Below are positions 1 to 63,454 of a DNA stretch of 63,454 nt, piece by piece. The position numbers and the translations under genes were made by a program. The notes under the pieces were generated by a model, which made no database searches, was not told where the DNA came from, and was given only the letters and a program-made list of their open reading frames with translations. Origin of the DNA: Chloroflexota bacterium (lineage in GTDB: Bacteria; Chloroflexota; Limnocylindria; Limnocylindrales; CSP1-4); contig DAOTYQ010000180.1 of assembly GCA_034434735.1 (NCBI GenBank), positions 1 through 63,454 on the forward strand, given 5' to 3'. Position 1 is the stretch's first letter. Each line of letters opens with the position of its first letter.

Positions 1-401
1 CGCGAGCGCTGGAAGCGGAGGATGAGGGCGTCGACGCGGGCCTCGAGCTCGCGGGCGTCGAAGCCCCGGACCACGACGTCGTCGGCCCCGGCCTCGAGGA
101 AGCGGATCCGCTCCTCGACGTCGTCGGAATGGGCGATGCACATGACGGCGACGGCGGCGAGGGCCGGCGTCCGACGGATCTCACGGCAGAGCTCGACCGC
201 CGCGTCGCCGTCGGGGAGGACGTCGATGACGACGAGACCGACGCCGGCGGCCGCCCGGAGGGCGTCCTCGGCCGTGGCGACCTGGGTGACCGGATGGCCG
301 GCCCCGGCGAGGATGGCCTCGATGGCGGCTCCGCGCTCGGGATCCGCCTCGACGAGGAGGGTGGGGGTTGGTGGCACTGGGACTCCGATCAGGCTGGGCA
401 T
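1..401 (-). CDS. response regulator receiver-domain protein (3' end cut by window edge)
   Basis: Own minus-strand translation from ATG at 401: MPSLIGVPVPPTPTLLVEADPERGAAIEAILAGAGHPV...GLVVIDVLPDGDA...FLEAGADDVVVRGFDARELEARVDALILRFQRS. CheY-like receiver layout. Absent from the ORF track because it runs off the edge. The usual K-P-F is R-G-F here. Confidence 0.75.
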   Translation of the reverse strand, partial: MPSLIGVPVPPTPTLLVEADPERGAAIEAILAGAGHPVTQVATAEDALRAAAGVGLVVIDVLPDGDAAVELCREIRRTPALAAVAVMCIAHSDDVEERIRFLEAGADDVVVRGFDARELEARVDALILRFQRS

Positions 402-506
402 GGCCGCGGGCGCGAACTCGGGGAGAGGATAGCGCGGCGGCCGGCGACCGGGGACGCGGTCCGTCGACCCCGGGGCTGGGGGGCGCCCGGTGACGGCGGA
501 TCGCGC

Positions 507-540
507 GCGGCTCGGCGTCGACAGCGGCGGCTCGGCGTCG
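507..540. repeat. 2 x 14-nt direct repeat GCGGCTCGGCGTCG, 20-nt phase
   Basis: Copies at 507-520 and 527-540, ending 12 nt before the TGGTACACT box of rpsF. Confidence 0.6.
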
Positions 541-551
541 TGAGGCCGCCG

Positions 552-560
552 TGGTACACT
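552..560 (+). promoter_or_regulatory. extended -10 promoter candidate TGGTACACT upstream of rpsF
   Basis: TGnTAYACT-type box 77 nt upstream of the rpsF ATG in otherwise GC-rich intergenic DNA. Same motif class recurs at 8 or more operon heads in the window. Confidence 0.45.
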
Positions 561-636
561 CGCCGCCGTCCCTTTCGGCTCTGCGGCGATCTTCCGACCA
601 GCAGGGCAGACCCACAGGAAGGAGCAACGCCGGCCG

Positions 637-1071
637 ATGCGCCGTTATGAATGCATGCTCGTCTTCCGGCCCGACGTGCCGGACGACCGCCTGAACGCGG
701 TCATGGAGCGGCTGACCCGCCAGATCAACGAGGCCGGGGGCCAGATCGTCAAGGTCGCCCCGTGGGGTCGCCGCCGGCTCGCCTACCCGATCCAGCACTT
801 CCGGGAAGGCTCGTACCACATCGTCCTCTTCGACGCCCCGCCGAGCTCGATCGTCGAGCTCGAGCGGAGCCTCCTCATCACCGAGGAGCTCCTGCGCCAC
901 CTCGTCACCCGCGTCGAGCGGCCCGTCCGGCCGGCCCGCAAGGCGGCCGCGGCGAGCCCGGCCGAGGAAGAGGAGGAGGCGGTCGTCCCGGCGCCGCCGC
1001 CCGAGGAGGAAGAGGAGATCGAGCTCATCGACGAGTCCGAGAGCGAAGCCGCTCCGGCCGCCATCGACTAG
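637..1071 (+). CDS. rpsF: 30S ribosomal protein S6
   Basis: MRRYECMLVFRPDV...RRRLAYPIQHFREGSYHIVLF is typical S6. SD AGGAAGGAG upstream. Ala/Glu-rich C-tail. First gene of an rpsF-ssb-rpsR cluster. Confidence 0.95.
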   Translation: MRRYECMLVFRPDVPDDRLNAVMERLTRQINEAGGQIVKVAPWGRRRLAYPIQHFREGSYHIVLFDAPPSSIVELERSLLITEELLRHLVTRVERPVRPARKAAAASPAEEEEEAVVPAPPPEEEEEIELIDESESEAAPAAID

Positions 1072-1083
1072 GGAGGCAGGGCT

Positions 1084-1518
1084 GTGTCGCTCAACAAGGC
1101 GATGATCATCGGCAACCTCGGGCGCGATCCTGAGATGCGCTACACGCCGAGCGGCCAGCCGGTCACCCAGTTCACCGTCGCCGTGAACCGGAACTACCGG
1201 GATCAGAACGGCGAGTGGCAGGAAGAGACCGAGTGGTTCCGGGTCGTCTGCTGGGGGCCGCTCGCCGAGCGGACGGCCGAGTACCTCCGCAAGGGGCGCA
1301 AGGTCTACGTCGAGGGGCGGCTCCAGACGCGCCAGTGGGAGGCCCAGGACGGCACGAAGCGAACGACGACCGAGCTCGTCGCCAGCACGGTGACGCCGCT
1401 CGACCCGCGGCCTCGGGACGACCTCGAGGGCCCGCCGCCGGTCCGCCCGGCCGAGCGTCCTGCTCCGCCCGCCGAGGCGATGGACGAGGCGTCGGATCTC
1501 GACGACCTGCCCTTCTAG
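1084..1518 (+). CDS. ssb: single-stranded DNA-binding protein
   Basis: GTG start. MIIGNLGRDPEMRYTPSGQPV...WFRVVCWG...GRLQTRQWE OB fold. C-terminal acidic tip DLDDLPF. Confidence 0.95.
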   Translation: MSLNKAMIIGNLGRDPEMRYTPSGQPVTQFTVAVNRNYRDQNGEWQEETEWFRVVCWGPLAERTAEYLRKGRKVYVEGRLQTRQWEAQDGTKRTTTELVASTVTPLDPRPRDDLEGPPPVRPAERPAPPAEAMDEASDLDDLPF

Positions 1519-1575
1519 ACCAGCACCAACGACGCCCCCAAGGGGCGTCAGTGACCGAGGGAGACCCGACCAAGG

Positions 1576-1839
1576 ATGGCTTCGAAGACGAAGAAGCGCG
1601 ACGACTACTACCGCGATCGACGGCGTCGGAAGGTCTGTGCCTTCTGCGCCGACCGCTCGCCGCACATCGACTACAAGGAGGTCAACCGCCTCCGCCGCTA
1701 CCTCTCCGAGCGAGCGAAGATCGAGCCGCGACGGAAGACGGGGACCTGCGCCAAGCATCAGCGGGAGCTCGCCGTCGCCCTGAAGCGGGCCCGCCACGTC
1801 GCTCTCCTCCCCTTCGCCCCCCAGCACCTCCGCGGCTGA
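1576..1839 (+). CDS. rpsR: 30S ribosomal protein S18
   Basis: [55 protein letters not shown] is the S18 signature. Confidence 0.95.
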
Positions 1840-1916
1840 GTGGCCGGGGCGGCGGACCTCGACGGCGGTCCTGAGGGGAGGCTCGGTCGTCGCAGCGCCG
1901 GTTCGGGGCGCGGCCG

Positions 1917-2729
1917 GTGATCGTCGGGTTGGCGATGGTCGCCGGCGGCGCGGCGGCCGGTCTGTTCGGGGCGCTGCTCGGTCTCGGGGGCGGCATCCTC
2001 ATCGTCCCCCTCCTCACCCTCGGCTTCGGGCTGTCGGTTCGCGAGGCGGTCGGGGTTAGCCTCGTCTGCGTCATCGTCACGAGCAGCGCCGCGGCCTCGG
2101 TCTACCTCGAGCGGCACGTGGCGAACCTGCGGCTCGGGATGACCCTCGAGCTCTTCACCGCCATCGGTGCCTTCGCCGGCGGCCTCATCGCCTTCCTGGT
2201 CGAGGAGCGGGTCGTCGCCGGGCTCTTCACGGCCCTCCTCGTCTACACGGCCTGGTCGATGGCCCGGCCCCGCTCGGTCCCCGCCGACGACCCGGTCGTC
2301 GCCGGGGACGCGCTCGAGCACGGCTCGTTCCGGGCGAGCCTGAACGGCGCGGACTACGTCGTCCGACGCCTCCCGGCCGGCATCGTCGGGAGTCTCGGTG
2401 CCGGTGTCGTGGCCGCCCTCCTCGGGGTCGGCGGCGGGCTCGTCAAGGTCCCGGTCATGCACCTCTTCATGGGGGTGCCGCTCCGGGTCGCCACGGCGAC
2501 GAGCAACCTCATGATCGGAATCACCGCGACGGCTGGGGCGGTCGTCTACCTCGCCCGGGGCGGGATCGATCCCTACGTCGCCGGGCCGACGGCCATCGGT
2601 GTCTGCTTGGGTGCCGCCCTCGGCTCCCGGGCCGCCCACCGGATCGACGTCCGGACCCTCCGCCTCCTCTTCGTGCTCGTCCTCGGCTACACGGCGATCC
2701 AGATGGGCCGCCGCGTCATCGGGGTCTAG
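1917..2729 (+). CDS. TauE/SafE (DUF81) family anion exporter membrane protein
   Basis: Polytopic membrane protein. Has the repeated G(A/V)LLG(L/V)GGG(I/L) motif typical of TauE/SafE, near both the N-terminus and the second half. Start (GTG 1917 or ATG 1935) uncertain. Confidence 0.8.
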   Translation: MIVGLAMVAGGAAAGLFGALLGLGGGILIVPLLTLGFGLSVREAVGVSLVCVIVTSSAAASVYLERHVANLRLGMTLELFTAIGAFAGGLIAFLVEERVVAGLFTALLVYTAWSMARPRSVPADDPVVAGDALEHGSFRASLNGADYVVRRLPAGIVGSLGAGVVAALLGVGGGLVKVPVMHLFMGVPLRVATATSNLMIGITATAGAVVYLARGGIDPYVAGPTAIGVCLGAALGSRAAHRIDVRTLRLLFVLVLGYTAIQMGRRVIGV

Positions 2730-2746
2730 GGTGGCGGGAGCTGTCG

Positions 2747-3097
2747 ATGGGTGATCTCGAGCGCTCGGTCGGGCGGCTCCTCAGCCTCGGCACCGCCGTG
2801 AGCGTCGGGCTCCTCGCCGTCGGGGTCGGGCTCATGCTCCTCGCCGGCCAGTCGCCCCTCGATCCGAGCTACCCGCCCCTCGATCTGGCCCGTCTCCCGG
2901 CCGATCTCGTCGGCGGCCGCCCGGGCGGCTTCCTCTGGCTCGGTCTCGTGGCGGCGATGGCGACGCCGGCGGCACGGGTCGTCGCCTCCCTGATCGGGTA
3001 CCTCCAGGCCCGGGAGTGGGGGATGGTGGCCATCGCCCTCGCCGTTCTCGGCGTCATCGGGGCGAGCATCGTCGTCGGGGGCGCCCTCGAGGGATGA
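2747..3097 (+). CDS. DUF1634-like small membrane protein (usual partner of DUF81/TauE genes)
   Basis: 116 aa, hydrophobic segments at both ends, directly downstream of the TauE gene. Family assignment is from memory of the DUF81-DUF1634 gene pair. Confidence 0.6.
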   Translation: MGDLERSVGRLLSLGTAVSVGLLAVGVGLMLLAGQSPLDPSYPPLDLARLPADLVGGRPGGFLWLGLVAAMATPAARVVASLIGYLQAREWGMVAIALAVLGVIGASIVVGGALEG

Positions 3098-4152
3098 CGG
3101 ACGGGCTCCTCGACCTCGTCGCCCTCGGCGTCGCCCTCGTCGTCATCCTCGTCGGCGCCGAGCTCTTCACGAACGGGATCGAGTGGTTCGGCCACAAGCT
3201 CGACCTGGCCGAAGGTGCCGTGGGCTCGGTCCTGGCGGCCGTCGGGACGGCCCTCCCGGAGACGATGATCCCGACGGTGGCGATCCTCTTCGGTGGCGGG
3301 GCCGCGGCCGAGGCCATCGGGGTCGGCGCGGTCCTGGGGGCACCGTTCATGCTCGCCACGCTGGCCATGTTCGTGACCGGGGTCGCCGTCATCGTCGCCG
3401 GCCGCAGCCGTCCGACCGGCGACCGGATGATCGTCGCCCGCGACGTCCTCGGTCACGACCTCCGGGTCTTCGCCGTCGCCTACGCCATCGCCATCGCCTC
3501 GGCCCTCCTCCCGAGCGAGCTCCTCGCCGTCCGGCTCGGGGTCGCCGCCGTCCTCCTCGCCATCTACGTCTGGTACGTGAAGGAGCACCTCGAGGCCGAG
3601 GAGCGGATCGAGGGGGCAACCCTCGCTCCGCTCCGGTTCCGGCACCTCGACCGGCGCGGTCACCGGCGGAACCCGGCGGTGCCGCGGCTCCGGGTCGTCG
3701 GCGTCCAGGTCGGCGTGGCCCTCGCCTGCATCGTCGGCGGGGCGGTCCTCTTCGTCGAGGCGGTCGAGGCGATCGCCCGCGCCGTCGCCGTCCCGGAAGC
3801 GCTCCTCGCCCTCGTCATCGCCCCCATCGCCACCGAGCTGCCCGAGTAGTTCAACAGCGTCCTCTGGATCCGGGCCGGCAAGGACACCCTCGCCCTCGGC
3901 AACATCACCGGAGCCATGGTCTTCCAGGCGACGATCCCGACGGTCATCGCCATCGTCTTCGCCTCGTCGACCTGGGTCCTGGGCGCGGGCTCGGCCCTCG
4001 CCTTCGCCTCGGCGGCGATGGCCTTCCTGTCGGCCGGGCTCATCTTCGGGCCCTTCGGCGGATCGCAGCTCCACGGCCAGCGGCTGCTCCTCGGCGGCCT
4101 CGTCTACGTCGGCTATCTCGTCCTCGTCGGGCTCGGCCTGGTCGGCGGCTGA
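3094..4152 (+). CDS. Ca2+/cation antiporter (CaCA, YrbG-like) family protein, interrupted by an in-frame TAG at 3847-3849
   Basis: ATG 3094 overlaps the upstream stop (ATGA). Alpha-repeat motifs GTALPETMIP and, second half, IATELPE-TAG-FNSVLWIRAGKDTLALGNITGAMVFQATIP. ORFs 3016..3849 and 3916..4152 are in the same frame. Joined length 352 codons. May be a pseudogene, an error or readthrough. Confidence 0.75.
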
Positions 4153-4189
4153 GTGGCCCGGGCGGCCCGGCCCCAGAGCGGCTCCGCTC

Positions 4190-4291
4190 CAGGGTGGCCG
4201 AGCCCGGGGTGGCCGAGTAGGGGGCGCCAGGGACGAGGAAGCCGGGCCCGGGGTGCAGGCCCAGCGGTGCCGAGCCCAGGGTGCCGGGGCC
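4190..4291. repeat. degenerate direct repeats (GGTGSCGAGCCCRGGGTG...) in the 284-nt non-coding spacer before ilvE
   Basis: ggtggccgagcccggggtggccgag (about 4194-4218) and ggtgccgagcccagggtgccgggg (about 4266-4289). Confidence 0.35.
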
Positions 4292-4382
4292 GGATGAGGG
4301 CGGCCGGCGTGCCCTGCCGCGACGCCGGGCTCGGATCCAGGGTCGCCGCGCGAGCCGTTGGGGTCGGCGGGGGCGCCACGGC

Positions 4383-4391
4383 TGGTATCCT
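4383..4391 (+). promoter_or_regulatory. extended -10 candidate TGGTATCCT upstream of ilvE
   Basis: 46 nt upstream of ATG 4437. Confidence 0.35.
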
Positions 4392-4436
4392 TGGCCCCAG
4401 CGTTCCACCCGTCTGCTAGCGCAGGAGTCGCCGAGC

Positions 4437-5423
4437 ATGCTCACCGAGAAGCCGTCCGCGACCTCCGCCCCGGCGACCCGCCCCGCCGGCGCCCCGGCCG
4501 ATCTGGACAACCTCATCTGCTACTTCGAGGGCGATTTCGTCCCCCTCCGCGATGCCCGGGTCAGCATCATGACCCACGCCTTCATGTACGGGACCGCCGT
4601 CTTCGAGGGGATCCGCGCCTACTGGAACCCGGAGCAGGAGCAGCTCTACGGGCTCTTCGTCCGGGAGCATGTCGAGCGGATCCGGCGCTCGTGCCGGATC
4701 ATGCTCATGGAGCCGGTCCCCTCGGTCGACGAGCTCGTCGGCCTCGTCGTCGAGACCGTTCGCCGGAACGGCTTTCGCGAGGACGTCTACATACGGCCGT
4801 CCTTCTACAAGTCGACCCGGGCCATCGGCGTCCGCCTCCATCACCTCGAGCACGAGCTGTCCATCATTACCCTCCCCTTCGGGAACTACATCGACACCGA
4901 GCACGGCGTCCGGCTCATGACCTCGTCCTGGCGGCGGAACGCCGACGAGGCGTTGCCGGCCCGGGGCAAGATCGTCGGCGGCTACGTGAACATGGCCTTC
5001 CAGAAGTCGGAGGCGGAGCTGAACGGCTTCGACGAGGCCCTCGTCTTGACCCCCGACGGCCACGTCTCGGAGGGCTCGGCGGCGAACATCTTCGTCGTCC
5101 GTGACGGGGTCCTCCTGACCCCGCCGGTCTCGGACGACATCCTCGAGGGGATCACCCGACGGGCGATCATCGAGCTCGCCCGGGACGAGAAGATCCCGGT
5201 CGAGATCCGCTCCATCGACCGCTCCGAGCTCTACGTCGCCGACGAGGTCTTCCTCTGCGGGACCGGCGTCCAGGTCTCGCCGGTCGTCGAGATCGACCAC
5301 CGCAAGGTCGGCTCGGGCGAGGTCGGCCCGATCGCGGCGGCGATCCGGAGCCGCTACTTCGACGCGGTCCGGGGCCGGTTGCCCGAGTACCGCCACTGGC
5401 TGACGCCGATCCCCCAGGGCTGA
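4437..5423 (+). CDS. ilvE: branched-chain amino acid aminotransferase (fold type IV)
   Basis: FVPLRDARVSIMTHAFMYGTAVFEGIRAY...GKIVGGYVNMAFQKSEAELNGFDEALVL...EGSAANIFVV...ILEGITR. ATG 4437 has SD GCAGGAG upstream. The upstream ORF extension is Arg-rich junk. Confidence 0.9.
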   Translation: MLTEKPSATSAPATRPAGAPADLDNLICYFEGDFVPLRDARVSIMTHAFMYGTAVFEGIRAYWNPEQEQLYGLFVREHVERIRRSCRIMLMEPVPSVDELVGLVVETVRRNGFREDVYIRPSFYKSTRAIGVRLHHLEHELSIITLPFGNYIDTEHGVRLMTSSWRRNADEALPARGKIVGGYVNMAFQKSEAELNGFDEALVLTPDGHVSEGSAANIFVVRDGVLLTPPVSDDILEGITRRAIIELARDEKIPVEIRSIDRSELYVADEVFLCGTGVQVSPVVEIDHRKVGSGEVGPIAAAIRSRYFDAVRGRLPEYRHWLTPIPQG

Positions 5424-5460
5424 GGGCGGGCGCTGAGGGCAGGCGCCGGGATCGCCCCGG

Positions 5461-7251
5461 TCAGGGCGCCGGGGGTGGCGTCAGGGCGGGGGTCGTCCGG
5501 GCGGTGACGACGAGGAAGTCGACCCGGGCCGTCGGGTCCTCGGTCGGGCTGACCTCGACGCCGAGGGCCGCGGCCAGGAAAGCGGCCGTGGCCGGGAAGC
5601 GGGTCTCGGCGCCGTTGTAGGCGAGGAGGCGGGTCCGGCTCGGTCGACCCTCCGGCCGCTGGTTCGGTGCCGAGGCGGCCACGCCCCAGCTCTCGAGGTA
5701 CCGGGCGAGGTCGCTCGCCTGGCCGGCGACGCCCGACCCGTTCAGGACCCAGACCGTGGCACCCTCGCCGGCGAGGGCCTCTCGGCGGGCCTCCTCGGCC
5801 GGATCGGCGGTGAAGGCCTCCCGGACGGCGGCCCGGATCCGCTTCACGTTCGGGACGATGACGTACCCGCGCGGGTCGCCGGAGAGGATCTCGCGGGCGT
5901 AGAAGGGCGGCGCGAAGACGTAGGAGCGGACGGAGCGGGGGTCGATCTGCCCGGCGAGGGAGAGGAGCTTCGGGAGCTGGTCGACCGGGACGTCCGTCCG
6001 GACCGTCGACTTCAGGGCGTCGACGAGCTCGTCGAGGCGCGGCAGGACGGCGGCGATGTCCGTCTGCTGACGGAGCGAGAGGAGGACGCGCTGCTGGCGC
6101 TGGCCGCGGTCGAAGTCGGACGAGCCGTGGCGGGAGCGGGCGTAGACGAGGGCCTCGGCGCCGGTCATGTGCTGGACGCCGGCCGGGATGTAGACCCGCC
6201 GGAGCCGTCGGTCGGGGCCGGGGTAGCGGTCGTCGACGACGGGGAGCTGGACGTTGATCGTCACCCCGCCGAGGGCGTCGACGAGCCGGGTGAAGCCGTC
6301 GAAGTTGACCTCGACATACCAGCGGATGTCGAGGCCGTAGAGCTCGCCGAGGATCGCCTTCAGGGCGTTGTAGCCGCGGGTCCGGTCGGTGCCCGGCCAG
6401 AGGTCGGCCCTGTGGCGGTTGTTGACGAACCAGGAGTTGATTTTCGATCGGTAGACGGTCCCCCAGAGGGCACGGGCCGGGCCGGCCGGAACGGGGACGT
6501 CGACGGTGTCGCGGGGGAGGCTGAAGAGGGCGACCCGGCCGGTCGGCGGATCGATGGACGCGACGATGAGGGTGTCGGTGTTGTGGCCGCCGCCCTGCTC
6601 GTCCGACCCGATGAGGAGGACGTTCAAGCGCTCCTTCCCGTCCCAGGGCGGGAGAGGCGACGGCGTGAGGACGGGCGAGGCGGCGCTGGTCGGCGACGGG
6701 GTCGCTGGGCTGCCGCTCGCAGCCGAGCCGCCGGGCGTGGGCGACGGACCGGCCTCGTCGCAGGTCGCCGTCCCGGTCTCGTCGAAGATGCAGTTGACGA
6801 GGGCCATCGCCTGGAGGTCGTAGCGGGCGACGGCGACGTGGAAGCCGGTCATGACGACGAGGACGGCAAGGAGGCCGGCCGTCGAGGCTGGTCGAAGGCG
6901 GAGCGCCGGTGGCCCATAGCGGTCGCCCGCCACGGCCGCCTCGTTCAGGTAGACGGCGACCCGCCAGGCGTCGACGGCGGCGACGGCGCGGTAGACGAGG
7001 AGGATGACGTCGAGGACGAGGATCGCGGTGAGGACGGTGGGCTGGACGAGGATCCCGATCAGGGTCAGCCGATCGATGCGGAGGACGAGCCCTGCGACTA
7101 GGGCGAGGGCGAGCAGCGGTGGGGCTGCGAAGCCGAGGGCGCGGGCCGGGGCGCCGGCGTAGAGATGGCCGAGGCCGGGGAAGAGGAGCGACAGGACGGC
7201 GGCGGCGAAGGCCGACCGCGGTGCCCGCCGAGGCGACGCTGGGTCGTGCAT
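5461..7251 (-). CDS. LytR-CpsA-Psr (LCP) family cell-envelope phosphotransferase with N-terminal TM region and C-terminal LytR_C-like domain
   Basis: LNVLLIGSDEQGGGHNTDTLIVASIDPPTGRVALFSLPRDT...GYNALKAILGELYGLDIRWYVEVNFDGFTRLVDALGGVTINV...ALVYARSRHGSSDFDRGQRQQ. Confidence 0.88.
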   Translation of the reverse strand: MHDPASPRRAPRSAFAAAVLSLLFPGLGHLYAGAPARALGFAAPPLLALALVAGLVLRIDRLTLIGILVQPTVLTAILVLDVILLVYRAVAAVDAWRVAVYLNEAAVAGDRYGPPALRLRPASTAGLLAVLVVMTGFHVAVARYDLQAMALVNCIFDETGTATCDEAGPSPTPGGSAASGSPATPSPTSAASPVLTPSPLPPWDGKERLNVLLIGSDEQGGGHNTDTLIVASIDPPTGRVALFSLPRDTVDVPVPAGPARALWGTVYRSKINSWFVNNRHRADLWPGTDRTRGYNALKAILGELYGLDIRWYVEVNFDGFTRLVDALGGVTINVQLPVVDDRYPGPDRRLRRVYIPAGVQHMTGAEALVYARSRHGSSDFDRGQRQQRVLLSLRQQTDIAAVLPRLDELVDALKSTVRTDVPVDQLPKLLSLAGQIDPRSVRSYVFAPPFYAREILSGDPRGYVIVPNVKRIRAAVREAFTADPAEEARREALAGEGATVWVLNGSGVAGQASDLARYLESWGVAASAPNQRPEGRPSRTRLLAYNGAETRFPATAAFLAAALGVEVSPTEDPTARVDFLVVTARTTPALTPPPAP

Positions 7252-7376
7252 CGCGGGTAGGATACTGGCTGTCGGCGATCGAGCCCGGCTGCCGTCTCCG
7301 GCGACCGTTCCGGACGCAGCCGCCCGCGGGGAGCACCCGCCGACGGATCGCCTCGAGCCCGCAGCGAAAGGACGCC

Positions 7377-10300
7377 GTGTTTCGACCCGTACCCAGCAAA
7401 CCCGACCTCATCGCCCAGGAGCACGAGATGCTCGCCCTCTGGCGGGAGCGCAAGACCTTCGAGCGCCTCCGGGCCCAGAACGCCGACGGCCCGCGCTGGA
7501 GCTTCCTCGACGGGCCGATCACGGCCAACAACCCGATGGGCGTCCATCATGCCTGGGGGCGGACCTACAAGGACCTCTTCCAGCGCTTCCGGGCCATGCT
7601 CGGTCACGCCCAGCGCTGGCAGAACGGCTTCGACTGCCAGGGTCTGTGGGTCGAGGTGAACGTGGAGCGCGAGCTCGGCTTCACCTCGAAGCGTGACATC
7701 GAGGCCTTCGGGATCGCCGAGTTCGTCTCCCTCTGCAAGCAGCGGGTGCTCACCTACGCCGCCCGCCAGACCGGGCAGAGCATCCGGCTCGGCTACTGGA
7801 TGGACTGGAACGACCCCGACGAGCTCCGTCGCCTGCGCGACCTTTTGGCCGAGGATCCGGCCCGGGTGATCACCGTCGAGGGCCCCCACGGCCCGGTCAC
7901 CGACACCGTCGAGATGATCGTCGGTCGCCTCGGGATGCCGGAGCTCGGCGGGAGCTACTTCACCTTCAGCAACGAGAACAACGATCTCATCTGGTGGTTT
8001 CTCAAGAGCTGCCATCAGAAGGGCTGGCTCTACAAGGGCCACGACACGATGCCCTGGTGCCCGCGCTGCGGGACCGGGATCAGCCAGATGGAGATGAACG
8101 AGGGCTACCAGGATCGGGACGACCCCGGGCTCACGGTCCGCTTCCCGCTCCTCGACCGGCCGGGGGAGGCGCTCCTGGTCTGGACGACGACGCCCTGGAC
8201 GCTCACCGCCAACGTCGCCGCGGCCGTCCACCCAGACCTCCCGTACGTCCTCGTCCGCGAGGGCGAGCGGCGCCTCTGGCTCGCTCGGGGCACCCTCGAG
8301 CGGGCCCTCGTCGGCGACTACGAGATCCTCGAGGAGCGACGGGGGGCCGAGCTGGTGGGCTGGCGGTACGCCGGGCCCTTCGACGACCTACCGGCCGTGG
8401 AGGCCACCTTCGCGGCGGCACCCGGCGGCCGCTACGAGCACCGGGTCGTCGCCTGGGACGAGGTCGGCGAGGACGAAGGGACCGGGATCGTCCACGTCGC
8501 CCCGGGCTGCGGCACCGAGGACTACACCCTCGGCAAGGCGCTCGGGCTGCCGATGCTCGCTCCCCTCGACGAGTTCGGCGTCTTCGTCGACGGCTACGGG
8601 TCGTTGAGCGGCCGGGACGTCCGCGAGGTGACCGAGCCGATCATCGAGCGGCTCCGGGCAACCGGCCGCTTCTACCGCCTCGAGGTCTATCGGCATCGCT
8701 ACCCGCACTGCTGGCGCTGCGGGACGCCGCTCGTCTTCCGGCTCGTCGACGAGTGGTACATCAGCATGGGCCCCGTCTACGACCAGCCGCGGGAGACGCT
8801 GACCCGGGAGCAGGTCGAGGCGTCGCTCCGCTACCAGATCATGGAGGTCGTCGACCAGATCCGCTGGATCCCGGGCTTCGGCTACGAGCGCGAGCTCGAC
8901 TGGCTCCGGAACATGCAGGACTGGATGATCAGCAAGAAGCGCTACTGGGGCCTCGCCCTGCCGATCTACGACTGCGCCAACTGCGGGACCTTCGAGGTCA
9001 TCGGCGGCCGCGACGAGCTCCGGGCCCGGGCCGTCGAGGGCTGGGAGCGCTTCGAGGGCCACACGCCCCACCGGCCGTGGGTCGACGCCGTGAAGATCGC
9101 CTGTCGCGGCTGCGGCCAACCGGTGGGCCGCATCCCCGACGTCGGCAATCCGTGGCTCGACGCCGGGATCGTCCCCTTCTCGACCCTCCACTACCGGATC
9201 GACCCCGAGTATTGGCGCCGCTGGTACCCGGCCGATTTCATCACCGAGAGCTTCCCGGGCCAGTTCCGGAACTGGTTCTACGCCCTCTTGGCGATGGGGA
9301 CCGTCCTGCGCCGCGAGCCGCCCTTCAAGACCATCTTCGGCTACGCCACCCTCCTCGGCGAGGACGGCCGACCGATGCACAAGAGCTGGGGCAACGCCAT
9401 CGAGTTCGACGAGGCGGCCGAACGGATGGGCGTCGACGTCATGCGCTGGCTCTTCGTCAAGCAGCGGCCGGAGGAGAACATCCTCTTCGGCTGGCATGCC
9501 GCCGACGAGGCGCGGCGGGAGCTCCTCGTCCTCTGGAACACGTACGCCTTCTTCGTCACCTACGCCCGTCTCGCCGGCTGGACCCCGGCGAGCCCGGCGC
9601 CTTCGGTCGGCGAACGGTCGCTCCTCGACCGCTGGATCCTGTCGCGGGCGGGCTGGCTCGCGGCGACCGTCGAGGACCGCCTCCGCGACTACGACGCCAT
9701 GCGCGCGGCGGCGGCCGTCGCCGAGTACATCGACGACCTCTCCACCTGGTACCTCCGCCTGAGCCGCGACCGGATGCGCCGCCGCGCCGACCCGACGGCC
9801 CAGGCGAGCGCCTTCGCGACCCTCCACGACGCCCTCGTCGTCGGAGCCCGGGTCGTGGCGCCGATGCTGCCGTTTCTGGCCGAGGCGATGTACCAGAATC
9901 TCGTCGTCGCCGTCGATCCGGCGCGCCCCGACAGCGTCCACCTCACCCGCTGGCCGACGGCCGAGGTCGCCGGGTACCGGGACGAGGCGCTCGAGGCGGC
10001 GATGGGCGTCGCCCGGAGGATCGTCGAGCTGGCCCGAACCCTCCGCGGGACGGCCGGGATCCGCGTCCGCCAGCCGCTCGCCCGCCTCTGGGTCGCCCTG
10101 CCCGATCGCGAGGTCCCCCACCTCGACGAGCTCCTCGAGCTCGTCCGCGACGAGGTGAACGTCAAGGCCGTCGAGCGGATCGCCGACGAGCACGAGCTCG
10201 TCGAGCGACGGGTCCGGCCGATCCTGCCGAAGATCGGGCCGAGGCTCGGGCCTCGGGTGCCGGAGGTCGTGGCGGCGATCAAGGCCGGCCATTTCGAGAT

Positions 10301-10703
10301 CGAGCCCGACGGCCGGGTCCGGGTCGGCGACGTCGTCCTCGCCCCCGACGAGGTCGAGGTCGTTGCCGCGCCCCGGCCGGGCCGGGCGGTCGCCCACGCC
10401 GACGGGATCGTCGTCGCCATCGATACCGAGCTGACGCCCGAGCTCCTCGTCGAAGGCGACGCCCGGGAGTTGGCGCGGGCGATCTTCGACCTCCGGCGGA
10501 CGGCCGAACTCGAGTTCGACGACCCGATCGAGCTCTGGATCCACCCCCTCCCGGATGGCCTGGGGCCGCACCTTACCGCCGTCGCCGAGGAGACCCTCGC
10601 CGTCCGCTGGGCCGGCGACCGGCCGCCGGTCGGGCTCCCCCAGCAGCAGGTGGAGCTCAGCTCGGGCGCCATCACCGTCGCTCTCCGGCGCGCGGATGAC
10701 TGA
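7377..10703 (+). CDS. ileS: isoleucine--tRNA ligase (type 2-like)
   Basis: GTG 7377 gives MFRPVPSKPDLIAQEHEMLALW. Class I aaRS motifs PMGVHHAWGR (HIGH-like) and PMHKSWGN (KMSKS-like). WCPRCGT and CWRCGT zinc knuckles. WMISKKRYWGLALPIY. The ORF-track extension 7119-7376 is Arg-rich and overlaps the divergent promoter region. Confidence 0.85.
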   Translation: MFRPVPSKPDLIAQEHEMLALWRERKTFERLRAQNADGPRWSFLDGPITANNPMGVHHAWGRTYKDLFQRFRAMLGHAQRWQNGFDCQGLWVEVNVERELGFTSKRDIEAFGIAEFVSLCKQRVLTYAARQTGQSIRLGYWMDWNDPDELRRLRDLLAEDPARVITVEGPHGPVTDTVEMIVGRLGMPELGGSYFTFSNENNDLIWWFLKSCHQKGWLYKGHDTMPWCPRCGTGISQMEMNEGYQDRDDPGLTVRFPLLDRPGEALLVWTTTPWTLTANVAAAVHPDLPYVLVREGERRLWLARGTLERALVGDYEILEERRGAELVGWRYAGPFDDLPAVEATFAAAPGGRYEHRVVAWDEVGEDEGTGIVHVAPGCGTEDYTLGKALGLPMLAPLDEFGVFVDGYGSLSGRDVREVTEPIIERLRATGRFYRLEVYRHRYPHCWRCGTPLVFRLVDEWYISMGPVYDQPRETLTREQVEASLRYQIMEVVDQIRWIPGFGYERELDWLRNMQDWMISKKRYWGLALPIYDCANCGTFEVIGGRDELRARAVEGWERFEGHTPHRPWVDAVKIACRGCGQPVGRIPDVGNPWLDAGIVPFSTLHYRIDPEYWRRWYPADFITESFPGQFRNWFYALLAMGTVLRREPPFKTIFGYATLLGEDGRPMHKSWGNAIEFDEAAERMGVDVMRWLFVKQRPEENILFGWHAADEARRELLVLWNTYAFFVTYARLAGWTPASPAPSVGERSLLDRWILSRAGWLAATVEDRLRDYDAMRAAAAVAEYIDDLSTWYLRLSRDRMRRRADPTAQASAFATLHDALVVGARVVAPMLPFLAEAMYQNLVVAVDPARPDSVHLTRWPTAEVAGYRDEALEAAMGVARRIVELARTLRGTAGIRVRQPLARLWVALPDREVPHLDELLELVRDEVNVKAVERIADEHELVERRVRPILPKIGPRLGPRVPEVVAAIKAGHFEIEPDGRVRVGDVVLAPDEVEVVAAPRPGRAVAHADGIVVAIDTELTPELLVEGDARELARAIFDLRRTAELEFDDPIELWIHPLPDGLGPHLTAVAEETLAVRWAGDRPPVGLPQQQVELSSGAITVALRRADD

Positions 10704-11202
10704 GGCGTCGGCGGTGGCGGCACGGGCCGGGCGGCGCTGGTGGCTCTTCCTCGGCCTGGCCGCCCTCGTCGTCGCCGTCGATCAGACGACGAAGAGCTGG
10801 CTCGTCGCTCGGCTCGCGCCCGGCGAGTCGGTGTCCGTCGCCGGCGATTGGCTCCGCCTCGTCCACGGCCGGAATACCGGCGGCCTCTTCGGCCTCTTCG
10901 GCGGTCAGGCCGAGGTCCTCGCCCTCGTCTCCCTCGCCGTCATCGGCCTCATCGTCGTCTACCATGCTCGGGCGATGCCGAGCCCCTTCCTCAGCGTCAC
11001 CCTCGGACTCTTGCTCGGCGGCGCCGTCGGCAACCTGATCGACCGGCTCCGGCTCGGCTACGTCGTCGACTTCGTCGATGCCGGGATCGGCGATCTCCGC
11101 TGGTACACCTTCAACGTCGCCGATGCGGCGATCAGCTTCGCCCTCCTCGGCCTGATCGCCATCGCCGTCTGGCCGGAGCTCGGCCGGGACCGTCGTGCGT
11201 GA
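10696..11202 (+). CDS. lspA: lipoprotein signal peptidase II
   Basis: DQTTKSW...RNTGGLFGLF...GGAVGNLIDRLRLGYVVDF...FNVADAAISF. ATG 10696 overlaps the ileS stop by 8 nt. Confidence 0.92.
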   Translation: MTEASAVAARAGRRWWLFLGLAALVVAVDQTTKSWLVARLAPGESVSVAGDWLRLVHGRNTGGLFGLFGGQAEVLALVSLAVIGLIVVYHARAMPSPFLSVTLGLLLGGAVGNLIDRLRLGYVVDFVDAGIGDLRWYTFNVADAAISFALLGLIAIAVWPELGRDRRA

Positions 11203-12172
11203 GCCGGCGCCGGGCCGACGCGTCCTCGTCGTCCCCGAGGGAGGGGAGCCGCGGCGGGCCGATCGCTTCGTTGCCGACGCCACGGGGCTCTCGCGAAGCT
11301 ACGTCCAGCGGCTCATCGCCGAGGGCCGCCTCACGGCCGAGGGTCGCCGGCTCCGAGCTCGCGACGTCCTCCGGCCCGGCACGATCGTCGAGCTCGACGT
11401 CCCGCCCGTCCGGCCTCCGGAGCACCTCGAGCCCGATCCCACCATCCCGCTCCGGGTCGTCTACGAGGACGACGACCTCCTCGTCGTCGACAAGCCGGCC
11501 GGGCTCGTCGTCCACCCGGCACCCGGCCACCCGGCCGGGACGCTCGTCAACGCCCTCCTCGCCCGGGGCGACCGCTACGGGGGGATCGCCGGCGTCGGGC
11601 GGCCCGGTCTCGTCCACCGGCTCGACCGGGACACCTCGGGCCTCCTCATGGTCGCCAAGCACGACGCGGCCCAGCAGAGCCTCATGGCCCAGCTCAAGGC
11701 CCGCCGGGTGAAGAAGACGTACCTCGCCCTCGTCGCCGGGGAGGTGGCCGCGGCCGTCGGCCGGATCGAGGCGCCCCTCGGTCGCGATCCGCGGGACCGG
11801 CGACGGGTCGCGGTCGTCCCCGACGGGCGGCCGGCGGTGACCGGCTACCGGGTCCGGGAGCGGTTCCCCGGTTGGACGCTCCTCGAGGTCGATCTCGTCA
11901 CCGGGCGGACCCACCAGATCCGAGTCCACCTGGCCGCCATCGGCCACCCGGTCGCCGGCGACCAGGTCTACGGGACCGGGGTCGCCCGAACCGGTCCGCC
12001 GGGGCTGGGGCGGCTCTTCCTCCATGCCTGGCGGCTCGAGTTCACGAGCCCCTCGTCGGGCCGGCTCCTCCGACTGACGGCCGAGCTGCCGCCCGAGTTG
12101 GAGGCGGTCCTGGAGGGCTGTCGCCGTGCGGCCGACACCCTCGTCGGCGTGGGGGAGGGGAGGGGTGGCTGA
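11195..12172 (+). CDS. rluD: RluA-family 23S rRNA pseudouridine synthase (RluD-like) with S4 domain
   Basis: RADRFVADATGLSRSYVQRLI (S4 domain). VVYEDDDLLVVDKPAGLVVHP...HRLDRDTSGLLMVAKH...KTYLALV...TGRTHQIRVHL. Confidence 0.9.
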   Translation: MREPAPGRRVLVVPEGGEPRRADRFVADATGLSRSYVQRLIAEGRLTAEGRRLRARDVLRPGTIVELDVPPVRPPEHLEPDPTIPLRVVYEDDDLLVVDKPAGLVVHPAPGHPAGTLVNALLARGDRYGGIAGVGRPGLVHRLDRDTSGLLMVAKHDAAQQSLMAQLKARRVKKTYLALVAGEVAAAVGRIEAPLGRDPRDRRRVAVVPDGRPAVTGYRVRERFPGWTLLEVDLVTGRTHQIRVHLAAIGHPVAGDQVYGTGVARTGPPGLGRLFLHAWRLEFTSPSSGRLLRLTAELPPELEAVLEGCRRAADTLVGVGEGRGG

Positions 12173-12938
12173 GCTCGGGTCGAAGAGGGTCGCCGTGCCC
12201 GACGGCCGCGCCGAGGCCGCTCCGTCGGCGGCTGCGGCGGCCCCGTCGGCGCCGTCGTCGGCGTCGGGCGGCGCCCCGCCGGCGGCTTCGGCGCCGCCCG
12301 GGCTCCTGGCAGCCAGTCCGCCGGGCGCCGTCGAGGGTGCGCCCGGCGCCCTCCTCGTCATCATCTCGGGACCATCTGGGGTCGGCAAGGACACGATCAT
12401 CGCCGCCCTCCGGGAGCGGCATCGCCGGCCCGACTACCACTACGTCGTGACCTGCACGACACGGGCGCCTCGGCCGGGCGAGACACCCGGCCGGAGCTAC
12501 CACTTCCTGAGCCCGGACGAGTTCGCCGCCCTCCGGGCGGCCGACGGGTTGCTCGAGGCCAACGAGGTCCACGGCAACTGGTACGGGACGCCGCGGGCCG
12601 AGGTCGCCCAGGCCCTCGCCGCCGGGCGCGACGTCATCCTCAAGATCGACGTCCAGGGCGCCCAGGTCGTGAAGGAGCGGGTCCCCGACGCCCTCCTCAT
12701 CTTCGTCGTGCCACCGTCCCTCGAGGAGCTCTTCCAGCGGCTCCGGAGCCGAGCGACGGAGAGCGCCGACGAGCTGGAGCTCCGCCAGCGGAACGCGGCC
12801 ATCGAGCTCGCCCGAAAAGACGACTACGACTACGTCGTCGTGAACGAGACGGGCCAGGTGGATCGGACGGCGGCGGTCATCGATGCCATCGTGACCGTCG
12901 AGAAGCGCAAGCACCCGACCCGCCGGATCCGCGTCTGA
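12165..12938 (+). CDS. gmk: guanylate kinase with Ala/Pro-rich N-terminal extension
   Basis: LLVIISGPSGVGKDTII...TTRAPRPGETPGRSYHFLS...EANEVHGNWYGTP. Start ambiguous: in-frame GTGs at 12126, 12165 and 12195. 12165 overlaps the rluD stop. Confidence 0.85.
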   Translation: MAELGSKRVAVPDGRAEAAPSAAAAAPSAPSSASGGAPPAASAPPGLLAASPPGAVEGAPGALLVIISGPSGVGKDTIIAALRERHRRPDYHYVVTCTTRAPRPGETPGRSYHFLSPDEFAALRAADGLLEANEVHGNWYGTPRAEVAQALAAGRDVILKIDVQGAQVVKERVPDALLIFVVPPSLEELFQRLRSRATESADELELRQRNAAIELARKDDYDYVVVNETGQVDRTAAVIDAIVTVEKRKHPTRRIRV

Positions 12939-12949
12939 GGGCCGCGCCA

Positions 12950-15706
12950 GTGGCCGATCGGGATGCCGAGCTCGACGGCACGGGTGCGGCGTCGGCCCTC
13001 GAGGGCGCCGGCTCGCCCGGCGGGGGCGGGGGCGTCGATGACGCGTCGGGAGCGGGGTCTGCGTCGGCGTCGAGGGGGGAGGTCGCCGGCTACGTTCGGG
13101 TCGCCGTCGACCTGCCCGGCCCGGCCGGTCTCGAACCGCTCACCTACCACGTCCCCGAGGCGCTCGGCGACCTGGCTCCCGGCGAGGCCGTCGTCGTCGA
13201 GGTCGGCCGGCGCCAGGTCGTCGGGGTCGTCGTCGATCGGACGACGAGCACGGACCGGGCGACCAAGCCGGTTCGGCGTCGGGTCCGTTCGGACGGGCCC
13301 CTCCTGCCGCCACTCACCCTCGAGCTGGCCGGCTGGGTGAGCCGGCACTATCTCGCCCCCCTGGCAACGGTCATCCGGGCCCTCCTGCCGCCCGGGCTCC
13401 TCGACCGGCTCGAGCTCGTCGCCGAGCTGACCCCGGCCGGGCGCCGTGCCCTCGAGGCGTCGGCCGCGGGATCCGCAGGGGTCGGCGGAGTCGAGGGGGC
13501 CGGAGCGCTAGCGGCGGGTGCGGCCGAGGGGGCGCCGCGGCCCGGGGTAGCCGGAGGGGCCCGGCGGGCCGACGGAGCCGACGGAGCGGCGCGGACCGGA
13601 GCCGCCGGCGTCGGGGAGGCCGAGCGGGTGCTCCTCGCTGCCCTGGCCGCCGGACCACGCCCGGTCCGGACCCTTCCGTCGGCGGGCGGTCGGGTCGATC
13701 CGGTCCGGCGGCTCCGGCGCCTGGAGCAGGCCGGCTCCGTCGCCCTCCACTGGGGGCTCGTCGGGGCGACGGCGGGACCGCGTCTCGTCCGCTGGGCTCG
13801 GCTGACGGAGGCGGGACGGCTCGCTGCGGCGGCGCTCGCCGAGCCGGCGGCGCCGGGTCCCGACGGTGGCGGCCCATCGCCGGCCGGGGTCGGGTCGGGA
13901 CGACCGCTCGGCCCCCGCCAGCGGGCCCTCCTCGTCGACCTCGCCGGGGCCGGTCCCGACGGCCGCCCGGCCGCCGAACTGGCCGACCGGCACGGCGCGG
14001 GAGCCCTCGCCGGGCTCGTTCGGCGGGGCCTCGTCGAGTTGGAGACCCGGGTCGTCGAGCGCCGGCCGCTGGCCGGACGGCCGGCCTCGAAGCGGGGGTC
14101 GCGGCCGGCGGCGGCACCCCTGACGGCCGCCCAGGCAGCCGCCGTCGCGGCCATCGACCGGGCGATGGCCGAACGCGACCCGACCCCGATCCTCCTCGAC
14201 GGGGTCACCGGGGCGGGCAAGACGGCCATCTACGCGGCGGCCATCGCCCGCGCGCTCGCGGCCGGGCGGCCGGCCCTCGTCCTCGTTCCGGAGATCCCCC
14301 TCGCCCTGCCCCTCGTCGATCGGCTCCGGACCGATCTGACGGCGTCGGTCGCTCTCCTCCACTCCGGCCTCAGCGAGGGCGAGCGGGCCGACGAGTGGCG
14401 GCGGATCCGGGCCGGCGGAGCCGAGGTCGTCGTCGGGACCCGGATCGCCGTCGGCGCGCCGCTCGCCGACGTCGGCCTCGTCGTCGTCGACGAGGAGCAC
14501 GATCCAGCCTACAAGAGCGACCGCACGCCGCGACTCCAGGCCCGGGACGTCGCCATCGAGCTCGCCCGGTTGGCCGGGGCGGCCTGCGTCCTCGGCAGCG
14601 CGACGCCGGCCGTCGACTCGGTCGGCCACGCTCGGGCCGGGCGGTACCGTCGCTTCGTCCTACCCGAGCGGCCGGCGGGGGCGCTGCCGACCGTCGAGGT
14701 TGTCGACCTGCGGGCCGAGCTGGCGGCGGGAAACCGGGCGATGCTGAGTCGGCAACTGGCCGCCGCGCTGGCCGGTCTCGACACCCGGGCCGGCGAACGG
14801 GCGATCCTCGTCATCAATCGGCGCGGGACCGCCTCCGTCGTCCTCTGCCGGGACTGCGGCGAGGTCCTCGTCTGTCCGGAGTGCAGCCGCCCCCTCGTCT
14901 ACCACCAGCCGGGGACCCTCCTCCGCTGCCACATCTGCGGGCTCGCCCGACCGACGGTCGATCGCTGCCCGGCCTGCGGCTCCCCGCGGATCCGCTACCT
15001 CGGAGGCGGGACGGAACGGGTCGAGCGGGAGGTCCGGAGCCGGTTCCCCACCCTCCGGGTCGGCCGGCTCGACCGGGACGTCGCGGAGCGGCGAAGCGCC
15101 GCCGCCGCCGTCCTCGACGCCTTCGCCGCCGGAGCCCTCGACGTCCTCGTCGGGACGAGCCTCGTCGCCAAGGGGATCGACGTCCCGGAGGTCACCCTCG
15201 TCGGGATCGTCTCGGCCGACGTCGCCCTCCACCTGCCCGACGAACGGGCGGCGGAGCGGACGTACCAGCTCCTCGTCCAGGCGATCGGTCGGGCCGGTCG
15301 GGGCGAGCGCCCGGGTCGGGCGATCATCCAGACCTACCAGCCCGAGCACCCGGCCATCGTCGCCGTCGCCGAGCAGCGCTCCGCGTCGTTCTACGACGCC
15401 GAGCTCGCGCTCCGCGAGCGGTTCCGATCGCCGCCCTTCGGCCGGCTCGTCAAGCTCGTCGTCGCCCTCCCCGATCGAGAGGCGGCCCGCGCCGAGGCCG
15501 AACGCCTGGCGGCCGAGCTTCGGAACCGGGCGGCCGACAGCGGCGGGCGCCTGACGGTCAGCGGGCCGGCGCCGGCCTTCGTTGCCCGGCGGAACGGGCG
15601 CTGGCGGTTCGTCCTCGTCCTCCGGGGCGACGACCCGGTCGCCGCCCTCGGGCAGCCCCTGGGTCCGCCCTGGTCGGTCGACGTCGATCCCGAGAGCACG
15701 CTCTGA
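12950..15706 (+). CDS. priA: primosomal protein N' (replication restart helicase PriA), N-terminally expanded
   Basis: Walker A LLDGVTGAGKTAIY. VVVDEEHDPAYK. Cys4 zinc fingers CRDCGEVLVCPECSRPLVYHQ...CHICG...CPACGS. Walker A lies near residue 420. Confidence 0.9.
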   Translation: MADRDAELDGTGAASALEGAGSPGGGGGVDDASGAGSASASRGEVAGYVRVAVDLPGPAGLEPLTYHVPEALGDLAPGEAVVVEVGRRQVVGVVVDRTTSTDRATKPVRRRVRSDGPLLPPLTLELAGWVSRHYLAPLATVIRALLPPGLLDRLELVAELTPAGRRALEASAAGSAGVGGVEGAGALAAGAAEGAPRPGVAGGARRADGADGAARTGAAGVGEAERVLLAALAAGPRPVRTLPSAGGRVDPVRRLRRLEQAGSVALHWGLVGATAGPRLVRWARLTEAGRLAAAALAEPAAPGPDGGGPSPAGVGSGRPLGPRQRALLVDLAGAGPDGRPAAELADRHGAGALAGLVRRGLVELETRVVERRPLAGRPASKRGSRPAAAPLTAAQAAAVAAIDRAMAERDPTPILLDGVTGAGKTAIYAAAIARALAAGRPALVLVPEIPLALPLVDRLRTDLTASVALLHSGLSEGERADEWRRIRAGGAEVVVGTRIAVGAPLADVGLVVVDEEHDPAYKSDRTPRLQARDVAIELARLAGAACVLGSATPAVDSVGHARAGRYRRFVLPERPAGALPTVEVVDLRAELAAGNRAMLSRQLAAALAGLDTRAGERAILVINRRGTASVVLCRDCGEVLVCPECSRPLVYHQPGTLLRCHICGLARPTVDRCPACGSPRIRYLGGGTERVEREVRSRFPTLRVGRLDRDVAERRSAAAAVLDAFAAGALDVLVGTSLVAKGIDVPEVTLVGIVSADVALHLPDERAAERTYQLLVQAIGRAGRGERPGRAIIQTYQPEHPAIVAVAEQRSASFYDAELALRERFRSPPFGRLVKLVVALPDREAARAEAERLAAELRNRAADSGGRLTVSGPAPAFVARRNGRWRFVLVLRGDDPVAALGQPLGPPWSVDVDPESTL

Positions 15707-15870
15707 CGACCGGCCGTCGCTGCTGGACCGGCCGGGCCATGGGCTCGCTTCGGGACAGGTGGCAGATGCCGGCCGCGCGGCGATGGGAGAGAATAGGCCG
15801 AAGCGATGCTCCAGGTCCGCGGGGATCGGTCCGTGGGCACCGACCATCGCCAGCGCGAATGGAGGCTGCC

Positions 15871-16317
15871 ATGAACGAGACGACGCAGGAACACGAGCAC
15901 CCGACCCAGACGACCGAGGGTCCGACGGAAGAGTACGCCTTCACCGGCGCCGACACGGCGGCCGGGAGCGGGCCAGAGGGCGACGACGAAACGAGCCGGG
16001 CGCGGGCGAAGGAGTGGCTCGCCCAGCTCGAGCAGATGATCGAATCCCTGGCGACCCAAGCGGCGCCGGTCATCCGTCAGGTCGGCGCCAAAGCTGCCGA
16101 GCTGGCCGCCCTGGCCGCCGAGAAGGCCGGGCCGATCGCCCACCGGGCGGCCGAGTTGACCGAGGTGGCCGGGGCGAAGGTGGCCGAGCGGTCGCGGCAC
16201 CTGGCCGAGGAGCTCCGCGGCGAGCGCGAGACGCCGAGCGGCGGCGCCGCGACGGCCGGCGGGTCCGAGGGCGGCGCCACGAGCGAGTCGGGCGAGGGCG
16301 GCGAGCGGTCCGCCTAA
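15871..16317 (+). CDS. hypothetical Ala/Glu-rich helical protein
   Basis: ATG 15871 with GGAGG 5 nt upstream. MNETTQEHEHPTQ...AKEWLAQLEQMIESLATQAAPVIRQVGAKAAELAALAAEKAGPIAHRAAEL. Strong GC3 bias. No family recognised. Confidence 0.55.
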   Translation: MNETTQEHEHPTQTTEGPTEEYAFTGADTAAGSGPEGDDETSRARAKEWLAQLEQMIESLATQAAPVIRQVGAKAAELAALAAEKAGPIAHRAAELTEVAGAKVAERSRHLAEELRGERETPSGGAATAGGSEGGATSESGEGGERSA

Positions 16318-16327
16318 TCGGCTCCCG

Positions 16328-16333
16328 TATACT
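16328..16333 (+). promoter_or_regulatory. -10 candidate TATACT placed for a leaderless def transcript
   Basis: The hexamer ends 7 nt before the A of the def ATG (16340). No SD in between. Confidence 0.4.
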
Positions 16334-16339
16334 CGGCCC

Positions 16340-16852
16340 ATGAGCGTCCGACCCATCGTCCTCCTCGGAGACCCGCGGCTGCGGCTCAAGGGTCAACCCG
16401 TCGACAGCTTCAACGCCTACCTCCACGAACTCCTCGACGACCTGACCGATACGATGCGCCACGCGCCCGGGGTCGGCCTCGCCGCGCCCCAGATCGGCGA
16501 GCCGCTCCAGGCCTGCGTCATCGAGGTCGACGGCCGGCTCCACGAGCTCGTCAACCCGCGGATCGTCCGGGCCGTCGGCGAGGACCGCGATCTCGAGGGC
16601 TGCCTCTCCATCCCTGGCTACGTCGCCTACGTGACCCGCAAGGAACGGGTCTGGGTCGTGGCCCAGAACCGCTTCGGCCGCAAGATCAAGGTCGCCGGTT
16701 CGGGCCTCCTCGGGCGCGCCCTCCAGCACGAGCTCGACCACCTGGAGGGCAAGCTCTACATCGACTACCTCGACTCCCTCGACGAGCTCATCCCGGTCGG
16801 AACGGCCGAGGAGGACGAGTCGATCCGAGGGGCGACGGGAGCCCTCGCCTGA
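16340..16852 (+). CDS. def: peptide deformylase
   Basis: All three motifs present: GVGLAAPQIG, EGCLSIPG, HELDHLEG. No SD. ATG lies 7 nt after a TATACT box, so the mRNA may be leaderless. Confidence 0.95.
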   Translation: MSVRPIVLLGDPRLRLKGQPVDSFNAYLHELLDDLTDTMRHAPGVGLAAPQIGEPLQACVIEVDGRLHELVNPRIVRAVGEDRDLEGCLSIPGYVAYVTRKERVWVVAQNRFGRKIKVAGSGLLGRALQHELDHLEGKLYIDYLDSLDELIPVGTAEEDESIRGATGALA

Positions 16853-17919
16853 CGGAGGCGGCGAACCAGCCCCGCAGCGGCCGAACGGCGGCCGGGCCGG
16901 AGCGACGGGTCCGGGCCGTCTTCCTCGGCAGCGGGCCCTTCGGCCTGCCGTCCCTCGAGCGGCTGGCCGCCCGCCGCGACGTCGAGCTCGTCGCCGTCGT
17001 CACCGCTCCGCCGCGACCAGCCGGCCGCCACCGACGCCCGACCCCGACCCCGATCGGGGCCTGGGCGGCGGCCCACGGGTTCGCCGTCTTGGCGCCGGCT
17101 CGGCTCCGATCCCCCGACGCCATCGCGGCGATCCTCGCCCTCGGGCCCGAGCTGGCCGTCCTCGCCGACTACGGTCAGATCGTCCCGCCGCCGCTCCTCG
17201 AGCTCCCTTTCGGTGCCCTCAACCTCCACCCCTCGCTCCTCCCTCGCCACCGCGGGGCGGCGCCGGTGGCGGCGGCGATCCTCGCCGGCGACCGCGAGAC
17301 GGGGGTCACCCTCTTTCGGATGGACGCCGGCCTCGACAGCGGACCCATCGTCGCCCGTCGGGTCGTGCCGATCGCCCCCGACGACACGGCGGCGACCCTG
17401 GAAGCGCGCCTCGCCCTCGTCGCCGCCGACCTCCTCGATGACGTCCTGGCCGCCTGGCTCCGTGGCGAGATGGCGGCCGTGCCCCAGCCGTCGGCCGGGG
17501 CGACGCTGACGCGACCGCTCCGGCGCGACGACGGCCGCCTCGACCCCTTCCGCCCGGCCGCCGAGCTCGAGCGGCAGGTCCGGGCCTTCCAGCCCTGGCC
17601 GGGCGCCTTCCTGGAGACGGCGACGAGCCGGCTCATCGTCCACGCCGCCCGGGTCGAGCCGTCGGAGCCCGACGACGAGCCCGGCCGGCTCGTCGCCAGC
17701 GGCGACGGTCTCGCCCTCGCGACCCGGGCCGGTCGGCTCCGGCTCGAGCGGGTCCAGCCGGCCGGTGGACGGGTCATGAGCGGCGCCGAGTATCGGCGCG
17801 GCCGTCCGAGGCTCGTCGGAACGACGGTCCCGGCGAGCCGCCCGGAGCCGGCCGTCCGAGACGGGTCCTCGGATGGGAGGCCACCGGCCGACGGCAGCTC
17901 GGAGGGGTCGCTACGATGA
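16849..17919 (+). CDS. fmt: methionyl-tRNA formyltransferase (no canonical start; CTG 16849 proposed)
   Basis: RAVFLGSGPFGLPSLERLA...VVTAPPRPAGR...NLHPSLLPRHRGAAPV...GVTLFRMDAGLDSGPI. The frame is open from 16318, but the first ATG/GTG/TTG is TTG 17089, about 80 codons into the conserved N-domain. CTG 16849 overlaps the def TGA (CTGA) and has GGGAG 7 nt upstream. Confidence 0.85.
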   Translation: MTEAANQPRSGRTAAGPERRVRAVFLGSGPFGLPSLERLAARRDVELVAVVTAPPRPAGRHRRPTPTPIGAWAAAHGFAVLAPARLRSPDAIAAILALGPELAVLADYGQIVPPPLLELPFGALNLHPSLLPRHRGAAPVAAAILAGDRETGVTLFRMDAGLDSGPIVARRVVPIAPDDTAATLEARLALVAADLLDDVLAAWLRGEMAAVPQPSAGATLTRPLRRDDGRLDPFRPAAELERQVRAFQPWPGAFLETATSRLIVHAARVEPSEPDDEPGRLVASGDGLALATRAGRLRLERVQPAGGRVMSGAEYRRGRPRLVGTTVPASRPEPAVRDGSSDGRPPADGSSEGSLR

Positions 17920-19223
17920 GGACGATGGAGCCCGACCCGAGCCTCGAAGCCGTCGATCCGCCCGCGCCCGCGCCGGGCCCGGCCCGGCTGCCGCCCGGCT
18001 TCGATCCGTCGCGCCCGCGGGGCGGCCTCCGCCTCGATCCGCGGCCGGGGATCGCCGGTCTGACCCCCGAGGCCATCGACGCCTGGCTCGCGGCGCGCGG
18101 CGAGCCCCGCTACCGGACCCGCCAGATCCTCGATGCCGTCTGGCGGGAGTTCGCCGTGACCGCCGACGAGCTGACGACCCTGCCGAAGGGACTCCGGGCG
18201 GCACTCGACGCGGCCGTTCGCCTCGACACCATCGTCGCCGACGAGGTCCGGATCGCCGACGCCGGCCGGACCGAGAAAGTCCTCCATCGGCTCTCCGACG
18301 GGGCCGTCGTCGAGTCGGTCGTCATGCACTATCCCGCCCGCCCAGGTCGGCGGGAGCGACATACCGTCTGCATCTCGAGTCAGGCCGGCTGTGCCGTCGG
18401 CTGCCCCTTCTGCGCCACCGGCGAGCTCGGCTTCACTCGGGATCTCGAGGCCGCCGAGATCCTCGACCAGGTTCGTCACGCGGCCCGCCGCCTCGCCGCC
18501 GTCGGCCGGCGGATCACGAACGTCGTCTTCATGGGCATGGGCGAGCCCCTCCTCAACCTCGACGCCGTGCTCGGCGCCGTCGAGGCGCTCAACGACCCCC
18601 GGCGGTTCGGTCTCGGTGCCCGTCGGATCACGGTCTCGACGAGCGGCGTCGTGCCGGGAATCCGCCGCCTGACCGAGCTCGGGGTCCAGTTCACCCTCGC
18701 CATCTCCCTTCACGCCGCCCGCGACCCGCTCCGCGATGTCCTCGTCCCGCTGAACCGCCGCTGGCCCGTCGCCGAGGTCGTGGCCGCGGCCCGCGATCAC
18801 GCCCGAGCCACGGGTCGGCGGGTGAGCTACGAGGTCACCCTCATCGCCGGGGTGAACGACACGCCGGCCGACGCGGCCGCCCTCGCCGACCTCCTCGCCC
18901 CCGAGCTCGCCCACGTCAACCTCATCCCGATGAACCCCGTCGCCCACACGCCCTGGACGGCGAGTCCGCCCGAGGCCGTCGCCGCCTTCGCCGCCATCCT
19001 CCGCCGGGCCGGGCTGCCGGTCACGATCCGGGCCAACCGGGGAGTCGAGATCGGGGCGGCCTGCGGCCAGCTCGCCGCGGAGCGGGCCGGGGCACCGCCA
19101 CCGGCCGCCGTGCGGCGCCGGCGGGAGCGGCTCGTTCGGGCCTCGGCGGCGGCGCTCCGGGCGGCCGCCTCGTCATCGCGGTCGGATCTCGAGGTCCACC
19201 TCGCCGCGGCCGGGCGAGGGTAG
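17916..19223 (+). CDS. rlmN: 23S rRNA/tRNA (adenine-C2)-methyltransferase RlmN (radical SAM)
   Basis: CISSQAGCAVGCPFCATG (CxxxCxxC)...NVVFMGMGEPLLN...STSG...GAACGQL. ATGA overlap with fmt. Confidence 0.92.
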   Translation: MRTMEPDPSLEAVDPPAPAPGPARLPPGFDPSRPRGGLRLDPRPGIAGLTPEAIDAWLAARGEPRYRTRQILDAVWREFAVTADELTTLPKGLRAALDAAVRLDTIVADEVRIADAGRTEKVLHRLSDGAVVESVVMHYPARPGRRERHTVCISSQAGCAVGCPFCATGELGFTRDLEAAEILDQVRHAARRLAAVGRRITNVVFMGMGEPLLNLDAVLGAVEALNDPRRFGLGARRITVSTSGVVPGIRRLTELGVQFTLAISLHAARDPLRDVLVPLNRRWPVAEVVAAARDHARATGRRVSYEVTLIAGVNDTPADAAALADLLAPELAHVNLIPMNPVAHTPWTASPPEAVAAFAAILRRAGLPVTIRANRGVEIGAACGQLAAERAGAPPPAAVRRRRERLVRASAAALRAAASSSRSDLEVHLAAAGRG

Positions 19224-19228
19224 GGGAG

Positions 19229-19984
19229 GTGGGGCTCGGCGAGCGGCCGCCGATCCGGCTGGCGGCCTCGATCCTCGACTCGAACCTGGCGAACCTCGCC
19301 CAGTCGGTGCGACGCTGCGTCCGGGCGGGTGCGGATCGGATCCACCTCGACGTCATGGACGGCCACTTCGTCCCCAATCTGACCTTCGGGCCGCGGACGG
19401 TCCGTGCCCTGCGGGCCGTGACCGACCTTCCCTTCGACGCCCACCTCATGATCGCCAACCCGTCCCGCTTCGTCGAGGAGTTCATCGCGGCGGGCTGCGA
19501 CTCGATCACCATCCACGTCGAGGTCGACGAGCCCGTCGGGCCGGTCCTCGAGCGGATTCGCGGTGCCGGCCGACTCGCCGGCCTGGCCGTGAAGCCGCGG
19601 ACCGCCCTCGAGGTCCTCGACCCCTACCGGCCGCTCCTCGACGTCGTCATGGTCATGACCGTCGAGCCGGGCTTCGGGGGCCAGCAGCTCATGCGGGACG
19701 TCGCTCGCCAGAAGCTCCCGCGGGCGGCCGACTACCTCGCCCCCGACTCGGCCGATCCGGCGGTCCACGTCGACGGCGGCGTGAACCGCGACACGGCCGA
19801 GCTCGTCGGCCGGCTCGGGGCCGACGTCCTCGTCGTCGGCTCGGCCCTCTTCGCCCGCGGCCGGGTCATGGCCGAGGAGATCGCCCGGATCAAGGGCCTC
19901 GCCGAGGCGGGTCGGGCGGCCGGCATCCCGGCGCGGGCGTCCGCCGGCGGCCGGGCGGCCGTCGTCGGGGCCGAGGGGTCGTGA
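19229..19984 (+). CDS. rpe: ribulose-phosphate 3-epimerase
   Basis: LAASILDSNLANL...IHLDVMDGHFVPNLTFG...DAHLMI...VMVMTVEPGFGGQ...VDGGV. GTG 19229 is the only nearby canonical start. The 703-aa ORF 17873..19984 is mostly spurious. Confidence 0.88.
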   Translation: MGLGERPPIRLAASILDSNLANLAQSVRRCVRAGADRIHLDVMDGHFVPNLTFGPRTVRALRAVTDLPFDAHLMIANPSRFVEEFIAAGCDSITIHVEVDEPVGPVLERIRGAGRLAGLAVKPRTALEVLDPYRPLLDVVMVMTVEPGFGGQQLMRDVARQKLPRAADYLAPDSADPAVHVDGGVNRDTAELVGRLGADVLVVGSALFARGRVMAEEIARIKGLAEAGRAAGIPARASAGGRAAVVGAEGS

Positions 19985-19987
19985 TCG

Positions 19988-20431
19988 ATGCGAGCCCTCC
20001 TCCAGCGGGTCAGCCGAGCCGAGGTTCGGGTCGCCGGCGATCGGATCGCGGCCATCGGCCCCGGGCTCGTCGTCTTCCTCGGCGTCGGCCGCGCCGACGA
20101 CGCGGCGACGGCGACGGCGCTGGCCCGGCGGATCGCCGAGCTCCGGATCTTCGAGGACGACGCCGGCCGCACGAACCGCTCGCTCCTCGACGTCGGTGGG
20201 CGTGCCCTCGTCGTCAGCCAGTTCACCCTCTACGCCGACACGAGTCGGGGTCGCCGTCCCGGTTTCACCGCGGCGGCGCCTCCGGAGGTCGCCGAGCCGC
20301 TCTGGGCGACCTTCTGCGATGGCCTGGCGGCGGTCGGCGTGGCGGTGGAGCGGGGCCGCTTCGGGGCGGCGATGGAGGTCGAGCTCGTGAACGACGGGCC
20401 GTTCACGATCTGGCTCGACACCGAGCGCTGA
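19988..20431 (+). CDS. dtd: D-aminoacyl-tRNA deacylase
   Basis: MRALLQRVSRAEVRV...GLVVFLGV...LRIFEDD...LVVSQFTLYADTSRGRRPGF...VNDGPFTIWLD. Confidence 0.93.
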   Translation: MRALLQRVSRAEVRVAGDRIAAIGPGLVVFLGVGRADDAATATALARRIAELRIFEDDAGRTNRSLLDVGGRALVVSQFTLYADTSRGRRPGFTAAAPPEVAEPLWATFCDGLAAVGVAVERGRFGAAMEVELVNDGPFTIWLDTER

Positions 20432-20450
20432 GGGTCTTCCCGCGCGACGG

Positions 20451-20657
20451 TCAGTCCCCGGTCCGGGCGGCCTTGGTGAGGGTCCGACTGCAGCGGGTGC
20501 AGACGAGGGCGCGACGGCTGCGGCCGTCGATGACGACGAGTCGCGACTGGAGGTTCGGTTCGTAGCGGCGGTGGACGCGGACCCGGTTGTTCCCGGACGA
20601 CTGTGGATTGAAGCCGCCCATCGCAACCTTGCCGCAGATGGCGCAAGTCCGGGCCAT
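20451..20657 (-). CDS. rpmB: 50S ribosomal protein L28
   Basis: MARTCAICGKVAMGGFNPQSSGNNRVRVHRRYEPNLQSRLVVIDGRSRRALVCTRCSRTLTKA (68 aa). Last part of minus ORF 20451..21137. Confidence 0.9.
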   Translation of the reverse strand: MARTCAICGKVAMGGFNPQSSGNNRVRVHRRYEPNLQSRLVVIDGRSRRALVCTRCSRTLTKAARTGD

Positions 20658-20739
20658 GGTGTCCTTTCGTCGGTGGCAGGGTGGAGCGGCCGGGATCCGG
20701 CCGCCGTGGCGGCGTCGGGAGCTGCCACGCGGGCGCGTA

Positions 20740-20748
20740 TGATACCAA
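20740..20748 (-). promoter_or_regulatory. extended -10 candidate TGGTATCAT (minus strand) for rpmB
   Basis: The reverse complement of atgatacca reads TGGTATCAT. About 80 nt upstream of the rpmB start, in the divergent rpmB/asp23 intergenic region. Confidence 0.4.
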
Positions 20749-20828
20749 ACGCGCCGCGCCGGGCAGCGGCGGGGCTCCGACGTGCCCGCGACACCGCCCG
20801 GCGACCGGCTCGTGGACTTGGAGGTACG

Positions 20829-21260
20829 GTGTCGGACCCGCCCGACCGGGTGCTCGCCACTCGGCAGGCCATCATCGACGTCATCCGCTCGGCCGTCCTC
20901 GGCTCGTACGGCGTGACCGGCTTGGCGACGACCGGGGTTCGCTCGGCGATCCTGGCTCGCCTCGGTCTGGCCGAGGCCGGGATCCGTCTCTCCCGACTGC
21001 CTCGGCTCGAGGTCGACCTCGACCTCGAGGTGGCGGCCGGGCTCCCGGTCGCCGAGGTCGGGCGCCAGGTCGAGTCGGCGGTCCGCTACGCGGTCCGGCG
21101 GGCCGTCGGCCGGGACCTCGATCGGCTGACGATCCACGTCCGAGCCCTCCGGGTCGACGGCGGGCGGAGGCCGGCTCGGGGGGCGCGGCCGGCGGCCCGT
21201 CCGACCGCCCGGCCCGAGGACGACGCCGGTCGTCCGGCGGGCGGCCTCGAGTCGCGATGA
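20829..21260 (+). CDS. Asp23/Gls24 (DUF322, YloU-like) family protein
   Basis: IIDVIRSAVLGSYGVTGL...LEVDLDLEVAAGLPVAEVGRQVESAVRYAV. GTG 20829 with GGAGG 4 nt upstream. Position before the DAK2 gene matches yloU-yloV. Confidence 0.75.
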   Translation: MSDPPDRVLATRQAIIDVIRSAVLGSYGVTGLATTGVRSAILARLGLAEAGIRLSRLPRLEVDLDLEVAAGLPVAEVGRQVESAVRYAVRRAVGRDLDRLTIHVRALRVDGGRRPARGARPAARPTARPEDDAGRPAGGLESR

Positions 21261-22990
21261 CGCGGCGCCGCTGCGACGGGCCGGGGCTGCTGGCCGCCTT
21301 CCGAACCGCCGTCGCCAACGTCGAGGCCCACGTCGACGAGATCAACGCCCTCAACGTCTTCCCGGTCCCGGACGGGGATACCGGGACGAACATGCTCGCC
21401 ACCCTTCGGGCGGCCCTGGACGAGGCCGCCGACGCCGACGCCCGCGACGTCGGCCGGGTCATCGCGGCCCTCAGCTTCGGCTCGCTCATGGGCGCCCGCG
21501 GTAACTCGGGGGTCATCGCCAGCCAGATCATCCGGGGCGCCGCCGACGCCCTCGCCGGCAAGCGGCGCTTCAACGCCCTCGATCTCGCCCACGCCATGCG
21601 GGCCGGCGCCGAGGCTGCCTACGCCGCCGTGACGCGACCCGTCGAGGGGACGATCCTGACCGTGGCCCGGGACGCCGCCGCGGCCGCCGTCGAGGCGGCC
21701 GAGCGGACGAACGAGATCGAAGCCGTCCTCCTCGCCGCCACGGAAGCGGCCCACGCGTCCGTCCTCCGGAGCCCGACCCTCCTGCCCGTCCTCCGCGAGG
21801 CCGGCGTCGTCGACTCCGGCGGCCAGGGCCTCTATCGCCTCCTCCAGGGCTTGCTCCAGGCCGTCGTCGAGACGACGCGTCCCGAGATCGAGGTCGGTGG
21901 GCGGGCGGCGGCTCGCCCCTCGGCCCTCGTCGCCCACGCCGACGAGGGTTACGGCTACGAGACGATGTTCCTCGTCCAGGCGCCGTCGGGTCGTCCCCTC
22001 GATCTCGATGCCATGCGCGCCCACCTCGAGAGCATCGGCGAGTCCGTCCTCGTCGCCGGCGACACCCGGGCGGCAAAGGTGCACGTTCACAACGACCGAC
22101 CGGATGCCGTCCTCGCCTACGGGCTCTCTCTGGGGACCCTATCGCGGATCAGCATCGAAAACCTCGACCAGCAGACCGAGGCCGTCCGGGAGCGCCGGGC
22201 CGCCGAGTTCACTGGTGCCCCTGCCCAGGCCTCGAGGCCGGGCGACGAGGGGAGCGCGCCCGCGACAACGGCCGTCGGCGCGACGGCCGGCGGCCGCGAC
22301 GCGGGCTCGCCGGCGACCGCCGACCATGCCGAGACCCGTCCCCTCGGCGTCGTCGCCGTGGCGGCGGGGCCGGGGCTGGCGGCGGTCTTCGAGTCCTTCG
22401 GGGTCGACGCCATCGTCGATGCCCGAACCGGCAACCCGAGCACCGGCGAGCTGAAGGCTGCCATCGACGCCGTGCCGGCCCGCGAGGTCATCGTCCTGCC
22501 GAACGACCCCGACGTCCTCCTCGCCGCGGAACAGGTCGCCCGCCTCGTCGAGCGACCGGTCCGGATCGTCCCGACCCGGAACGCCGCCGAGGGCGTGGCC
22601 GCCCTCCTGGCCCTCGATCCGGCCGCCGACGCGGTCGCCAACGTCGAGCCGATGACGGAGGCGGCGCGGGCGATCCAGAGCTTCTCGGTGACGCAGGCCG
22701 TCCGGGACGCGAAGGTCGACGGGCGTCGGGTCCGCAGCGGCGAGTTCATCGTCCTCGGCCCGGACGACTGCCTCCTGGCCGCCGATCGCGACCTCGATCG
22801 GGCCGTTCGGGCGGCCGTCGCCGCCCTCCACCCGGGCTTCGAGCTCGTCACCCTCTACTACGGCGACGGGGCCGAGCTCGACGAGGCCGAGCGGGTCGCC
22901 CGGCTCGTCGGCGAGCTGTGGCCGGGGGTCGAGGTCGAGGTCGTCCACGGTGGCCAGCCCCACTACCGGTACGTCGTTGCCGTCGAGTAG
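21257..22990 (+). CDS. DAK2 domain-containing protein (YloV-like)
   Basis: INALNVFPVPDGDTGTNM...GARGNSGVI(A)SQI...PVEGTILTV...LREAGVVDSGGQGL. ATGA overlap with the Asp23 gene. Confidence 0.88.
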   Translation: MTRRRCDGPGLLAAFRTAVANVEAHVDEINALNVFPVPDGDTGTNMLATLRAALDEAADADARDVGRVIAALSFGSLMGARGNSGVIASQIIRGAADALAGKRRFNALDLAHAMRAGAEAAYAAVTRPVEGTILTVARDAAAAAVEAAERTNEIEAVLLAATEAAHASVLRSPTLLPVLREAGVVDSGGQGLYRLLQGLLQAVVETTRPEIEVGGRAAARPSALVAHADEGYGYETMFLVQAPSGRPLDLDAMRAHLESIGESVLVAGDTRAAKVHVHNDRPDAVLAYGLSLGTLSRISIENLDQQTEAVRERRAAEFTGAPAQASRPGDEGSAPATTAVGATAGGRDAGSPATADHAETRPLGVVAVAAGPGLAAVFESFGVDAIVDARTGNPSTGELKAAIDAVPAREVIVLPNDPDVLLAAEQVARLVERPVRIVPTRNAAEGVAALLALDPAADAVANVEPMTEAARAIQSFSVTQAVRDAKVDGRRVRSGEFIVLGPDDCLLAADRDLDRAVRAAVAALHPGFELVTLYYGDGAELDEAERVARLVGELWPGVEVEVVHGGQPHYRYVVAVE

Positions 22991-25352
22991 CCGGAGCGGA
23001 GATCTCGCCGACGGGCGCGACCGAGCCGCAGCGCCCGCCGGTCCCGTTCGGCCCGGCGGGCCGTGGCGGCGGGTCTCGGTCGGCTCGGTCGGTTCGGACC
23101 CCGACGCCCCGCTGCGGCGGTCGGGCCTCCCGGGGGCGGCGATCCTGGGTCGCCTCGGGCCACGCCTGGGGCTGGAGCGGGCGCGCGATCTCCTCTTCCA
23201 CCTCCCGCGCCGCTACCTCGACCTGCGCGCCCTCCTCCCGTTGGCGAACTTGGCGGACCTCGAGCCGGGCAGCCTCGTCGCCAGCCGCGCCCGGATCGCT
23301 TCGCTCCGGGTCGAGCAGACCTGGCGGCGCCGCGTCCAGGTGACGACGGCCCGGCTCGTCGACGAGACCGGGGAGGCCGACGCCGTTTGGTACGGCCGCC
23401 GCTACATCGACCGGCGGCTCGCCGTGGGCGACTGGGTCGTCGTGAGCGGGCGGCTAAAGCGAAGCGGGTTCAGCCCGCTCATCGACAACCCCGAGTTCCA
23501 GCGCGACGACGGCTCGACGCTCCTCCACGCCGGGCGGATCGTGCCCGTCTACCGCCTCACGAGCGGCCTCACCGCGGTCCGGCTCCGGGTCGCCATCCGG
23601 GCGGCCCTCGATCGCTTCGGGCGGTCGTACCCCGAGTACCTCGCCGCGGCCATCCGCCGAGCCGAAGACCTCCTCGAGATCAGTCGGGCCCTCGAAGAAG
23701 CCCACTTCCCGACGAGCTTCGAGGCCCGGGACGCCGCCATCACCCGGCTCGCCTTCGACGAGCTCCTCGCCCTCCAGCTGGGGATGGTCGGCCGGCGTCG
23801 CCAGCGAGGCCGGGCGACCGCCGGACCGATGGTCGTCGCCGACGCCGCCCTCGAGCGCCTCCGGGCCGCCGTCGTGGCCGGGCTCGCCGCTCGGATCGAA
23901 GGTCCGGTGGAGCTGACCCCTGACCAAGAGGCGGCCATCGACGCCATCCGGGCGGATCTGGCCCGCCCGGTCCCGATGCTCCGGCTCCTCCAGGGCGACG
24001 TGGGGTCGGGCAAGACGGCCGTGGCCGCCGTCGCCCTCGGCCTGGCCGCCCTGGCCGGACGCCAGGCCGCCCTCCTCGCTCCCACCGACCTCCTTGCCCG
24101 TCAGCATGCGGCGACGATCGCCCGCCTCCTCGCCGGCCTCGGTCTCGAGGTCGGGCTGCTGACCGGTTCCCTGCCAAGCCGCGCACGAGGGCAGGTGCGC
24201 GAGCGGCTCGCAGCGGGCAGCCTGTCGATCGTGGTCGGCACCCATGCCCTCCTCGAGGAGTCGGTCGTCTTCGCCCGCCTCGGCCTCGTCGTCATCGACG
24301 AGCAGCACCGCTTCGGGGTCGAGCAGCGGGGCCGGCTCGACGCCAAGGCGGCCGAGGGGTCGCCCCACGTCCTCCTCATGACGGCGACGCCGATCCCGCG
24401 GACCCTCGGTCAGGTCCTCTACGCCGACCTCGACGTCTCCACGATCCGGACGCCGCCGGCGGGCCGTCGGCGGATCAAGACGGCGATCCGCCACCCCGAC
24501 GAGCTCGAGCGGGTCTGGGACTTCGTCCGGAGCGAGGCGGCGGCCGGGCGTCGGACCTTCGTCGTCGTCCCCTTCATCGATGTGCCGACGGCCGACCTGG
24601 GCCTCGGCGGCGAGAACGAGGCGGCCGACCCGAGCGTCGCCGGGCTCGGTCTCCTCGAGCCCGACGACCCGGAGGCCGTGCGGGCCTGGGCCGCGGCCGC
24701 CGAGGCGGAAGCGGAGCGGCTGCGGGCGATCCTGGCGCCGCTGCGGATCGGCCTCGTCCACGGCCGGACGGCGGCCGCCGAGCGCGACGCAACGATGGCC
24801 GAGTTCCGCGACGGCCGACTCGACGTCCTCGTCGGCACGACCGTCGTCGAGGTCGGCGTCGACGTCCCGGAGGCGTCGGTCATCGTCATCGAGGGGGCCG
24901 ACCGCTTCGGCCTCGCCCAGCTCCACCAGCTCCGAGGACGGGTAGGGCGGGGGACCGCCCAGTCCTACTGCGTCCTCGTCTCCGATGCGGCACCAAGCCG
25001 GGCCGCTTGGGACGATCTGGTCGCCGGGCGTCGGGAGCCCGCATCGGCGGCCCAGGCCCGGCTCGTGGAGCTCGTCCGCTCGAGCGACGGCTTCGCCCTC
25101 GCCGAGCGCGACTTCGAGCTCCGCGGTGAGGGCGACGTCCTCGGGCTGTCCCAGAGCGGGCTGCCCCGGCTCCGGATCGCCGCTCTCGGGCGGGCCGACC
25201 ACCGGGCCCTCGCCATCCGGGCCCGCCACTACGCCGAAGCGCTCCTCGACGAGGCGGGGGAGCTGCGGGCCGGGCACGAACGGCTGCGGGCGGAGCTGGA
25301 GACCGGCTGGCTCCGCTACGTCCACCAGGCCGAGCCGGCGAGTGGGGCCTGA
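22950..25352 (+). CDS. recG: ATP-dependent DNA helicase RecG
   Basis: LPRRYLDLR wedge region. LLQGDVGSGKTAVA. VVIDEQHRFGVEQR. LLMTATPIPRTL. QLHQLRGRVGRG. The only canonical start is GTG 22950, overlapping the upstream gene by 41 nt, so the start is uncertain. Confidence 0.9.
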   Translation: MASPTTGTSLPSSSRSGDLADGRDRAAAPAGPVRPGGPWRRVSVGSVGSDPDAPLRRSGLPGAAILGRLGPRLGLERARDLLFHLPRRYLDLRALLPLANLADLEPGSLVASRARIASLRVEQTWRRRVQVTTARLVDETGEADAVWYGRRYIDRRLAVGDWVVVSGRLKRSGFSPLIDNPEFQRDDGSTLLHAGRIVPVYRLTSGLTAVRLRVAIRAALDRFGRSYPEYLAAAIRRAEDLLEISRALEEAHFPTSFEARDAAITRLAFDELLALQLGMVGRRRQRGRATAGPMVVADAALERLRAAVVAGLAARIEGPVELTPDQEAAIDAIRADLARPVPMLRLLQGDVGSGKTAVAAVALGLAALAGRQAALLAPTDLLARQHAATIARLLAGLGLEVGLLTGSLPSRARGQVRERLAAGSLSIVVGTHALLEESVVFARLGLVVIDEQHRFGVEQRGRLDAKAAEGSPHVLLMTATPIPRTLGQVLYADLDVSTIRTPPAGRRRIKTAIRHPDELERVWDFVRSEAAAGRRTFVVVPFIDVPTADLGLGGENEAADPSVAGLGLLEPDDPEAVRAWAAAAEAEAERLRAILAPLRIGLVHGRTAAAERDATMAEFRDGRLDVLVGTTVVEVGVDVPEASVIVIEGADRFGLAQLHQLRGRVGRGTAQSYCVLVSDAAPSRAAWDDLVAGRREPASAAQARLVELVRSSDGFALAERDFELRGEGDVLGLSQSGLPRLRIAALGRADHRALAIRARHYAEALLDEAGELRAGHERLRAELETGWLRYVHQAEPASGA

Positions 25353-25983
25353 GACGGGCGGTCGCCCCCGCGGGACTGGGTCGGCCGGGCGGGTCATCGC
25401 CGGTCGGGCGGCCGGGCGCCGGCTCGCTGGCCCCGGGGGCGGGACGCGGCCGCTCAGCGACCGGGCCAAGGAGGTCCTCTTCGGGATCCTCGCACCCGAG
25501 CTCGAGGGCGCCCGGGTCCTCGACCTCTTCGCCGGGAGCGGGGCCGCCGGGATCGAGGCCCTCAGCCGCGGGGCCAGCCGGGTCGTCTTCGTCGATGGCT
25601 CGGCGGCCGCCTGTGCGAGCATCGCCGCCAACCTGAGGGCCACGGGTCTCGGCGGCCCGGGCGTCGAGGTCCGGCGCCGGGACGTCCTCGCCTATCTTGC
25701 TACCCAGGCGGCGTCGGACGGCCCCTTCGACCTCGTCATCGTCGACCCACCGTACGCCGAGCCGGCCCTCGCCCTCGCCGCCCTCGAGCGGCTCGGGGCT
25801 GGCCGGATCGTTGCCCCCGGCGGTCGGGTCGTCGTCCGGGCCTTCTGGCGGACCGAGCTCCCGGGGGCCGTCGGGCTGCTACGATCGGACCGCGAGCGGC
25901 GGGTCGGCGAGAGCAGGCTGCGGTTCTATCGGTGCGACGCGCCGCCGGCGTCTGGCCGGTCGGCGAGCGAGGAGGGAGGATGA
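25342..25983 (+). CDS. rsmD: 16S rRNA (guanine966-N2)-methyltransferase RsmD
   Basis: RVIAGRAAGRRL...RPLSDRAKEVLFGIL...VLDLFAGSGAAGIEALSRGA...VIVDPPY. GTG 25342 overlaps the recG stop. Confidence 0.85.
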   Translation: MGPETGGRPRGTGSAGRVIAGRAAGRRLAGPGGGTRPLSDRAKEVLFGILAPELEGARVLDLFAGSGAAGIEALSRGASRVVFVDGSAAACASIAANLRATGLGGPGVEVRRRDVLAYLATQAASDGPFDLVIVDPPYAEPALALAALERLGAGRIVAPGGRVVVRAFWRTELPGAVGLLRSDRERRVGESRLRFYRCDAPPASGRSASEEGG

Positions 25984-26504
25984 AGGTCGCCGTCTATCCC
26001 GGGTCCTTCGATCCGGTCACGAACGGTCACCTCGACATCGTCCGGCGGGCCGTCGGTGTCTTCGACCGGCTCGTCGTGGCCGTCCTGGAGAACCCGCGCA
26101 AGGACCCGGTCCTGAGCGTCGAGGAGCGGGTCGCCGCCATCCGGCGCGCCCTCGCCGAGACGTCCGACCTCGACGCCAAGCGGATCGAGGTCCGGAGCTT
26201 CGGCGGTCTGACCGTCGAGTTCTGCCGCCTCGTCGGTGCCCGCTTCATCGTCCGGGGCCTGCGGGCGATCAGCGACTTCGAGGTCGAACTCCAGCTCGCC
26301 CACAACAACCGGCGCCTGGCTCCCGAGGTCGACACCGTCTTCTTCATGACCGCCCTCGAGCACGCCTACGTGAGCTCGAGCCTGGTCAAGGAGATCGCCC
26401 GCTTCGGCGGCGACGTCGCCGAGATGGTCCCGCCAGCTGCCGCCGACGCCCTCGCCCGGGCCTTCCGGGGCGCCGCTCGAGAACCGTCGACGGGCGTGCG
26501 ATAA
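25980..26504 (+). CDS. coaD: phosphopantetheine adenylyltransferase
   Basis: MKVAVYPGSFDPVTNGHLDIVRRA...VRGLRAISDFEVELQLAHNN...SSSLVKEI. ATGA overlap with rsmD. SD GGAGGGAGG. Confidence 0.95.
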   Translation: MKVAVYPGSFDPVTNGHLDIVRRAVGVFDRLVVAVLENPRKDPVLSVEERVAAIRRALAETSDLDAKRIEVRSFGGLTVEFCRLVGARFIVRGLRAISDFEVELQLAHNNRRLAPEVDTVFFMTALEHAYVSSSLVKEIARFGGDVAEMVPPAAADALARAFRGAAREPSTGVR

Positions 26505-26556
26505 TCCGTCCGGGCGAGTCCGGGTCGCCAGGCGCGCACAGCTGGAGGGACGTCCG

Positions 26557-27084
26557 ATCGACATCATCTTCCTCGTCGAACGGCTCGAGTCGCTCATCGC
26601 CAACGGCCGTCGGCTGCCGCTGACGAACAGCGTCGTCATCGATCAGGAGGCGGCCCTCGCCCTCGTCGACGAGCTCCGCGCCGCCGTCCCGGAGGAGATC
26701 CGCCAGGCGCGGCGGATCAAGGAGGAAGGCGAGCGGATCCTCGAGCGGGCCCGGAGCGAGGCAGAGGCGATCCTGGCCCGGGCCCAGGAGCAGGCCGCCT
26801 TCCTCATCGAGGAGCGGGGCCTCACTCAGGCCGCCGAAGAGGAGGGCCGCCGGATCGTGGCCCGGGCCGAGGCCGAGGCGGCCGAGATCCGCCGCGGCGC
26901 CGACGAGTACGCGGCCTCGACCCTCGTCGCCCTCGAGGGCGAGCTCGTCCGGACCCTCCAGAGCGTCCGGAAGGGGATCGCCGTCCTCGACGCCCGGGGG
27001 GCGAAGGGCAGCGGCGATGGTCCCGAACCGACGACCGACGCTCCCGGAGAGGCTCCGGAGCGCCCGGCGGCGGTTCGGCCGTGA
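26557..27084 (+). CDS. hypothetical coiled-coil protein (no canonical start; ATC 26557 proposed)
   Basis: Frame open from at least 26500 to 27084 with near-uniform G/C third positions. First canonical start is GTG 26857. Upstream part reads (I)DIIFLVERLESLIANGRRLPLTNSVVIDQEAALALVDELRAAVPEEIRQARRI. GGAGG at 26544-26548 lies 8 nt before ATC 26557. Confidence 0.6.
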   Translation: MDIIFLVERLESLIANGRRLPLTNSVVIDQEAALALVDELRAAVPEEIRQARRIKEEGERILERARSEAEAILARAQEQAAFLIEERGLTQAAEEEGRRIVARAEAEAAEIRRGADEYAASTLVALEGELVRTLQSVRKGIAVLDARGAKGSGDGPEPTTDAPGEAPERPAAVRP

Positions 27085-27698
27085 GCGCCCGGCGGGGGGC
27101 GCGGCCGATCGACGTCCTCCTCTACCCCCTGGCCGGGCTCCTCGCCGAGGGCCCCGGCAGCCGGCGGGTCTTCGAGCTGACCGGGATCGTCATCCCCCTC
27201 GACGAGCCCCTCGAGCTGGCCGAACCCATCGAGGGCATCCTCCGGGTCGCCCGGACGAATCGGGGCGTTTTCGTCGATGCCCATCTCCGGACGAGCCTCC
27301 GCGAGGTCTGCAGCCGCTGCCTCGAGCCCATCGAGGTTCCCCTCGACCTGGAGATCAGCGAAGAGGTCTTGCCCTCGATCGACATCCTCACCGGCCTCCC
27401 CCTCGACGCACGGGCCGAGCCCGATATCGAGCGCCTGACGAGCGGCCACGAGCTCGACTTCGGCCGCCTCGTCCGGGCCGCCGTGTCGCTCGCCGAGCCG
27501 ATCGCGCCTTTGTGCCGCCCCGACTGCCCGGGTCTCTGCCCGATCTGCGGGGCACTCGCCCTCGAGGGCCACCGGCACGCCGACGCGCCCCTCGACCCGA
27601 GGCTGGCGCCGCTCCTGGGCTGGCACCCGTTCGACGCCGTGGCGCCGAGCGACTACACTCCCCCTGACCGTGCCGCGCCGGCCCGCCGGCGCCGGTAA
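27081..27698 (+). CDS. YceD/DUF177 family protein (23S rRNA accumulation protein)
   Basis: CSRCLEPIEVPL...LAEPIAPLCRPDCPGLCPICG. Located immediately upstream of rpmF, as in most bacteria. GTGA overlap with the upstream gene. Confidence 0.85.
   Translation: MSARRGARPIDVLLYPLAGLLAEGPGSRRVFELTGIVIPLDEPLELAEPIEGILRVARTNRGVFVDAHLRTSLREVCSRCLEPIEVPLDLEISEEVLPSIDILTGLPLDARAEPDIERLTSGHELDFGRLVRAAVSLAEPIAPLCRPDCPGLCPICGALALEGHRHADAPLDPRLAPLLGWHPFDAVAPSDYTPPDRAAPARRRR
27664..27669 (+). promoter_or_regulatory. -10 candidate TACACT for rpmF, inside the 3' end of the DUF177 gene
   Basis: TACACT box about 95 nt upstream of the rpmF ATG. No TG extension. Confidence 0.3.
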
Positions 27699-27762
27699 GC
27701 CGATCGTCCCCGACGCCCGTCACGGGCGACGTTCTGCAGTCCGAGGAGCGAACGAGTAGATC

Positions 27763-27969
27763 ATGGGTGTCCCGAAGCGGAAGGTCTCGCACGCCCGCCA
27801 GGGCGACCGGCGGAGCCACCTCGCCCTCCGCCCGCCGCGGCTCGTCGAGTGCTCGCACTGCCATGCGCCGCGCCTGCCCCACCATGCCTGTCCGAGCTGC
27901 GGCTACTACCGCGGCCGACCCGCCGTCGAGATCCGACAGCGGACGAAGCCCGAGCAGCCGTCGGCCTGA
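27763..27969 (+). CDS. rpmF: 50S ribosomal protein L32
   Basis: MGVPKRKVSHARQGDRRSH...CSHCHAPRLPHHACPSCGYY. Confidence 0.95.
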   Translation: MGVPKRKVSHARQGDRRSHLALRPPRLVECSHCHAPRLPHHACPSCGYYRGRPAVEIRQRTKPEQPSA

Positions 27970-28007
27970 GGCCGGCGACCGTCCCGAGGCGGGCGGCTGA
28001 GCGATCG

Positions 28008-29054
28008 ATGGGCGAGCCGTTCGACCGAGCCGACGTCCGGATCGCGGTCGACGCCATGGGCGGCGACCACGGGCCGAGCGAGGTCGTGCCCGGCGCCCTC
28101 GCCTACGCCGAGAGCCGGCCCCTCGACCGGGTCATCCTCGTCGGGCGGCCGGAGGCGCTCGAGGCCGCCGCCGGGCGGCCCCTGCCGGCCAACGTTCGGG
28201 TCGCGCCGGCGAGCGAGGTCGTTCGGATGGACGAGCACCCCGCCCTCGCCCTCCGCGAGAAGAAGGACGCCTCGATCCTCGTCGCCGTCGAGCTCGTCCG
28301 GCGAGGCGAAGCCGACGCCGTCGTCACCGCCGGCCACACCGGGGCCGGGATGGCAGCGGCGGTCCTGCGCCTCGGCCGGCTGCCCGGGGTCGACCGACCG
28401 GCCCTCGCCGTCCAGATGGTGACCGAGACGGGACCCTTCGTCTTCCTCGACATCGGTGCGAATCCCGACTCGACCGCCGAGAACCTCCACCAGTACGCCC
28501 ACATGGGCGCCATCTTCGCCGAGCGGGTCCTTGGTGTTCCGAACCCGCGGGTCGCTCTCCTGTCCATCGGCGAGGAAAAGGGCAAGGGCGACGCCCGGAT
28601 CGTCGGGGCGACGGAGCTCCTCGATCGATCCGGCCTCAACTTCGTCGGCAACGTCGAGGGCAAGGACCTCGTCCGGCACCTGGCCGACGTCGTCGTCTGC
28701 GACGCGGTGATCGGCAACGTGACGATCAAGTTCTTCGAGGGGTTGTCGGGCTTCATCTTCGACCTCCTCCGGCGCGAGTTCCGCCGGCCGCCGCGGGGCC
28801 CACTCGCCTACTGGCTGCTCCGGCCGGGGCTGGAGCGGATCCGGGCCATCTTCGACTACGAGCGGGTCGGCGGGTCGCCGCTCCTCGGCGTGCGGGGCAC
28901 GGTCATCATCACCCACGGGCGGGCCCGGCGGCGGATGATCCGCTACGCCGTCGAGGTCGGGGCGGAGACGGCCCGCAAGCGGGTCCCCGACCTCATCCGC
29001 GAGCGCCTCGAGGAGCTGAGCGGACGAGCGCGTCCCGAGGCGGTGGAGGCATGA
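28008..29054 (+). CDS. plsX: phosphate acyltransferase PlsX
   Basis: RIAVDAMGGDHGPSEVV...AVVTAGHTGA...NVEG(K)D...CDAVIGNVTIKFFEG...GSPLLGVRG. ATG at 28008. Confidence 0.93.
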   Translation: MGEPFDRADVRIAVDAMGGDHGPSEVVPGALAYAESRPLDRVILVGRPEALEAAAGRPLPANVRVAPASEVVRMDEHPALALREKKDASILVAVELVRRGEADAVVTAGHTGAGMAAAVLRLGRLPGVDRPALAVQMVTETGPFVFLDIGANPDSTAENLHQYAHMGAIFAERVLGVPNPRVALLSIGEEKGKGDARIVGATELLDRSGLNFVGNVEGKDLVRHLADVVVCDAVIGNVTIKFFEGLSGFIFDLLRREFRRPPRGPLAYWLLRPGLERIRAIFDYERVGGSPLLGVRGTVIITHGRARRRMIRYAVEVGAETARKRVPDLIRERLEELSGRARPEAVEA

Positions 29055-29452
29055 AGCCGCTTGGCGGCGACGGGCCGGCGGCGGTCTCGTCGCCCGACGA
29101 CGGCACCGGGGCCGCCACGGATGCGGGCTTCGGCCCGCCCCGAGCGCGGCTCGACGTGAGTCGGAGCGTCGTCCTCGCGACGGCCCGGCTCGCCGCGCGC
29201 GAGGTCCCGGGGGTCGTGCGGCTCGGCCGGGGCGGCCCGCCCCTCCGGCGGCTCATCGGCGGGCGCTCGTCGATCCGCCTCGTCGACGCGGGCACCGGTC
29301 TGGAGGTGCGGCTCGTGCTCGTGGCCCGAGCTGGCCAGCCCCTCGGCCCCCTCGGCCGAGCCGTGGCGAGCGCCGTGCGGGGCGCCATCGAGCGAGCCCT
29401 CGGCCTCCAGGTCGCGGCGGTCACCGTCGTCGTCGACGGGGTCGTCGGCTGA
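29051..29452 (+). CDS. Asp23/Gls24 family protein (YqhY-like, precedes nusB)
   Basis: LDVSRSVVLATARLAAREVPGVVRL...GLEVRLVLVARAGQPLGPLGRAVASAVRGAIERALGLQV. ATGA overlap with plsX. Confidence 0.65.
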   Translation: MKPLGGDGPAAVSSPDDGTGAATDAGFGPPRARLDVSRSVVLATARLAAREVPGVVRLGRGGPPLRRLIGGRSSIRLVDAGTGLEVRLVLVARAGQPLGPLGRAVASAVRGAIERALGLQVAAVTVVVDGVVG

Positions 29453-30036
29453 TGGCTCGGCGGGGCGTCCCGGCCGTCGAGCCCGACGCGGCCGACCCCG
29501 GCGACGCGGCGGCGACGGCCCCCGCCGGCGGCCCGGCGAGCGGGTCCGGATCCGCCGCGCCGGGCCGGGCCGCCGACCGGATCCGGGCCTTGCGCCGCGG
29601 GCGCCGGCTCGCTCTGTCGGCCCTCTACGAGGCGGAGTTCGGACAGCGGACGGTGGCCTCCGTCCTCGACCGGCTCCTGGCCGGAGAGGCCGATCCCCGG
29701 ACGGTGCACCTCGCCCGATCCATCGTCGATGCCGTCCACCGGCACCGGGTCGAGATCGACGCCCGGATCGAGGCCCTCGCCCCGCAGTTCCCGGTCGTCA
29801 CCCTCGCGCCAATCGACCGCGCTATCTTGCGTGGCGCCGTCGGCGAGGTGCTACACTCCGGCACGACGCCGGCCCGGGTGGCGATCGCCGAGTGGGTCGA
29901 GCTGGCCCGCACCTTCAGCGGAGACCCACTGCGGCGCTTGCTGAACGGTGTGCTGGGCCGGATCGCCGACGAGGTCGTCGCCGACCCGAGCTCGCCGGCG
30001 GTGCGTCCTGACGAACCGACGAGCAATCGCCCATGA
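29452..30036 (+). CDS. nusB: transcription antitermination factor NusB
   Basis: [15 protein letters not shown]...[35 protein letters not shown]...[19 protein letters not shown]...LLNGVLGRI. Ala/Pro-rich N-extension. Confidence 0.88.
29848..29862 (+). promoter_or_regulatory. internal extended -10 candidate GTGCTACACTCCGGC inside nusB, upstream of acpP
   Basis: 15-mer identical to the rpsB promoter candidate at 42912-42926. About 205 nt upstream of the acpP start. Confidence 0.4.
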
Positions 30037-30067
30037 ACGGCCATCCCACCACGGAGGAGGGAGACAG

Positions 30068-30307
30068 GTGTCGACCACGTACGAGCGTCTGAAGAAGATC
30101 GTCGTCGAGCAGCTCGGCGTCGACGAGTCCGAGGTCACGCCGGAGACCTCCTTCGTCGACGACCTCAACGCCGATTCGCTCGACCTCGTCGAGCTCATCA
30201 TGAGCCTCGAAGAGGAGTTCGGGACGGAGATCTCCGACGAGGACGCCGAGAAGATCCGGACCGTCCAGGACGCCGTCGACTACATCGACGAGCACGTTCG
30301 CTCGTAG
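30068..30307 (+). CDS. acpP: acyl carrier protein
   Basis: GTG 30068 after [46 protein letters not shown] (DSLD phosphopantetheine site). Confidence 0.95.
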
Positions 30308-30324
30308 GACGGCGCGGCGGGCCG

Positions 30325-31086
30325 ATGGCCTCGGCGGCTGCATTCGCCGCCCGTCTGGGACTGCCGGTCGAGAACCTCGACCTGCTCGAGCAGGCCCTCG
30401 TCCACGCCAGCTACCTCCACGAGCATCCTGGCGCCGCCGCCGGCCACAACGAGCGACTCGAGTTCCTCGGCGACGCCGTCGTCAACCTCGTCGTCTCGGA
30501 AGCCGTCTACGCCCGCTACCCCTCCGACGACGAAGGGCTCCTCTCGGCCCGCCGGGCGGCCATCGTCAGTACCAGCGGGCTGGCCCGGCTCGCCGGTCGC
30601 ATCGGACTGGGCGAGGAACTCCGCCTCGGGGAGGGCGAGGCCCAGCGCGGTGGTCGCCGCCGCCCCTCGCTCCTCGCCTCCGCCTTCGAGGCGCTTGCCG
30701 GGGCCATCTATCTCGACCTCGGCTTCGGCCCGACCCGCGACTGGCTCCTCTCCCTCCTCGAGCCCGATCTGGCTGCCGTCGATCTGCCCGGCAGCGTCCT
30801 GAAGAGTCCGAAGAGCCGCCTCCAGGAGCACACCCAGCGCCGGAGCGGTGCCCGGCCGGTCTACCGGGTCGTGGAGGCGACGGGCCCCGATCACGAGAAG
30901 CTCTTTCGGGTCGTCGTCGAGGTCGACGGCCGGGTCGTCGGGGTCGGCACTGGCCGCTCCCGGCGGGATGCCGAGACGGTGGCCGCCGAGGCCGCCCTCG
31001 AAACGCTCCGGCGCGGCGGCGCCGAGCTCGCCGAGCGGGCCGCGGTCGACGCCGTGCCGGCGGGCGACCTCGACCTCGGCACATGA
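30325..31086 (+). CDS. rnc: ribonuclease III
   Basis: [19 protein letters not shown] (signature)...[11 protein letters not shown]...KSRLQEH...ds[30 protein letters not shown]. Confidence 0.95.
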
Positions 31087-34000
31087 CGGCCCCGCGCCTC
31101 ATCGCCCTCCGGCTCCACGGCTTCAAGTCCTTCGCCGAGCCGACGGTCGTCGAGTTCGGGCCAGGGATCAGCGCCGTCGTCGGGCCGAACGGCTCGGGCA
31201 AGAGCAACCTCGCCGACGCCCTGCGGTGGGCCCTCGGCGAGCAGGGCCGCTCGCTCCGGATCCGGAAGGCCGAGGACGTGATCTTCGCCGGCTCCGAGCG
31301 CCGAGCCGCCCTCGGCATGGCCGACGTCACCATCGTCCTCGACAACGCCGACCGACTCCTGCCCGTCGACTACACCGTCGTCGAGCTCGGCCGACGCCTC
31401 TACCGCTCCGGAGAAAACGACTACCTGCTGAACCGGACTCGGGTCCGCCTGCGCGACCTCGTCGATCTCCTTGACGCCGCCCACCTCGCCGACAACGCCT
31501 TCCTCTTCATCGGGCAGGGCATGGTGGACCAGGCCCTCGCTCTCCGGCCCGAGGAGCGGCGGCCGCTCTTCGAGGAGGTCGCCGGCGTCCGCCGCCACGA
31601 ACGTCGCCGGCGGCGGGCCGAGGAGCAGCTCGCCGAGGCGGAGGCGAACCTGGCACGTGTGGCGGACCTGGTCGCCGAGCTGCGACCCCACGCCCGCCGG
31701 CTAGCCGCCCAGGCCGACAAGCTCGCCGCGCAGGCGAGCGTCGTGCGGGAGCTCGTCGACGCCCTCCTCCTCGACGCTCACCGCCGCTGGGCGGAGGCGG
31801 TGAGCCGGGTCCGAGCGACGGCCGAGGCCCGAGGCGAGGCCGAGGCCGCGTTGCGACGGGCGCGCGACGAGCTGCGAGCCGTCGAGGATCGAACGGCCGC
31901 CCGGCGGGCTGCGGTCGAGACCCTCGCGGCCGCCGTCGACGAACGGGTCGCCGAGCACGAGACCGCCCGCGCCGCCCTGACGGCGCTGCAGCTCCAGGAG
32001 GCACGGCGGGCGTCCGAGGCGGAGGCCTTCGCCCGCGAGCGGCGCCAAATCGCCGAGGCCGCGACGGCGGTGGCGAGAGACCTCGAGGCGGCCGAGGCCC
32101 TCCTCGCCGAACCGTCGCCGGAACCGGACCTCGACACGGCCGCTGCCCTGGCCGCGACGGAGCGGGCCCTCGCCGACGCCCGGGCGGAGCTCGACATCCT
32201 CCGACGGACCCGAGCCGCTGAGGACGAGCGGCGGGCCGCGCTCGAACGGGCGGCGGCCGTCCGGCGGGCGGAAGCCGAGGCCGCCCGGCGGCGGCGGGAC
32301 GACGTCCGCAGCCGCTACGGAGCGGCCGAGCGGGTCCTCGAGCAGCTCCGAGAGCGGCTGGCCGAGACGCGGGCTGACCTCGCCGCCGCGATCGACCGCC
32401 GCGAGGCGACGGCCGTCGCCGTCGAGGCGGCTCGGGCGGCCGAAGCCGAGGCTCGGAGGGCCGCCGCCGCGGCCGAGGCAGCCCAGGCGACGCTCGAGGC
32501 GCGGAGGCGAGAGCTCGCCGGCGCCGCGGCCGGCGCGAGGGCGCGGGCCGCCGAGCTCGAGGGGCTCCTGGCCGGACCGCGGGCGGGCCCCGGGATCGAG
32601 GGCCCGATGCGGCGCGTCCTCGACGAGCTCGCCGTCCGCCCGGAGCTCCGAGCCGCCGCGGCGAGCGCCCTCGGCGAGGTGCTCGGCGCTGTCGTCGTCG
32701 AGGCCGACCGCCTCGCCGAGCTGACGTCGACGACGGGATCCTTCCTCGTCCGCGATTGGGCGGCGTCGGGCAGCAGCGGGACGGCGTCGGAGAGCGTCGC
32801 TCGGTTCGTTCGGGCCGTCGAGGCCGCGGGCGGCGGGCCTCTGGCCGAGGCCGTCGACGACGAGGCGGGCGACCTGGCCCGTCGGCTCCTCGCCCAGGCC
32901 GTCTGGCTCCCGACGGTCGAGGCCGTCCTCGAGGTCGGCCCGCTCCTTCCCACGGGCTGGATCGCCGTGAGCCGGGACGGTCGGCTTTGCCTCGACGGGC
33001 CGCGCCTCCGGATCGGCGATCCGGACCCGAGTCTCGAGCGACGGGCGTTGCTCAGTGCTGCGACCGCCGAGGGAGAGCGGCTGGGCGCCGAGTTGGCCCA
33101 GCTCGACGCCGACGTCCGTCGGGCCGCCGCCGAGGCCGAGTCCGCCCGGGCAGCCCATCGATCGGCGGAGGCGGCGCTCCGCCAGGCCGAGACGGTCCAG
33201 CGGGCCGCTGAAGCCCGGCGGAGCGAGCTGGAGCGGGCGGTCGCCCGGCTTGAGCAGGAGGTCGGCTGGCAGACGGCGAGCCTCGATCAGTTGGCGTCCG
33301 CCCTCCGGTCCGCCGAAGCAGCCGTTGCCGCCTTCGCCGAGCCGGCCGTGGCGCCCTCGGCGAGCGCCGCGACCGAGATCGCCGCGGACGTCGGCTCGGA
33401 GCCCGAGCTCGAGGCCGAATTCCGGCGCCGGGAGGCCGCCCTGGCGGAGCTCGAGGCGCGGCGGGCCGAGCTCGCCGCCGCCGTCGCCCGACAGGAGGAG
33501 GCGCGGCGGGCGGCCGAGGCCCGGCGGGCGCGGGCCGAGGCGACCCGGGAGCTGGCCCTGGCCCGGCTCGCCGACCTGGCCCGTGCAGAAGCCGAGCTGG
33601 CCGCCCGCGAGGCCGACACCCGGGTCGCCGCGGGCGAGCTGTCGGCGACCCTCGCCGAGGCGGAAGCGGCGGAGCGGGCCGCCCGCGCGGCCGTGGAGGA
33701 GGCCCGAGCCGCCCTCGCCGCCGAGCGGGAGGCCCTGGCCGCGGCCGAGGACGAGATCGCTGCCCACCGCCAGCGCCTCCGGGCGGCCGAGGACCGGTAT
33801 CGGGCCGCCGAGTCGGCCGAGATGGAGGCGCGCCTCGCCCTCGATGCCTGTCGGGAGCAGATCGTCGTCGAGTTGGCGGCCCTCGGCGAGCCGGCCGAGG
33901 CGGTCCTCGTCGCCCGCCTCGAGGACGGTCTGTCGACGGCGCCGGGGGCCCGCCCGGAGCCCGGCGGCGACGCGTCCCGGGCGGCGGGCGAGGGTGGGTC

Positions 34001-34766
34001 GAGCCGGCTCGAGGCGCTCGTCGCCCGTCTCGCCGAGACCTGGGCGACGACCCCGCCGCCGACGGGCGAGGGGCCGTCGCCGATCCGGATCGCCCAGCTC
34101 CGGCGCCGCGTCGCCGAGCTCGGGGCGGTGAACCCCTTCGCGGCCGAGGAGTACGCCGAGGTCCGGGCCCGGCTCGAGCGCCTGGAGGCCCAGGAGGCGG
34201 ATCTCCGGGCCGCGATCGCTCGGACGCGGCGTCTCATCGACGAGCTCAACGACCTCGTCGCCCGCCAGTTCACGACGACCTTCGACGCCCTCGGTGCCGC
34301 CTTCGAGCGTCGCTTCCGCCAGCTCTTCGGCGGCGGCCAGGCCCGCCTCCTCTTGACCGAGCCGGGTGATCTCGCCGGGAGCGGCATCGACATCGTCGCC
34401 CGGCCACCGGGCAAGAAGCTCCAATCGCTGGCGATGCTGTCGGGCGGCGAGCGGGCCCTGACCGCCGTCGCCCTCCTCTTCGCCATGCTCGAGGTCCGGC
34501 CGGTGCCCTTCTGCGTCCTCGACGAGGTCGACGCGGCCCTCGACGAGGCGAACATCGGCCGCTTCCGGGCGGCGCTCCGGGAATTGGCTGCCGGGATCCA
34601 GTTCGTCGTCATCACCCACAACCGGGGCACCATCGAGGAGGCGGACGCCCTCTACGGCGTGACCGTCGGCGACGACTCGGTGAGCCGGGTCATCAGCCTC
34701 CGTCTCGAGGAGGCCCGCGATCTGGCCGCGCGGAGCCGGGTCGCAGCTGGGGGCGGGCGGAGCTGA
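31083..34766 (+). CDS. smc: chromosome segregation protein SMC
   Basis: [10 protein letters not shown]...[23 protein letters not shown]. Long Ala/Glu/Arg coiled coils with a central hinge. C-terminal [16 protein letters not shown]...[15 protein letters not shown]. Confidence 0.95.
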
Positions 34767-35857
34767 TGGGCTTTCTCCGGCGGGCCTTCGGGCGAGGATC
34801 GGCGGACGAGCCCCTCGGCCAACCGTGTCCGGCCGAGGAGGCCGGGTCCGCCACCGCCCCGGTTGGCCCCGAGTCGGGGGCCGCCGACCAGCCAGCCGCC
34901 GTCCCGACCGGTTCGGCAGCCAGCGACGCGGGTGCGTCCGATGCCCTCGCCGCCGGCCTCGTCCGCACCCGGGGCGGGTTCGTCGCCCGGCTTCGGAGCC
35001 TCTTCGGGGCAGCCGCTACCGACCCGGTCGTCTGGGACGAGATCGAGGAGACGCTCATCCTCGGCGACGTCGGTCCGAGCCTCGCCGCCGAGGTCGTGGA
35101 GCGGGCCCGGCGCTCGGGCGACGCCGGTTCGGCCGAGGCGGCCGTCCGGCGGGAGCTGCGCGCTCTCCTCGTCCCGCGGACGGAGCCCTTCGACCTCCTC
35201 CGCCCGGCCGCCCCCGGTGGTCCGGCCATCGTCCTCGTCGTCGGGGTGAACGGGAGCGGCAAGACGACGACCATCGGCAAGCTCGCCCACCGGCTCCGAA
35301 CGAGGGGCGCCAAGGTCGTCGTCGCGGCGGCCGACACGTTCCGGGCGGCGGCCATCGACCAGCTGGCCGAGTGGACCCGGCGAGCCGGGGCCGAGCTCGT
35401 CGCCCACGGGCCGGGCTCCGATCCGGGGGCCGTCGTCTACGACGCCCTCGACGCCGCCGTCCACCGCGGCGCGGACGTCGTCGTGGCCGATACCGCCGGC
35501 CGTCTCCATACCCGGGTCAGCCTCATGGACGAGCTGGCCAAGGTGCGGCGGGTCGTCGAGCGGCGCCTGCCCGGCGCTCGGCCGGAGGTCCTCCTCGTCC
35601 TCGATGCCACGACCGGCCAGAACGGCCTCGTCCAGGCGACGGCCTTCGGCGAGGCGGTGGGGGTCACCTGCGTCGTCCTGACGAAGCTCGACTCGACGGC
35701 CAAGGGCGGGATCGTCTTCGCCATCGAGGCCCGACTCCGGATCCCGGTCCGCTTCGTCGGGGTGGGAGAGGGGATCGAGGACCTCCTCGACTTCGACCCC
35801 GACGCCTTCGTCGAGGCCCTCTTCGGGGCGGACCCCGACCGCCGACCGACGGTCTGA
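34766..35857 (+). CDS. ftsY: signal recognition particle receptor FtsY
   Basis: [17 protein letters not shown]...[13 protein letters not shown]...DTAGRLH...[12 protein letters not shown]. Confidence 0.95.
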
Positions 35858-35906
35858 GGGGCGGCGAACCGGCGGTCGCCGGCGAGGCCGAGCACGGGTG
35901 ATGGGG

Positions 35907-35912
35907 TACACT
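35907..35912 (+). promoter_or_regulatory. -10 candidate TACACT upstream of ffh
   Basis: GGGGTACACT in the 135-nt ftsY-ffh spacer, about 80 nt before ATG 35993. Confidence 0.35.
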
Positions 35913-35992
35913 GCCGGCGCCCCGCCGACCCGTCTGGGGGCCGGCGGACGCGACACGCGGCGGCCGGGGCGGCCGCCACTCCGAGAAGGGGC

Positions 35993-37324
35993 ATGTTCGA
36001 CAGCCTGACCGAGCGGCTCCGCCGCACCATCGCCGACCTCACCGGCCGGGGCCGAGTCACGGAGGCGGACGTCGACGCGGCCCTCCGGGAGGTCCGCCTC
36101 GCCCTCCTCGAGGCCGACGTCAACTACCGGGTCGTGAAGGCCTTCGCGGCCCGGGTCCGCGAGCGCGCCGTCGGCGCCGAGGTGCTCGAGACCCTCACCG
36201 CCGGCCAACAGGTCGTGAAGATCGTCCACGAGGAGCTCACCGCCCTCCTCGCCGTCGGTGACCGGACCTTCTCTCTCCGCGGGCAGCCGGCCGTCGTCCT
36301 CCTGGCCGGGCTCCAGGGCTCGGGCAAGACGACGACGGCGGCGAAGCTCGCCCGGCACGTCGTCCGCCTCGGCCGCGCGCCGCTCCTCGTCGCCGCCGAC
36401 CCGTACCGGCCCGCCGCCGCCGACCAGCTCGAGGTCCTCGGTCGGAGCCTCGGGCTGCCCGTCCATCGGTCGCCGGCCGGGACGTCCGTCGAGGGGATCG
36501 TCGCGGCCGGCCTCGCCGCCGCCCGGCGGAGCGGGCGGGACGTCGTCATCGTCGACACCGCCGGCCGCCACACCCTCGACGAGGCGCTCATGGTCGAGAT
36601 CGGGGGACTGGCGGCGGCCGTCCGGCCGTCGGAGGCCCTCCTCGTCGTCGACGCCATGACCGGCCAGGAAGCGGTCCACGTCGCCGAGGCCTTCGCCGCC
36701 GCCGTTCCCCTGACGGGGCTCGTCCTGACGAAGATCGACGGCGATGCCCGAGGCGGGGCGGCCCTCTCCATCGGCGCCGTCACCGGGCTGCCGGTGAAGT
36801 TCCTGGGCACCGGCGAGAAGCTCGACGCCCTCGAGCCCTTCCATCCCGACCGCCTCGCGGGCCGAATCCTGGGCATGGGCGACGTCCTGACCCTCATCGA
36901 GCGGGCCCAGGAGGTCGTCGATGCCAAGGCGGCAGCCCGCCTCGAGGAGCGGCTGCGGACCGCCAGCTTCACCCTGGACGACATGCTCGAGCAGCTCGAG
37001 CAGGTCCAGCGGATGGGCCCCCTCGGGCAGCTCGTCTCGCTCATCCCGGGCCTCGGCGGGCTCGCCAAGGAAGCCCAGGCGGCGGTCGATCGCGGTGAGC
37101 TGAAACGGACCGAGGCGATCATCCGCTCGATGACCCGAGAGGAACGCCGGGACCCGTCGATCCTGAATGCCTCCCGACGCCGCCGGATCGCCGCCGGCTC
37201 CGGGACGACACTCACCGACGTCAATCGGCTCGTCAAGCAGTTCACCGAGCTCCAGCGGCTCATGCGCCAGGTGGGGGGCGGCGGTCGGCGGGCGCCGATC
37301 GGCACCCTCTTCGGTCGGCGCTGA
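35993..37324 (+). CDS. ffh: signal recognition particle protein Ffh
   Basis: MFDSLTERL...LAGLQGSGKTTTAAKLA...DTAGRH...LTKIDGDARGGAALS. M-domain LGMGD... Confidence 0.95.
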   Translation: MFDSLTERLRRTIADLTGRGRVTEADVDAALREVRLALLEADVNYRVVKAFAARVRERAVGAEVLETLTAGQQVVKIVHEELTALLAVGDRTFSLRGQPAVVLLAGLQGSGKTTTAAKLARHVVRLGRAPLLVAADPYRPAAADQLEVLGRSLGLPVHRSPAGTSVEGIVAAGLAAARRSGRDVVIVDTAGRHTLDEALMVEIGGLAAAVRPSEALLVVDAMTGQEAVHVAEAFAAAVPLTGLVLTKIDGDARGGAALSIGAVTGLPVKFLGTGEKLDALEPFHPDRLAGRILGMGDVLTLIERAQEVVDAKAAARLEERLRTASFTLDDMLEQLEQVQRMGPLGQLVSLIPGLGGLAKEAQAAVDRGELKRTEAIIRSMTREERRDPSILNASRRRRIAAGSGTTLTDVNRLVKQFTELQRLMRQVGGGGRRAPIGTLFGRR

Positions 37325-37363
37325 GGAGCCGTCGGGGCCGACCCACCGACGGAGGTGAGGACG

Positions 37364-39115
37364 ATGGTCGAGGAACCGATCCAGTCGAGCCGCGAGGACG
37401 CCGAGCATCGAAGCCCGGGCGGTCAGCGGCTCGAGACGAGTCGCGTCGAGACCGCGCGGGTGCCGGGGCCGACCTCAGCCGCCGGTCGGCTCCGATGGCT
37501 CCTCGCCGCCGCCGTGTCCATCGTCGTCGTCGCGGGCTCGGTGGCGATCGCCGCCCTCGTCGTCGGCGGCGCCGGACCTTCTGGTCTCCTCGCCCGGGCA
37601 CCGGGCGATAGTCTCCTCTACGCCGAGCTCCGCTTCGACCTGCCCGGGGGCCAGCGGGCGGCGGTCGGCCGCTTCTTGAGCGCCTTTCCCGGGTTCGACG
37701 ACCAGGCCCTCCTCGAGGCGAAGCTCGATGATCTCTTCGAGCGAGCCGTCGGTGCCGCTACCGACGGCCGCCTCCACTGGAGCGGCGGGATCGAGGCCTG
37801 GTTCGGGGGCGAGGCGGCCGTCGTCGTCCGGGGTCTGTCGAAGAGCATCGTCGGTGGGCCCGAGCTGCCGGTCCCGCTCCTCCTGGCCACCGTCGTCGAC
37901 CCGGCGGCGGCCCGGAGCTGGGTGACGGCCGCTCTCGATGCGTCTGGCGTAGCGTGGACCCGCGACACCATCGCCGGGGCCGACGCCATCCTCGTCGGCG
38001 GCGCCGTCGACGCGCGGGCGGTGGCCGTCACCGACACCCTCCTCGTCGGCGGCCGAGTGGACGACGTCCGAGCCGTCCTCGAGACGACCCCGGCGTCGAG
38101 CCTCGGGGCGGCCGACCGGCCGAAGGCAGCCGCCGCGGCCCTCCCGGCCGACCACGTCGCCTGGCTCTACGTCGACGGCGCCGCCTACCGGTCCTGGTTG
38201 GCCGGCCTCCTGGCCGGGACGGGCACGAGCCTCTCGACGGCGCTCCTCTCGCCTGCCCTCGTCGAGATCCCGGACTGGGCGAGCGTCGAGCTGCGGTTCG
38301 ACGGCGACCGGCTCGTCGTCGAGGCCGCGATCCCCACGGGAGGGACGGCGGCGACGGACGCCCCGAGTCGGCTGGCCGGACTCGTGCCCGGGGACGCCGT
38401 CGTCTTCGTTGGCGTCGGTGGGGTCGGGCCACGGCTGACCGAGCGGGCCCGCGTCCTGCAGGCCGATCCGGCCCTCGGCCCGGCTCTCGAGCCGGTCTTT
38501 GCCGCCCTCGATCGGATCGGCGGCGTCGAGGCCCTCGTCGGCTGGATCGACGAGCTCGGCTTCACCGCTGGCGTCGAGGGCGACGACGTTTGGGGCGCTC
38601 TCCTGGCCGTGCCGCGCGATCGGGCAGCGGCCGAAGCGCTCGCCGGCAGCCTCCTCAATCTCGCCCGCCTGGGCCTCCCCGGTCTGCGGGTCGACGAGGA
38701 GACGGTGGCGGGTCGGACCATCGTCTCGGTCGAGCTCCCGGGATCCGCGGCCGAGAGGGCCGACGGTCGGATTGGGGTCGCCTGGACCATCGGAGCCGCA
38801 ATCATCGTCGCCCGCGATGCGACGACGGTCCGCCGGATCCTCGGGGTCGAACCGGGCGCCTCGCTCGCCGACGAGGCACGTTACGCTACGCTTCTCGCGC
38901 GGGCCGGCGGTCCGGCCGGGTCGAGCGTCGCCTTCCTCGATCTCGCTCGGCTCCGGACCCTCGTCGAGGCGAAGCTCGAGCCCGCCGAACGGGCCCGTTA
39001 CGAGCGCGACATCCGGCCGTATCTAGCGCCCTTCGATGCGGCCGTCGCCCTGACCCGGACCGACGGGGGCATCCAGCGGACCGTCTTCTTCGTCCGCGCC
39101 GCCGAGGTCGAGTAA
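37364..39115 (+). CDS. membrane-anchored hypothetical protein (DUF3352-like)
   Basis: ATG 37364 with GGAGG 8 nt upstream. One N-terminal TM helix (LLAAAVSIVVVAGSVAIAALVVGG), then about 500 aa Ala-rich ectodomain: LLYAELRFDLPGGQRAAVGRFLSAFPGF. DUF3352 resemblance is from memory only. Confidence 0.55.
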   Translation: MVEEPIQSSREDAEHRSPGGQRLETSRVETARVPGPTSAAGRLRWLLAAAVSIVVVAGSVAIAALVVGGAGPSGLLARAPGDSLLYAELRFDLPGGQRAAVGRFLSAFPGFDDQALLEAKLDDLFERAVGAATDGRLHWSGGIEAWFGGEAAVVVRGLSKSIVGGPELPVPLLLATVVDPAAARSWVTAALDASGVAWTRDTIAGADAILVGGAVDARAVAVTDTLLVGGRVDDVRAVLETTPASSLGAADRPKAAAAALPADHVAWLYVDGAAYRSWLAGLLAGTGTSLSTALLSPALVEIPDWASVELRFDGDRLVVEAAIPTGGTAATDAPSRLAGLVPGDAVVFVGVGGVGPRLTERARVLQADPALGPALEPVFAALDRIGGVEALVGWIDELGFTAGVEGDDVWGALLAVPRDRAAAEALAGSLLNLARLGLPGLRVDEETVAGRTIVSVELPGSAAERADGRIGVAWTIGAAIIVARDATTVRRILGVEPGASLADEARYATLLARAGGPAGSSVAFLDLARLRTLVEAKLEPAERARYERDIRPYLAPFDAAVALTRTDGGIQRTVFFVRAAEVE

Positions 39116-39173
39116 CCTGTAGGAGCGCGAGCGGTCAGGCCGCTCCGCGCGCGGCACGAACATCGAGGAGACC

Positions 39174-39428
39174 ATGGCAGTTCGGATCAGACTCACCCGG
39201 GTCGGCGCCAAGAAGCAGCCGGCCTACCGCGTCGTCGTCGCCGACGGGCGAAGCGCTCGCGACGGCCGGGCGATCGAGACCATCGGGCACTACAACCCGC
39301 GCACGGAGCCGGTGGAGGTCGCCATCGACGCCGAGCGGGCCCGCTACTGGCTCGACCGCGGCGCCCAGCCGTCGGAGCCCGTCGTCCGCCTCCTCCGCCT
39401 CGCCGGCGTCCTGCCGGCGGCCAAGTAG
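39174..39428 (+). CDS. rpsP: 30S ribosomal protein S16
   Basis: [24 protein letters not shown]...IETIGHYNP. Confidence 0.95.
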
Positions 39429-39439
39429 GGAGGGAGGCG

Positions 39440-39673
39440 ATGGCTGCCGCCGACCTCGTCGAGTACGTCGCTCGATCCCTCGTCGACGACCCGGAAGCGG
39501 TTCGAGTCGAGGTCGTCAAGGAGCGGGGCGGGACGACCATCGAGCTCCACGTCGCCGAGGACGACATGGGCAAGGTCATCGGGCGCAACGGGAGCGTCGC
39601 GAAGGCGCTGCGGACCCTCCTCAAGGTCATAGCGGCCCGCGAGGGCGAGCCGATCGCGCTGGAGATCGTCTGA
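39440..39673 (+). CDS. KH-domain RNA-binding protein (YlqC-like)
   Basis: [19 protein letters not shown]...[28 protein letters not shown]. Conserved position between rpsP and rimM. Confidence 0.88.
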
Positions 39674-40335
39674 CGCCGGAGCGCCTCGTCGTCGCCTTCG
39701 TCCGGAGCGTCCACGGGCTCCGCGGGGCCGTCCGCGTCGAGCCGCTGACGGACCGGCCCGAGGAGCGCTTCGGCGTCGGTCGGGTCCTCCACCCGGAGGG
39801 CGAGGAACGATCCCTCACCGTCGTCGAGGCCGTCCGGGAACGGACGGCCTGGCGCCTCCGCTTCGCCGAGGTCGCCGATCGGACCGCCGCCGAAGGCCTC
39901 CGAGGCCGGTACCTCGAGGTCGTGGCGAGCGAACCGCTTCCGGCCGGTCACCACTATTGGCACGAGCTCGTCGGGCTCTCGGTCCGGGACGAAACGGGAC
40001 GGGACCTCGGCCGCGTCGTCGACGTGTATCGGGCCGGGGGTGCCGAGGTCGTGAGCGTCGTCGGCGGGCCGCTCGGCCCGCTCGAGGTGCCGATGGTCGG
40101 CGGGATCGTCAGGCGGCTCGAGCCGGGAGGGGCGGGCATCGTCGTCGAGGCGGCCGCCCTTGGGCTCGAGGAGCCGGGAACCGAGGGCGACGGCCCGGCG
40201 ACCGCCGAGGCGGCTCGGCAGGGAAGGGGAGCGGCGGGTCGGAGGCGCCCGCCTCGCCGTCGGATGGCGCCGCGAACCGGGCCGAGCGGACCGGTCGCTG
40301 GAGGCGACGAGGCCGCCGCGAGATCGGGGCGATGA
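39670..40335 (+). CDS. rimM: 16S rRNA processing protein RimM (no canonical start; CTG 39670 proposed)
   Basis: (L)[33 protein letters not shown]...[11 protein letters not shown]...[11 protein letters not shown]. First in-frame canonical start is a GTG about 75 codons in. CTG 39670 overlaps the upstream TGA (CTGA). Arg-rich C-tail. Confidence 0.82.
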
Positions 40336-41135
40336 GTCTCGAGATCGACGTCCTAACCCTCTTCCCGGAGGTCGTCGAGGTTCCGCTGCGAGCGAGCATC
40401 CCGGGCCGGGCCCTCGAGCGGGGTCTCGCCGTGCTGCGGGTCCACGATCTGCGGCGGTGGGGCCTCGGCCGCCACCGGGCGGTCGACGACTACCCGTACG
40501 GTGGTGGGGCTGGGATGGTCCTCCGGCCCGAGCCGGTGGCGGCCGCCCTCGAGGAGCTGCGGCGCCCCGACTCCTGCGTCATCCTGCCCGATCCAGCCGG
40601 GGAACCCTTCCGTCAGGAGCGAGCCCGCGATCTCGCCCGGCGCTCGCACCTCATCCTCATCTGCCCGCGCTACGAGGGGGTCGACGAACGGATCCGCGAG
40701 CTCGTCGACCTCGAGATCTCCATCGGCGACGTCGTCCTCAGCGGCGGCGAGATCGCCGCCCTCGTCATCCTCGATGCGGTCCTCCGCCTTCTGCCCGGGG
40801 CCATCGACCCGGCCTCGACGGCCGAGGAGTCCTTCGCCGACGGCCTCCTGGAATACCCCCAGTACACCCGGCCGCCGGTCTTCCGCGGCCGCTCGGTCCC
40901 GGCCGTCCTTCGAAGCGGCCATCACGAGGCGGTCCGGCGTTGGCGTCGCCGGGAGGCGGTCCGCCGGACGCTGGAGCGGCGGCCCGACCTCCTCGTCGGC
41001 CGCCAGCTCGACTCGGAGACGGCCGCCATCCTCGACGAGCTCCGACGGGAGCGCGGCCGAGCCTCCGAGCCCGCCCCCGGGGAGCCGCGCGCCGCCTCGG
41101 AGGCAGCCGACGGGGAGCCCGCCGGCCGACCCTGA
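40332..41135 (+). CDS. trmD: tRNA (guanine37-N1)-methyltransferase TrmD
   Basis: IDVLTLFPE...[14 protein letters not shown]...[13 protein letters not shown]...[13 protein letters not shown]...[13 protein letters not shown] overlap with rimM. Confidence 0.95.
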
Positions 41136-41178
41136 CGGCGACCGCCGAGCCGGGGCTGGGGGCAGCTGGCTGGGCTCG

Positions 41179-41187
41179 TGCTATACT
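41179..41187 (+). promoter_or_regulatory. extended -10 candidate TGCTATACT upstream of rplS
   Basis: In the 163-nt trmD-rplS spacer. Would give a leader of about 105 nt. Confidence 0.45.
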
Positions 41188-41298
41188 GCGGCCTCGGCCC
41201 GCGGGCGCCCGCGACCCGCCTTCCATCGTCCCACCGCTCGCGGCGCGACCGTCGACCCCGAGGCGCGTCGCCCCACCAGCAGAGACAGGATCCCGCCC

Positions 41299-41646
41299 GT
41301 GAACGTCCTCGACGAGATCGTCGCCGACCAGCTTCGCACCGACCTGCCCGAGATCAGCCCCGGCGACACCGTCCGCGTCGCCGCCAAGGTCGTCGAGGGG
41401 AACCGTGAGCGCATCCAAGTCTTCGAGGGCACGGTCATCCGGATCCGGGGCGGCGGGATCAACGAGTCGATCACCGTCCGGCGGATCGCCAGCGGGGTCG
41501 GGGTCGAGCGGACCTTTCGGATCCACAGCCCGCGGATCGAGCGGATCGAGGTCGTCCGCCACGGCGAAGCACGCCGGGCCAAGCTCTACTACCTCCGGCG
41601 CCGGGTCGGGAAGGCGGCGACGCTCCGCGAGCGCCGGCCGAGCTGA
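41299..41646 (+). CDS. rplS: 50S ribosomal protein L19
   Basis: GTG 41299. [57 protein letters not shown]. Confidence 0.93.
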
Positions 41647-41658
41647 GTCGCCGGGCCG

Positions 41659-42396
41659 ATGGCGTGCCCCCTCCCTCCGGATCGGCCTAGCGCCGCAGGA
41701 GGGAGCGCGGCCGCGGATCGGGGGGCGCCGTCGGCGATCCATCGCCTCCGCCTCGAGCCGGACTTCGCCGAGGAGCGGCGGCTCCGTCGCCTCGGCTGTC
41801 GGTTCGTGGCCGGGGTCGATGAGGTCGGGCGGGGCTGCCTGGCGGGGCCGGTGACGGCGGCCGCCGTCATCCTCCCATCCGACTGGATGCCGGCCGGGCT
41901 CCGCGACTCCAAGCTCCTCCGGGCTCCGGAGCGAGAGCGGATCGCCGCCGAGCTCCGGGCCGGCGCCCTCGCCTGGGCCCTCGCCTCGGTCTGGCCGGCG
42001 GTCATCGACCGGATCAACATCCTCCAGGCGACGCTCCTCGCCGCGGCGCTCGCCGTCGGCCGTCTCCCGATCCGGCCCGACGCCCTCGTCCTCGACGGTT
42101 CCCTCGCTCTGCCCGACGCTCCGCTGCCGCAGCGGGTCGTCGTCGACGCCGACCGGCTCTGTGCCTCGGTGGCGGCCGCGTCGGTCATCGCCAAGGTCGA
42201 ACGCGACCGGCTCATGGTCGAGCTCGATGCCGCCTATCCGGGCTACGGTCTGGCGACGAACAAGGGCTACGCCGCGCCGGAACATCGAGCCGCCCTCGCT
42301 CGGCTCGGCCTCAGTCCCATCCACCGACGGAGCTTCGCTTCCTGCGCCGAGATCGAGCAGCTCGATCTCTGGCTCGCCGAGGTGGCCGGGCCATAG
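41659..42396 (+). CDS. rnhB: ribonuclease HII
   Basis: VAGVDEVGRGCLAGPV...RDSKLL...DAD...ASVIAKVERDRLM...YGLATNKGY. N-terminal start uncertain. Confidence 0.9.
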   Translation: MACPLPPDRPSAAGGSAAADRGAPSAIHRLRLEPDFAEERRLRRLGCRFVAGVDEVGRGCLAGPVTAAAVILPSDWMPAGLRDSKLLRAPERERIAAELRAGALAWALASVWPAVIDRINILQATLLAAALAVGRLPIRPDALVLDGSLALPDAPLPQRVVVDADRLCASVAAASVIAKVERDRLMVELDAAYPGYGLATNKGYAAPEHRAALARLGLSPIHRRSFASCAEIEQLDLWLAEVAGP

Positions 42397-42471
42397 CGGT
42401 CTCGCCGTCGGGCGGTAGCTCGGCTGTCGGTCGATAAGTCGCCGCGATGCGGCGGCGGCGACCATCGGCCC

Positions 42472-42861
42472 GTGCCGACGCCGCGCCAACTCGGGACCGC
42501 CGCCGAACGCCTCGTCGCTGCCGCCCTCGTCAGGGCGGGCTGGCGGATCCTCGGTCGCGGGGTCCGCGTCGGTCGCGACGAGCTCGATCTCGTCGCCCTC
42601 GATCCCGGCCCACCGCCGGCCCTCGTCGTCGTCGAGGTTCGCTGGCGGCGGCGCGACGACTTCGGACTCCCCGAGGAGACCGTCGATGGGCGGAAGCTGG
42701 CCCGACTCCGACGCGCCGCCCTCGGGCTCCTCGCCGGCGGGCGACTGGCGGACGGGCAGCCGCTGCCGCGGGCGGCGATCCGGCTCGACGTCGTCGTCGT
42801 GGCGCCGGCTCGCCGGCCGGGGCAGGGGATCGAGCTGCGCCACATCCGGGGCATCGAGTGA
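42472..42861 (+). CDS. YraN family (UPF0102) endonuclease-like protein
   Basis: [37 protein letters not shown]...[10 protein letters not shown]. Conserved position after rnhB. Confidence 0.8.
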
Positions 42862-42911
42862 GGCGCCGGAGCGACGCGGGCCGGAGGTGTCAGGGGAGGG
42901 CCGGGACCGCT

Positions 42912-42926
42912 GTGCTACACTCCGGC
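42912..42926 (+). promoter_or_regulatory. extended -10 candidate GTGCTACACTCCGGC upstream of rpsB
   Basis: TGcTACACT box in the 229-nt yraN-rpsB spacer. Would give a leader of about 165 nt. Confidence 0.5.
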
Positions 42927-43090
42927 CGGCCGTTGCCGAGGTAACGGTCTGCCCGCCATCAGGCGGAGCTCACACGCGGTCTGCTTTCCAGCGGGTCGGT
43001 GCCGGCACCACCGTTAGCCCCGCCGTCGGGCGGATGTCGGCCCCCGGTGGCGCGACCGCGGCGGTCGAACCGAGACAGGAGGTTGTTCGC

Positions 43091-44020
43091 GTGCCGTCCG
43101 TTACGATGCGGCAGCTCTTGGAGGCCGGCGTCCACTTCGGCCACCAGACACGCCGCTGGAACCCGAAGATGCGTCCCTTCATCTTCGCGGAGCGCAACGG
43201 GATTCACATCATCGATCTGGCCCAGACCGTCAAGCGCCTCGACGTCGCCCTCGACTTCGCCCGCGCGACGGTCGCCCGGGGCGACACGATCCTCTTCGTC
43301 GGAACGAAGAAGCAGGCCCAAGAGCCGGTCGCCGAGGAGGCGAGCCGGGCCGGGCAGCCGTATGTCGTCAAGCGCTGGCTCGGCGGCATGCTGACGAACT
43401 TCGTGACGATCAAGAAGCGGGTCGCTCTCCTCGAGCAGCTCGAAGCCCGGCAGGCCGCCGGCGAGTTCGACCGGCTGCCGAAGAAGGAGGCGGCCCGCCT
43501 CACCGACGAGCTGGCGCGACTCCAGGTCACCCTCGGCGGGATCCGTCGGATGCGGCGCTTACCGGGCGCCATCTTCGTCATCGACCCCCACCGGGAGCAC
43601 ATCGCGGTGACCGAGGCGAATAAGCTCGAGATCCCGGTCATCGCCACGGGCGACACGAACGTCGACCCCGACCTCATCGACTACATCATCCCGGCCAACG
43701 ACGACGCCATCCGGTCCATCCGGCTCCTCTGTCGCCTCGTCGCCGACGCCTGCCTCGAGGGTGCCCGGGAACGAGCCGCCCGCGCGGCGGCCGAGCCGGA
43801 GCGGGAGGCCGAGCCGATCGCCGCCGAGGCGGCGGCTCCGTTCGAGGAGGAGGCCAGCGAGGAGCTCGTGGCGGCCGTCGCCGGCGGCGGCTCGCTGACC
43901 TTCGAGCCGGACCTCGACGAGGAAGACCTGCTCCCGGCGGGTCGCCTCGAGGGGCCACGCCCGGTCCATCGGCCGCCGGCCCGCCGGGAAGACGACGAGG
44001 TCGAGCCGGAGGTCGACTGA
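43091..44020 (+). CDS. rpsB: 30S ribosomal protein S2 with acidic C-terminal extension
   Basis: GTG 43091, 8 nt after [28 protein letters not shown]...[10 protein letters not shown]...RWLGGMLTN...DTNVDPD. Confidence 0.95.
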
Positions 44021-44025
44021 CGACC

Positions 44026-44061
44026 GGCGCCCCGACCCATCCTCGGACGGCCGAGGGCGCC
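44026..44061 (+). promoter_or_regulatory. rpsB-tsf intergenic nested hairpin
   Basis: Inner CCTCGG-acgg-CCGAGG (44041-44056) flanked by GGCGC/GCGCC. No T-tract. Confidence 0.3.
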
Positions 44062-44085
44062 CACCCAAGGAAAAGGCAGGAGGAC

Positions 44086-44685
44086 ATGACAACCATCAGC
44101 GCTGCGACCGTCAAGGAGCTCCGAGACCGGACGGGGGCCGGCTTCATGGAGTGCAAGCGCGCCCTCGAGGAGGCTGACGGCGACCTCGAAGCGGCGGTCG
44201 GCATCCTCCGCGAGCGGGGCCTGGCGGCGGCGGCGAAGAAGGCGGGCCGAGAGGCCCGGGAGGGCCTCGTCGGCAGCTACATCCACGCCGGCGGAAAGCT
44301 GGGCGTCCTCATCGAGGTCAACTGCGAGACCGACTTCGTCGCCCGGACCGAGGAGTTCGGCAAGCTCGTCCGGGACCTGGCGATCCAGGTCGCCGGGCTG
44401 GCGCCGCGCTGGGTCGACGTCGCCGACATTCCGGCCGACGTCCTGGAGGCGAAGCGGGCCGAGTTCCTCGCCGATCCGGTGACGCAAGCCAAGCCCGAGG
44501 CGATCCGGGCCCAGATCGTCGAGGGTCAGCTCCAGAAGTGGTACCGCGAGGTCTGCCTCCTCGAGCAGCCCTTCCGGGACGAGGAGCGGACGGTCCGGGA
44601 GCTCATCAACGAGCGGATCGCGACCCTCGGCGAGAACATCCGCGTCCGCCGCTTCACCCGCTACGCCCTCGGCGAGGAGGCGTGA
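44086..44685 (+). CDS. tsf: elongation factor Ts (short form)
   Basis: [30 protein letters not shown]...[24 protein letters not shown]. Confidence 0.95.
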
Positions 44686-44689
44686 GGCC

Positions 44690-45484
44690 GTGACGACGAC
44701 CGCCCCGACGACCGGCGCCGGCGCCGCGACCGAAGCCGAGGGGCCGACGCTCCGCTACCGGCGGATCCTCCTGAAGCTGTCGGGCGAGGCGCTCCTCGGG
44801 TCCCGTCAGTACGGCGTCGACCCCGAGTTCTGCGCCTTCATCGCCCGCCAGGTGGCCGAGGTCCACCGGCTCGGCGTCGAGATCGGGATCGTCGTCGGCG
44901 GTGGGAACATCTTCCGTGGTCTCGCCGCGGCTGCGCGTGGGATGGACCGGGCGACCGGCGACTACATCGGGATGCTGGCGACGGTCATGAACGGCCTCGC
45001 CCTCCAGGACGCCCTCGAACGGGTCGGGGTGCCGACCCGGGTCATGAGCGCCATCGCGATGAACGAGGTCGCCGAGCCCTACATCCGCCGCCGGGCGGTT
45101 CGTCACCTCGAGAAGGGGCGGGTCGTCATCTTCGTCGCCGGTACCGGCAACCCCTACTTCACGACCGACACGGCGGCCGCCCTTCGGGCCGTCGAGATCG
45201 GGGCGGAGGTGCTCTTGAAGGCGACGAAGGTCGACGGCGTCTACGAGGCCGACCCGGTTACCCATCCGGGCGCGCGGCGCTACGGTCAGCTCGACTACAG
45301 CGACCTGCTTCGGGACCAGCTGAAGGTCCTCGATGCGGCCGCCGTCTCGCTCTGCATGGAGAACGGACTGCCGATCGTCGTCTTCGACCTCAACGCCCCC
45401 GACAACATCCGCCGGGTCGCCCTCGGCGAAGACGTCGGGACGCGGATCGGCCCCCAAGACGCGACCCGAGGAGGTGGCCAGTGA
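44690..45484 (+). CDS. pyrH: UMP kinase
   Basis: [13 protein letters not shown]...[10 protein letters not shown]...[11 protein letters not shown]...[14 protein letters not shown]...KATKVDGVY. Confidence 0.95.
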
Positions 45485-46038
45485 CGAACGAGATCCTCGC
45501 CGCCGCCGAGCGGAAGATGGCCCGCGCCGTGGAGGTCATGGAGCGCGACTTCGCCGGGCTCCGGACCGGCCGGGCCTCGACTGCCCTCGTCGAGCGGATC
45601 CCGGTCGACTACTACGGAACGGCGACGCCCCTCAACCAGCTCGCCGGGATCAGCGTCCCGGAGCCCCACCAGATCGTCATCCAGCCCTGGGACCGGAGCG
45701 TCCTCGGGGCCATCGAGAAGGCGATCATCAAGAGCGACATCGGCCTGACCCCGAACGTCGACGGGACGGTCGTCCGGCTCAACGTGCCGCCCCTCACCGA
45801 GGAGCGACGCCGGGAGCTCGTCCGGCTCGTCCACAAGCGGATGGAGGAGGCGCGGGTCGAGATCCGCAACCTGCGCCGCGATGCGGCGGACGAGATCCGC
45901 AAGGCAGAGCGGGCCGGGGAGGTCGGTGCCGACGAGGCGCATCGCCTCCTCGAGGCGCTCCAGCGGCTGACCGATCGGTTCATCGCCGAGGTCGACCGGG
46001 TCGGCGGCCACAAGGAACAGGAGGTCCTCGAGGTCTAG
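45481..46038 (+). CDS. frr: ribosome recycling factor
   Basis: [25 protein letters not shown]...[14 protein letters not shown]...IQPWD...[16 protein letters not shown] overlap with pyrH. Confidence 0.95.
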
Positions 46039-46835
46039 TGGCCCGCCCGCCGCTCGCCTCGGCTGCCGTCGAACCGACCGCCCCGGCGGCTCCGGCCGTC
46101 GGCTCGGCGGCCGAGCCGGAGGGCGGCGCCCGGCCGTTCCCGATCGAGCCTGGGGATCTGCCCCGGCACGTCGCGATCATCATGGACGGCAACCGGCGCT
46201 GGGCTCGAGCCCACGGCGTGAGCGACGCCGAGGGCCACGCCGCCGGTCTCGCGGCGGTCCGGGCGACCCTCCGCCACGCCGTCCGGCGGGGGATCCCGGT
46301 CCTCACCCTCTACGCCTTCAGCCGCGAGAACTGGTCCCGTTCGCCCGCGGAGATCGCCGCGCTCTTCGAGCTCCTCGAGGTCGCCATCCGGGACGAGACC
46401 CCCGAGCTCCGGGCCCAGGGGGTCCGGGTCCGGCTCCTCGGTCGCCTCGCGGATCTGCCGTCGGAGACTCGGGCGGCCATCGAGCGGGCACTCGCCGAGA
46501 CCCAGGCCGGCGATCGCCTCCAGCTCAACGTCGCCTTCAACTACGGCGGTCGGACGGAGATCGTCGACGCGGTCCGGGAGATCGTCCGGCGGGGGATCCC
46601 GGCCGAGGCCATCGACGAGGCGACCATCGCCGCCGCCCTCTACACGGCCGGTCTGCCCGACCCGGACCTCGTCATCCGGACGGGCGGGGAGCTGCGCCTC
46701 TCGAACTTCCTCATCTGGCAGTCGGCCTATGCCGAGTTCTATTCGTGCGGGATCCTCTGGCCGGACTTCGGGCCCGAGGCCTTCGACGCGGCCCTCGCCG
46801 AGTACGCCCGTCGGACCCGCCGGTTCGGTCGCTAG
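46038..46835 (+). CDS. uppS: undecaprenyl diphosphate synthase (cis-prenyltransferase)
   Basis: PRHVAIIMDGNRRWA...LTLYAFSRENW(S)R...RTGGELRLSNFLIWQSAYAEF. GTG 46038 shares one base with the frr TAG. Confidence 0.92.
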   Translation: MARPPLASAAVEPTAPAAPAVGSAAEPEGGARPFPIEPGDLPRHVAIIMDGNRRWARAHGVSDAEGHAAGLAAVRATLRHAVRRGIPVLTLYAFSRENWSRSPAEIAALFELLEVAIRDETPELRAQGVRVRLLGRLADLPSETRAAIERALAETQAGDRLQLNVAFNYGGRTEIVDAVREIVRRGIPAEAIDEATIAAALYTAGLPDPDLVIRTGGELRLSNFLIWQSAYAEFYSCGILWPDFGPEAFDAALAEYARRTRRFGR

Positions 46836-46851
46836 GACGGCTCGGCCGACG

Positions 46852-47700
46852 GTGCTCGAGGCGCGGGCGCGCGGCGCCGCCGTCGTCGTTCCCGTCGTCG
46901 CCCTCGTCCTCGCCGTCGGTCAGCCGCTCCTCGGCATCGGCCTGGCCGTCCTCGCCGCCGCCGCCGCCTTCGAGGCCTACGCCCTCCTCCGTCGGGCCGG
47001 CTGGCCGAGCACGAACGGCCTCGGGATCGCCCTGGCCGGCGCGACGACGCTCCTCGTGGCCGTCGGCGGGGACCTGCGTTCGACCGCCGGCTCGCTCGTC
47101 GCCCCACTCCTCCTCTTCTGCCTCGGGCTTGCCGTCGCGGCCGTCGGTGCCTTTGCTCGGAGCGATCCGCGCGAGGGCGTCGCGACCTGGATCGGCACCG
47201 TCTTCGGGGTCGCCTACGTCGTCCCCCTCGGGTTCGTCGGCCGGCTCGCCGAGCTCGCCCCGCCGCCGGCCGCGGCGAGCCTCGCGGTGACCCTCGGTCC
47301 CGAGCGGTACTGGGCCGCCGTCCTCGTCCTGACCGTTTGGGCCTTTGACACCGGGGCTTACCTCGTCGGCTCGCGCTTCGGGCGGCGCCGCTTCCTGCCG
47401 CACCTTTCGCCGTCGAAGACGGAGGCTGGCCTGGCGGGCGGGCTCGTCGCGGCGACCCTCGTGGGGATCGCAGGCTTCGCCGGGGCCGGGGCCCCGGCCG
47501 TCGCCGGCCTCGTCTTCGGCCCCATCGTCGGGCTCGCCGCGCAGACCGGCGACCTGGCCGAGTCGATGCTGAAGCGAGCGGCGGGCGCCAAGGACTCGGG
47601 CCGCGTCGTGCCCGGCCACGGCGGTGTCCTCGATCGGGTCGACTCCTTCGTCGTCGCCGCCCCGGTCGCGGCCCTCCTCTTGGCCGTGCTCGGGCACTGA
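46852..47700 (+). CDS. cdsA: phosphatidate cytidylyltransferase
   Basis: Polytopic membrane protein with the C-terminal signature SPSKTEAGLAGG...GDLAESMLKRAAGAKDSG...PGHGGVLDRVDS. Confidence 0.9.
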   Translation: MLEARARGAAVVVPVVALVLAVGQPLLGIGLAVLAAAAAFEAYALLRRAGWPSTNGLGIALAGATTLLVAVGGDLRSTAGSLVAPLLLFCLGLAVAAVGAFARSDPREGVATWIGTVFGVAYVVPLGFVGRLAELAPPPAAASLAVTLGPERYWAAVLVLTVWAFDTGAYLVGSRFGRRRFLPHLSPSKTEAGLAGGLVAATLVGIAGFAGAGAPAVAGLVFGPIVGLAAQTGDLAESMLKRAAGAKDSGRVVPGHGGVLDRVDSFVVAAPVAALLLAVLGH

Positions 47701-47706
47701 CGGCCG

Positions 47707-48993
47707 ATGACGGAAGGGGCCCCGACGGGGCAGGGGAGAGTGACTCGAGGCGGCGAGCGCGAAGCGGAGCGGGGTCCGGTCGGGGTCGCCGTCCTCGGTT
47801 CGACGGGCTCCATCGGCCGCTCGGTGGTCGACGTCCTCGCCCGCCACGCCGACCGGTTCCGGGTCGTCGTCCTCGCCGCGGGCCGACGGGTCGAGCACCT
47901 CGCCGAGCAGGCCCAACGTCTCCGCCCGGCCGTCGTCGCCGCCGAGGTGCCGATCTCCCCGGCCGACCTCCCGCCGGCGACCCGGGCGGTCCGGGTCGAC
48001 CGGGCCGGCCTCGCCGAGCTCGCCGCGGCGCCCGAGGTCGAGCTCGTCGTCGTCGGGACGAGCGGCCTGGTCGCCCTCCGGGCGACCATGGCGGCCCTCG
48101 AGGCGGGGAAGGTCGTCGCGACCTCGAACAAGGAGACCCTCGTAGCGGCCGGGCACCTCGTCATGCCCCTCGCCCGACGGCTCGCCGCCGCCGTCGCGGC
48201 GCGCGACCCGGCCGCGCCGGCGGCGAGCCCGCTAGCCTGGCTGCGACCCATCGATTCGGAGCATTCCGCCATCTGGCAGTGTCTCGTCGGCGAGGCTCCG
48301 GGGACGATCCGCCGGCTCCTTCTGACCGCCTCCGGTGGCCCTTTCCTCGACGCACCGCTCGCCGACCTGGCGGCGGTCCGGCCGGCCGACGCCCTCCGGC
48401 ACCCGACCTGGCGGATGGGGCCGAAGATCACCGTGGACTCGGCGACCCTCGTCAACAAGGGCCTGGAGGTCCTCGAGGCGCACTGGCTGTACGATGTCGA
48501 CTACGAGGCGATCGAGGTCGTCATCCACCCCCAGAGCATCGTCCACTCCCTCGTCGAGTTCGTCGACGGGTCGCTGAAGGCCCAGCTGGGCCGACCCGAC
48601 ATGCGCCATCCGATCCAGTACGCCCTCACCTTTCCGAGCCGCCTGCCGGGCCCGGTCGAGGCCCTCGACCTGGCCGCCCTGGGACGCCTGGACTTTCGGA
48701 CGCCCGACCCGGCCCGGTTCCCCGCCCTCGCCACGGCCTATCGGGCCGGCCGGCTGGGGCCGCGGGCGACGGCGGCCCTCATCGCCGCCGACGAGGTCGC
48801 CGTCGAGCGCTTCCTGGGCGGCGAGCTCCCGTTCCCGGGCATCGCCCGGCTCCTCGAAGCGGCCGTCGACCGCTTCGGGGACGGGCCGGCGCCGGCGGAC
48901 GTGGAGGCCGTCGAAGCCCTGACCGCCGAGGTTCGGGCCACCTTCGGCGACGGGCGCCGCCGACCCGCGCCGACCAGCGAGGATCGAGGTTGA
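47707..48993 (+). CDS. dxr: 1-deoxy-D-xylulose 5-phosphate reductoisomerase
   Basis: [13 protein letters not shown]...SNKETLV...[13 protein letters not shown]...LTASGGPF...[17 protein letters not shown](V)NKGLE. Confidence 0.95.
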
Positions 48994-50084
48994 TGGCGCT
49001 CCTCCAGGGCCTCGTCGGCCTCGTTCTCTTCATCGTCATCCTCGGCCTCCTCGTCCTCGTCCACGAGCTCGGCCACTTTTTCGTCGCCCGGCGAGCTGGG
49101 GTGAGGGTCCACGAGTTCGGGATCGGCTTCCCGCCCCGGGCGGTCGTCCTTCGGTCGGACGGCGAGACGCTCTACACCCTCAACTGGCTGCCGATCGGCG
49201 GCTTCGTCAAGCTCGAGGGCGAGGAGGGCGAGTCGGACGATCCGCGCGCCTTCGTCCGCGCGCCCTTCGTGACCAAGCAGGCCATCCTCGTCGCCGGGGT
49301 GGCGATGAACGTCCTCTTCGCCGTCGCCGTCTTCGTCGCCGTCGCCTGGCTGCCGCAGCAGGCGGTCGGCCTCTCCTTCCGAGAGGTCCAGCCCGGCTCG
49401 CCGGCCGCCGTGGCCGGCCTTCGGCCGGGCGACGCGATCGTCGCCATCGACGGGCGTCTCTTCGATGCCTACGACGGCCCTCTGGCGATGGTCGAGACTC
49501 TCCGGGCGAAGGCCGGGGAGTCGGTGACCATCGGCCTCCTCCGCGATGGGTCGTACCTGGAGGTCGCGGCGGTCCTGCGGCGGCCGGAGGAACTCGGACC
49601 CGAGCGGGGTGCCCTCGGGATCGTCGACCTGCGGGCCGCACTGACCGAGCGAACGTTCACCCGCGCTCCGGTCGCCGCCGTCGGGACCGGACTCGACCGG
49701 ACGGTACGGGCCTTCGGGCTCATCCTCGGCGGCCTCGCCGAGCTGGGTCGGTCCCTGGTCGAGGCGCCCGGCGCCCCGCCGCCGGCAGCCGGGCCGGTCG
49801 GGATCGCCTCCCAGATCGCCGACGTCTTCTGGCAGGCCGGGCCGGTGGCGACCCTCTACGTGGCCGGGATCCTGTCGGCGAACCTCGCCCTGGTCAACAT
49901 CCTGCCGATCCCGCCCCTCGACGGGGGGCGGATGCTCATGCTCGTCCTGCGGGCCGTCGCCGGGCGGCGGCTCTCGGTCCGGGTCGAGCAGCTGACGTAC
50001 CTCGTCGGCTTCGTCCTCCTTTTCGGTTTTCTCATCTGGCTGACGGCCTTCGACATCTCCCGACTCGGTGGAGGTGCCCCATGA
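48993..50084 (+). CDS. rseP: RIP site-2 metalloprotease (RseP/Rip1, M50 family) with PDZ domain
   Basis: [13 protein letters not shown] (HExxH)...[11 protein letters not shown]...[16 protein letters not shown]...[16 protein letters not shown]. Confidence 0.9.
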
Positions 50085-51400
50085 GCGAGACCCCGGATCC
50101 GTCGGCGATGACTCTCGGCGTCGCGGTTCCGGCGCCGGTGGGCGCGCGTCGGCGGCGGACGGTGAGCGTCGACGTCGACGGGGTCCGGATCGGCTCCGAG
50201 CATCCCATCGTCGTCCAATCGATGACGAACACCGACACCGCCGACCCGGACGCGACGGCCCTCCAGGTCGCCCGGCTCGCTCACGCCGGGAGCGAGCTCG
50301 TCCGGGTGACAGTGAACACCGAGGCGGCGGCGCGGGCCGTTCCGGAGATGATCCGGAAGCTCCGCGACCTCGGGGTCGGGACGCCCATCGTCGGCGACTT
50401 CCACTACAACGGCCATCGGCTCCTGGTCGAGTACCCGGCCATGGCCAAGGCACTGGCGAAGTACCGGGTCAACCCCGGGAACGTCGGGACCCGGCACCGG
50501 GACGAGAACTTCGCGACCATCGTCCGGGTCGCCCTCGAGCACGGCAAGCCGATCCGGATCGGGGTGAACTGGGGCTCCCTGGACCAGGATCTCTTGACCG
50601 AGCTCATGGAGGCGAACGCCCGCCGGCCCGAGCCGCGCTCGGCCCGCGAGGTGACCATCGAGGCCATGGTTGCCTCGGCGCTCCGGTCGGCCGAGCTCGC
50701 CGAGTCGCTCGGTCTGCCCCACGACCGGATCGTCCTCTCGGCCAAAGTCTCGGCGGTGCCGGATCTCGTCGAGGTCTACCGGCGCCTCGCCGCCCGCTGC
50801 GATTACCCGCTCCACCTCGGCCTGACCGAAGCCGGGCTCGGCGACCGGGGGATCGTCGCCAGCAGCGCCGGCCTCGCCATCCTCCTCGCCGAGGGGATCG
50901 GCGACACGATCCGGGTGTCCCTCACCCCCGAGCCGGGGGCGCCGCGGGAGCGGGAGGTCGAGATCGCCCAGCTCATCCTCCAGGTCCTTGGCCTGCGGTC
51001 CTTCGCCCCCCAGGTCTCGGCCTGCCCCGGCTGCGGCCGGACGACGTCGAGCTTCTTCCAGGAGCTAGCCCGCACCGTCACCGACCACATCCGGGCCCGG
51101 ATGCCGGAGTGGCGAAGCCGCTACCCCGGCGTCGAGGAGCTCCGGGTCGCCGTCATGGGCTGCGTCGTCAACGGGCCGGGCGAATCGAAGCACGCCGACG
51201 TCGGGATCAGCCTACCCGGCACCTTCGAGGAGCCGGTGGCCCCGGTCTACGTCGAGGGGCGGCTCGTCCGGACGCTCCGCGGAGAGGGGCTGGCCGAGGA
51301 CTTCCTCGATCTTCTCGATGCCTACGTCGAGGCGCGCTTCGGGCGGTCGACCCCGGAGGCCGGGGCGGCCGTGGAGGTCGGGGGCACGTCCGGGACCTGA
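50081..51400 (+). CDS. ispG: 4-hydroxy-3-methylbut-2-enyl diphosphate synthase
   Basis: [13 protein letters not shown]...VRVTV...YRVNPGNVG...[10 protein letters not shown]...ACPGCGRT...[12 protein letters not shown]. Confidence 0.95.
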
Positions 51401-51505
51401 CAACAGCCTCCTCAGCCGGGTCGACCGTCGCGGGACCCGTGATCCCGCCGCCGCCGGTTGCCGGTCCGGCGATGGACCCGTTGGTTGGCGCCGCCGCGGC
51501 TGCGG

Positions 51506-51513
51506 TGTATACT
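51506..51513 (+). promoter_or_regulatory. -10 candidate TGTATACT upstream of nusA
   Basis: Located in the most AT-rich patch of the window, about 95 nt upstream of the nusA GTG. Confidence 0.4.
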
Positions 51514-51539
51514 TGATGCTACTGACACGGCCGCCACAG

Positions 51540-51563
51540 AACGTGGGTGACCCCCACGTTTTT
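51540..51563 (+). terminator. intrinsic-terminator-like hairpin plus T-tract in the nusA leader (candidate attenuator)
   Basis: AACGTGGG-tgacc-CCCACGTT (8 bp) followed by TTTGTATG. Lies between the TGTATACT box and the nusA SD/GTG. Confidence 0.5.
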
Positions 51564-51607
51564 GTATGTCGGCCCCATCGAGAGCTTGATCGTCGGGAGG
51601 CGCGAAC

Positions 51608-52837
51608 GTGAGTCGAGATTTCATCGGCGCCCTCCTGCAACTGAACGCCGAGAAGCAGGTCCCCCGCGAACAGCTCCTCCGAACCGTCGAGGAGGCGATC
51701 CAGGCTGCCTACCGGCGGGTCGACGGCGACGAGGACATCCACGTCCGGATCGATCCCGAGACGGGCAAGATCCGGGTCTTCCGGGCGCGCCTCGTCGTCG
51801 AGGTCGTCGAGGACCCGCAGACCCAGTTCACCCTCGAGGAGGCCCGCCGCCACGACCCGAACGCCAAGGTCGGCGACCTCGTGGAGTATCAGCAGCTCGA
51901 CCAAGCGTCCTTCGGCCGGATCCACGCCCAGACGGCCAAGCAGGTCGTCCTCCAGCGGCTCCGGGAAGCCGAGCGCGACGTCGTCTACGACCACTTCGCC
52001 AGCCGCGAGGGCGAGCTCATCAGCGGGACCGTCAAGCGGGTCGAACCGCGGGCCATCATCCTCGATCTCGGGCGCGATGTCGAGGGGATCCTGGCCACGA
52101 CCGAGCAGTCGCCGATCGAGCACTACCGGATCGGCCAGACCGTCAAGGCGTACGTCCTCGAGGTCCGGCGCTCACCGCGGGGGCCCCAGGTCTTTCTGTC
52201 GCGGACCCACAAGGGCTTCCTGCGCCGCCTCTTCGAGCTCGAGGTCCCCGAGATCCACGCCGGGACCGTCGAGATCAAGGCCATCGCCCGTGAGCCCGGC
52301 AGTCGGAGCAAGGTCGCCGTGGCGAGCCGTCAGGAGGGGCTCGATCCGGTCGGGGCGACGGTCGGCCAGCGGGGAGCGCGCGTCCAGGCCGTCGTCGCCG
52401 AGCTCGGCGGCGAGAAGATCGACGTCATCCCCTGGTCGGAGGACCCGGCGGCCTTCGTTGCCAACGCCCTCTCCCCGGCCCAGGTCCTGTCCGTCGACAT
52501 CGACCAGGAGCGACGGATCGCGACGGTGACGGTCCCGGAACGGATGCTGTCGCTGGCCATCGGTCGGGAGGGCCAGAACGCCAGGCTCGCCGCCCGACTC
52601 ACCGGCTGGCGGATCGACATCCGGAGCGACGTCGCCCACGCCGAACCCGCCGCCAAGCCCGACGCGGCGAAGCCGGCGGCCGACCCGGTGGACCCGGCGA
52701 GCGATCCCGGTGGGCCCGAGGCGCCGGCGGCCGCTTCGGCGGCCGCGACCGCCGCGACGGCGACCGAGACGGCGGCCCGGCCGAAGCGCGCCGCCCGGCG
52801 GACGGCCAAGGCGGCGGACGGGGAGGGATCGTCGTAG
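51608..52837 (+). CDS. nusA: transcription termination/antitermination factor NusA
   Basis: GTG 51608, 7 nt after GGAGG. S1 domain GELISGTVKRVE. KH domains REPGSRSKVAV...DPVGATVGQRGARV and LAIGREGQNARLAARLTGWRIDI. Ala/Pro-rich tail. Confidence 0.95.
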   Translation: MSRDFIGALLQLNAEKQVPREQLLRTVEEAIQAAYRRVDGDEDIHVRIDPETGKIRVFRARLVVEVVEDPQTQFTLEEARRHDPNAKVGDLVEYQQLDQASFGRIHAQTAKQVVLQRLREAERDVVYDHFASREGELISGTVKRVEPRAIILDLGRDVEGILATTEQSPIEHYRIGQTVKAYVLEVRRSPRGPQVFLSRTHKGFLRRLFELEVPEIHAGTVEIKAIAREPGSRSKVAVASRQEGLDPVGATVGQRGARVQAVVAELGGEKIDVIPWSEDPAAFVANALSPAQVLSVDIDQERRIATVTVPERMLSLAIGREGQNARLAARLTGWRIDIRSDVAHAEPAAKPDAAKPAADPVDPASDPGGPEAPAAASAAATAATATETAARPKRAARRTAKAADGEGSS

Positions 52838-53223
52838 CCCGGGCCGTCGGCGCCGGCCGGGCTCGCCCCGTCCCGACCCGGACCTGCGTCGCCTGTCGGA
52901 CGGCCCGACCGAAGCGGGAGCTCGTCCGCGTCGTCCGGACACCCGAGGGTTCCGTCGTCGTCGATCCGAGCGGCAAGCGGAGCGGACGGGGGGCGTATCT
53001 CTGCCCGACGCCGGCGTGCCTCGCCCTCGCCAGGCGGCGGGGCGGCCTCGCCAGGGCCCTCGGCGTGCCGATCCCGGCCGAGCTCCTCGACGGACTCGAG
53101 CAGGGGATCGGGGGGCCGGCGGCCGGGGCCGAAGCGGCGGCGCCGACGGGCCCGTCCGGCAGGGTTGGCGCCGATGTCCGAGAATCAGAGTCGATGAACG
53201 GAGGACAGCGTGGCACGAAGTAG
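52828..53223 (+). CDS. YlxR/DUF448 family RNA-binding protein (start codon unresolved)
   Basis: Own translation of frame 1: ...[48 protein letters not shown]... Classic YlxR motifs between nusA and infB. No ATG/GTG/TTG upstream of the motif, so it is absent from the ORF track. ATC 52828 is only a candidate. Stop is TAG 53221-53223. Confidence 0.7.
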
Positions 53224-55108
53224 GAGCGGAACGCGCGGTCGTCGAGGGCCGCGGAAACCGCCGCGACGAGACCAGCCCTTCGCCGGGGCGCCGGTCGGCG
53301 TCGCGGAGCCGCGGGAGCGGGGCGCCATCGAGCTGCCGTCGACGATCACCGTCGCCGACCTGGCCGGCCAGCTCGGGGTGAACGTCGCGGACGTCATCCG
53401 CGAGCTCATCAAGAACGGGATCTTCGCGACCATCAACCAGCTCATCGACCGCGACACCGCCTCCCTCGTCGCTGCGGAGCTCGGCTTCGAGGTCGCCGAG
53501 CCGGTCGCCGCCGGCGGCAACGGAACCGCCGAGTCGGCCGTCGAGGCGGCGCCGGCCGAGGCGGCCAGGGAGCGCCTCTTCGAGGAAGAGGATCCGAGCC
53601 TTCTCCAGCCACGGGCGCCCATCGTCACCGTCATGGGCCACGTCGACCACGGTAAGACGAGTCTCCTCGACGCCATCCGCAAGACCGCCGTCGCTGCCGG
53701 CGAACGGGGCGGCATCACCCAGCACATCGGGGCCTCCGAGGTCGTCAAGGACGATCGGCGGATCGTCTTCCTCGACACGCCGGGCCACGAGGCCTTCACC
53801 GCGATGCGGGCCCGCGGGGCGTAGGTGACCGACATCGCCATCATCGTCGTCGCCGCCGACGACGGGGTCATGCCCCAGACCGTCGAGGCGATCAGCCACG
53901 CCCGGGCGGCCAAGGTCCCCATCGTCATCGCCCTCAACAAGATCGACAAGCCCGACGCCAACCCGGAGCGCGTCAAGACCGAGCTCTCCGAGCACGGCGT
54001 CGTCATCGAGGAGTACGGCGGCGACGTCCCCCTCGTCCCCGTCTCGGCCAAGACCGGCCAGGGCCTCGACGACCTCCTCGAGGTCGTCCTCCTCGTCGCC
54101 GACCTGGCCGAGCTCCGGGCCAACCCGAAGCGTCCCGCCGTCGGAACCGTCATCGAAGCCCAGCTCGACCGGGGCCGAGGTCCGGTAGCGACGGTCATCG
54201 TCCAGACGGGCACCCTCCGCGTCGGGGACATCGTCGTGGCCGGTCAGACCCTGGGCCGGGTCCGGGCCCTCGAGAACGCCAACGGCAAGCGGGTCCCGAA
54301 GGCGGGGCCGGCCACGGCGGTCGTCGTGCTCGGCCTCTCCGACGTGCCGGAGGCCGGCGACATCCTCCAGGTCGTGCCCGACGAGAAGACGGCGCGGGCC
54401 ATGGTCGAGGAACGACGCGCGGCGGCGAGCCGGGCCGGGGAGACCCAGACCCGGGCGACCCTCGAAGACCTCTACCGACAGTTCCAGGCCGGCCAGGCGA
54501 AGGAACTTCGCCTCATCGTCAAGGCCGACGTCGCCGGTTCGCTGGAGGCGATCCGCCATGCCCTCGAGCAGCTTCCCGCCGATGACGTCCGGATCAACAT
54601 CCTCCACGAGGCGGCCGGCGAGATCACCGACAACGACATCATGCTCGCCGCGGCCTCGAATGCCATCGTCATCGGTTTCAACACGCGGATCAGCGAGACG
54701 GCCCGCCGGTCGGCCCAGGAGGCGGGCGTCGACGTCCGGCTCTACGACATCATCTACCAGCTCACCGACGACATCGAGCGGGCGCTCAAGGGCATGCTCG
54801 AGCCCGAGGTCGTCGAGGTCATCGAGGGCCGAGCCGAGGTTCGCCAGATCTTCCGGGTCGGGAAGGGGACCGTCGTCGCCGGCTGCTACGTGACCGAGGG
54901 TCGGATCGTCCGCGGCGGCGGGGCGCGGATCTGGCGGGGCGGCAAGGTCGTCGCTACCGACCGGATCGAGTCGCTCCGGCGCTTCCGCGACGACGTCCGG
55001 GAGGTCGCCGCCGGGTTCGAGTGCGGGATCGGGCTGGCCTCCTTCGGCGACTTCGTCGAGGGCGACATCATCGAGTGCGTCACGAGCCAGACGGTCCAGC
55101 GGAGCTAG
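53210..55108 (+). CDS. infB: translation initiation factor IF-2, reading frame interrupted by an in-frame TAG at 53822-53824
   Basis: GTG 53210 after [23 protein letters not shown] (G1), [43 protein letters not shown] (G4). The two track ORFs, 53210..53824 and 53825..55108, are contiguous and in frame. Confidence 0.9.
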
Positions 55109-55169
55109 CCGTGGGAGACGGGCGGCGACGCGGCGGGCGGCCGGGCCCGGCCGACGCCCGAGGGCGTTG

Positions 55170-55745
55170 ATGCCGACGTACCGCCGGCGGCGGATCGACG
55201 AGCTCCTCCGGGAGACGATCGGCGAGTTGCTGACCCGGGAGGTCGTCGATCCGCGGATCGGCTTCGCCACCGTCACCGAGGTCGAGACGACGCCGGACCT
55301 CGGCCACGCCCGGGTCTGGGTGAGCGTCATCGGCGAGACGGCCGAGCGGGCGGCGACCATCGCCGCCCTCGAGCGGGCGATGGTCTTCGTCCGGCGGGAG
55401 CTCGGGCACCGGCTCCATCTCCGTCGGATCCCGGAGCTCCAGGTTCGGCTGGACGAGTCGGCCGACCGGGGGACGCGGGTCCTTCGGCTCCTCGCCGACA
55501 TTGAGGCCGGCCGCGAGCCGACGCCGCTCCCCGAAGGCGAGTCGCTTCCCCAGCCCGTGCCACGGCGGGCCGAACCGGTCGACGCGACCGCGGCCCCGGG
55601 ATCCGACGAGGCCGAGCCCGCCGTGGCCGGGCGGCGGGGGCGTCGCCCGAGCCGATCGGGATCCGGCACGGATCGCCGGAGCGGGCCCGTGCACGGCGGC
55701 CGGCCGACACCGGGACGCGGAGTGCGGCGCCAACACGAGCGATGA
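55170..55745 (+). CDS. rbfA: ribosome-binding factor A with Arg-rich C-terminal extension
   Basis: RRRRIDELLRETIGELLTREVVDPRIGFATVTEVETTPDLGHARVWVSV...LRRIPELQ. Confidence 0.9.
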   Translation: MPTYRRRRIDELLRETIGELLTREVVDPRIGFATVTEVETTPDLGHARVWVSVIGETAERAATIAALERAMVFVRRELGHRLHLRRIPELQVRLDESADRGTRVLRLLADIEAGREPTPLPEGESLPQPVPRRAEPVDATAAPGSDEAEPAVAGRRGRRPSRSGSGTDRRSGPVHGGRPTPGRGVRRQHER

Positions 55746-56770
55746 CGGCCGATCTCATCGACCTTCGCCCCTTTGCCGAGGCCGTCCCCGAGGCGACCAT
55801 CGCCGCCCTTCGCCGGGCCCGGTCGGTCCTCGCCGTCGGCCACGAACACCCCGACGCAGATACGCTCGGGGCGAGCCTCGCCGTCGTCCGGATCGTCGAG
55901 TGGCTCGGTGGGCGCGGGACGCCGGTCTGCGCCGATCCCGTGCCGGAGCTCTATCACTTCCTGCCCGGCATGGAGCGCTTCCGGACCGACCCGGAGCCGA
56001 ACCTCGACTACGACCTCCTCGTCCTCTCCGATTGTGCGAGCCTCGACCGGATCGGGCCGCTCCTCGAGCGAGAGCGGGCCCGGATCGAGGGGCTGCCCCG
56101 ACTCGTCCTCGACCATCACCTGAGCAACGAGGCAGCCGGCCCTGCCGACTGGGTCGACCCGACGGCCGCGGCGACCTGCGAGCTCGTCGGCCTCCTCGCG
56201 GCCCGGCTCGGCGTGCCGTTCGATCTCGACGACGGCGCCCTGGCCAGCATCTTGCTGGCCGGGATCGTCATGGACACGGCGACCTTCGCCCATCCGAACG
56301 CGACACCGCGGACCCTCGCCGTCGCCGCCGCCCTCCTCGCCGCCGGGGCTCCGCTCTCCGAGATCTCGCGGCGCCTCTACCGGACGAAGCCGGATAGCCA
56401 GCTCCGCCTCTTCGGTCGGGTCCTCGACCGTCTCGAGACGACGGCAGGCGGTCGGGTCATCCACTCCACCCTCTACGCGGCGGATCTGGCGGCGACGGGG
56501 GCGAACCCGGCCCACTCCGAGGGCCTCGTCGACCTCCTCAGCCAGTCGGCGTCGGCCGAGGTGGCGATCCTCTTCAAGGAGCAGGGAGACCGGACTCGGA
56601 TCTCGGTCCGGACGAAGCCGGGCGGGCTGGACGCCACGGTCCTGACCGGCCGCTTCGGCGGTGGCGGTCACGCCCGGGCCGCCGGGGCGACCATCGAGGC
56701 GCCCGTCGACGTCGCCCGGGAGCGCGTCCTCGCGGAGGCCGTCGCCCTCGCCGAGGCGGTTCGCCGATGA
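55742..56770 (+). CDS. nrnA: DHH/DHHA1 phosphoesterase (NrnA-like oligoribonuclease/pAp phosphatase)
   Basis: LAVGHEHPDADTLGAS...LVLSDCAS...LDHH...DTATF...DHHA1 GGGGHARAAG. ATGA overlaps on both sides. Confidence 0.85.
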   Translation: MTADLIDLRPFAEAVPEATIAALRRARSVLAVGHEHPDADTLGASLAVVRIVEWLGGRGTPVCADPVPELYHFLPGMERFRTDPEPNLDYDLLVLSDCASLDRIGPLLERERARIEGLPRLVLDHHLSNEAAGPADWVDPTAAATCELVGLLAARLGVPFDLDDGALASILLAGIVMDTATFAHPNATPRTLAVAAALLAAGAPLSEISRRLYRTKPDSQLRLFGRVLDRLETTAGGRVIHSTLYAADLAATGANPAHSEGLVDLLSQSASAEVAILFKEQGDRTRISVRTKPGGLDATVLTGRFGGGGHARAAGATIEAPVDVARERVLAEAVALAEAVRR

Positions 56771-57777
56771 CGATGCCCGAGGACAGGCTGCCGATCGGCT
56801 CCCGGGGCGGGGCGTCGCCGAAGCGGCCCGACGGCGGTCTCGACGGCATCCTCGTCGTGGACAAGCCGGCCGGGCCGACCTCCCACGACGTCGTCGCCCT
56901 CGTCCGGCGGCTGGCGGCGACCCGCCGGGTCGGCCACGGCGGAACCCTCGACCCCTTCGCCACCGGCGTCCTCGTCCTCTTCCTCGGCCGGGCGACCCGG
57001 CTTGCTGAGTACCACCTCCGGGCACCGAAGCGGTACCGGGCGACGATCTGCTTCGGGGCGAGCTCGACGACCGACGATCTGGAAGGCGAGATGACGCCGG
57101 CCCAAGGCCCGCCACCGGATCGCGCGGCGGTGGAGGCGGCCCTCGACGAGTTCCGGGGGCCGATCCTCCAGGTCCCGCCGACCTACAGCGCGGTCAAGGT
57201 CCGGGGCCGGCGAGCCTACGCCCTCGCCCGACGCGGCCACGAGCCCGAACTCCAGCCACGGCCCGTCCGGATCGACGTCCTCGAGCTCGTCGACTGGGAC
57301 GCCAGCGACCCCACCCGTCCGATCGCCGTCCTCGACGTCCTCTGCTCGGCCGGGATGTACGTCCGGGCCCTGGCCCGGGACCTCGGCCGGGCCGTCGGCA
57401 ACGCCGCCTATCTCGGCGCTCTGACCCGGACCGGGAGCGGCGCCTTCCGGCTCGAGATGGCACACGACCTCGACGCGATCCGGTCGGCCGCGGCCGCCGG
57501 TCCCGAGGGCCTCCGTGAGCTCCTCCTGCCGATCGATGCCGGCCTCGAGGCGATGCCGGCGCTTCCGCTCACACCGGCCGAGGTCGCCGCCGTCGCCCGG
57601 GGCCAGTTCGTCCGGCCGCTGGCTCGGGCGTCGCTCCCGCCGGGACCGCGGGTCGGCCCGGTTCGCCTCGTCGGCCCGAGCGGCCTCGTCGCCATCGCCG
57701 AGTGGGAGGGGCCCCGACTCGTCCCCCATAAGGTCCTCGTCGATCCGCCGGCCGCAGCCGTCCGGCGGCCGGGCTGA
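56767..57777 (+). CDS. truB: tRNA pseudouridine(55) synthase TruB
   Basis: GILVVDKPAGPTSHDVV...VGHGGTLDPFATGVLVL...QVPPTYSAVKVRG(R)RAY. Confidence 0.93.
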   Translation: MTMPEDRLPIGSRGGASPKRPDGGLDGILVVDKPAGPTSHDVVALVRRLAATRRVGHGGTLDPFATGVLVLFLGRATRLAEYHLRAPKRYRATICFGASSTTDDLEGEMTPAQGPPPDRAAVEAALDEFRGPILQVPPTYSAVKVRGRRAYALARRGHEPELQPRPVRIDVLELVDWDASDPTRPIAVLDVLCSAGMYVRALARDLGRAVGNAAYLGALTRTGSGAFRLEMAHDLDAIRSAAAAGPEGLRELLLPIDAGLEAMPALPLTPAEVAAVARGQFVRPLARASLPPGPRVGPVRLVGPSGLVAIAEWEGPRLVPHKVLVDPPAAAVRRPG

Positions 57778-57799
57778 GACGAGGCGGGCGACCGACCCG

Positions 57800-58669
57800 A
57801 TGGACGTCATCGAGGGGACCGATGGGCTCCGGCCCGACCTGGGGCGCCTCCTTTTCGTCGTGGGCGTCTTCGACGGCCTCCATCGAGGTCATCGCTACCT
57901 CCTCGGACGCCTCCGGCGGGTGGCTGCCCGGATCGGCGCCCGTCCGGCCGTGATCACCTTCGACCACCACCCCGACGAGGTCCTGCGGGGCGTGGCGCCG
58001 CCGCTCCTCTGCGATCCCGAGGAGCGTCTCGTCCGGCTCGCCCGCCTCGGGGTGGCGGTGACCGTCGTCGAGCACTTCGACGCCACGCTGCGGCAGACCG
58101 CCTACGACGCTTACGTCGAGCGGATCCGGTCACGGGTCGAGCTGGCTGGCTTTCTCATGACTCCCGATGCGGCCTTCGGGTTCGAGCGGCGAGGGACGCC
58201 TGCGGCGCTCCGCGCCCTCGCCGTCGGGGCCGGCTGGGACGTCGTCGTCGTGCCACCGCTGGTCGTCGCCGGCGAGCAGGTCCGGAGTGCCGAGATCCGG
58301 CGGCGGATCGAGAGCGGGGACCTCGAGGGGGCGCGGCGCCTCCTCGGCCGGCGCTATGCCGTCGCCGGACGGCTCGTCTCCGAGGCGGGGCGCCGAGCCG
58401 TCGTCGCCCCGCAGCTCCCCGTTGCGCTGCCACCGGAGGACCGGTACCGGGTCGTCGTCGAGCCCGCCTGGCGGCGCGGCGCGGCCGGGGCGGGAGCCGG
58501 CCCGACGGCGGCGGGGGACCCACCGCCGGCAGGGCCCGGGGGTGGGCCGCGCCGGATGGCCGTCGCCGAGCGCGACGGCGGGCAGCTCACCGTCGAGGCA
58601 GCGGCGAGTCTAGGGTCGCTCGCCGCCCTCGAGCGGGTCCGGATCGTCTTCGGGCCGCGCCTCTCGTGA
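57800..58669 (+). CDS. ribF: FAD synthetase (RibF-like) with a divergent C-terminal riboflavin-kinase-like region
   Basis: N-terminal FMN adenylyltransferase motifs [15 protein letters not shown]...ITFDHHP...S(A)EIRRRI. The C-terminal half ([13 protein letters not shown]...) lacks the GFPTAN-type motif I expect in riboflavin kinase domains. Confidence 0.75.
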
Positions 58670-58707
58670 GCCGCAAGGCCCCAGGTCTGGCAGGCTCTGC
58701 GCACACC

Positions 58708-58716
58708 TGCTATCCT
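58708..58716 (+). promoter_or_regulatory. extended -10 candidate TGCTATCCT upstream of rpsO
   Basis: In the ribF-rpsO spacer, about 58 nt upstream of GTG 58774. Confidence 0.45.
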
Positions 58717-58773
58717 GCCGCCGGTACAGAACGAAGGTTCCAGTCATTGCAGCAGTTCGTGTCGGAGGACCGT

Positions 58774-59043
58774 GTGCCGCTCGCGCGGGAACAGAAGCAG
58801 CAGGTCATCAACGAGTTCGCCCGCTCTGCCGGCGACACCGGCTCGGTCGAGGTCCAGATCGCGCTCTTGACGGAGCGGATCCGCGGCTTGACCGAGCACC
58901 TGAAGCGCTTCCCGAAGGATCACCACTCGCGTCGCGGCCTCCTCAAGCTCGTGGGTCAGCGCCGGCGCTTCCTCGCGTACCTCGTGAAGAACGATAGCGC
59001 CCGCTACCGGGCCGTCGTCGCACGGCTCGGTCTGCGGCGCTAG
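58774..59043 (+). CDS. rpsO: 30S ribosomal protein S15
   Basis: GTG 58774 after [23 protein letters not shown](R)GLTEHLK...[18 protein letters not shown](F)LAYL. Confidence 0.95.
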
Positions 59044-59054
59044 CGTCGCCCTCG

Positions 59055-59079
59055 AGACCTCGGGTCGAGCCCGAGGTCT
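59055..59079 (+). promoter_or_regulatory. rpsO-pnp intergenic stem-loop (terminator/processing-site candidate)
   Basis: AGACCTCGGG-tcgag-CCCGAGGTCT, a perfect 10-bp stem 12 nt after the rpsO stop, followed by TCTCGT (weak T-tract). Confidence 0.5.
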
Positions 59080-59137
59080 TCTCGTACCGGCCGCGGCCCG
59101 GCCCACGCGCAACCAGGCCGACTCCTCCTCCACGACG

Positions 59138-61741
59138 ATGGAGGACCCACCACCCGTGTCAACGACATTCGAAACGACCATCGGCGGCCGGACGCTCACG
59201 ATCGAGACCGGCAGGATGGCCCTCCTCGCCGACGGGTCGGTCACCGTCCGCTACGGCGACACCGTCGTCCTCGGGACGGCGAACCGGTCCGACCCCCGGC
59301 CCGGACTCGACTTCTTCCCCCTGACCGTCGACTTCGAGGAGCGGATGTACGCCGCCGGGAAGATCCCGGGCGGCTTCATCAAGCGCGAATCGCGACCCTC
59401 GGAGGGTGCCATCCTTGCGGCCCGGCTCACCGACCGACCGATCCGACCGCTCTTCCCCGAGGGCTACCGAGACGACGTCCAGGTCGTCATCACGGTCCTC
59501 TCGACCGATCAGGAGAACGATCCCGACATCCTCGGCACGATCGCCGCCTCGGCCGCCCTCTCGATTAGCGAGATCCCCTTCCTCGGCCCGGTCGGGGCAG
59601 TCCGGGTTGGTCGGATCGGCGGCGAGTTCGTCGTCAACCCGACCATCAGTGAGCTCGAGCACTCGGAGATCGACCTCGTCGTCTCCGGGACCCGGGACGC
59701 GATCATGATGGTCGAGGCGGGGGCGAGGATCGTCCCCGAGGACGTCATGGCCGAGGCGATCCTCTTCGGGCACCGCGCCCTCCAGCCCCTCATCGACGTC
59801 CAGGAGGAGCTCGTCCGGGCCGTCGGCAAGCCGAAGCGGATCCCCTACCTGGAGCCGGGGACCGGCTCGATCCTCACCTTCGTCGACGCCGTCGCCGCCG
59901 ACCGGGAGTTCGTCGTCGTCGACGTGGAGACGACGGGGACCGACCCGAGCCTCCACGACATCGTCGAGATCGGCGCCGTCCGGGTCCGGCAGGGCGAGAT
60001 CGTCGAGCGCTTTGCGACCCTCGTCGACCCGGGCCGGCCGATCGTCGGTGTCCAGCTCCACGGCCTCACCGACGCCGACGTCCGCGGCGCGCCGTCGCCG
60101 CGGGAGGCGGCCGAGCGGTTCCTCGCCTTCGCCGGGGACGCCCTCATCGTCGGCCACAACGTCGGCTTCGACATCGCCTTCCTCGAGACCGCCCTGGGCG
60201 ACGGTCGCCGGTTCGAGTACGGTCGCTACCTCGACACCCTCGTCATCGCCCGGGAGGCGTTCCCCGGGGCGCCAGAGACGTACAAGCTCGGCGATCTCGC
60301 TGCCTTCTTCGGGCTGGCGGCCGGGGGCCACCGCGCCCTCCCCGACGCCGAGGTGACGGCCCAGATCCTCCTCCGCCTGGCGGCGGATCTGCCGCCCCGG
60401 ATCGCCCGGCTCCGCGACGGGATCGCCGCGGCGATCCGCGCCCACCGGACGGGCGGCGACCCGGCGACCCTCCTCGAGGCGGCTCGCCGCGAGGCGCGGG
60501 TCGGCAAGAACCTCTTCGCCGCCGTCCAGAAGCAGGTCGTCCGCGAGCTCACCCTCAACGAGGGGATCCGGATGGACGGGCGGGCCCCCGACGAGATCCG
60601 GCCGATCTCCATCGAGGTCGGTCTCCTTCCACGGGCTCACGGTTCTGCCCTCTTCACCCGCGGCCAGACCCAGGCCCTCACCATCGCCACCCTCGGTCCG
60701 TCCTCGGACGTCCAGCGGATCGACACGATCAGCCCCGAGACCGAGAAGCGGTACCTCCACCACTACAACTTCCCGCCGTACAGCACCGGCGAGAACAAGC
60801 CGCTCCGCGGCCCGAGCCGGCGCGACATCGGCCACGGCAACCTGGCCGAGCGGGCCCTCCTGCCGGTCCTGCCGTCCCAGGACGAGTTCCCGTACGTCAT
60901 CCGGCTCGTCTCGGAGATCGTGACCTCCAACGGCTCGACCTCCATGGCCTCGACCTGCGGCTCGAGCCTCGCCCTCATGGATGCCGGCGTCCCGATCAAG
61001 GCGCCCGTCGCCGGAGCGGCGATGGGGCTCATGACCGATCCAGCCAGCGGTCGCTTCGTCGTCCTGACCGACATCCTCGGCAAGGAGGACGCCTTCGGCG
61101 ACATGGACTTCAAGGTCGCCGGGACCCGGGAGGGGATCACCGCCGTCCAGATGGACATCAAGGTTCGCGGGATCGGCGAGGCGATCATCCGGGAGGGACT
61201 CGCCCGGGCCCATGCCGCCCGGCAGTTCATCCTCGACAAGATGGTGGCCGTCATGCCGGCGCCGCGGACCGAGATGAGCCGCTTTGCACCGCGGATCATC
61301 ACCATCAAGATCAACCCGGAGAAGATCCGCGACATCATCGGCAAGGGCGGGGCGACGATCCGCAAGATCCAGGACGAGACCGGGACCGAGATCAACGTCC
61401 AAGACGACGGCACCGTCGAGATCGCCGCGGTCAACGCCGAGAACAGCCGGAAGGCGATCCAGTGGATCGAGTCGCTGACCCGCGAGGTCGAGGTCGGTGG
61501 CCTCTACCTCGGCAAGGTGACCCGGATCATGAGCTTCGGTGCCTTCGTCGAGATCCTGCCCGGCAAGGAGGGGCTCGTCCGGATCAGCGAGCTCGCCGAC
61601 TACCACGTCCCCTCGGTGGAGGACGTCGTCTCGGTCGGCGACGAGATCATGGTCGTCGTCACCGAGATCGACCGCCAGGGCCGGATCAACCTGTCCCGCA
61701 AGGCGGCGATGCAGCGGCACCTCGCCCGCTCGGCGCGCTGA
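59138..61741 (+). CDS. pnp: polynucleotide phosphorylase with an inserted DEDDh exonuclease domain (867 aa)
   Basis: Two RNase PH domains (GRMALLADGSV...FPLTVDFEERMYAAGKIPGGF(I)KRE; ...LPRAHGSALFTRGQTQAL...SNGSTSMASTCGSSLALMDAGVP...FKVAGT), KH (GKGGATIRKI) and S1 (GKVTRIMSFGAFVEI). About 180 extra residues lie between PH1 and the helical linker. Start is ATG 59138 or GTG 59156. Confidence 0.93.
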   Translation: MEDPPPVSTTFETTIGGRTLTIETGRMALLADGSVTVRYGDTVVLGTANRSDPRPGLDFFPLTVDFEERMYAAGKIPGGFIKRESRPSEGAILAARLTDRPIRPLFPEGYRDDVQVVITVLSTDQENDPDILGTIAASAALSISEIPFLGPVGAVRVGRIGGEFVVNPTISELEHSEIDLVVSGTRDAIMMVEAGARIVPEDVMAEAILFGHRALQPLIDVQEELVRAVGKPKRIPYLEPGTGSILTFVDAVAADREFVVVDVETTGTDPSLHDIVEIGAVRVRQGEIVERFATLVDPGRPIVGVQLHGLTDADVRGAPSPREAAERFLAFAGDALIVGHNVGFDIAFLETALGDGRRFEYGRYLDTLVIAREAFPGAPETYKLGDLAAFFGLAAGGHRALPDAEVTAQILLRLAADLPPRIARLRDGIAAAIRAHRTGGDPATLLEAARREARVGKNLFAAVQKQVVRELTLNEGIRMDGRAPDEIRPISIEVGLLPRAHGSALFTRGQTQALTIATLGPSSDVQRIDTISPETEKRYLHHYNFPPYSTGENKPLRGPSRRDIGHGNLAERALLPVLPSQDEFPYVIRLVSEIVTSNGSTSMASTCGSSLALMDAGVPIKAPVAGAAMGLMTDPASGRFVVLTDILGKEDAFGDMDFKVAGTREGITAVQMDIKVRGIGEAIIREGLARAHAARQFILDKMVAVMPAPRTEMSRFAPRIITIKINPEKIRDIIGKGGATIRKIQDETGTEINVQDDGTVEIAAVNAENSRKAIQWIESLTREVEVGGLYLGKVTRIMSFGAFVEILPGKEGLVRISELADYHVPSVEDVVSVGDEIMVVVTEIDRQGRINLSRKAAMQRHLARSAR
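59858..60397 (+). other. DnaQ/PolC-type DEDDh 3'-5' exonuclease domain embedded in pnp (residues ~241-420)
   Basis: ExoI FVVVDVETTG (D262 = nt 59921-59923, E264). ExoII LIVGHNVGFDIAFL (D345). ExoIII HRALPDAEVTAQI (H398 = nt 60329-60331, D403). Continuous with the pnp frame on both sides. Confidence 0.8.
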
Positions 61742-61747
61742 GTCGCG

Positions 61748-61783
61748 CCGCGAGATCCGGACGAGCACCGCGAGATCCGGACG
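61748..61783. repeat. 2 x 16-nt direct repeat CCGCGAGATCCGGACG, 20-nt phase
   Basis: Copies at 61748-61763 and 61768-61783, plus a partial third GAGATCGG at about 61784-61791. Located between the pnp stop and the asd promoter candidate. Confidence 0.6.
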
Positions 61784-61814
61784 GAGATCGGGGGACGGTC
61801 CGCGCGGGGGCCGC

Positions 61815-61823
61815 TGGTATACT
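61815..61823 (+). promoter_or_regulatory. extended -10 candidate TGGTATACT upstream of asd
   Basis: In the pnp-asd spacer, about 40 nt upstream of GTG 61864. Confidence 0.45.
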
Positions 61824-61863
61824 CGCGGGCGGTGCCCGGCCGCTGTATGTCGTCCTTGGAGTC

Positions 61864-62952
61864 GTGTCCACGGTGAATCCTGAATCTTTCACGGTCGCCG
61901 TCGTCGGGGCGACCGGTGTCGTCGGCAAGACGATGATCCGTGTCCTCATCGAGCGCGAGTTCCCCCTCCGGGAGCTTCGGCTCCTCGCCTCCGGCCGTTC
62001 GGCGGGGACCGTCGTCGCCGTCGACGGCCGCTCGCTCGAGGTCGGCGAGGCGACCCCCGAGGCGCTGGCCGGCGTCGATCTCGCCCTCTTCTCGGCCGGC
62101 AGCGACGTGTCGCGGGAGTTGGCGCCCCTGGCCGCCGCCGCTGGCACGACGGTCATCGACAACTCGGCCGCCTGGCGGATGGATCCCCGGGTCCCCCTCG
62201 TCGTCTCCCAGGTGAACCCCGACGACCTGGTCTGGCACGAGGGGATCGTCGCCAATCCGAACTGCTCGACGATGCAGCTCGTCCCGGTCCTAGCGGCCCT
62301 CCGTGACAGCGTCGGCCTCGAGCGAGTCGTCGTCGACACGTACCAGTCCGTCTCCGGGACCGGCGCCGAGGCGATCGCCGAGCTCGAGGAACAGGTCCGA
62401 GCCCACGTCGCCGGCGTCCCGAAGACACCCCGCGTCTACCCACATCCGATCGCCTTCAATGCCCTGCCGGAGATCGACGTCTTCCTCGACGACGGCTACA
62501 CGAAGGAGGAGCGCAAGGTCATCGAGGAGAGCCGCAAGATCCTCCACCTCCCGGAGCTCCGAGTCTCGTGCACGGCCGTCCGGGTCCCGGTCCTCGTCGG
62601 CCACTCGGAGGCCGTTCACGTCGAGACGCGGGAGCCGATCACGCCGGAAGAGGCTCGGGAGCGCTTCGCCGAGGTCCCCGGCGTCGTCGTCGTCGACGAG
62701 CCGGCCGCCCACCGCTACCCGATCGCGACCCTCGCCGCCGGCCGGGACGAGATCTTCGTCGGCCGGGTCCGCCGCGACCCGTCGATCCCGGACGGGCGCG
62801 GCCTCGCCTTCTGGGTCGTCGCCGATAACCTCCGGAAGGGCGCCGCGACGAACGCGGTCGAGCTCGCCGAGATCCTCGTCGAGCGCGGCTGGGTCCGCCG
62901 GGCGAGCGCTCGGGCCGCCGACACGGGGACGCTGACCGGGAGCCCGGCGTGA
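61864..62952 (+). CDS. asd: aspartate-semialdehyde dehydrogenase
   Basis: VAVVGATGVVG...NPNCSTMQL (active-site Cys)...SGTG...RVPVLVGHSE...DNLRKGAATNAV. Start is GTG 61864 or 61873. Confidence 0.92.
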   Translation: MSTVNPESFTVAVVGATGVVGKTMIRVLIEREFPLRELRLLASGRSAGTVVAVDGRSLEVGEATPEALAGVDLALFSAGSDVSRELAPLAAAAGTTVIDNSAAWRMDPRVPLVVSQVNPDDLVWHEGIVANPNCSTMQLVPVLAALRDSVGLERVVVDTYQSVSGTGAEAIAELEEQVRAHVAGVPKTPRVYPHPIAFNALPEIDVFLDDGYTKEERKVIEESRKILHLPELRVSCTAVRVPVLVGHSEAVHVETREPITPEEARERFAEVPGVVVVDEPAAHRYPIATLAAGRDEIFVGRVRRDPSIPDGRGLAFWVVADNLRKGAATNAVELAEILVERGWVRRASARAADTGTLTGSPA

Positions 62953-63454
62953 CCGACGCCGAGCGCCGGGCGGCGCTCGAGGAGGTGGCGGCCGAGATCC
63001 GGGCCTGCCGCCGCTGCCGTCTTCACGAGACGCGGACCCAGGCCGTGCCGGGGGAGGGCCACCCAGACACCGAGGTCCTCTTCGTCGGCGAGGGCCCCGG
63101 TCTCAACGAGGACCGCCAGGGTCGGCCCTTCGTCGGGCCGGCTGGGGCGCTCCTCGACGAGCTGCTGGCGAGCATCGGCTGGCGGCGCGAAGAGGTCTTC
63201 ATCACGAACGTCGTCAAGTGTCGGCCGCCGGGCAACCGGGACCCCGAGCCGGACGAGATCGCCGCCTGCGCCCCCTTCCTCCGTCGCCAGGTCGAGATCC
63301 TGGACCCGGCCCTCGTCGTCACCCTCGGTCGCCACTCGATGGCCCGCTTCATGCCGGGGGTGAAGATCGGGGCCGCCCACGGGACCGTCCGCCCGGCGCC
63401 ACCGGAGTCGGGCGCCGGCGGGGCGCTCGTCTTCGCCATGTATCACCCGGCCGC
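62949..63454 (+). CDS. uracil-DNA glycosylase, family 4 (3' end cut by window edge)
   Basis: Own translation from GTG 62949 (GTGA overlap with asd): ...CRRCRLHETRTQAVPGEG...LFVGEGPGLNEDRQGRPFVGPAGALL...ITNVVKCRPPGNR...AMYHPA. Confidence 0.85.
   Translation, partial: MTDAERRAALEEVAAEIRACRRCRLHETRTQAVPGEGHPDTEVLFVGEGPGLNEDRQGRPFVGPAGALLDELLASIGWRREEVFITNVVKCRPPGNRDPEPDEIAACAPFLRRQVEILDPALVVTLGRHSMARFMPGVKIGAAHGTVRPAPPESGAGGALVFAMYHPA

Follow-up and report, generated by a model that had tools for sequence, protein, structure and literature searches.

An in-frame amber codon, private to one deposited contig, interrupts the IF2 gene of a hot-spring Chloroflexota bacterium in which TAG is an ordinary terminator

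The stretch of DNA analysed here, referred to as the window, is one complete NCBI contig, 63,454 bp long and 74% GC, and carries about 60 tightly packed housekeeping genes, nearly all of them on the plus strand. The proteins most similar to its own are from Chloroflexota ('Candidatus Limnocylindrales', hot-spring MAG KatS3mg065), and the source organism is Limnocylindria-like and lives in a hot spring. No tRNA genes were found on the contig with ARAGORN, and no Rfam family matched it. When genome contigs were scanned with the IF2 sequence, the best match listed was 72% identical, and there was no close relative among the matches listed. The features on which the analysis turns are the following:

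3094..4152, plus strand: cation antiporter of the Na_Ca_ex family (PF01699), 352 codons, interrupted by TAG at 3847-3849
51608..52837, plus strand: nusA, intact, with TAG as its stop; 5' neighbour of infB in the conserved order nusA-infB-rbfA-nrnA-truB
53210..53821, plus strand: 5' part of infB, 204 codons by translation, encoding the IF2 N-terminal region and G1 (GHVDHGKT) to G3 (DTPGH)
53822..53824, plus strand: in-frame TAG in place of Lys AAG at residue 205, a single A-to-T change at 53822 that is private to the contig
53825..55108, plus strand: 3' part of infB, 427 codons and a terminal TAG, encoding G4 (NKID), the remainder of the G domain, domain II and the C-terminal fMet-tRNA-binding domains
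55170..55745, plus strand: rbfA, intact, 3' neighbour of infB, placed from gene calls on near-identical contigs

Positions 53210-55108 translate as one IF2 frame of 632 codons that contains a single internal stop and ends with TAG, and both the start and the length of this frame are those of the 632-aa IF2 in close relatives, whose proteins contain the domains PF04760, PF00009, PF22042 and PF11987. Residues 5-631 of the window protein align with the E. coli IF2 structure 3jcj (E=3e-169), and the 3' part aligns end to end with solved IF2 structures, keeps a third-position GC of 0.95 in frame and opens with GTG, the ancestral Val codon (53819-53830 reads GCG TAG GTG ACC). In the structure alignment, residue 205 is paired with the Gln of E. 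coli MRARGAQATDI, so the TAG falls inside the GTPase fold, between G3 and G4. The preliminary description of this DNA had placed an in-frame TAG there with no frameshift, and translation and alignment both agree with it. We conclude that infB in the window belongs fully to the IF2 family and keeps the usual nusA-infB-rbfA setting; its interruption looks like a classical amber nonsense allele. infB is essential and normally present as a single copy; a Pfam survey of the roughly 60 genes on the contig revealed no second IF2-like gene.

To establish which codon the TAG replaced, we examined the 120 best IF2 relatives, 119 of which could be scored at residue 205: Lys is present in 37 and Arg in 82, and all four of the nearest relatives (92-97% identical) have Lys. 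At the nucleotide level, the site is AAG in two contigs that are each 99.93% identical to the window, L025 (JGI 3300043543) and L026 (Logan SRR35812382), in L001 and L002, which represent a strain 96% identical to the window, and in every other assembly that spans it. It had been suggested beforehand that homologues carry Gln or Glu here and that the ancestral codon was CAG or GAG; E. coli does have Gln, but the present lineage has Lys or Arg at this residue, and its ancestral codon is AAG. Apart from K205, the window IF2 is identical to the protein encoded by L025 (P0243). There are no private substitutions in infB downstream of the TAG and no other lesion, and the earlier idea of a decaying gene finds no footing in a protein that otherwise equals an intact one. 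Differences from the 96% identical strain fall mostly at third codon positions (50, compared with 10 at first and 6 at second positions), which indicates that infB is under purifying selection.

The truncated IF2 products of 204 aa and 427 aa are recorded only for this NCBI contig, and look-ups of the exact products found neither piece outside it. These look-ups have low power because short-read contigs of the strain break around the site, stopping at about 53651 and restarting between 53773 and 53999, so that few of them span it. An exact scan of JGI metagenome contigs with a 30-mer containing the infB TAG likewise returned no matches. This negative is weak: a 30-mer containing the antiporter TAG, used as a positive control, also gave none, even though the exact sequence is present on L019, itself a JGI contig, and the collection scanned is thus incomplete. 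A search of proteins with short segments for fragments ending at RARGA yielded only unrelated broken or partial IF2 sequences, with no enrichment at that position.

We searched the whole contig for internal stops with a frame scan on third-position GC. The only true in-frame internal stops are those at 53822 and 3847, i.e., 2 in 18,951 codons. A candidate at 1069 proved to be the real stop of rpsF, with ssb following in the same frame, and the matches on the minus strand are antisense shadows of plus-strand genes. The called genes end with TGA in 42 cases, with a genuine TAG in 13 and with TAA in 4. The 13 genes that end with TAG are rpsF, ssb, a TauE-family gene, a radical-SAM gene, fakA, acpP, rpsP, rnhB, frr, uppS, nusA, infB and rpsO, and in those scanned the Pfam profiles are matched to their ends (for example, FakA-like_C 216/216, RRF 164/164 and S15 81/81). 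Beyond the 13 stops, the coding signature is lost in frame and the next in-frame stop lies a median of 131 codons further on; as 13 genes end in this way, efficient read-through of TAG would extend about one fifth of all proteins. When 60,944 codons were compared across 41 contigs of the species, stop and sense interchanged only at the 53822 and 3847 sites, and no terminal stop switched type. These results show TAG to be an ordinary terminator and exclude wholesale reassignment within the window. The preliminary description had considered a systematic cause worth testing in view of the second stop; within the window, a code change is excluded as that cause.

The second stop, which the preliminary description had noted in a conserved gene at 3847, is indeed located within the Na_Ca_ex antiporter, where the protein reads IATELPE*FNSVLW. 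The residue at this position is Lys in 120 of 120 homologues (ATELPEKFNS), and the contigs that carry AAG all belong to one haplotype, about 99% identical to the window. In the window contig, the fragment products are 251 aa and 78 aa. The TAG is also present in four other assemblies (L017, L018, L019 and L242). The 78-aa product from downstream of the stop occurs on ENA ERZ27247256, Logan SRR9650299 and JGI 3300031812, which are 99.8-99.9% identical and all have TAG; these three contigs all begin at window position 3500 and may share reads. L242 (ENA ERZ27247269) has the TAG on a slightly different haplotype and, added to the three possibly read-sharing contigs, brings the number of independent observations to at least two. 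A Logan contig of the AAG-type strain, assembled from SRR35812529, stops exactly 1 base before the TAG site, as expected at a polymorphic site, where the de Bruijn graph branches. The antiporter TAG is thus a real, segregating allele. Three amino acid changes, I201V, R329Q and A348G, map to the branch leading to it; R329Q, at a residue that is Arg in 103 of 119 homologues, and A348G both lie downstream of the stop, and L242 has an additional Ala-to-Val change. Small as these numbers are, the substitutions may hint at relaxed constraint on the gene. A systematic sequencing error driven by context is excluded at this site, since the context is identical in nine contigs with AAG. We also considered a motif common to the two A-to-T sites (G-A-A-G-K-T); their flanks match no more than composition predicts.

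The quality of the assembly was judged from private differences, counted against contigs at least 99.5% identical to the window that cover 47,140 bases. There are 53 of these, mostly synonymous or intergenic. Counting only those for which at least two contigs agree with each other and differ from the window, about 20 are synonymous and 6 non-synonymous, giving a dN/dS of about 0.1. The only two private indels (35992 and 51436) are both intergenic, and none of the roughly 60 genes is frameshifted. Two clusters of private variants, at 17439-17481 and 40595-40659, look like recombination tracts. Rather than random errors, the private differences are real variants that selection has filtered, and the infB TAG is the only strongly deleterious one among them. 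Random consensus errors must be rare in so clean an assembly, which lowers the prior for an error at 53822.

We also estimated how often a new TAG would arise from AAG, using the codon usage of the window (264 AAG, 361 CAG, 1298 GAG, 260 TAC and 168 TGG, among others) and the substitution spectrum observed among strains of the species. AAG to TAG is the rarest single-step route to TAG, with a probability of 0.055 per event, and two such events out of two have a probability of about 0.003 under the mutation spectrum, or 0.009 unweighted. The same codon table gives a probability of about 0.21 for two stops to derive from one and the same precursor codon, whichever it is.

For the T at 53822, an error or an allele without function is the most likely explanation. 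We give a probability of about 0.5 to the reading in which this base is either wrong in the consensus or marks a private, non-functional allele, with the antiporter TAG being an ordinary nonsense allele. infB would then be an ordinary single gene for full-length IF2, whose Lys-205 AAG happens to read TAG in one deposited contig. The T itself would be a consensus or sequencing error, or else a defective allele caught by the assembler that could not be the only infB of the cell; there would be no recoding, with TAG a normal terminator in this genome; the antiporter TAG would be a separate, real nonsense allele of a dispensable gene; and the AAG precursor at both sites would be a coincidence. A base-call or assembly error had been among the explanations put forward for infB at the outset, and it stays the leading option given that the T is private and the 99.93% identical contigs have AAG. 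An infB without any other fault, the role of TAG as a normal stop that lacks backups and the frequency of broken IF2 fragments in public assemblies also favour an artefact or a non-functional private allele. The clean assembly, the origin of both stops from AAG and the demonstrably real antiporter TAG all count against an error. In an informal Bayesian comparison, the probabilities of an artefact or dead allele and of suppression differ by no more than a few-fold.

Suppression, the main rival, which we consider possible but doubtful, would involve a Lys-inserting amber suppressor in the strain, its prophage or a plasmid, formed from a tRNA-Lys by the one mutation that changes the anticodon CUU to CUA. 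UAG would be read in part as Lys, in competition with RF1, and full-length IF2 and antiporter would be made at reduced yield; AAG-to-TAG changes would be near-neutral and would accumulate, the antiporter first and infB recently. Any such suppressor would probably insert Lys, given that both TAGs replace a Lys AAG. This shared origin, at a probability of about 0.003 under mutation alone, speaks for the proposal, and an inserted Lys would restore the wild-type protein at both sites. Also consistent with it are the persistence of the antiporter TAG on two or more haplotypes, with four further assemblies carrying it, the SRR35812529 contig that ends one base short of that TAG, an assembly that is otherwise clean with private variants filtered by selection, and an infB that is essential yet otherwise intact. 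Since the suppressor model expects about 0.7 neutral AAG-to-TAG changes on the roughly 1% branch leading to the clade (a rough, inferred figure based on 264 AAG codons) versus a similarly rough 0.03 among private variants, the antiporter event would be unremarkable and the infB event somewhat lucky. Viral contigs (IMG/VR), some of high GC among them, often carry CUA amber-suppressor tRNAs whose D arm is Lys-like; however, GC-rich CUA tRNAs were few in the viral-contig scans, and none came from samples holding this species. Also against suppression are the lack of any tRNA or Rfam match on the contig, the 13 TAG terminators that have neither a nearby backup stop nor any tendency to switch to TGA or TAA, and the absence of the infB TAG from both near-identical contigs that span the site. 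The antiporter changes R329Q and A348G, with the Ala-to-Val change of L242, look more like relaxed constraint than like a gene in use, and the sample is one of two stops. Alleles suppressed by E. coli supE/supF or by synthetic tRNA-Lys(CUA) are similar in arising by a single-base change from sense to TAG in an otherwise intact gene while TAG serves as terminator elsewhere, and here both stops are one step from a codon of a single amino acid, Lys; unlike those cases, no suppressor tRNA is seen on the contig and the infB allele occurs in one assembly only. We found nothing relevant in the literature on natural amber suppression or code change in Chloroflexota. Should the infB allele be genuine and its carriers viable, UAG must be decoded as an amino acid in this strain often enough to be useful. 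The organism might then be, and we put this forward tentatively, a wild thermophilic Chloroflexota strain with a chromosomal or prophage tRNA-Lys(CUA), in which UAG is ambiguous between stop and Lys, AAG-to-TAG changes become fixed by drift even in essential genes like infB, and stop-codon capture is at an early, reversible stage. A natural Lys-inserting amber suppressor in Chloroflexota would be new, and if true would offer an observable intermediate toward stop-codon reassignment in a free-living bacterium.

Complementation of a real TAG allele by a wild-type infB in the same cell (a second gene copy, or further chromosomes of a polyploid or filamentous organism), or an appreciable frequency of the allele in a mixed population from which the mutant path was assembled, seems to us improbable. 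Several strains of the species do co-occur in the same samples, their assemblies break repeatedly around infB, and the TAG allele is private, very recent and free of downstream changes; against this, the contig has no second IF2-like gene, infB is as a rule single-copy, and a recessive lethal allele would not be expected to become the most common one. Much less probable still is a split IF2, in which ribosomes would stop at the UAG and restart at the adjacent GUG, and the 204-aa and 427-aa pieces would associate into a working factor. A GTG does directly follow the TAG, with a weak Shine-Dalgarno-like GGGG 5 nt upstream of it, and E. coli infB does use internal in-frame GUG/AUG starts to produce the shorter forms among IF2 alpha, beta and gamma. 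However, both the GTG and the GGGG before it belong to the ancestral R-G-A-K-V codons, which are unchanged and found in all relatives, with no adaptation to reinitiation; alignment with solved IF2 places the break between switch II and strand beta-4, within one GTPase fold; the E. coli isoforms keep the whole G domain, whereas a start at 53825 would lose G1-G3; and the arrangement is found in no relative. We consider it scarcely credible that UAG is a sense codon, for Lys or pyrrolysine, throughout the organism. Both in-frame TAGs occupy Lys positions, and pyrrolysine derives from lysine, but TAG is the stop at the canonical end of 13 of about 60 genes, infB included, read-through of rpsF would fuse S6 to SSB, an in-frame TAG accounts for 2 of 18,951 codons compared with 264 for AAG, and strains that are 99% identical have AAG at both sites. 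Stop-codon reassignment is known for TAG in some phages and for TGA in Mycoplasma, SR1 and Gracilibacteria. As in those systems, in-frame stops here occur in conserved genes and the conserved sequence resumes directly after them; in reassigned codes, however, the codon occurs often within genes and does not end them, whereas here it is found twice in frame and at 13 gene ends. The infB interruption shows none of the stop-codon reassignment features among those tested. Pyrrolysine is known mainly from methylamine methyltransferases, and its use requires pylTSBCD. The resemblance to pyrrolysine decoding lies in an in-frame UAG and a lysine-derived residue; neither site here is of the methyltransferase kind, and no pylTSBCD or other pyl genes and no methylamine methyltransferases are present among the roughly 60 genes of the contig. 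DGR-type adenine mutagenesis, RNA editing and ribosomal bypass were dropped as explanations, as nothing in the sequence supports them.

The reading that we favour, an error or dead allele at 53822, has its closest parallel in the nonsense pseudogenes and consensus errors of MAGs, which likewise appear as an isolated, private, gene-breaking base with intact alleles in near-identical assemblies; the present case differs in that the assembly has no other signs of error and the gene is essential. Should the T prove to be an error or a dead allele, the locus is a reminder about data quality, as one single-base nonsense call in a deposited genome can split an essential gene into two annotated 'proteins', and the pieces of 204 aa and 427 aa both enter protein databases. 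Broken IF2 fragments are common on long public contigs, where they arise mostly via frameshifts.

The second in-frame TAG of the window lies in a gene for a Na_Ca_ex (PF01699) antiporter:

3094-4152, plus strand, antiporter; in-frame TAG at 3847-3849, AAG to TAG at an invariant Lys

The nonsense allele at this site is real and segregates; it is also present in four further assemblies (L017, L018, L019 and L242), on at least two haplotypes. Downstream of it the antiporter carries the changes R329Q and A348G, and for this reason the sequence suggests that constraint on the protein is relaxed.

Broken infB calls in public data are a recurrent assembly artefact. In the public protein collection, short pieces of the IF2 G domain, 65-118 aa in length, are numerous on long contigs of up to 3.6 Mb, and in most of these pieces the tail is frameshifted after ...MRARGA.... 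In the IF2 protein scan of genome contigs, generic IF2 motifs fill the matches listed, among which close relatives are all absent. The scan of JGI metagenome contigs did not return Ga0308411_10049715, a known carrier of the exact query 30-mer, and negative 30-mer scans of that collection are therefore weak.

Compared with all near-identical contigs, the window has two tight groups of private, mostly synonymous substitutions, one in fmt (17439-17481) and the other in trmD (40595-40659), which look like short recombination tracts acquired from another strain. Two single-C insertions are also private, at 35992 and 51436 (absent from two and five near-identical contigs, respectively), and both are intergenic: the former is directly upstream of the ffh ATG and the latter, between ispG and nusA, falls within a CCC run.

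Three further genes of the window are:

59138-61741, plus strand, polynucleotide phosphorylase (PNPase), 867 aa, with an internal RNase_T/DEDD exonuclease domain (PF00929)
37355-39115, plus strand, ORF of 583 aa between ffh and rpsP, strong coding signal
5461-7251, minus strand, LytR-family gene

Judged by its domain order, the PNPase is an unusual PNPase-exonuclease fusion. The PF00929 domain spans residues of about 245-397, after the first RNase_PH/PH_C pair and before the second RNase_PH domain, a position usually occupied by an all-alpha domain; gene calls on JGI contig L025, which is near-identical to the window, give the identical order, insert included. The 583-aa ORF, for which a Pfam search gave no match, is kept on contigs L231-L233. 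Strand bias across 1-63454 is extreme, with the LytR-family gene the only called gene not on the plus strand; the window gene map omits rpmB (L28), which is called on the minus strand of contig L237 near window position 20450-20650.

Upstream of the antiporter lie two genes:

1917-2729, TauE, 270 aa, stop codon TAG
2747-3097, DUF1634 gene, 116 aa

In the window, as in most strains, these are distinct genes. A single 393-aa ORF on JGI contig Ga0587145_12421 joins TauE to DUF1634, a fusion that presumably arose by an indel; the comparison covers L003 and L008.

Follow-up and report, generated by a model that had tools for sequence, protein, structure and literature searches.

A PNPase of Limnocylindria-type Chloroflexota with a DEDDh exonuclease domain inserted in its all-alpha domain

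The pnp gene and its inserted domain

Few enzymes of RNA decay are as conserved as PNPase, whose five-domain plan is, to our knowledge, regarded as constant from the bacterial forms to the enzyme of human mitochondria. The window analysed here, a stretch of 63,454 nucleotides from a Chloroflexota bacterium (GCA_034434735.1 DAOTYQ010000180.1:1-63454), carries a pnp gene whose product was described in a first-pass annotation as containing an intact DEDDh 3′-5′ exonuclease domain in its all-alpha linker. The locus raises the question of whether this is a real PNPase with a real second nuclease, and of what such a nuclease would act on.

The pnp gene is, as that annotation had it, one unbroken frame of 867 codons at 59138..61741 on the + strand (gene calling, Pfam, NCBIfam); translation from an alternative GTG at 59156 yields the protein of 861 aa recorded at NCBI (P0121). 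Directly upstream lies rpsO for ribosomal protein S15 (58774..59043, +), which marks the orthologous rpsO-pnp locus, and a 12-bp hairpin with two G-U pairs between the two genes (59054..59080, +) is a candidate rpsO terminator or pnp leader structure. Both genes belong to the cluster nusA-infB-rbfA-DHH-truB-ribF-rpsO-pnp, a conserved housekeeping arrangement. The DHH/DHHA1 (NrnA-like) gene of this cluster (55742..56770, +), taken as context only and present also in locus L002, corresponds to the NrnA-type gene noticed earlier about 2.4 kb upstream. No second DEDDh or PH-domain gene and no Rfam match was found in the window.

The protein scored 951 bits against TIGR03591, the PNPase equivalog model of NCBIfam (cut-off 525), in two stretches flanking the insert, and Pfam recognised two RNase_PH domains, RNase_PH_C, KH and S1 in PNPase order, with the alpha domain present but split by the insert. 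The first RNase PH core (aa 8-240, 59159..59857, +; Pfam RNase_PH and RNase_PH_C) includes the GGFIKRE channel loop, and its alignment to E. coli PNPase begins at E. coli residue 11. The second core (aa 483-715, 60584..61282, +; Pfam, alignment to the E. coli and 5yjj PNPases) contains the phosphorolytic site with NGSTSMAS and GDMDFK, and the phosphate-binding NGS(S/T)SMA and metal-binding GDMDFK motifs align to those of E. coli PNPase. The KH domain (aa 721-778, 61298..61471, +; PF00013, E=2.9e-12) and the S1 domain (aa 784-855, 61487..61702, +; PF00575, E=3.1e-19) follow, so that the earlier impression of a normal PH2, KH and S1 part behind the insert was borne out by Pfam and by the E. coli alignment. 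In superpositions with solved PNPases, the core of the AF2 monomer reached TMt values of up to 0.89. Canonical bacterial PNPases (E. coli Pnp; TIGR03591; 7ogk, 3cdi, 5yjj, 1e3p) have the same order of PH1, all-alpha, PH2, KH and S1, the same phosphate- and metal-binding motifs, the GGF(x)KRE channel loop and the rpsO-pnp locus, whereas the present protein carries in addition a 160-residue DEDDh domain between all-alpha helices 1 and 2; by sequence and structure comparison, a comparable insert was absent from every solved PNPase matched. Judged by its sequence, the protein is a genuine PNPase with the canonical domain plan and with the phosphorolytic active-site motifs kept.

The insert had been placed at 59858-60397 (aa 241-420). 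It is real, but this span is slightly too wide: the minimal clean insertion comprises aa 255-414, 160 residues encoded at 59900..60379 (+), as delimited by PF00929, 2p1j, in-silico deletion and AF2. The RNase_T model PF00929 matched strongly at aa 259-411 and over its full length of 164 positions (E=2.6e-28; 100 bits, cut-off 24). When aa 255-414 were removed in silico, the remaining 707-aa protein matched TIGR03591 without a break (958.7 bits, profile positions 2-688 of 689) and was likewise collinear with E. coli PNPase in a single stretch (E. coli residues 11-695), which upholds the proposed position in the all-alpha linker. Helix 1 of the all-alpha domain (aa 243-253, 59864..59896, +; AF2 secondary structure, alignment to the start of the E. 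coli alpha domain) lies directly 5′ of the insertion point. The rest of the domain (aa 415-482, 60380..60583, +) is formed by a long helix running out of the last exonuclease helix and by two more helices, the AF2 helices in this region being 400-438, 442-453 and 457-475; here the alignment to 8zaw resumes at residue 415 of the 867-aa PNPase, and PF03726 gave a partial match at aa 457-482. The AF2 model of the full-length monomer had pLDDT 80-97 over aa 241-480, and the insert modelled together with the alpha domain formed one compact unit (pLDDT 94.8, pTM 0.91) in which helix 400-438 is continuous. According to these alignments, helices 1 and 2 of the all-alpha domain are cleanly separated by a complete DEDDh domain.

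Distribution and inheritance

An assembly chimera or a gene-calling artefact joining a dnaQ-like gene to pnp had to be considered, as the databases contain numerous fragments under the name 'exonuclease domain-containing protein, partial' and the gene is in pieces in some long-read MAGs. These splits, however, are indel errors inside an otherwise collinear gene. About 70 species-level Limnocylindria/Chloroflexota genomes carry the insert at the orthologous rpsO-pnp locus, and in more than 50 of them, from different studies and assemblers, the gene is a single intact frame with identical junctions; of 67 related loci, 62 have the S15 gene upstream in the same orientation. In NCBI, JGI, ENA and Logan, the full-length form (about 860-875 aa) is represented by hundreds of proteins, and composition is continuous across the junctions. 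The artefact reading, to which we attach next to no probability, is already refuted, the same junctions being present in more than 50 assemblies of independent origin. A true division of the gene into PH1-exo and PH2-KH-S1 parts in relatives, suggested by the first homologue search (all hits ≤525 aa), was rejected as well: L001 and L002 contain indel or frameshift errors of long-read assemblies, and full-length proteins are plentiful. Copies in the databases are automatically named either PNPase or 'DNA polymerase III epsilon subunit family exonuclease'.

In 53 genomes, the insert is 157-161 aa long and its junctions are without indels. Distances in the exonuclease domain and in the core correlate (Spearman 0.72). 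The insert has one origin and is inherited vertically with fixed junctions, co-diverging with the core. The G+C content of the insert is 0.73-0.74 against 0.68-0.71 in the flanks; a recent origin from foreign DNA was considered, and this slight rise is no evidence for recent transfer. No independent PNPase+DEDDh fusion in another phylum was found among the best 150 matches of an exhaustive representatives search; six candidates (P0261, P0275, P0279, P0281, P0288 and P0304) turned out in a domain scan to be tandem-DEDDh/GIY-YIG, DinG, PolC, BRCT-linked or DEDDh-only proteins. Genes 60-80% identical to those of Limnocylindria on short contigs assigned to Patescibacteria, Verrucomicrobiia, Polarisedimenticolia, Deferrimicrobiaceae, Binatia or Zixibacteria were read as mis-binning. 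The carriers, Limnocylindria of soil and freshwater, appear abundant in soil and freshwater metagenomes. The architecture, which the first-pass annotation did not know from the literature, is common within one bacterial class, and neither a published description nor a characterisation of a PNPase+DEDDh protein with two nucleases was found in the literature.

Affiliation and catalytic residues of the insert

The best PDB sequence match of the insert was the exonuclease domain of T. maritima PolC (2p1j, E=1.5e-27, about 38% identity), and the best NCBIfam match of the insert alone was the PRK07883-type model NF005906 (152 bits, E=1.6e-44). The dnaq subfamily_domain model TIGR00573 gave 72.9-77.1 bits (cut-off 71.5). 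An RNase H-like alpha/beta fold was supported by AF2 (pLDDT 94.8) and by Foldseek, which retrieved DnaQ, epsilon and PolC exonucleases at RMSD 2.3-2.4 Å, with TMt 0.77-0.81 for single-domain targets. RNase T and Orn chains were absent at E≤1e-3 from the PDB sequence search, and their models from the best 25 of 31 NCBIfam matches; among structural matches, RNase T ranked 20th or lower, at 21-23% identity. By sequence match and modelled fold, the insert falls in the epsilon/PolC/DinG subgroup. RNase T and Orn are remote from it: they have the superfamily fold and DEDDh chemistry in common with the insert, which is orthologous to neither. Of the earlier assignment to a 'DnaQ / PolC-exo / RNase T fold', the DEDDh character and the PolC/DnaQ type stand; the Pfam name RNase_T does not amount to orthology with RNase T.

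The relatives differ from the present protein in context. PolC exonuclease (2p1j; 9qpc) has the same DEDDh motifs and is a top fold match, whereas the host here is an RNA phosphorylase without polymerase, PHP or clamp-binding context. The PolC exonuclease domain is likewise nested, inside the PHP domain, so the DEDDh fold evidently tolerates a nested position. The N-terminal DEDD exonuclease of Firmicute DinG (S. aureus 8zef/9ii8; B. subtilis; L. monocytogenes), a top structural neighbour and strong family match, is also fused to a nucleic-acid-handling machine, but as an N-terminal extension of an SF2 helicase scaffold rather than internally, and it is about 27-29% identical in structural alignment. 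PRK07883-type proteins combine an N-terminal DEDD exonuclease with a GIY-YIG/UvrC-like C-terminus; only the exonuclease domain is common to both, as the present protein has no GIY-YIG or UVR part and its NF005906 score is far under the full-length cut-off of 495 bits. For the PolC, DinG and PRK07883 models in general, the exonuclease part alone matched, at 100-152 bits against cut-offs of 454-1043. A Gaiellales PRK07883-type member (L079) was 47.5% identical over the exonuclease domain, and this family is a plausible donor lineage of the insert.

All the ExoI, ExoII and ExoIII residues named in the first-pass annotation were found at the positions given there and aligned to the catalytic columns of 2p1j: D262 and E264 in FVVVDVETTG (D262-V-E264, 59921..59929, +), D345 in GHNVGFD (60170..60172, +), and H398 and D403 in HRALPD (60329..60346, +), whose H-x4-D spacing defines the DEDDh subtype. 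These five residues were invariant in 53 of 53 species-level genomes, as were the flanking motif residues T265, T266, H340, F344, R399 and A404, across a domain divergence of up to 61%. NGSTSMAS, GDMDFK and GGFIKRE were invariant in the same 53 genomes, and both sets of active-site residues were kept even in a deep subclade about 63% identical overall. Five apparently degenerate or inactive lineages with partial RNase_T matches (P0280, P0286, P0263, P0271 and P0321) were discarded as frameshift-corrupted fragments with Arg/Pro/Ser-rich out-of-frame stretches. In the closest pairs, dN/dS of the exonuclease domain was 0.03-0.25; the insert is under purifying selection.

Pseudo-enzymes normally lose catalytic residues. 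We therefore consider it very improbable that the insert is an inert structural, RNA-binding or regulatory pseudo-nuclease, for example one gating the side pore or recruiting partners: the invariance of catalytic and flanking residues and a dN/dS well under 1 argue against it, even though the PH cores evolve at about half the rate of the insert and the helical domain has been proposed to regulate access to the PNPase active site (PMC2723993).

Possible function and comparison with the exosome

The explanation that we favour, with moderate confidence in it as a whole, is that pnp, most likely the organism's single orthologous PNPase gene, gained a DEDDh exonuclease domain and would now encode a bifunctional enzyme acting mainly in RNA 3′-end trimming. 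The ancestor of the sampled Limnocylindria-type Chloroflexota would have acquired a complete epsilon/PolC/DinG-type domain in the PNPase linker. On sequence grounds, the product is most likely a phosphorolytic and hydrolytic 3′-5′ exonuclease, and its trimer would combine three Mg-dependent hydrolytic sites, yielding NMPs without need of phosphate, with three phosphorolytic sites yielding NDPs. From the conservation of the catalytic residues we infer both activity and substrate of the insert: hydrolysis may trim single-stranded RNA 3′ ends that PNPase handles poorly, or may operate when phosphate is limiting. Short limit oligonucleotides, ends near structure and unprocessed rRNA are candidate substrates, though the NrnA-like nanoRNase encoded in the same operon weakens the case for a need of the insert in oligonucleotide clearance. 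The first-pass annotation had similarly suggested that the domain may clear short oligonucleotides, structured 3′ ends or DNA. DinG of S. aureus degrades both ssDNA and ssRNA in the 3′ to 5′ direction (PMC3270479), and Listeria DinG clears unprocessed rRNA in vivo (PMC12774634).

Counting against an RNA role, the proteins closest to the insert in sequence and fold (PolC, DinG, Pol III epsilon, ExoX, Cas2-DEDDh and PRK07883-type proteins) are mainly DNA exonucleases. A serious rival, which we hold possible but doubtful, is that the insert acts mainly on DNA: as a robust Mg-dependent 3′-5′ exonuclease on ssDNA, it would serve recombinational repair or the processing of ends and would build on the repair role and the weak Mn-dependent DNase activity reported for bacterial PNPases. 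Such a role is favoured by the family, sequence and fold matches, by reports from B. subtilis and E. coli that implicate PNPase in the repair of DNA (PMC2709576, PMC3241651, PMC5379764), and by the preference of B. subtilis DinG for ssDNA over ssRNA with Mg (PMC12525004). The host, on the other hand, is encoded at the rpsO-pnp locus, serves housekeeping RNA decay and has intact KH and S1 domains for the capture of RNA, and no DNA-repair gene is linked to the locus.

For the favoured RNA-trimming enzyme, the AF2 models suggest how the domains may be arranged. The exonuclease domains are probably held rigidly on the helical domain, since the connectors are short and the last exonuclease helix runs into alpha helix 2. 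In PNPase, the helical domain is located on the side away from KH/S1, where it lines a pore that leads to the active site (Nurmohamed et al. 2009, PMC2723993). With this published placement and the monomer model, a rigid hold would put the exonuclease domains on the face of the ring that points away from the RNA-capturing KH and S1 domains, beside the side pore to the PH2 active site.

The helical domain is the least understood part of PNPase, and the insert offers a natural experiment on its role and on that of the side pore. It also constitutes a class-wide exception to the PNPase plan, kept under selection, in which a second, chemically different nuclease is nested in the helical domain, and a test case for whether 'DNA' exonucleases of the epsilon/PolC type are readily redeployed on RNA. 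The protein further offers a model, in a single polypeptide, for the coupling of phosphorolytic with hydrolytic decay, which is otherwise seen in the multi-subunit eukaryotic exosome. In addition, the insert can serve as a clean marker of the clade at the sequence level, and it reveals annotation problems.

The eukaryotic exosome consists of a PH-like Exo9 ring with an S1/KH cap and of the hydrolytic nucleases Rrp44/Dis3, on the face opposite the cap, and Rrp6 of the DEDD family. In an exosome-like reading, which we regard as unlikely, the three DEDDh domains would crown the exit face of the ring and take 3′ ends via the central channel or the side pore, and the enzyme would switch between phosphorolysis and hydrolysis with phosphate supply or substrate structure. 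If so, one bacterial polypeptide would amount to a convergent 'exosome', an S1/KH-capped PH ring with a hydrolytic DEDD nuclease, in which reversible, NDP-yielding phosphorolysis is paired with irreversible, NMP-yielding and phosphate-independent hydrolysis. The likeness is one of analogy: in principle, in both cases an S1/KH-capped PH ring is joined with a hydrolytic 3′-5′ exonuclease, a DEDD enzyme included, in arrangements that are not homologous, and the threading of RNA to the exonuclease domain is hypothetical in the present PNPase. The exosome ring is catalytically dead and its nucleases are separate subunits, whereas the ring described here appears active and its DEDDh nuclease is covalently nested within it.

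A DEDDh exonuclease domain embedded in PNPase

The pnp ORF (59138..61741, + strand) is one frame of 867 codons. Pfam assigned two RNase_PH domains, RNase_PH_C, KH_1 and S1 to its product, and RNase_T (PF00929) matched between the two PH cores at aa 259-411 along its full length (E = 2.6e-28; positions 1-164 of 164; score 100 bits, cut-off 24), confirming the uninterrupted frame with an exonuclease domain proposed in the first-pass annotation. The catalytic motifs it had listed, FVVVDVETTG (D262 and E264), GHNVGFD (D345) and HRALPD (H398 and D403), were found at the residues it had assigned and each shared its alignment column with the counterpart in 2p1j, the PolC exonuclease domain of T. maritima (E = 1.5e-27).

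The PNPase equivalog TIGR03591 in NCBIfam matched the protein at 951 bits (cut-off 525) in two stretches, the second pairing aa 451-856 with profile positions 284-688. In alignment with E. coli PNPase, residues 15-253 and 452-860 corresponded to residues 11-250 and 290-695, respectively. After removal of aa 255-414 in silico, the remaining 707 residues aligned in one stretch to TIGR03591 (profile 2-688 of 689, 958.7 bits), to E. coli PNPase (11-695) and to 5yjj (19-709). Therefore, an otherwise canonical PNPase contains precisely one clean insertion, a domain of about 160 residues encoded by nt 59900-60379.

A monomeric AlphaFold2 model built on a 51-sequence alignment gave pLDDT values of 80-97 over aa 241-480. 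The predicted elements were, in order, helix 243-253, the alpha/beta exonuclease fold, a long helix (400-438) running from the last exonuclease helix on into the linker, and helices 442-453 and 457-475. By this helix order, the insert separates the first two helices of the all-alpha domain. The insert and helical domain modelled separately gave a pLDDT of 94.8 and a pTM of 0.91, and the shortness of both connectors in the model suggests that the exonuclease domain is mounted rigidly on the helical domain. The protein is a canonical and apparently active PNPase whose helical domain contains a DEDDh domain that is apparently active too.

Distribution, conservation and genomic context

The PH1-exo-linker junction (query residues 1-300) was searched for in a single genome for each GTDB species; about 70 genomes, from many studies and assemblers and nearly all labelled Limnocylindria, Limnocylindrales or Chloroflexota, matched the entire junction. 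A single HSP in one frame spanned approximately residues 2-864 of the window protein in more than 50 of them, so the assembly artefact that the first-pass annotation had wished to exclude fails as an explanation. Full-length homologs were numerous in the protein database: the best 120 matches (about 860 aa) were 78-100% identical to the window protein, which is itself in the database as P0121 (from NCBI), and a second, deeper subclade (about 63% identity overall, 43-45% over the junction region) contributed at least a further 120 matches of about 870 aa. All in both subclades carried PF00929 plus PH, KH and S1 domains. The 90% cluster of the window protein has 16 members, from NCBI, JGI, ENA and Logan, including P0245 (GIW20187.1, KatS3mg065_0483; at least 90% identity), a 'KatS3' Chloroflexota MAG product that carries a hypothetical-protein annotation. 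With clustering at 50%, the family comprised one full-length representative plus fragments, and no independent PNPase+DEDDh lineage appeared among the best 150 matching representatives.

Homologs of 525 aa or less from the first search were rejected as fragments, traced to contig ends and long-read indel errors. Single-base indels split pnp and neighbouring genes, infB and truB among them, in several long-read MAG assemblies (related loci L001, 7500-7620; L002, ~7480-7770; also L010, L020, L033, L066 and L070), generating many spurious 180-525-aa proteins named 'exonuclease domain-containing protein, partial'. Insert-bearing pnp also occurred on short contigs (L042, L054, L062 and L068; likewise database proteins P0218, P0247 and P0429) that were 60-80% identical to Limnocylindria genes despite bin labels of Patescibacteria, Verrucomicrobiia, Polarisedimenticolia, Deferrimicrobiaceae, Binatia or Zixibacteria. 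These labels likely reflect mis-binning, and the insert could act as a clade marker in contamination checks.

In 53 species-level full-length genes, D262, E264, D345, H398 and D403 were invariant, as were T265, T266, H340, F344, R399 and A404 and the PNPase motifs GGFIKRE, NGSTSMAS and GDMDFK. Apparent exceptions at catalytic residues among fragments were discarded, every one being out-of-frame sequence. Since the catalytic set is invariant, a non-catalytic role of the insert is unlikely. The dN/dS of the exo domain was 0.03-0.25 (Nei-Gojobori, 15 closest pairs), about twice the PH-core rate, and the domain is clearly under purifying selection. Insert length was 157-161 aa in the 53 genes; the C-terminal junction window showed zero length variation (53/53) and the N-terminal one varied by one residue in 5/53, while exo and core distances co-varied (Spearman 0.72, slope about 2). 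The steady length, near-fixed junctions and co-varying distances fit a single ancient insertion followed by vertical inheritance.

Insert-bearing pnp occupies the orthologous position in a standard housekeeping cluster (dxr-rseP-ispG-nusA-infB-rbfA-DHH/DHHA1-truB-ribF-rpsO-pnp-asd), with S15 upstream in 62/67 loci. The DHH/DHHA1 (NrnA-like) gene (55742-56770, + strand) is flanked by rbfA and truB within the nusA-infB operon, so a candidate dedicated nanoRNase is predicted to be co-transcribed near the putatively bifunctional PNPase; it was detected in 33/73 related loci, many of them too short to extend there. A 12-bp hairpin (59054-59080, + strand; 10 Watson-Crick and 2 G-U pairs, 3-nt loop) lies 11 nt past the rpsO stop codon, which a second, small stem overlaps; the 121-nt rpsO-pnp region overall was only slightly more stable than shuffled sequences (z = -1.8). 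The hairpin could terminate rpsO or serve as a leader or autoregulatory structure of pnp, in the latter case resembling the E. coli hairpin cleaved by RNase III. Very long antisense ORFs opposite pnp (59159-61768, - strand, 869 aa) and opposite infB-to-truB (52172-57115, - strand, 1647 aa) are typical of 70-75% G+C DNA and were treated as spurious.

Affinities and possible function of the insert

Against NCBIfam, the insert alone scored best with PRK07883-type DEDD exonuclease proteins (152 bits), DinG (122 bits), PolC (114 bits) and Proteobacterial DnaQ (81 bits). Its PDB sequence matches were PolC exo, DinG, CRISPR-associated DnaQ, Cas2-DEDDh, epsilon and ExoX, with no RNase T or Orn chain at E ≤ 1e-3. 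Foldseek ranked S. aureus DinG, PolC, a DnaQ domain and epsilon at the top (RMSD 2.3-2.4 Å; TMt about 0.8 for the single-domain targets DnaQ and epsilon), and RNase T first appeared at rank 20 (21-23% identity). The insert is therefore a member of the epsilon/PolC/DinG subgroup, 'RNase_T' being the Pfam family name alone. Its closest non-PNPase relatives in the 50% clustering search were unusual multi-exonuclease proteins with two or three tandem RNase_T/DEDDh copies each (P0261, P0275, P0288 and P0304); P0261 (1045 aa) has three, then GIY-YIG and UVR motifs, and P0275 and P0288 terminate in a BRCT domain.

These affinities with DNA-side exonucleases, together with published links between PNPase and recombinational repair (PMC2709576, PMC3241651, PMC5379764), support the main rival reading, a DNA-repair role, which we consider possible but less likely. 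The subgroup acts beyond DNA alone: S. aureus DinG degrades both ssDNA and ssRNA 3'->5' (PMC3270479), the B. subtilis enzyme attacks ssDNA and, in hybrids, the RNA strand (PMC12525004), and in vivo the Listeria enzyme clears unprocessed rRNA (PMC12774634). The PNPase helical domain lies on the torus face opposite KH/S1 and contributes to a pore, an alternative way into the active site that has been proposed to govern access of NDP and phosphate (PMC2723993). The trimer would thus have three hydrolytic sites located across the ring from where RNA enters, adding irreversible, phosphate-independent 3'-5' trimming to reversible phosphorolysis. Likely targets would be short limit products, ends near structure or defective rRNA, with ssDNA a possible further substrate. 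Exosome-like coupling, in which 3' ends would reach the DEDDh sites via the channel or pore, seems improbable.

Pipelines name the protein automatically as 'polyribonucleotide nucleotidyltransferase' or 'DNA polymerase III epsilon subunit family exonuclease', and searches of full-text literature covering few subscription journals turned up no account of a DEDD exonuclease embedded in PNPase; thus, the sequences are already public and the architecture is apparently uncharacterised. The DEDDh exonuclease domain of PolC is itself nested in a PHP domain, a precedent for such a domain as an inserted module. PNPase and DEDDh exonucleases are both well-known families, and the novelty lies in the nesting of one within the other, fixed across a bacterial class, Candidatus Limnocylindria of the phylum Chloroflexota.
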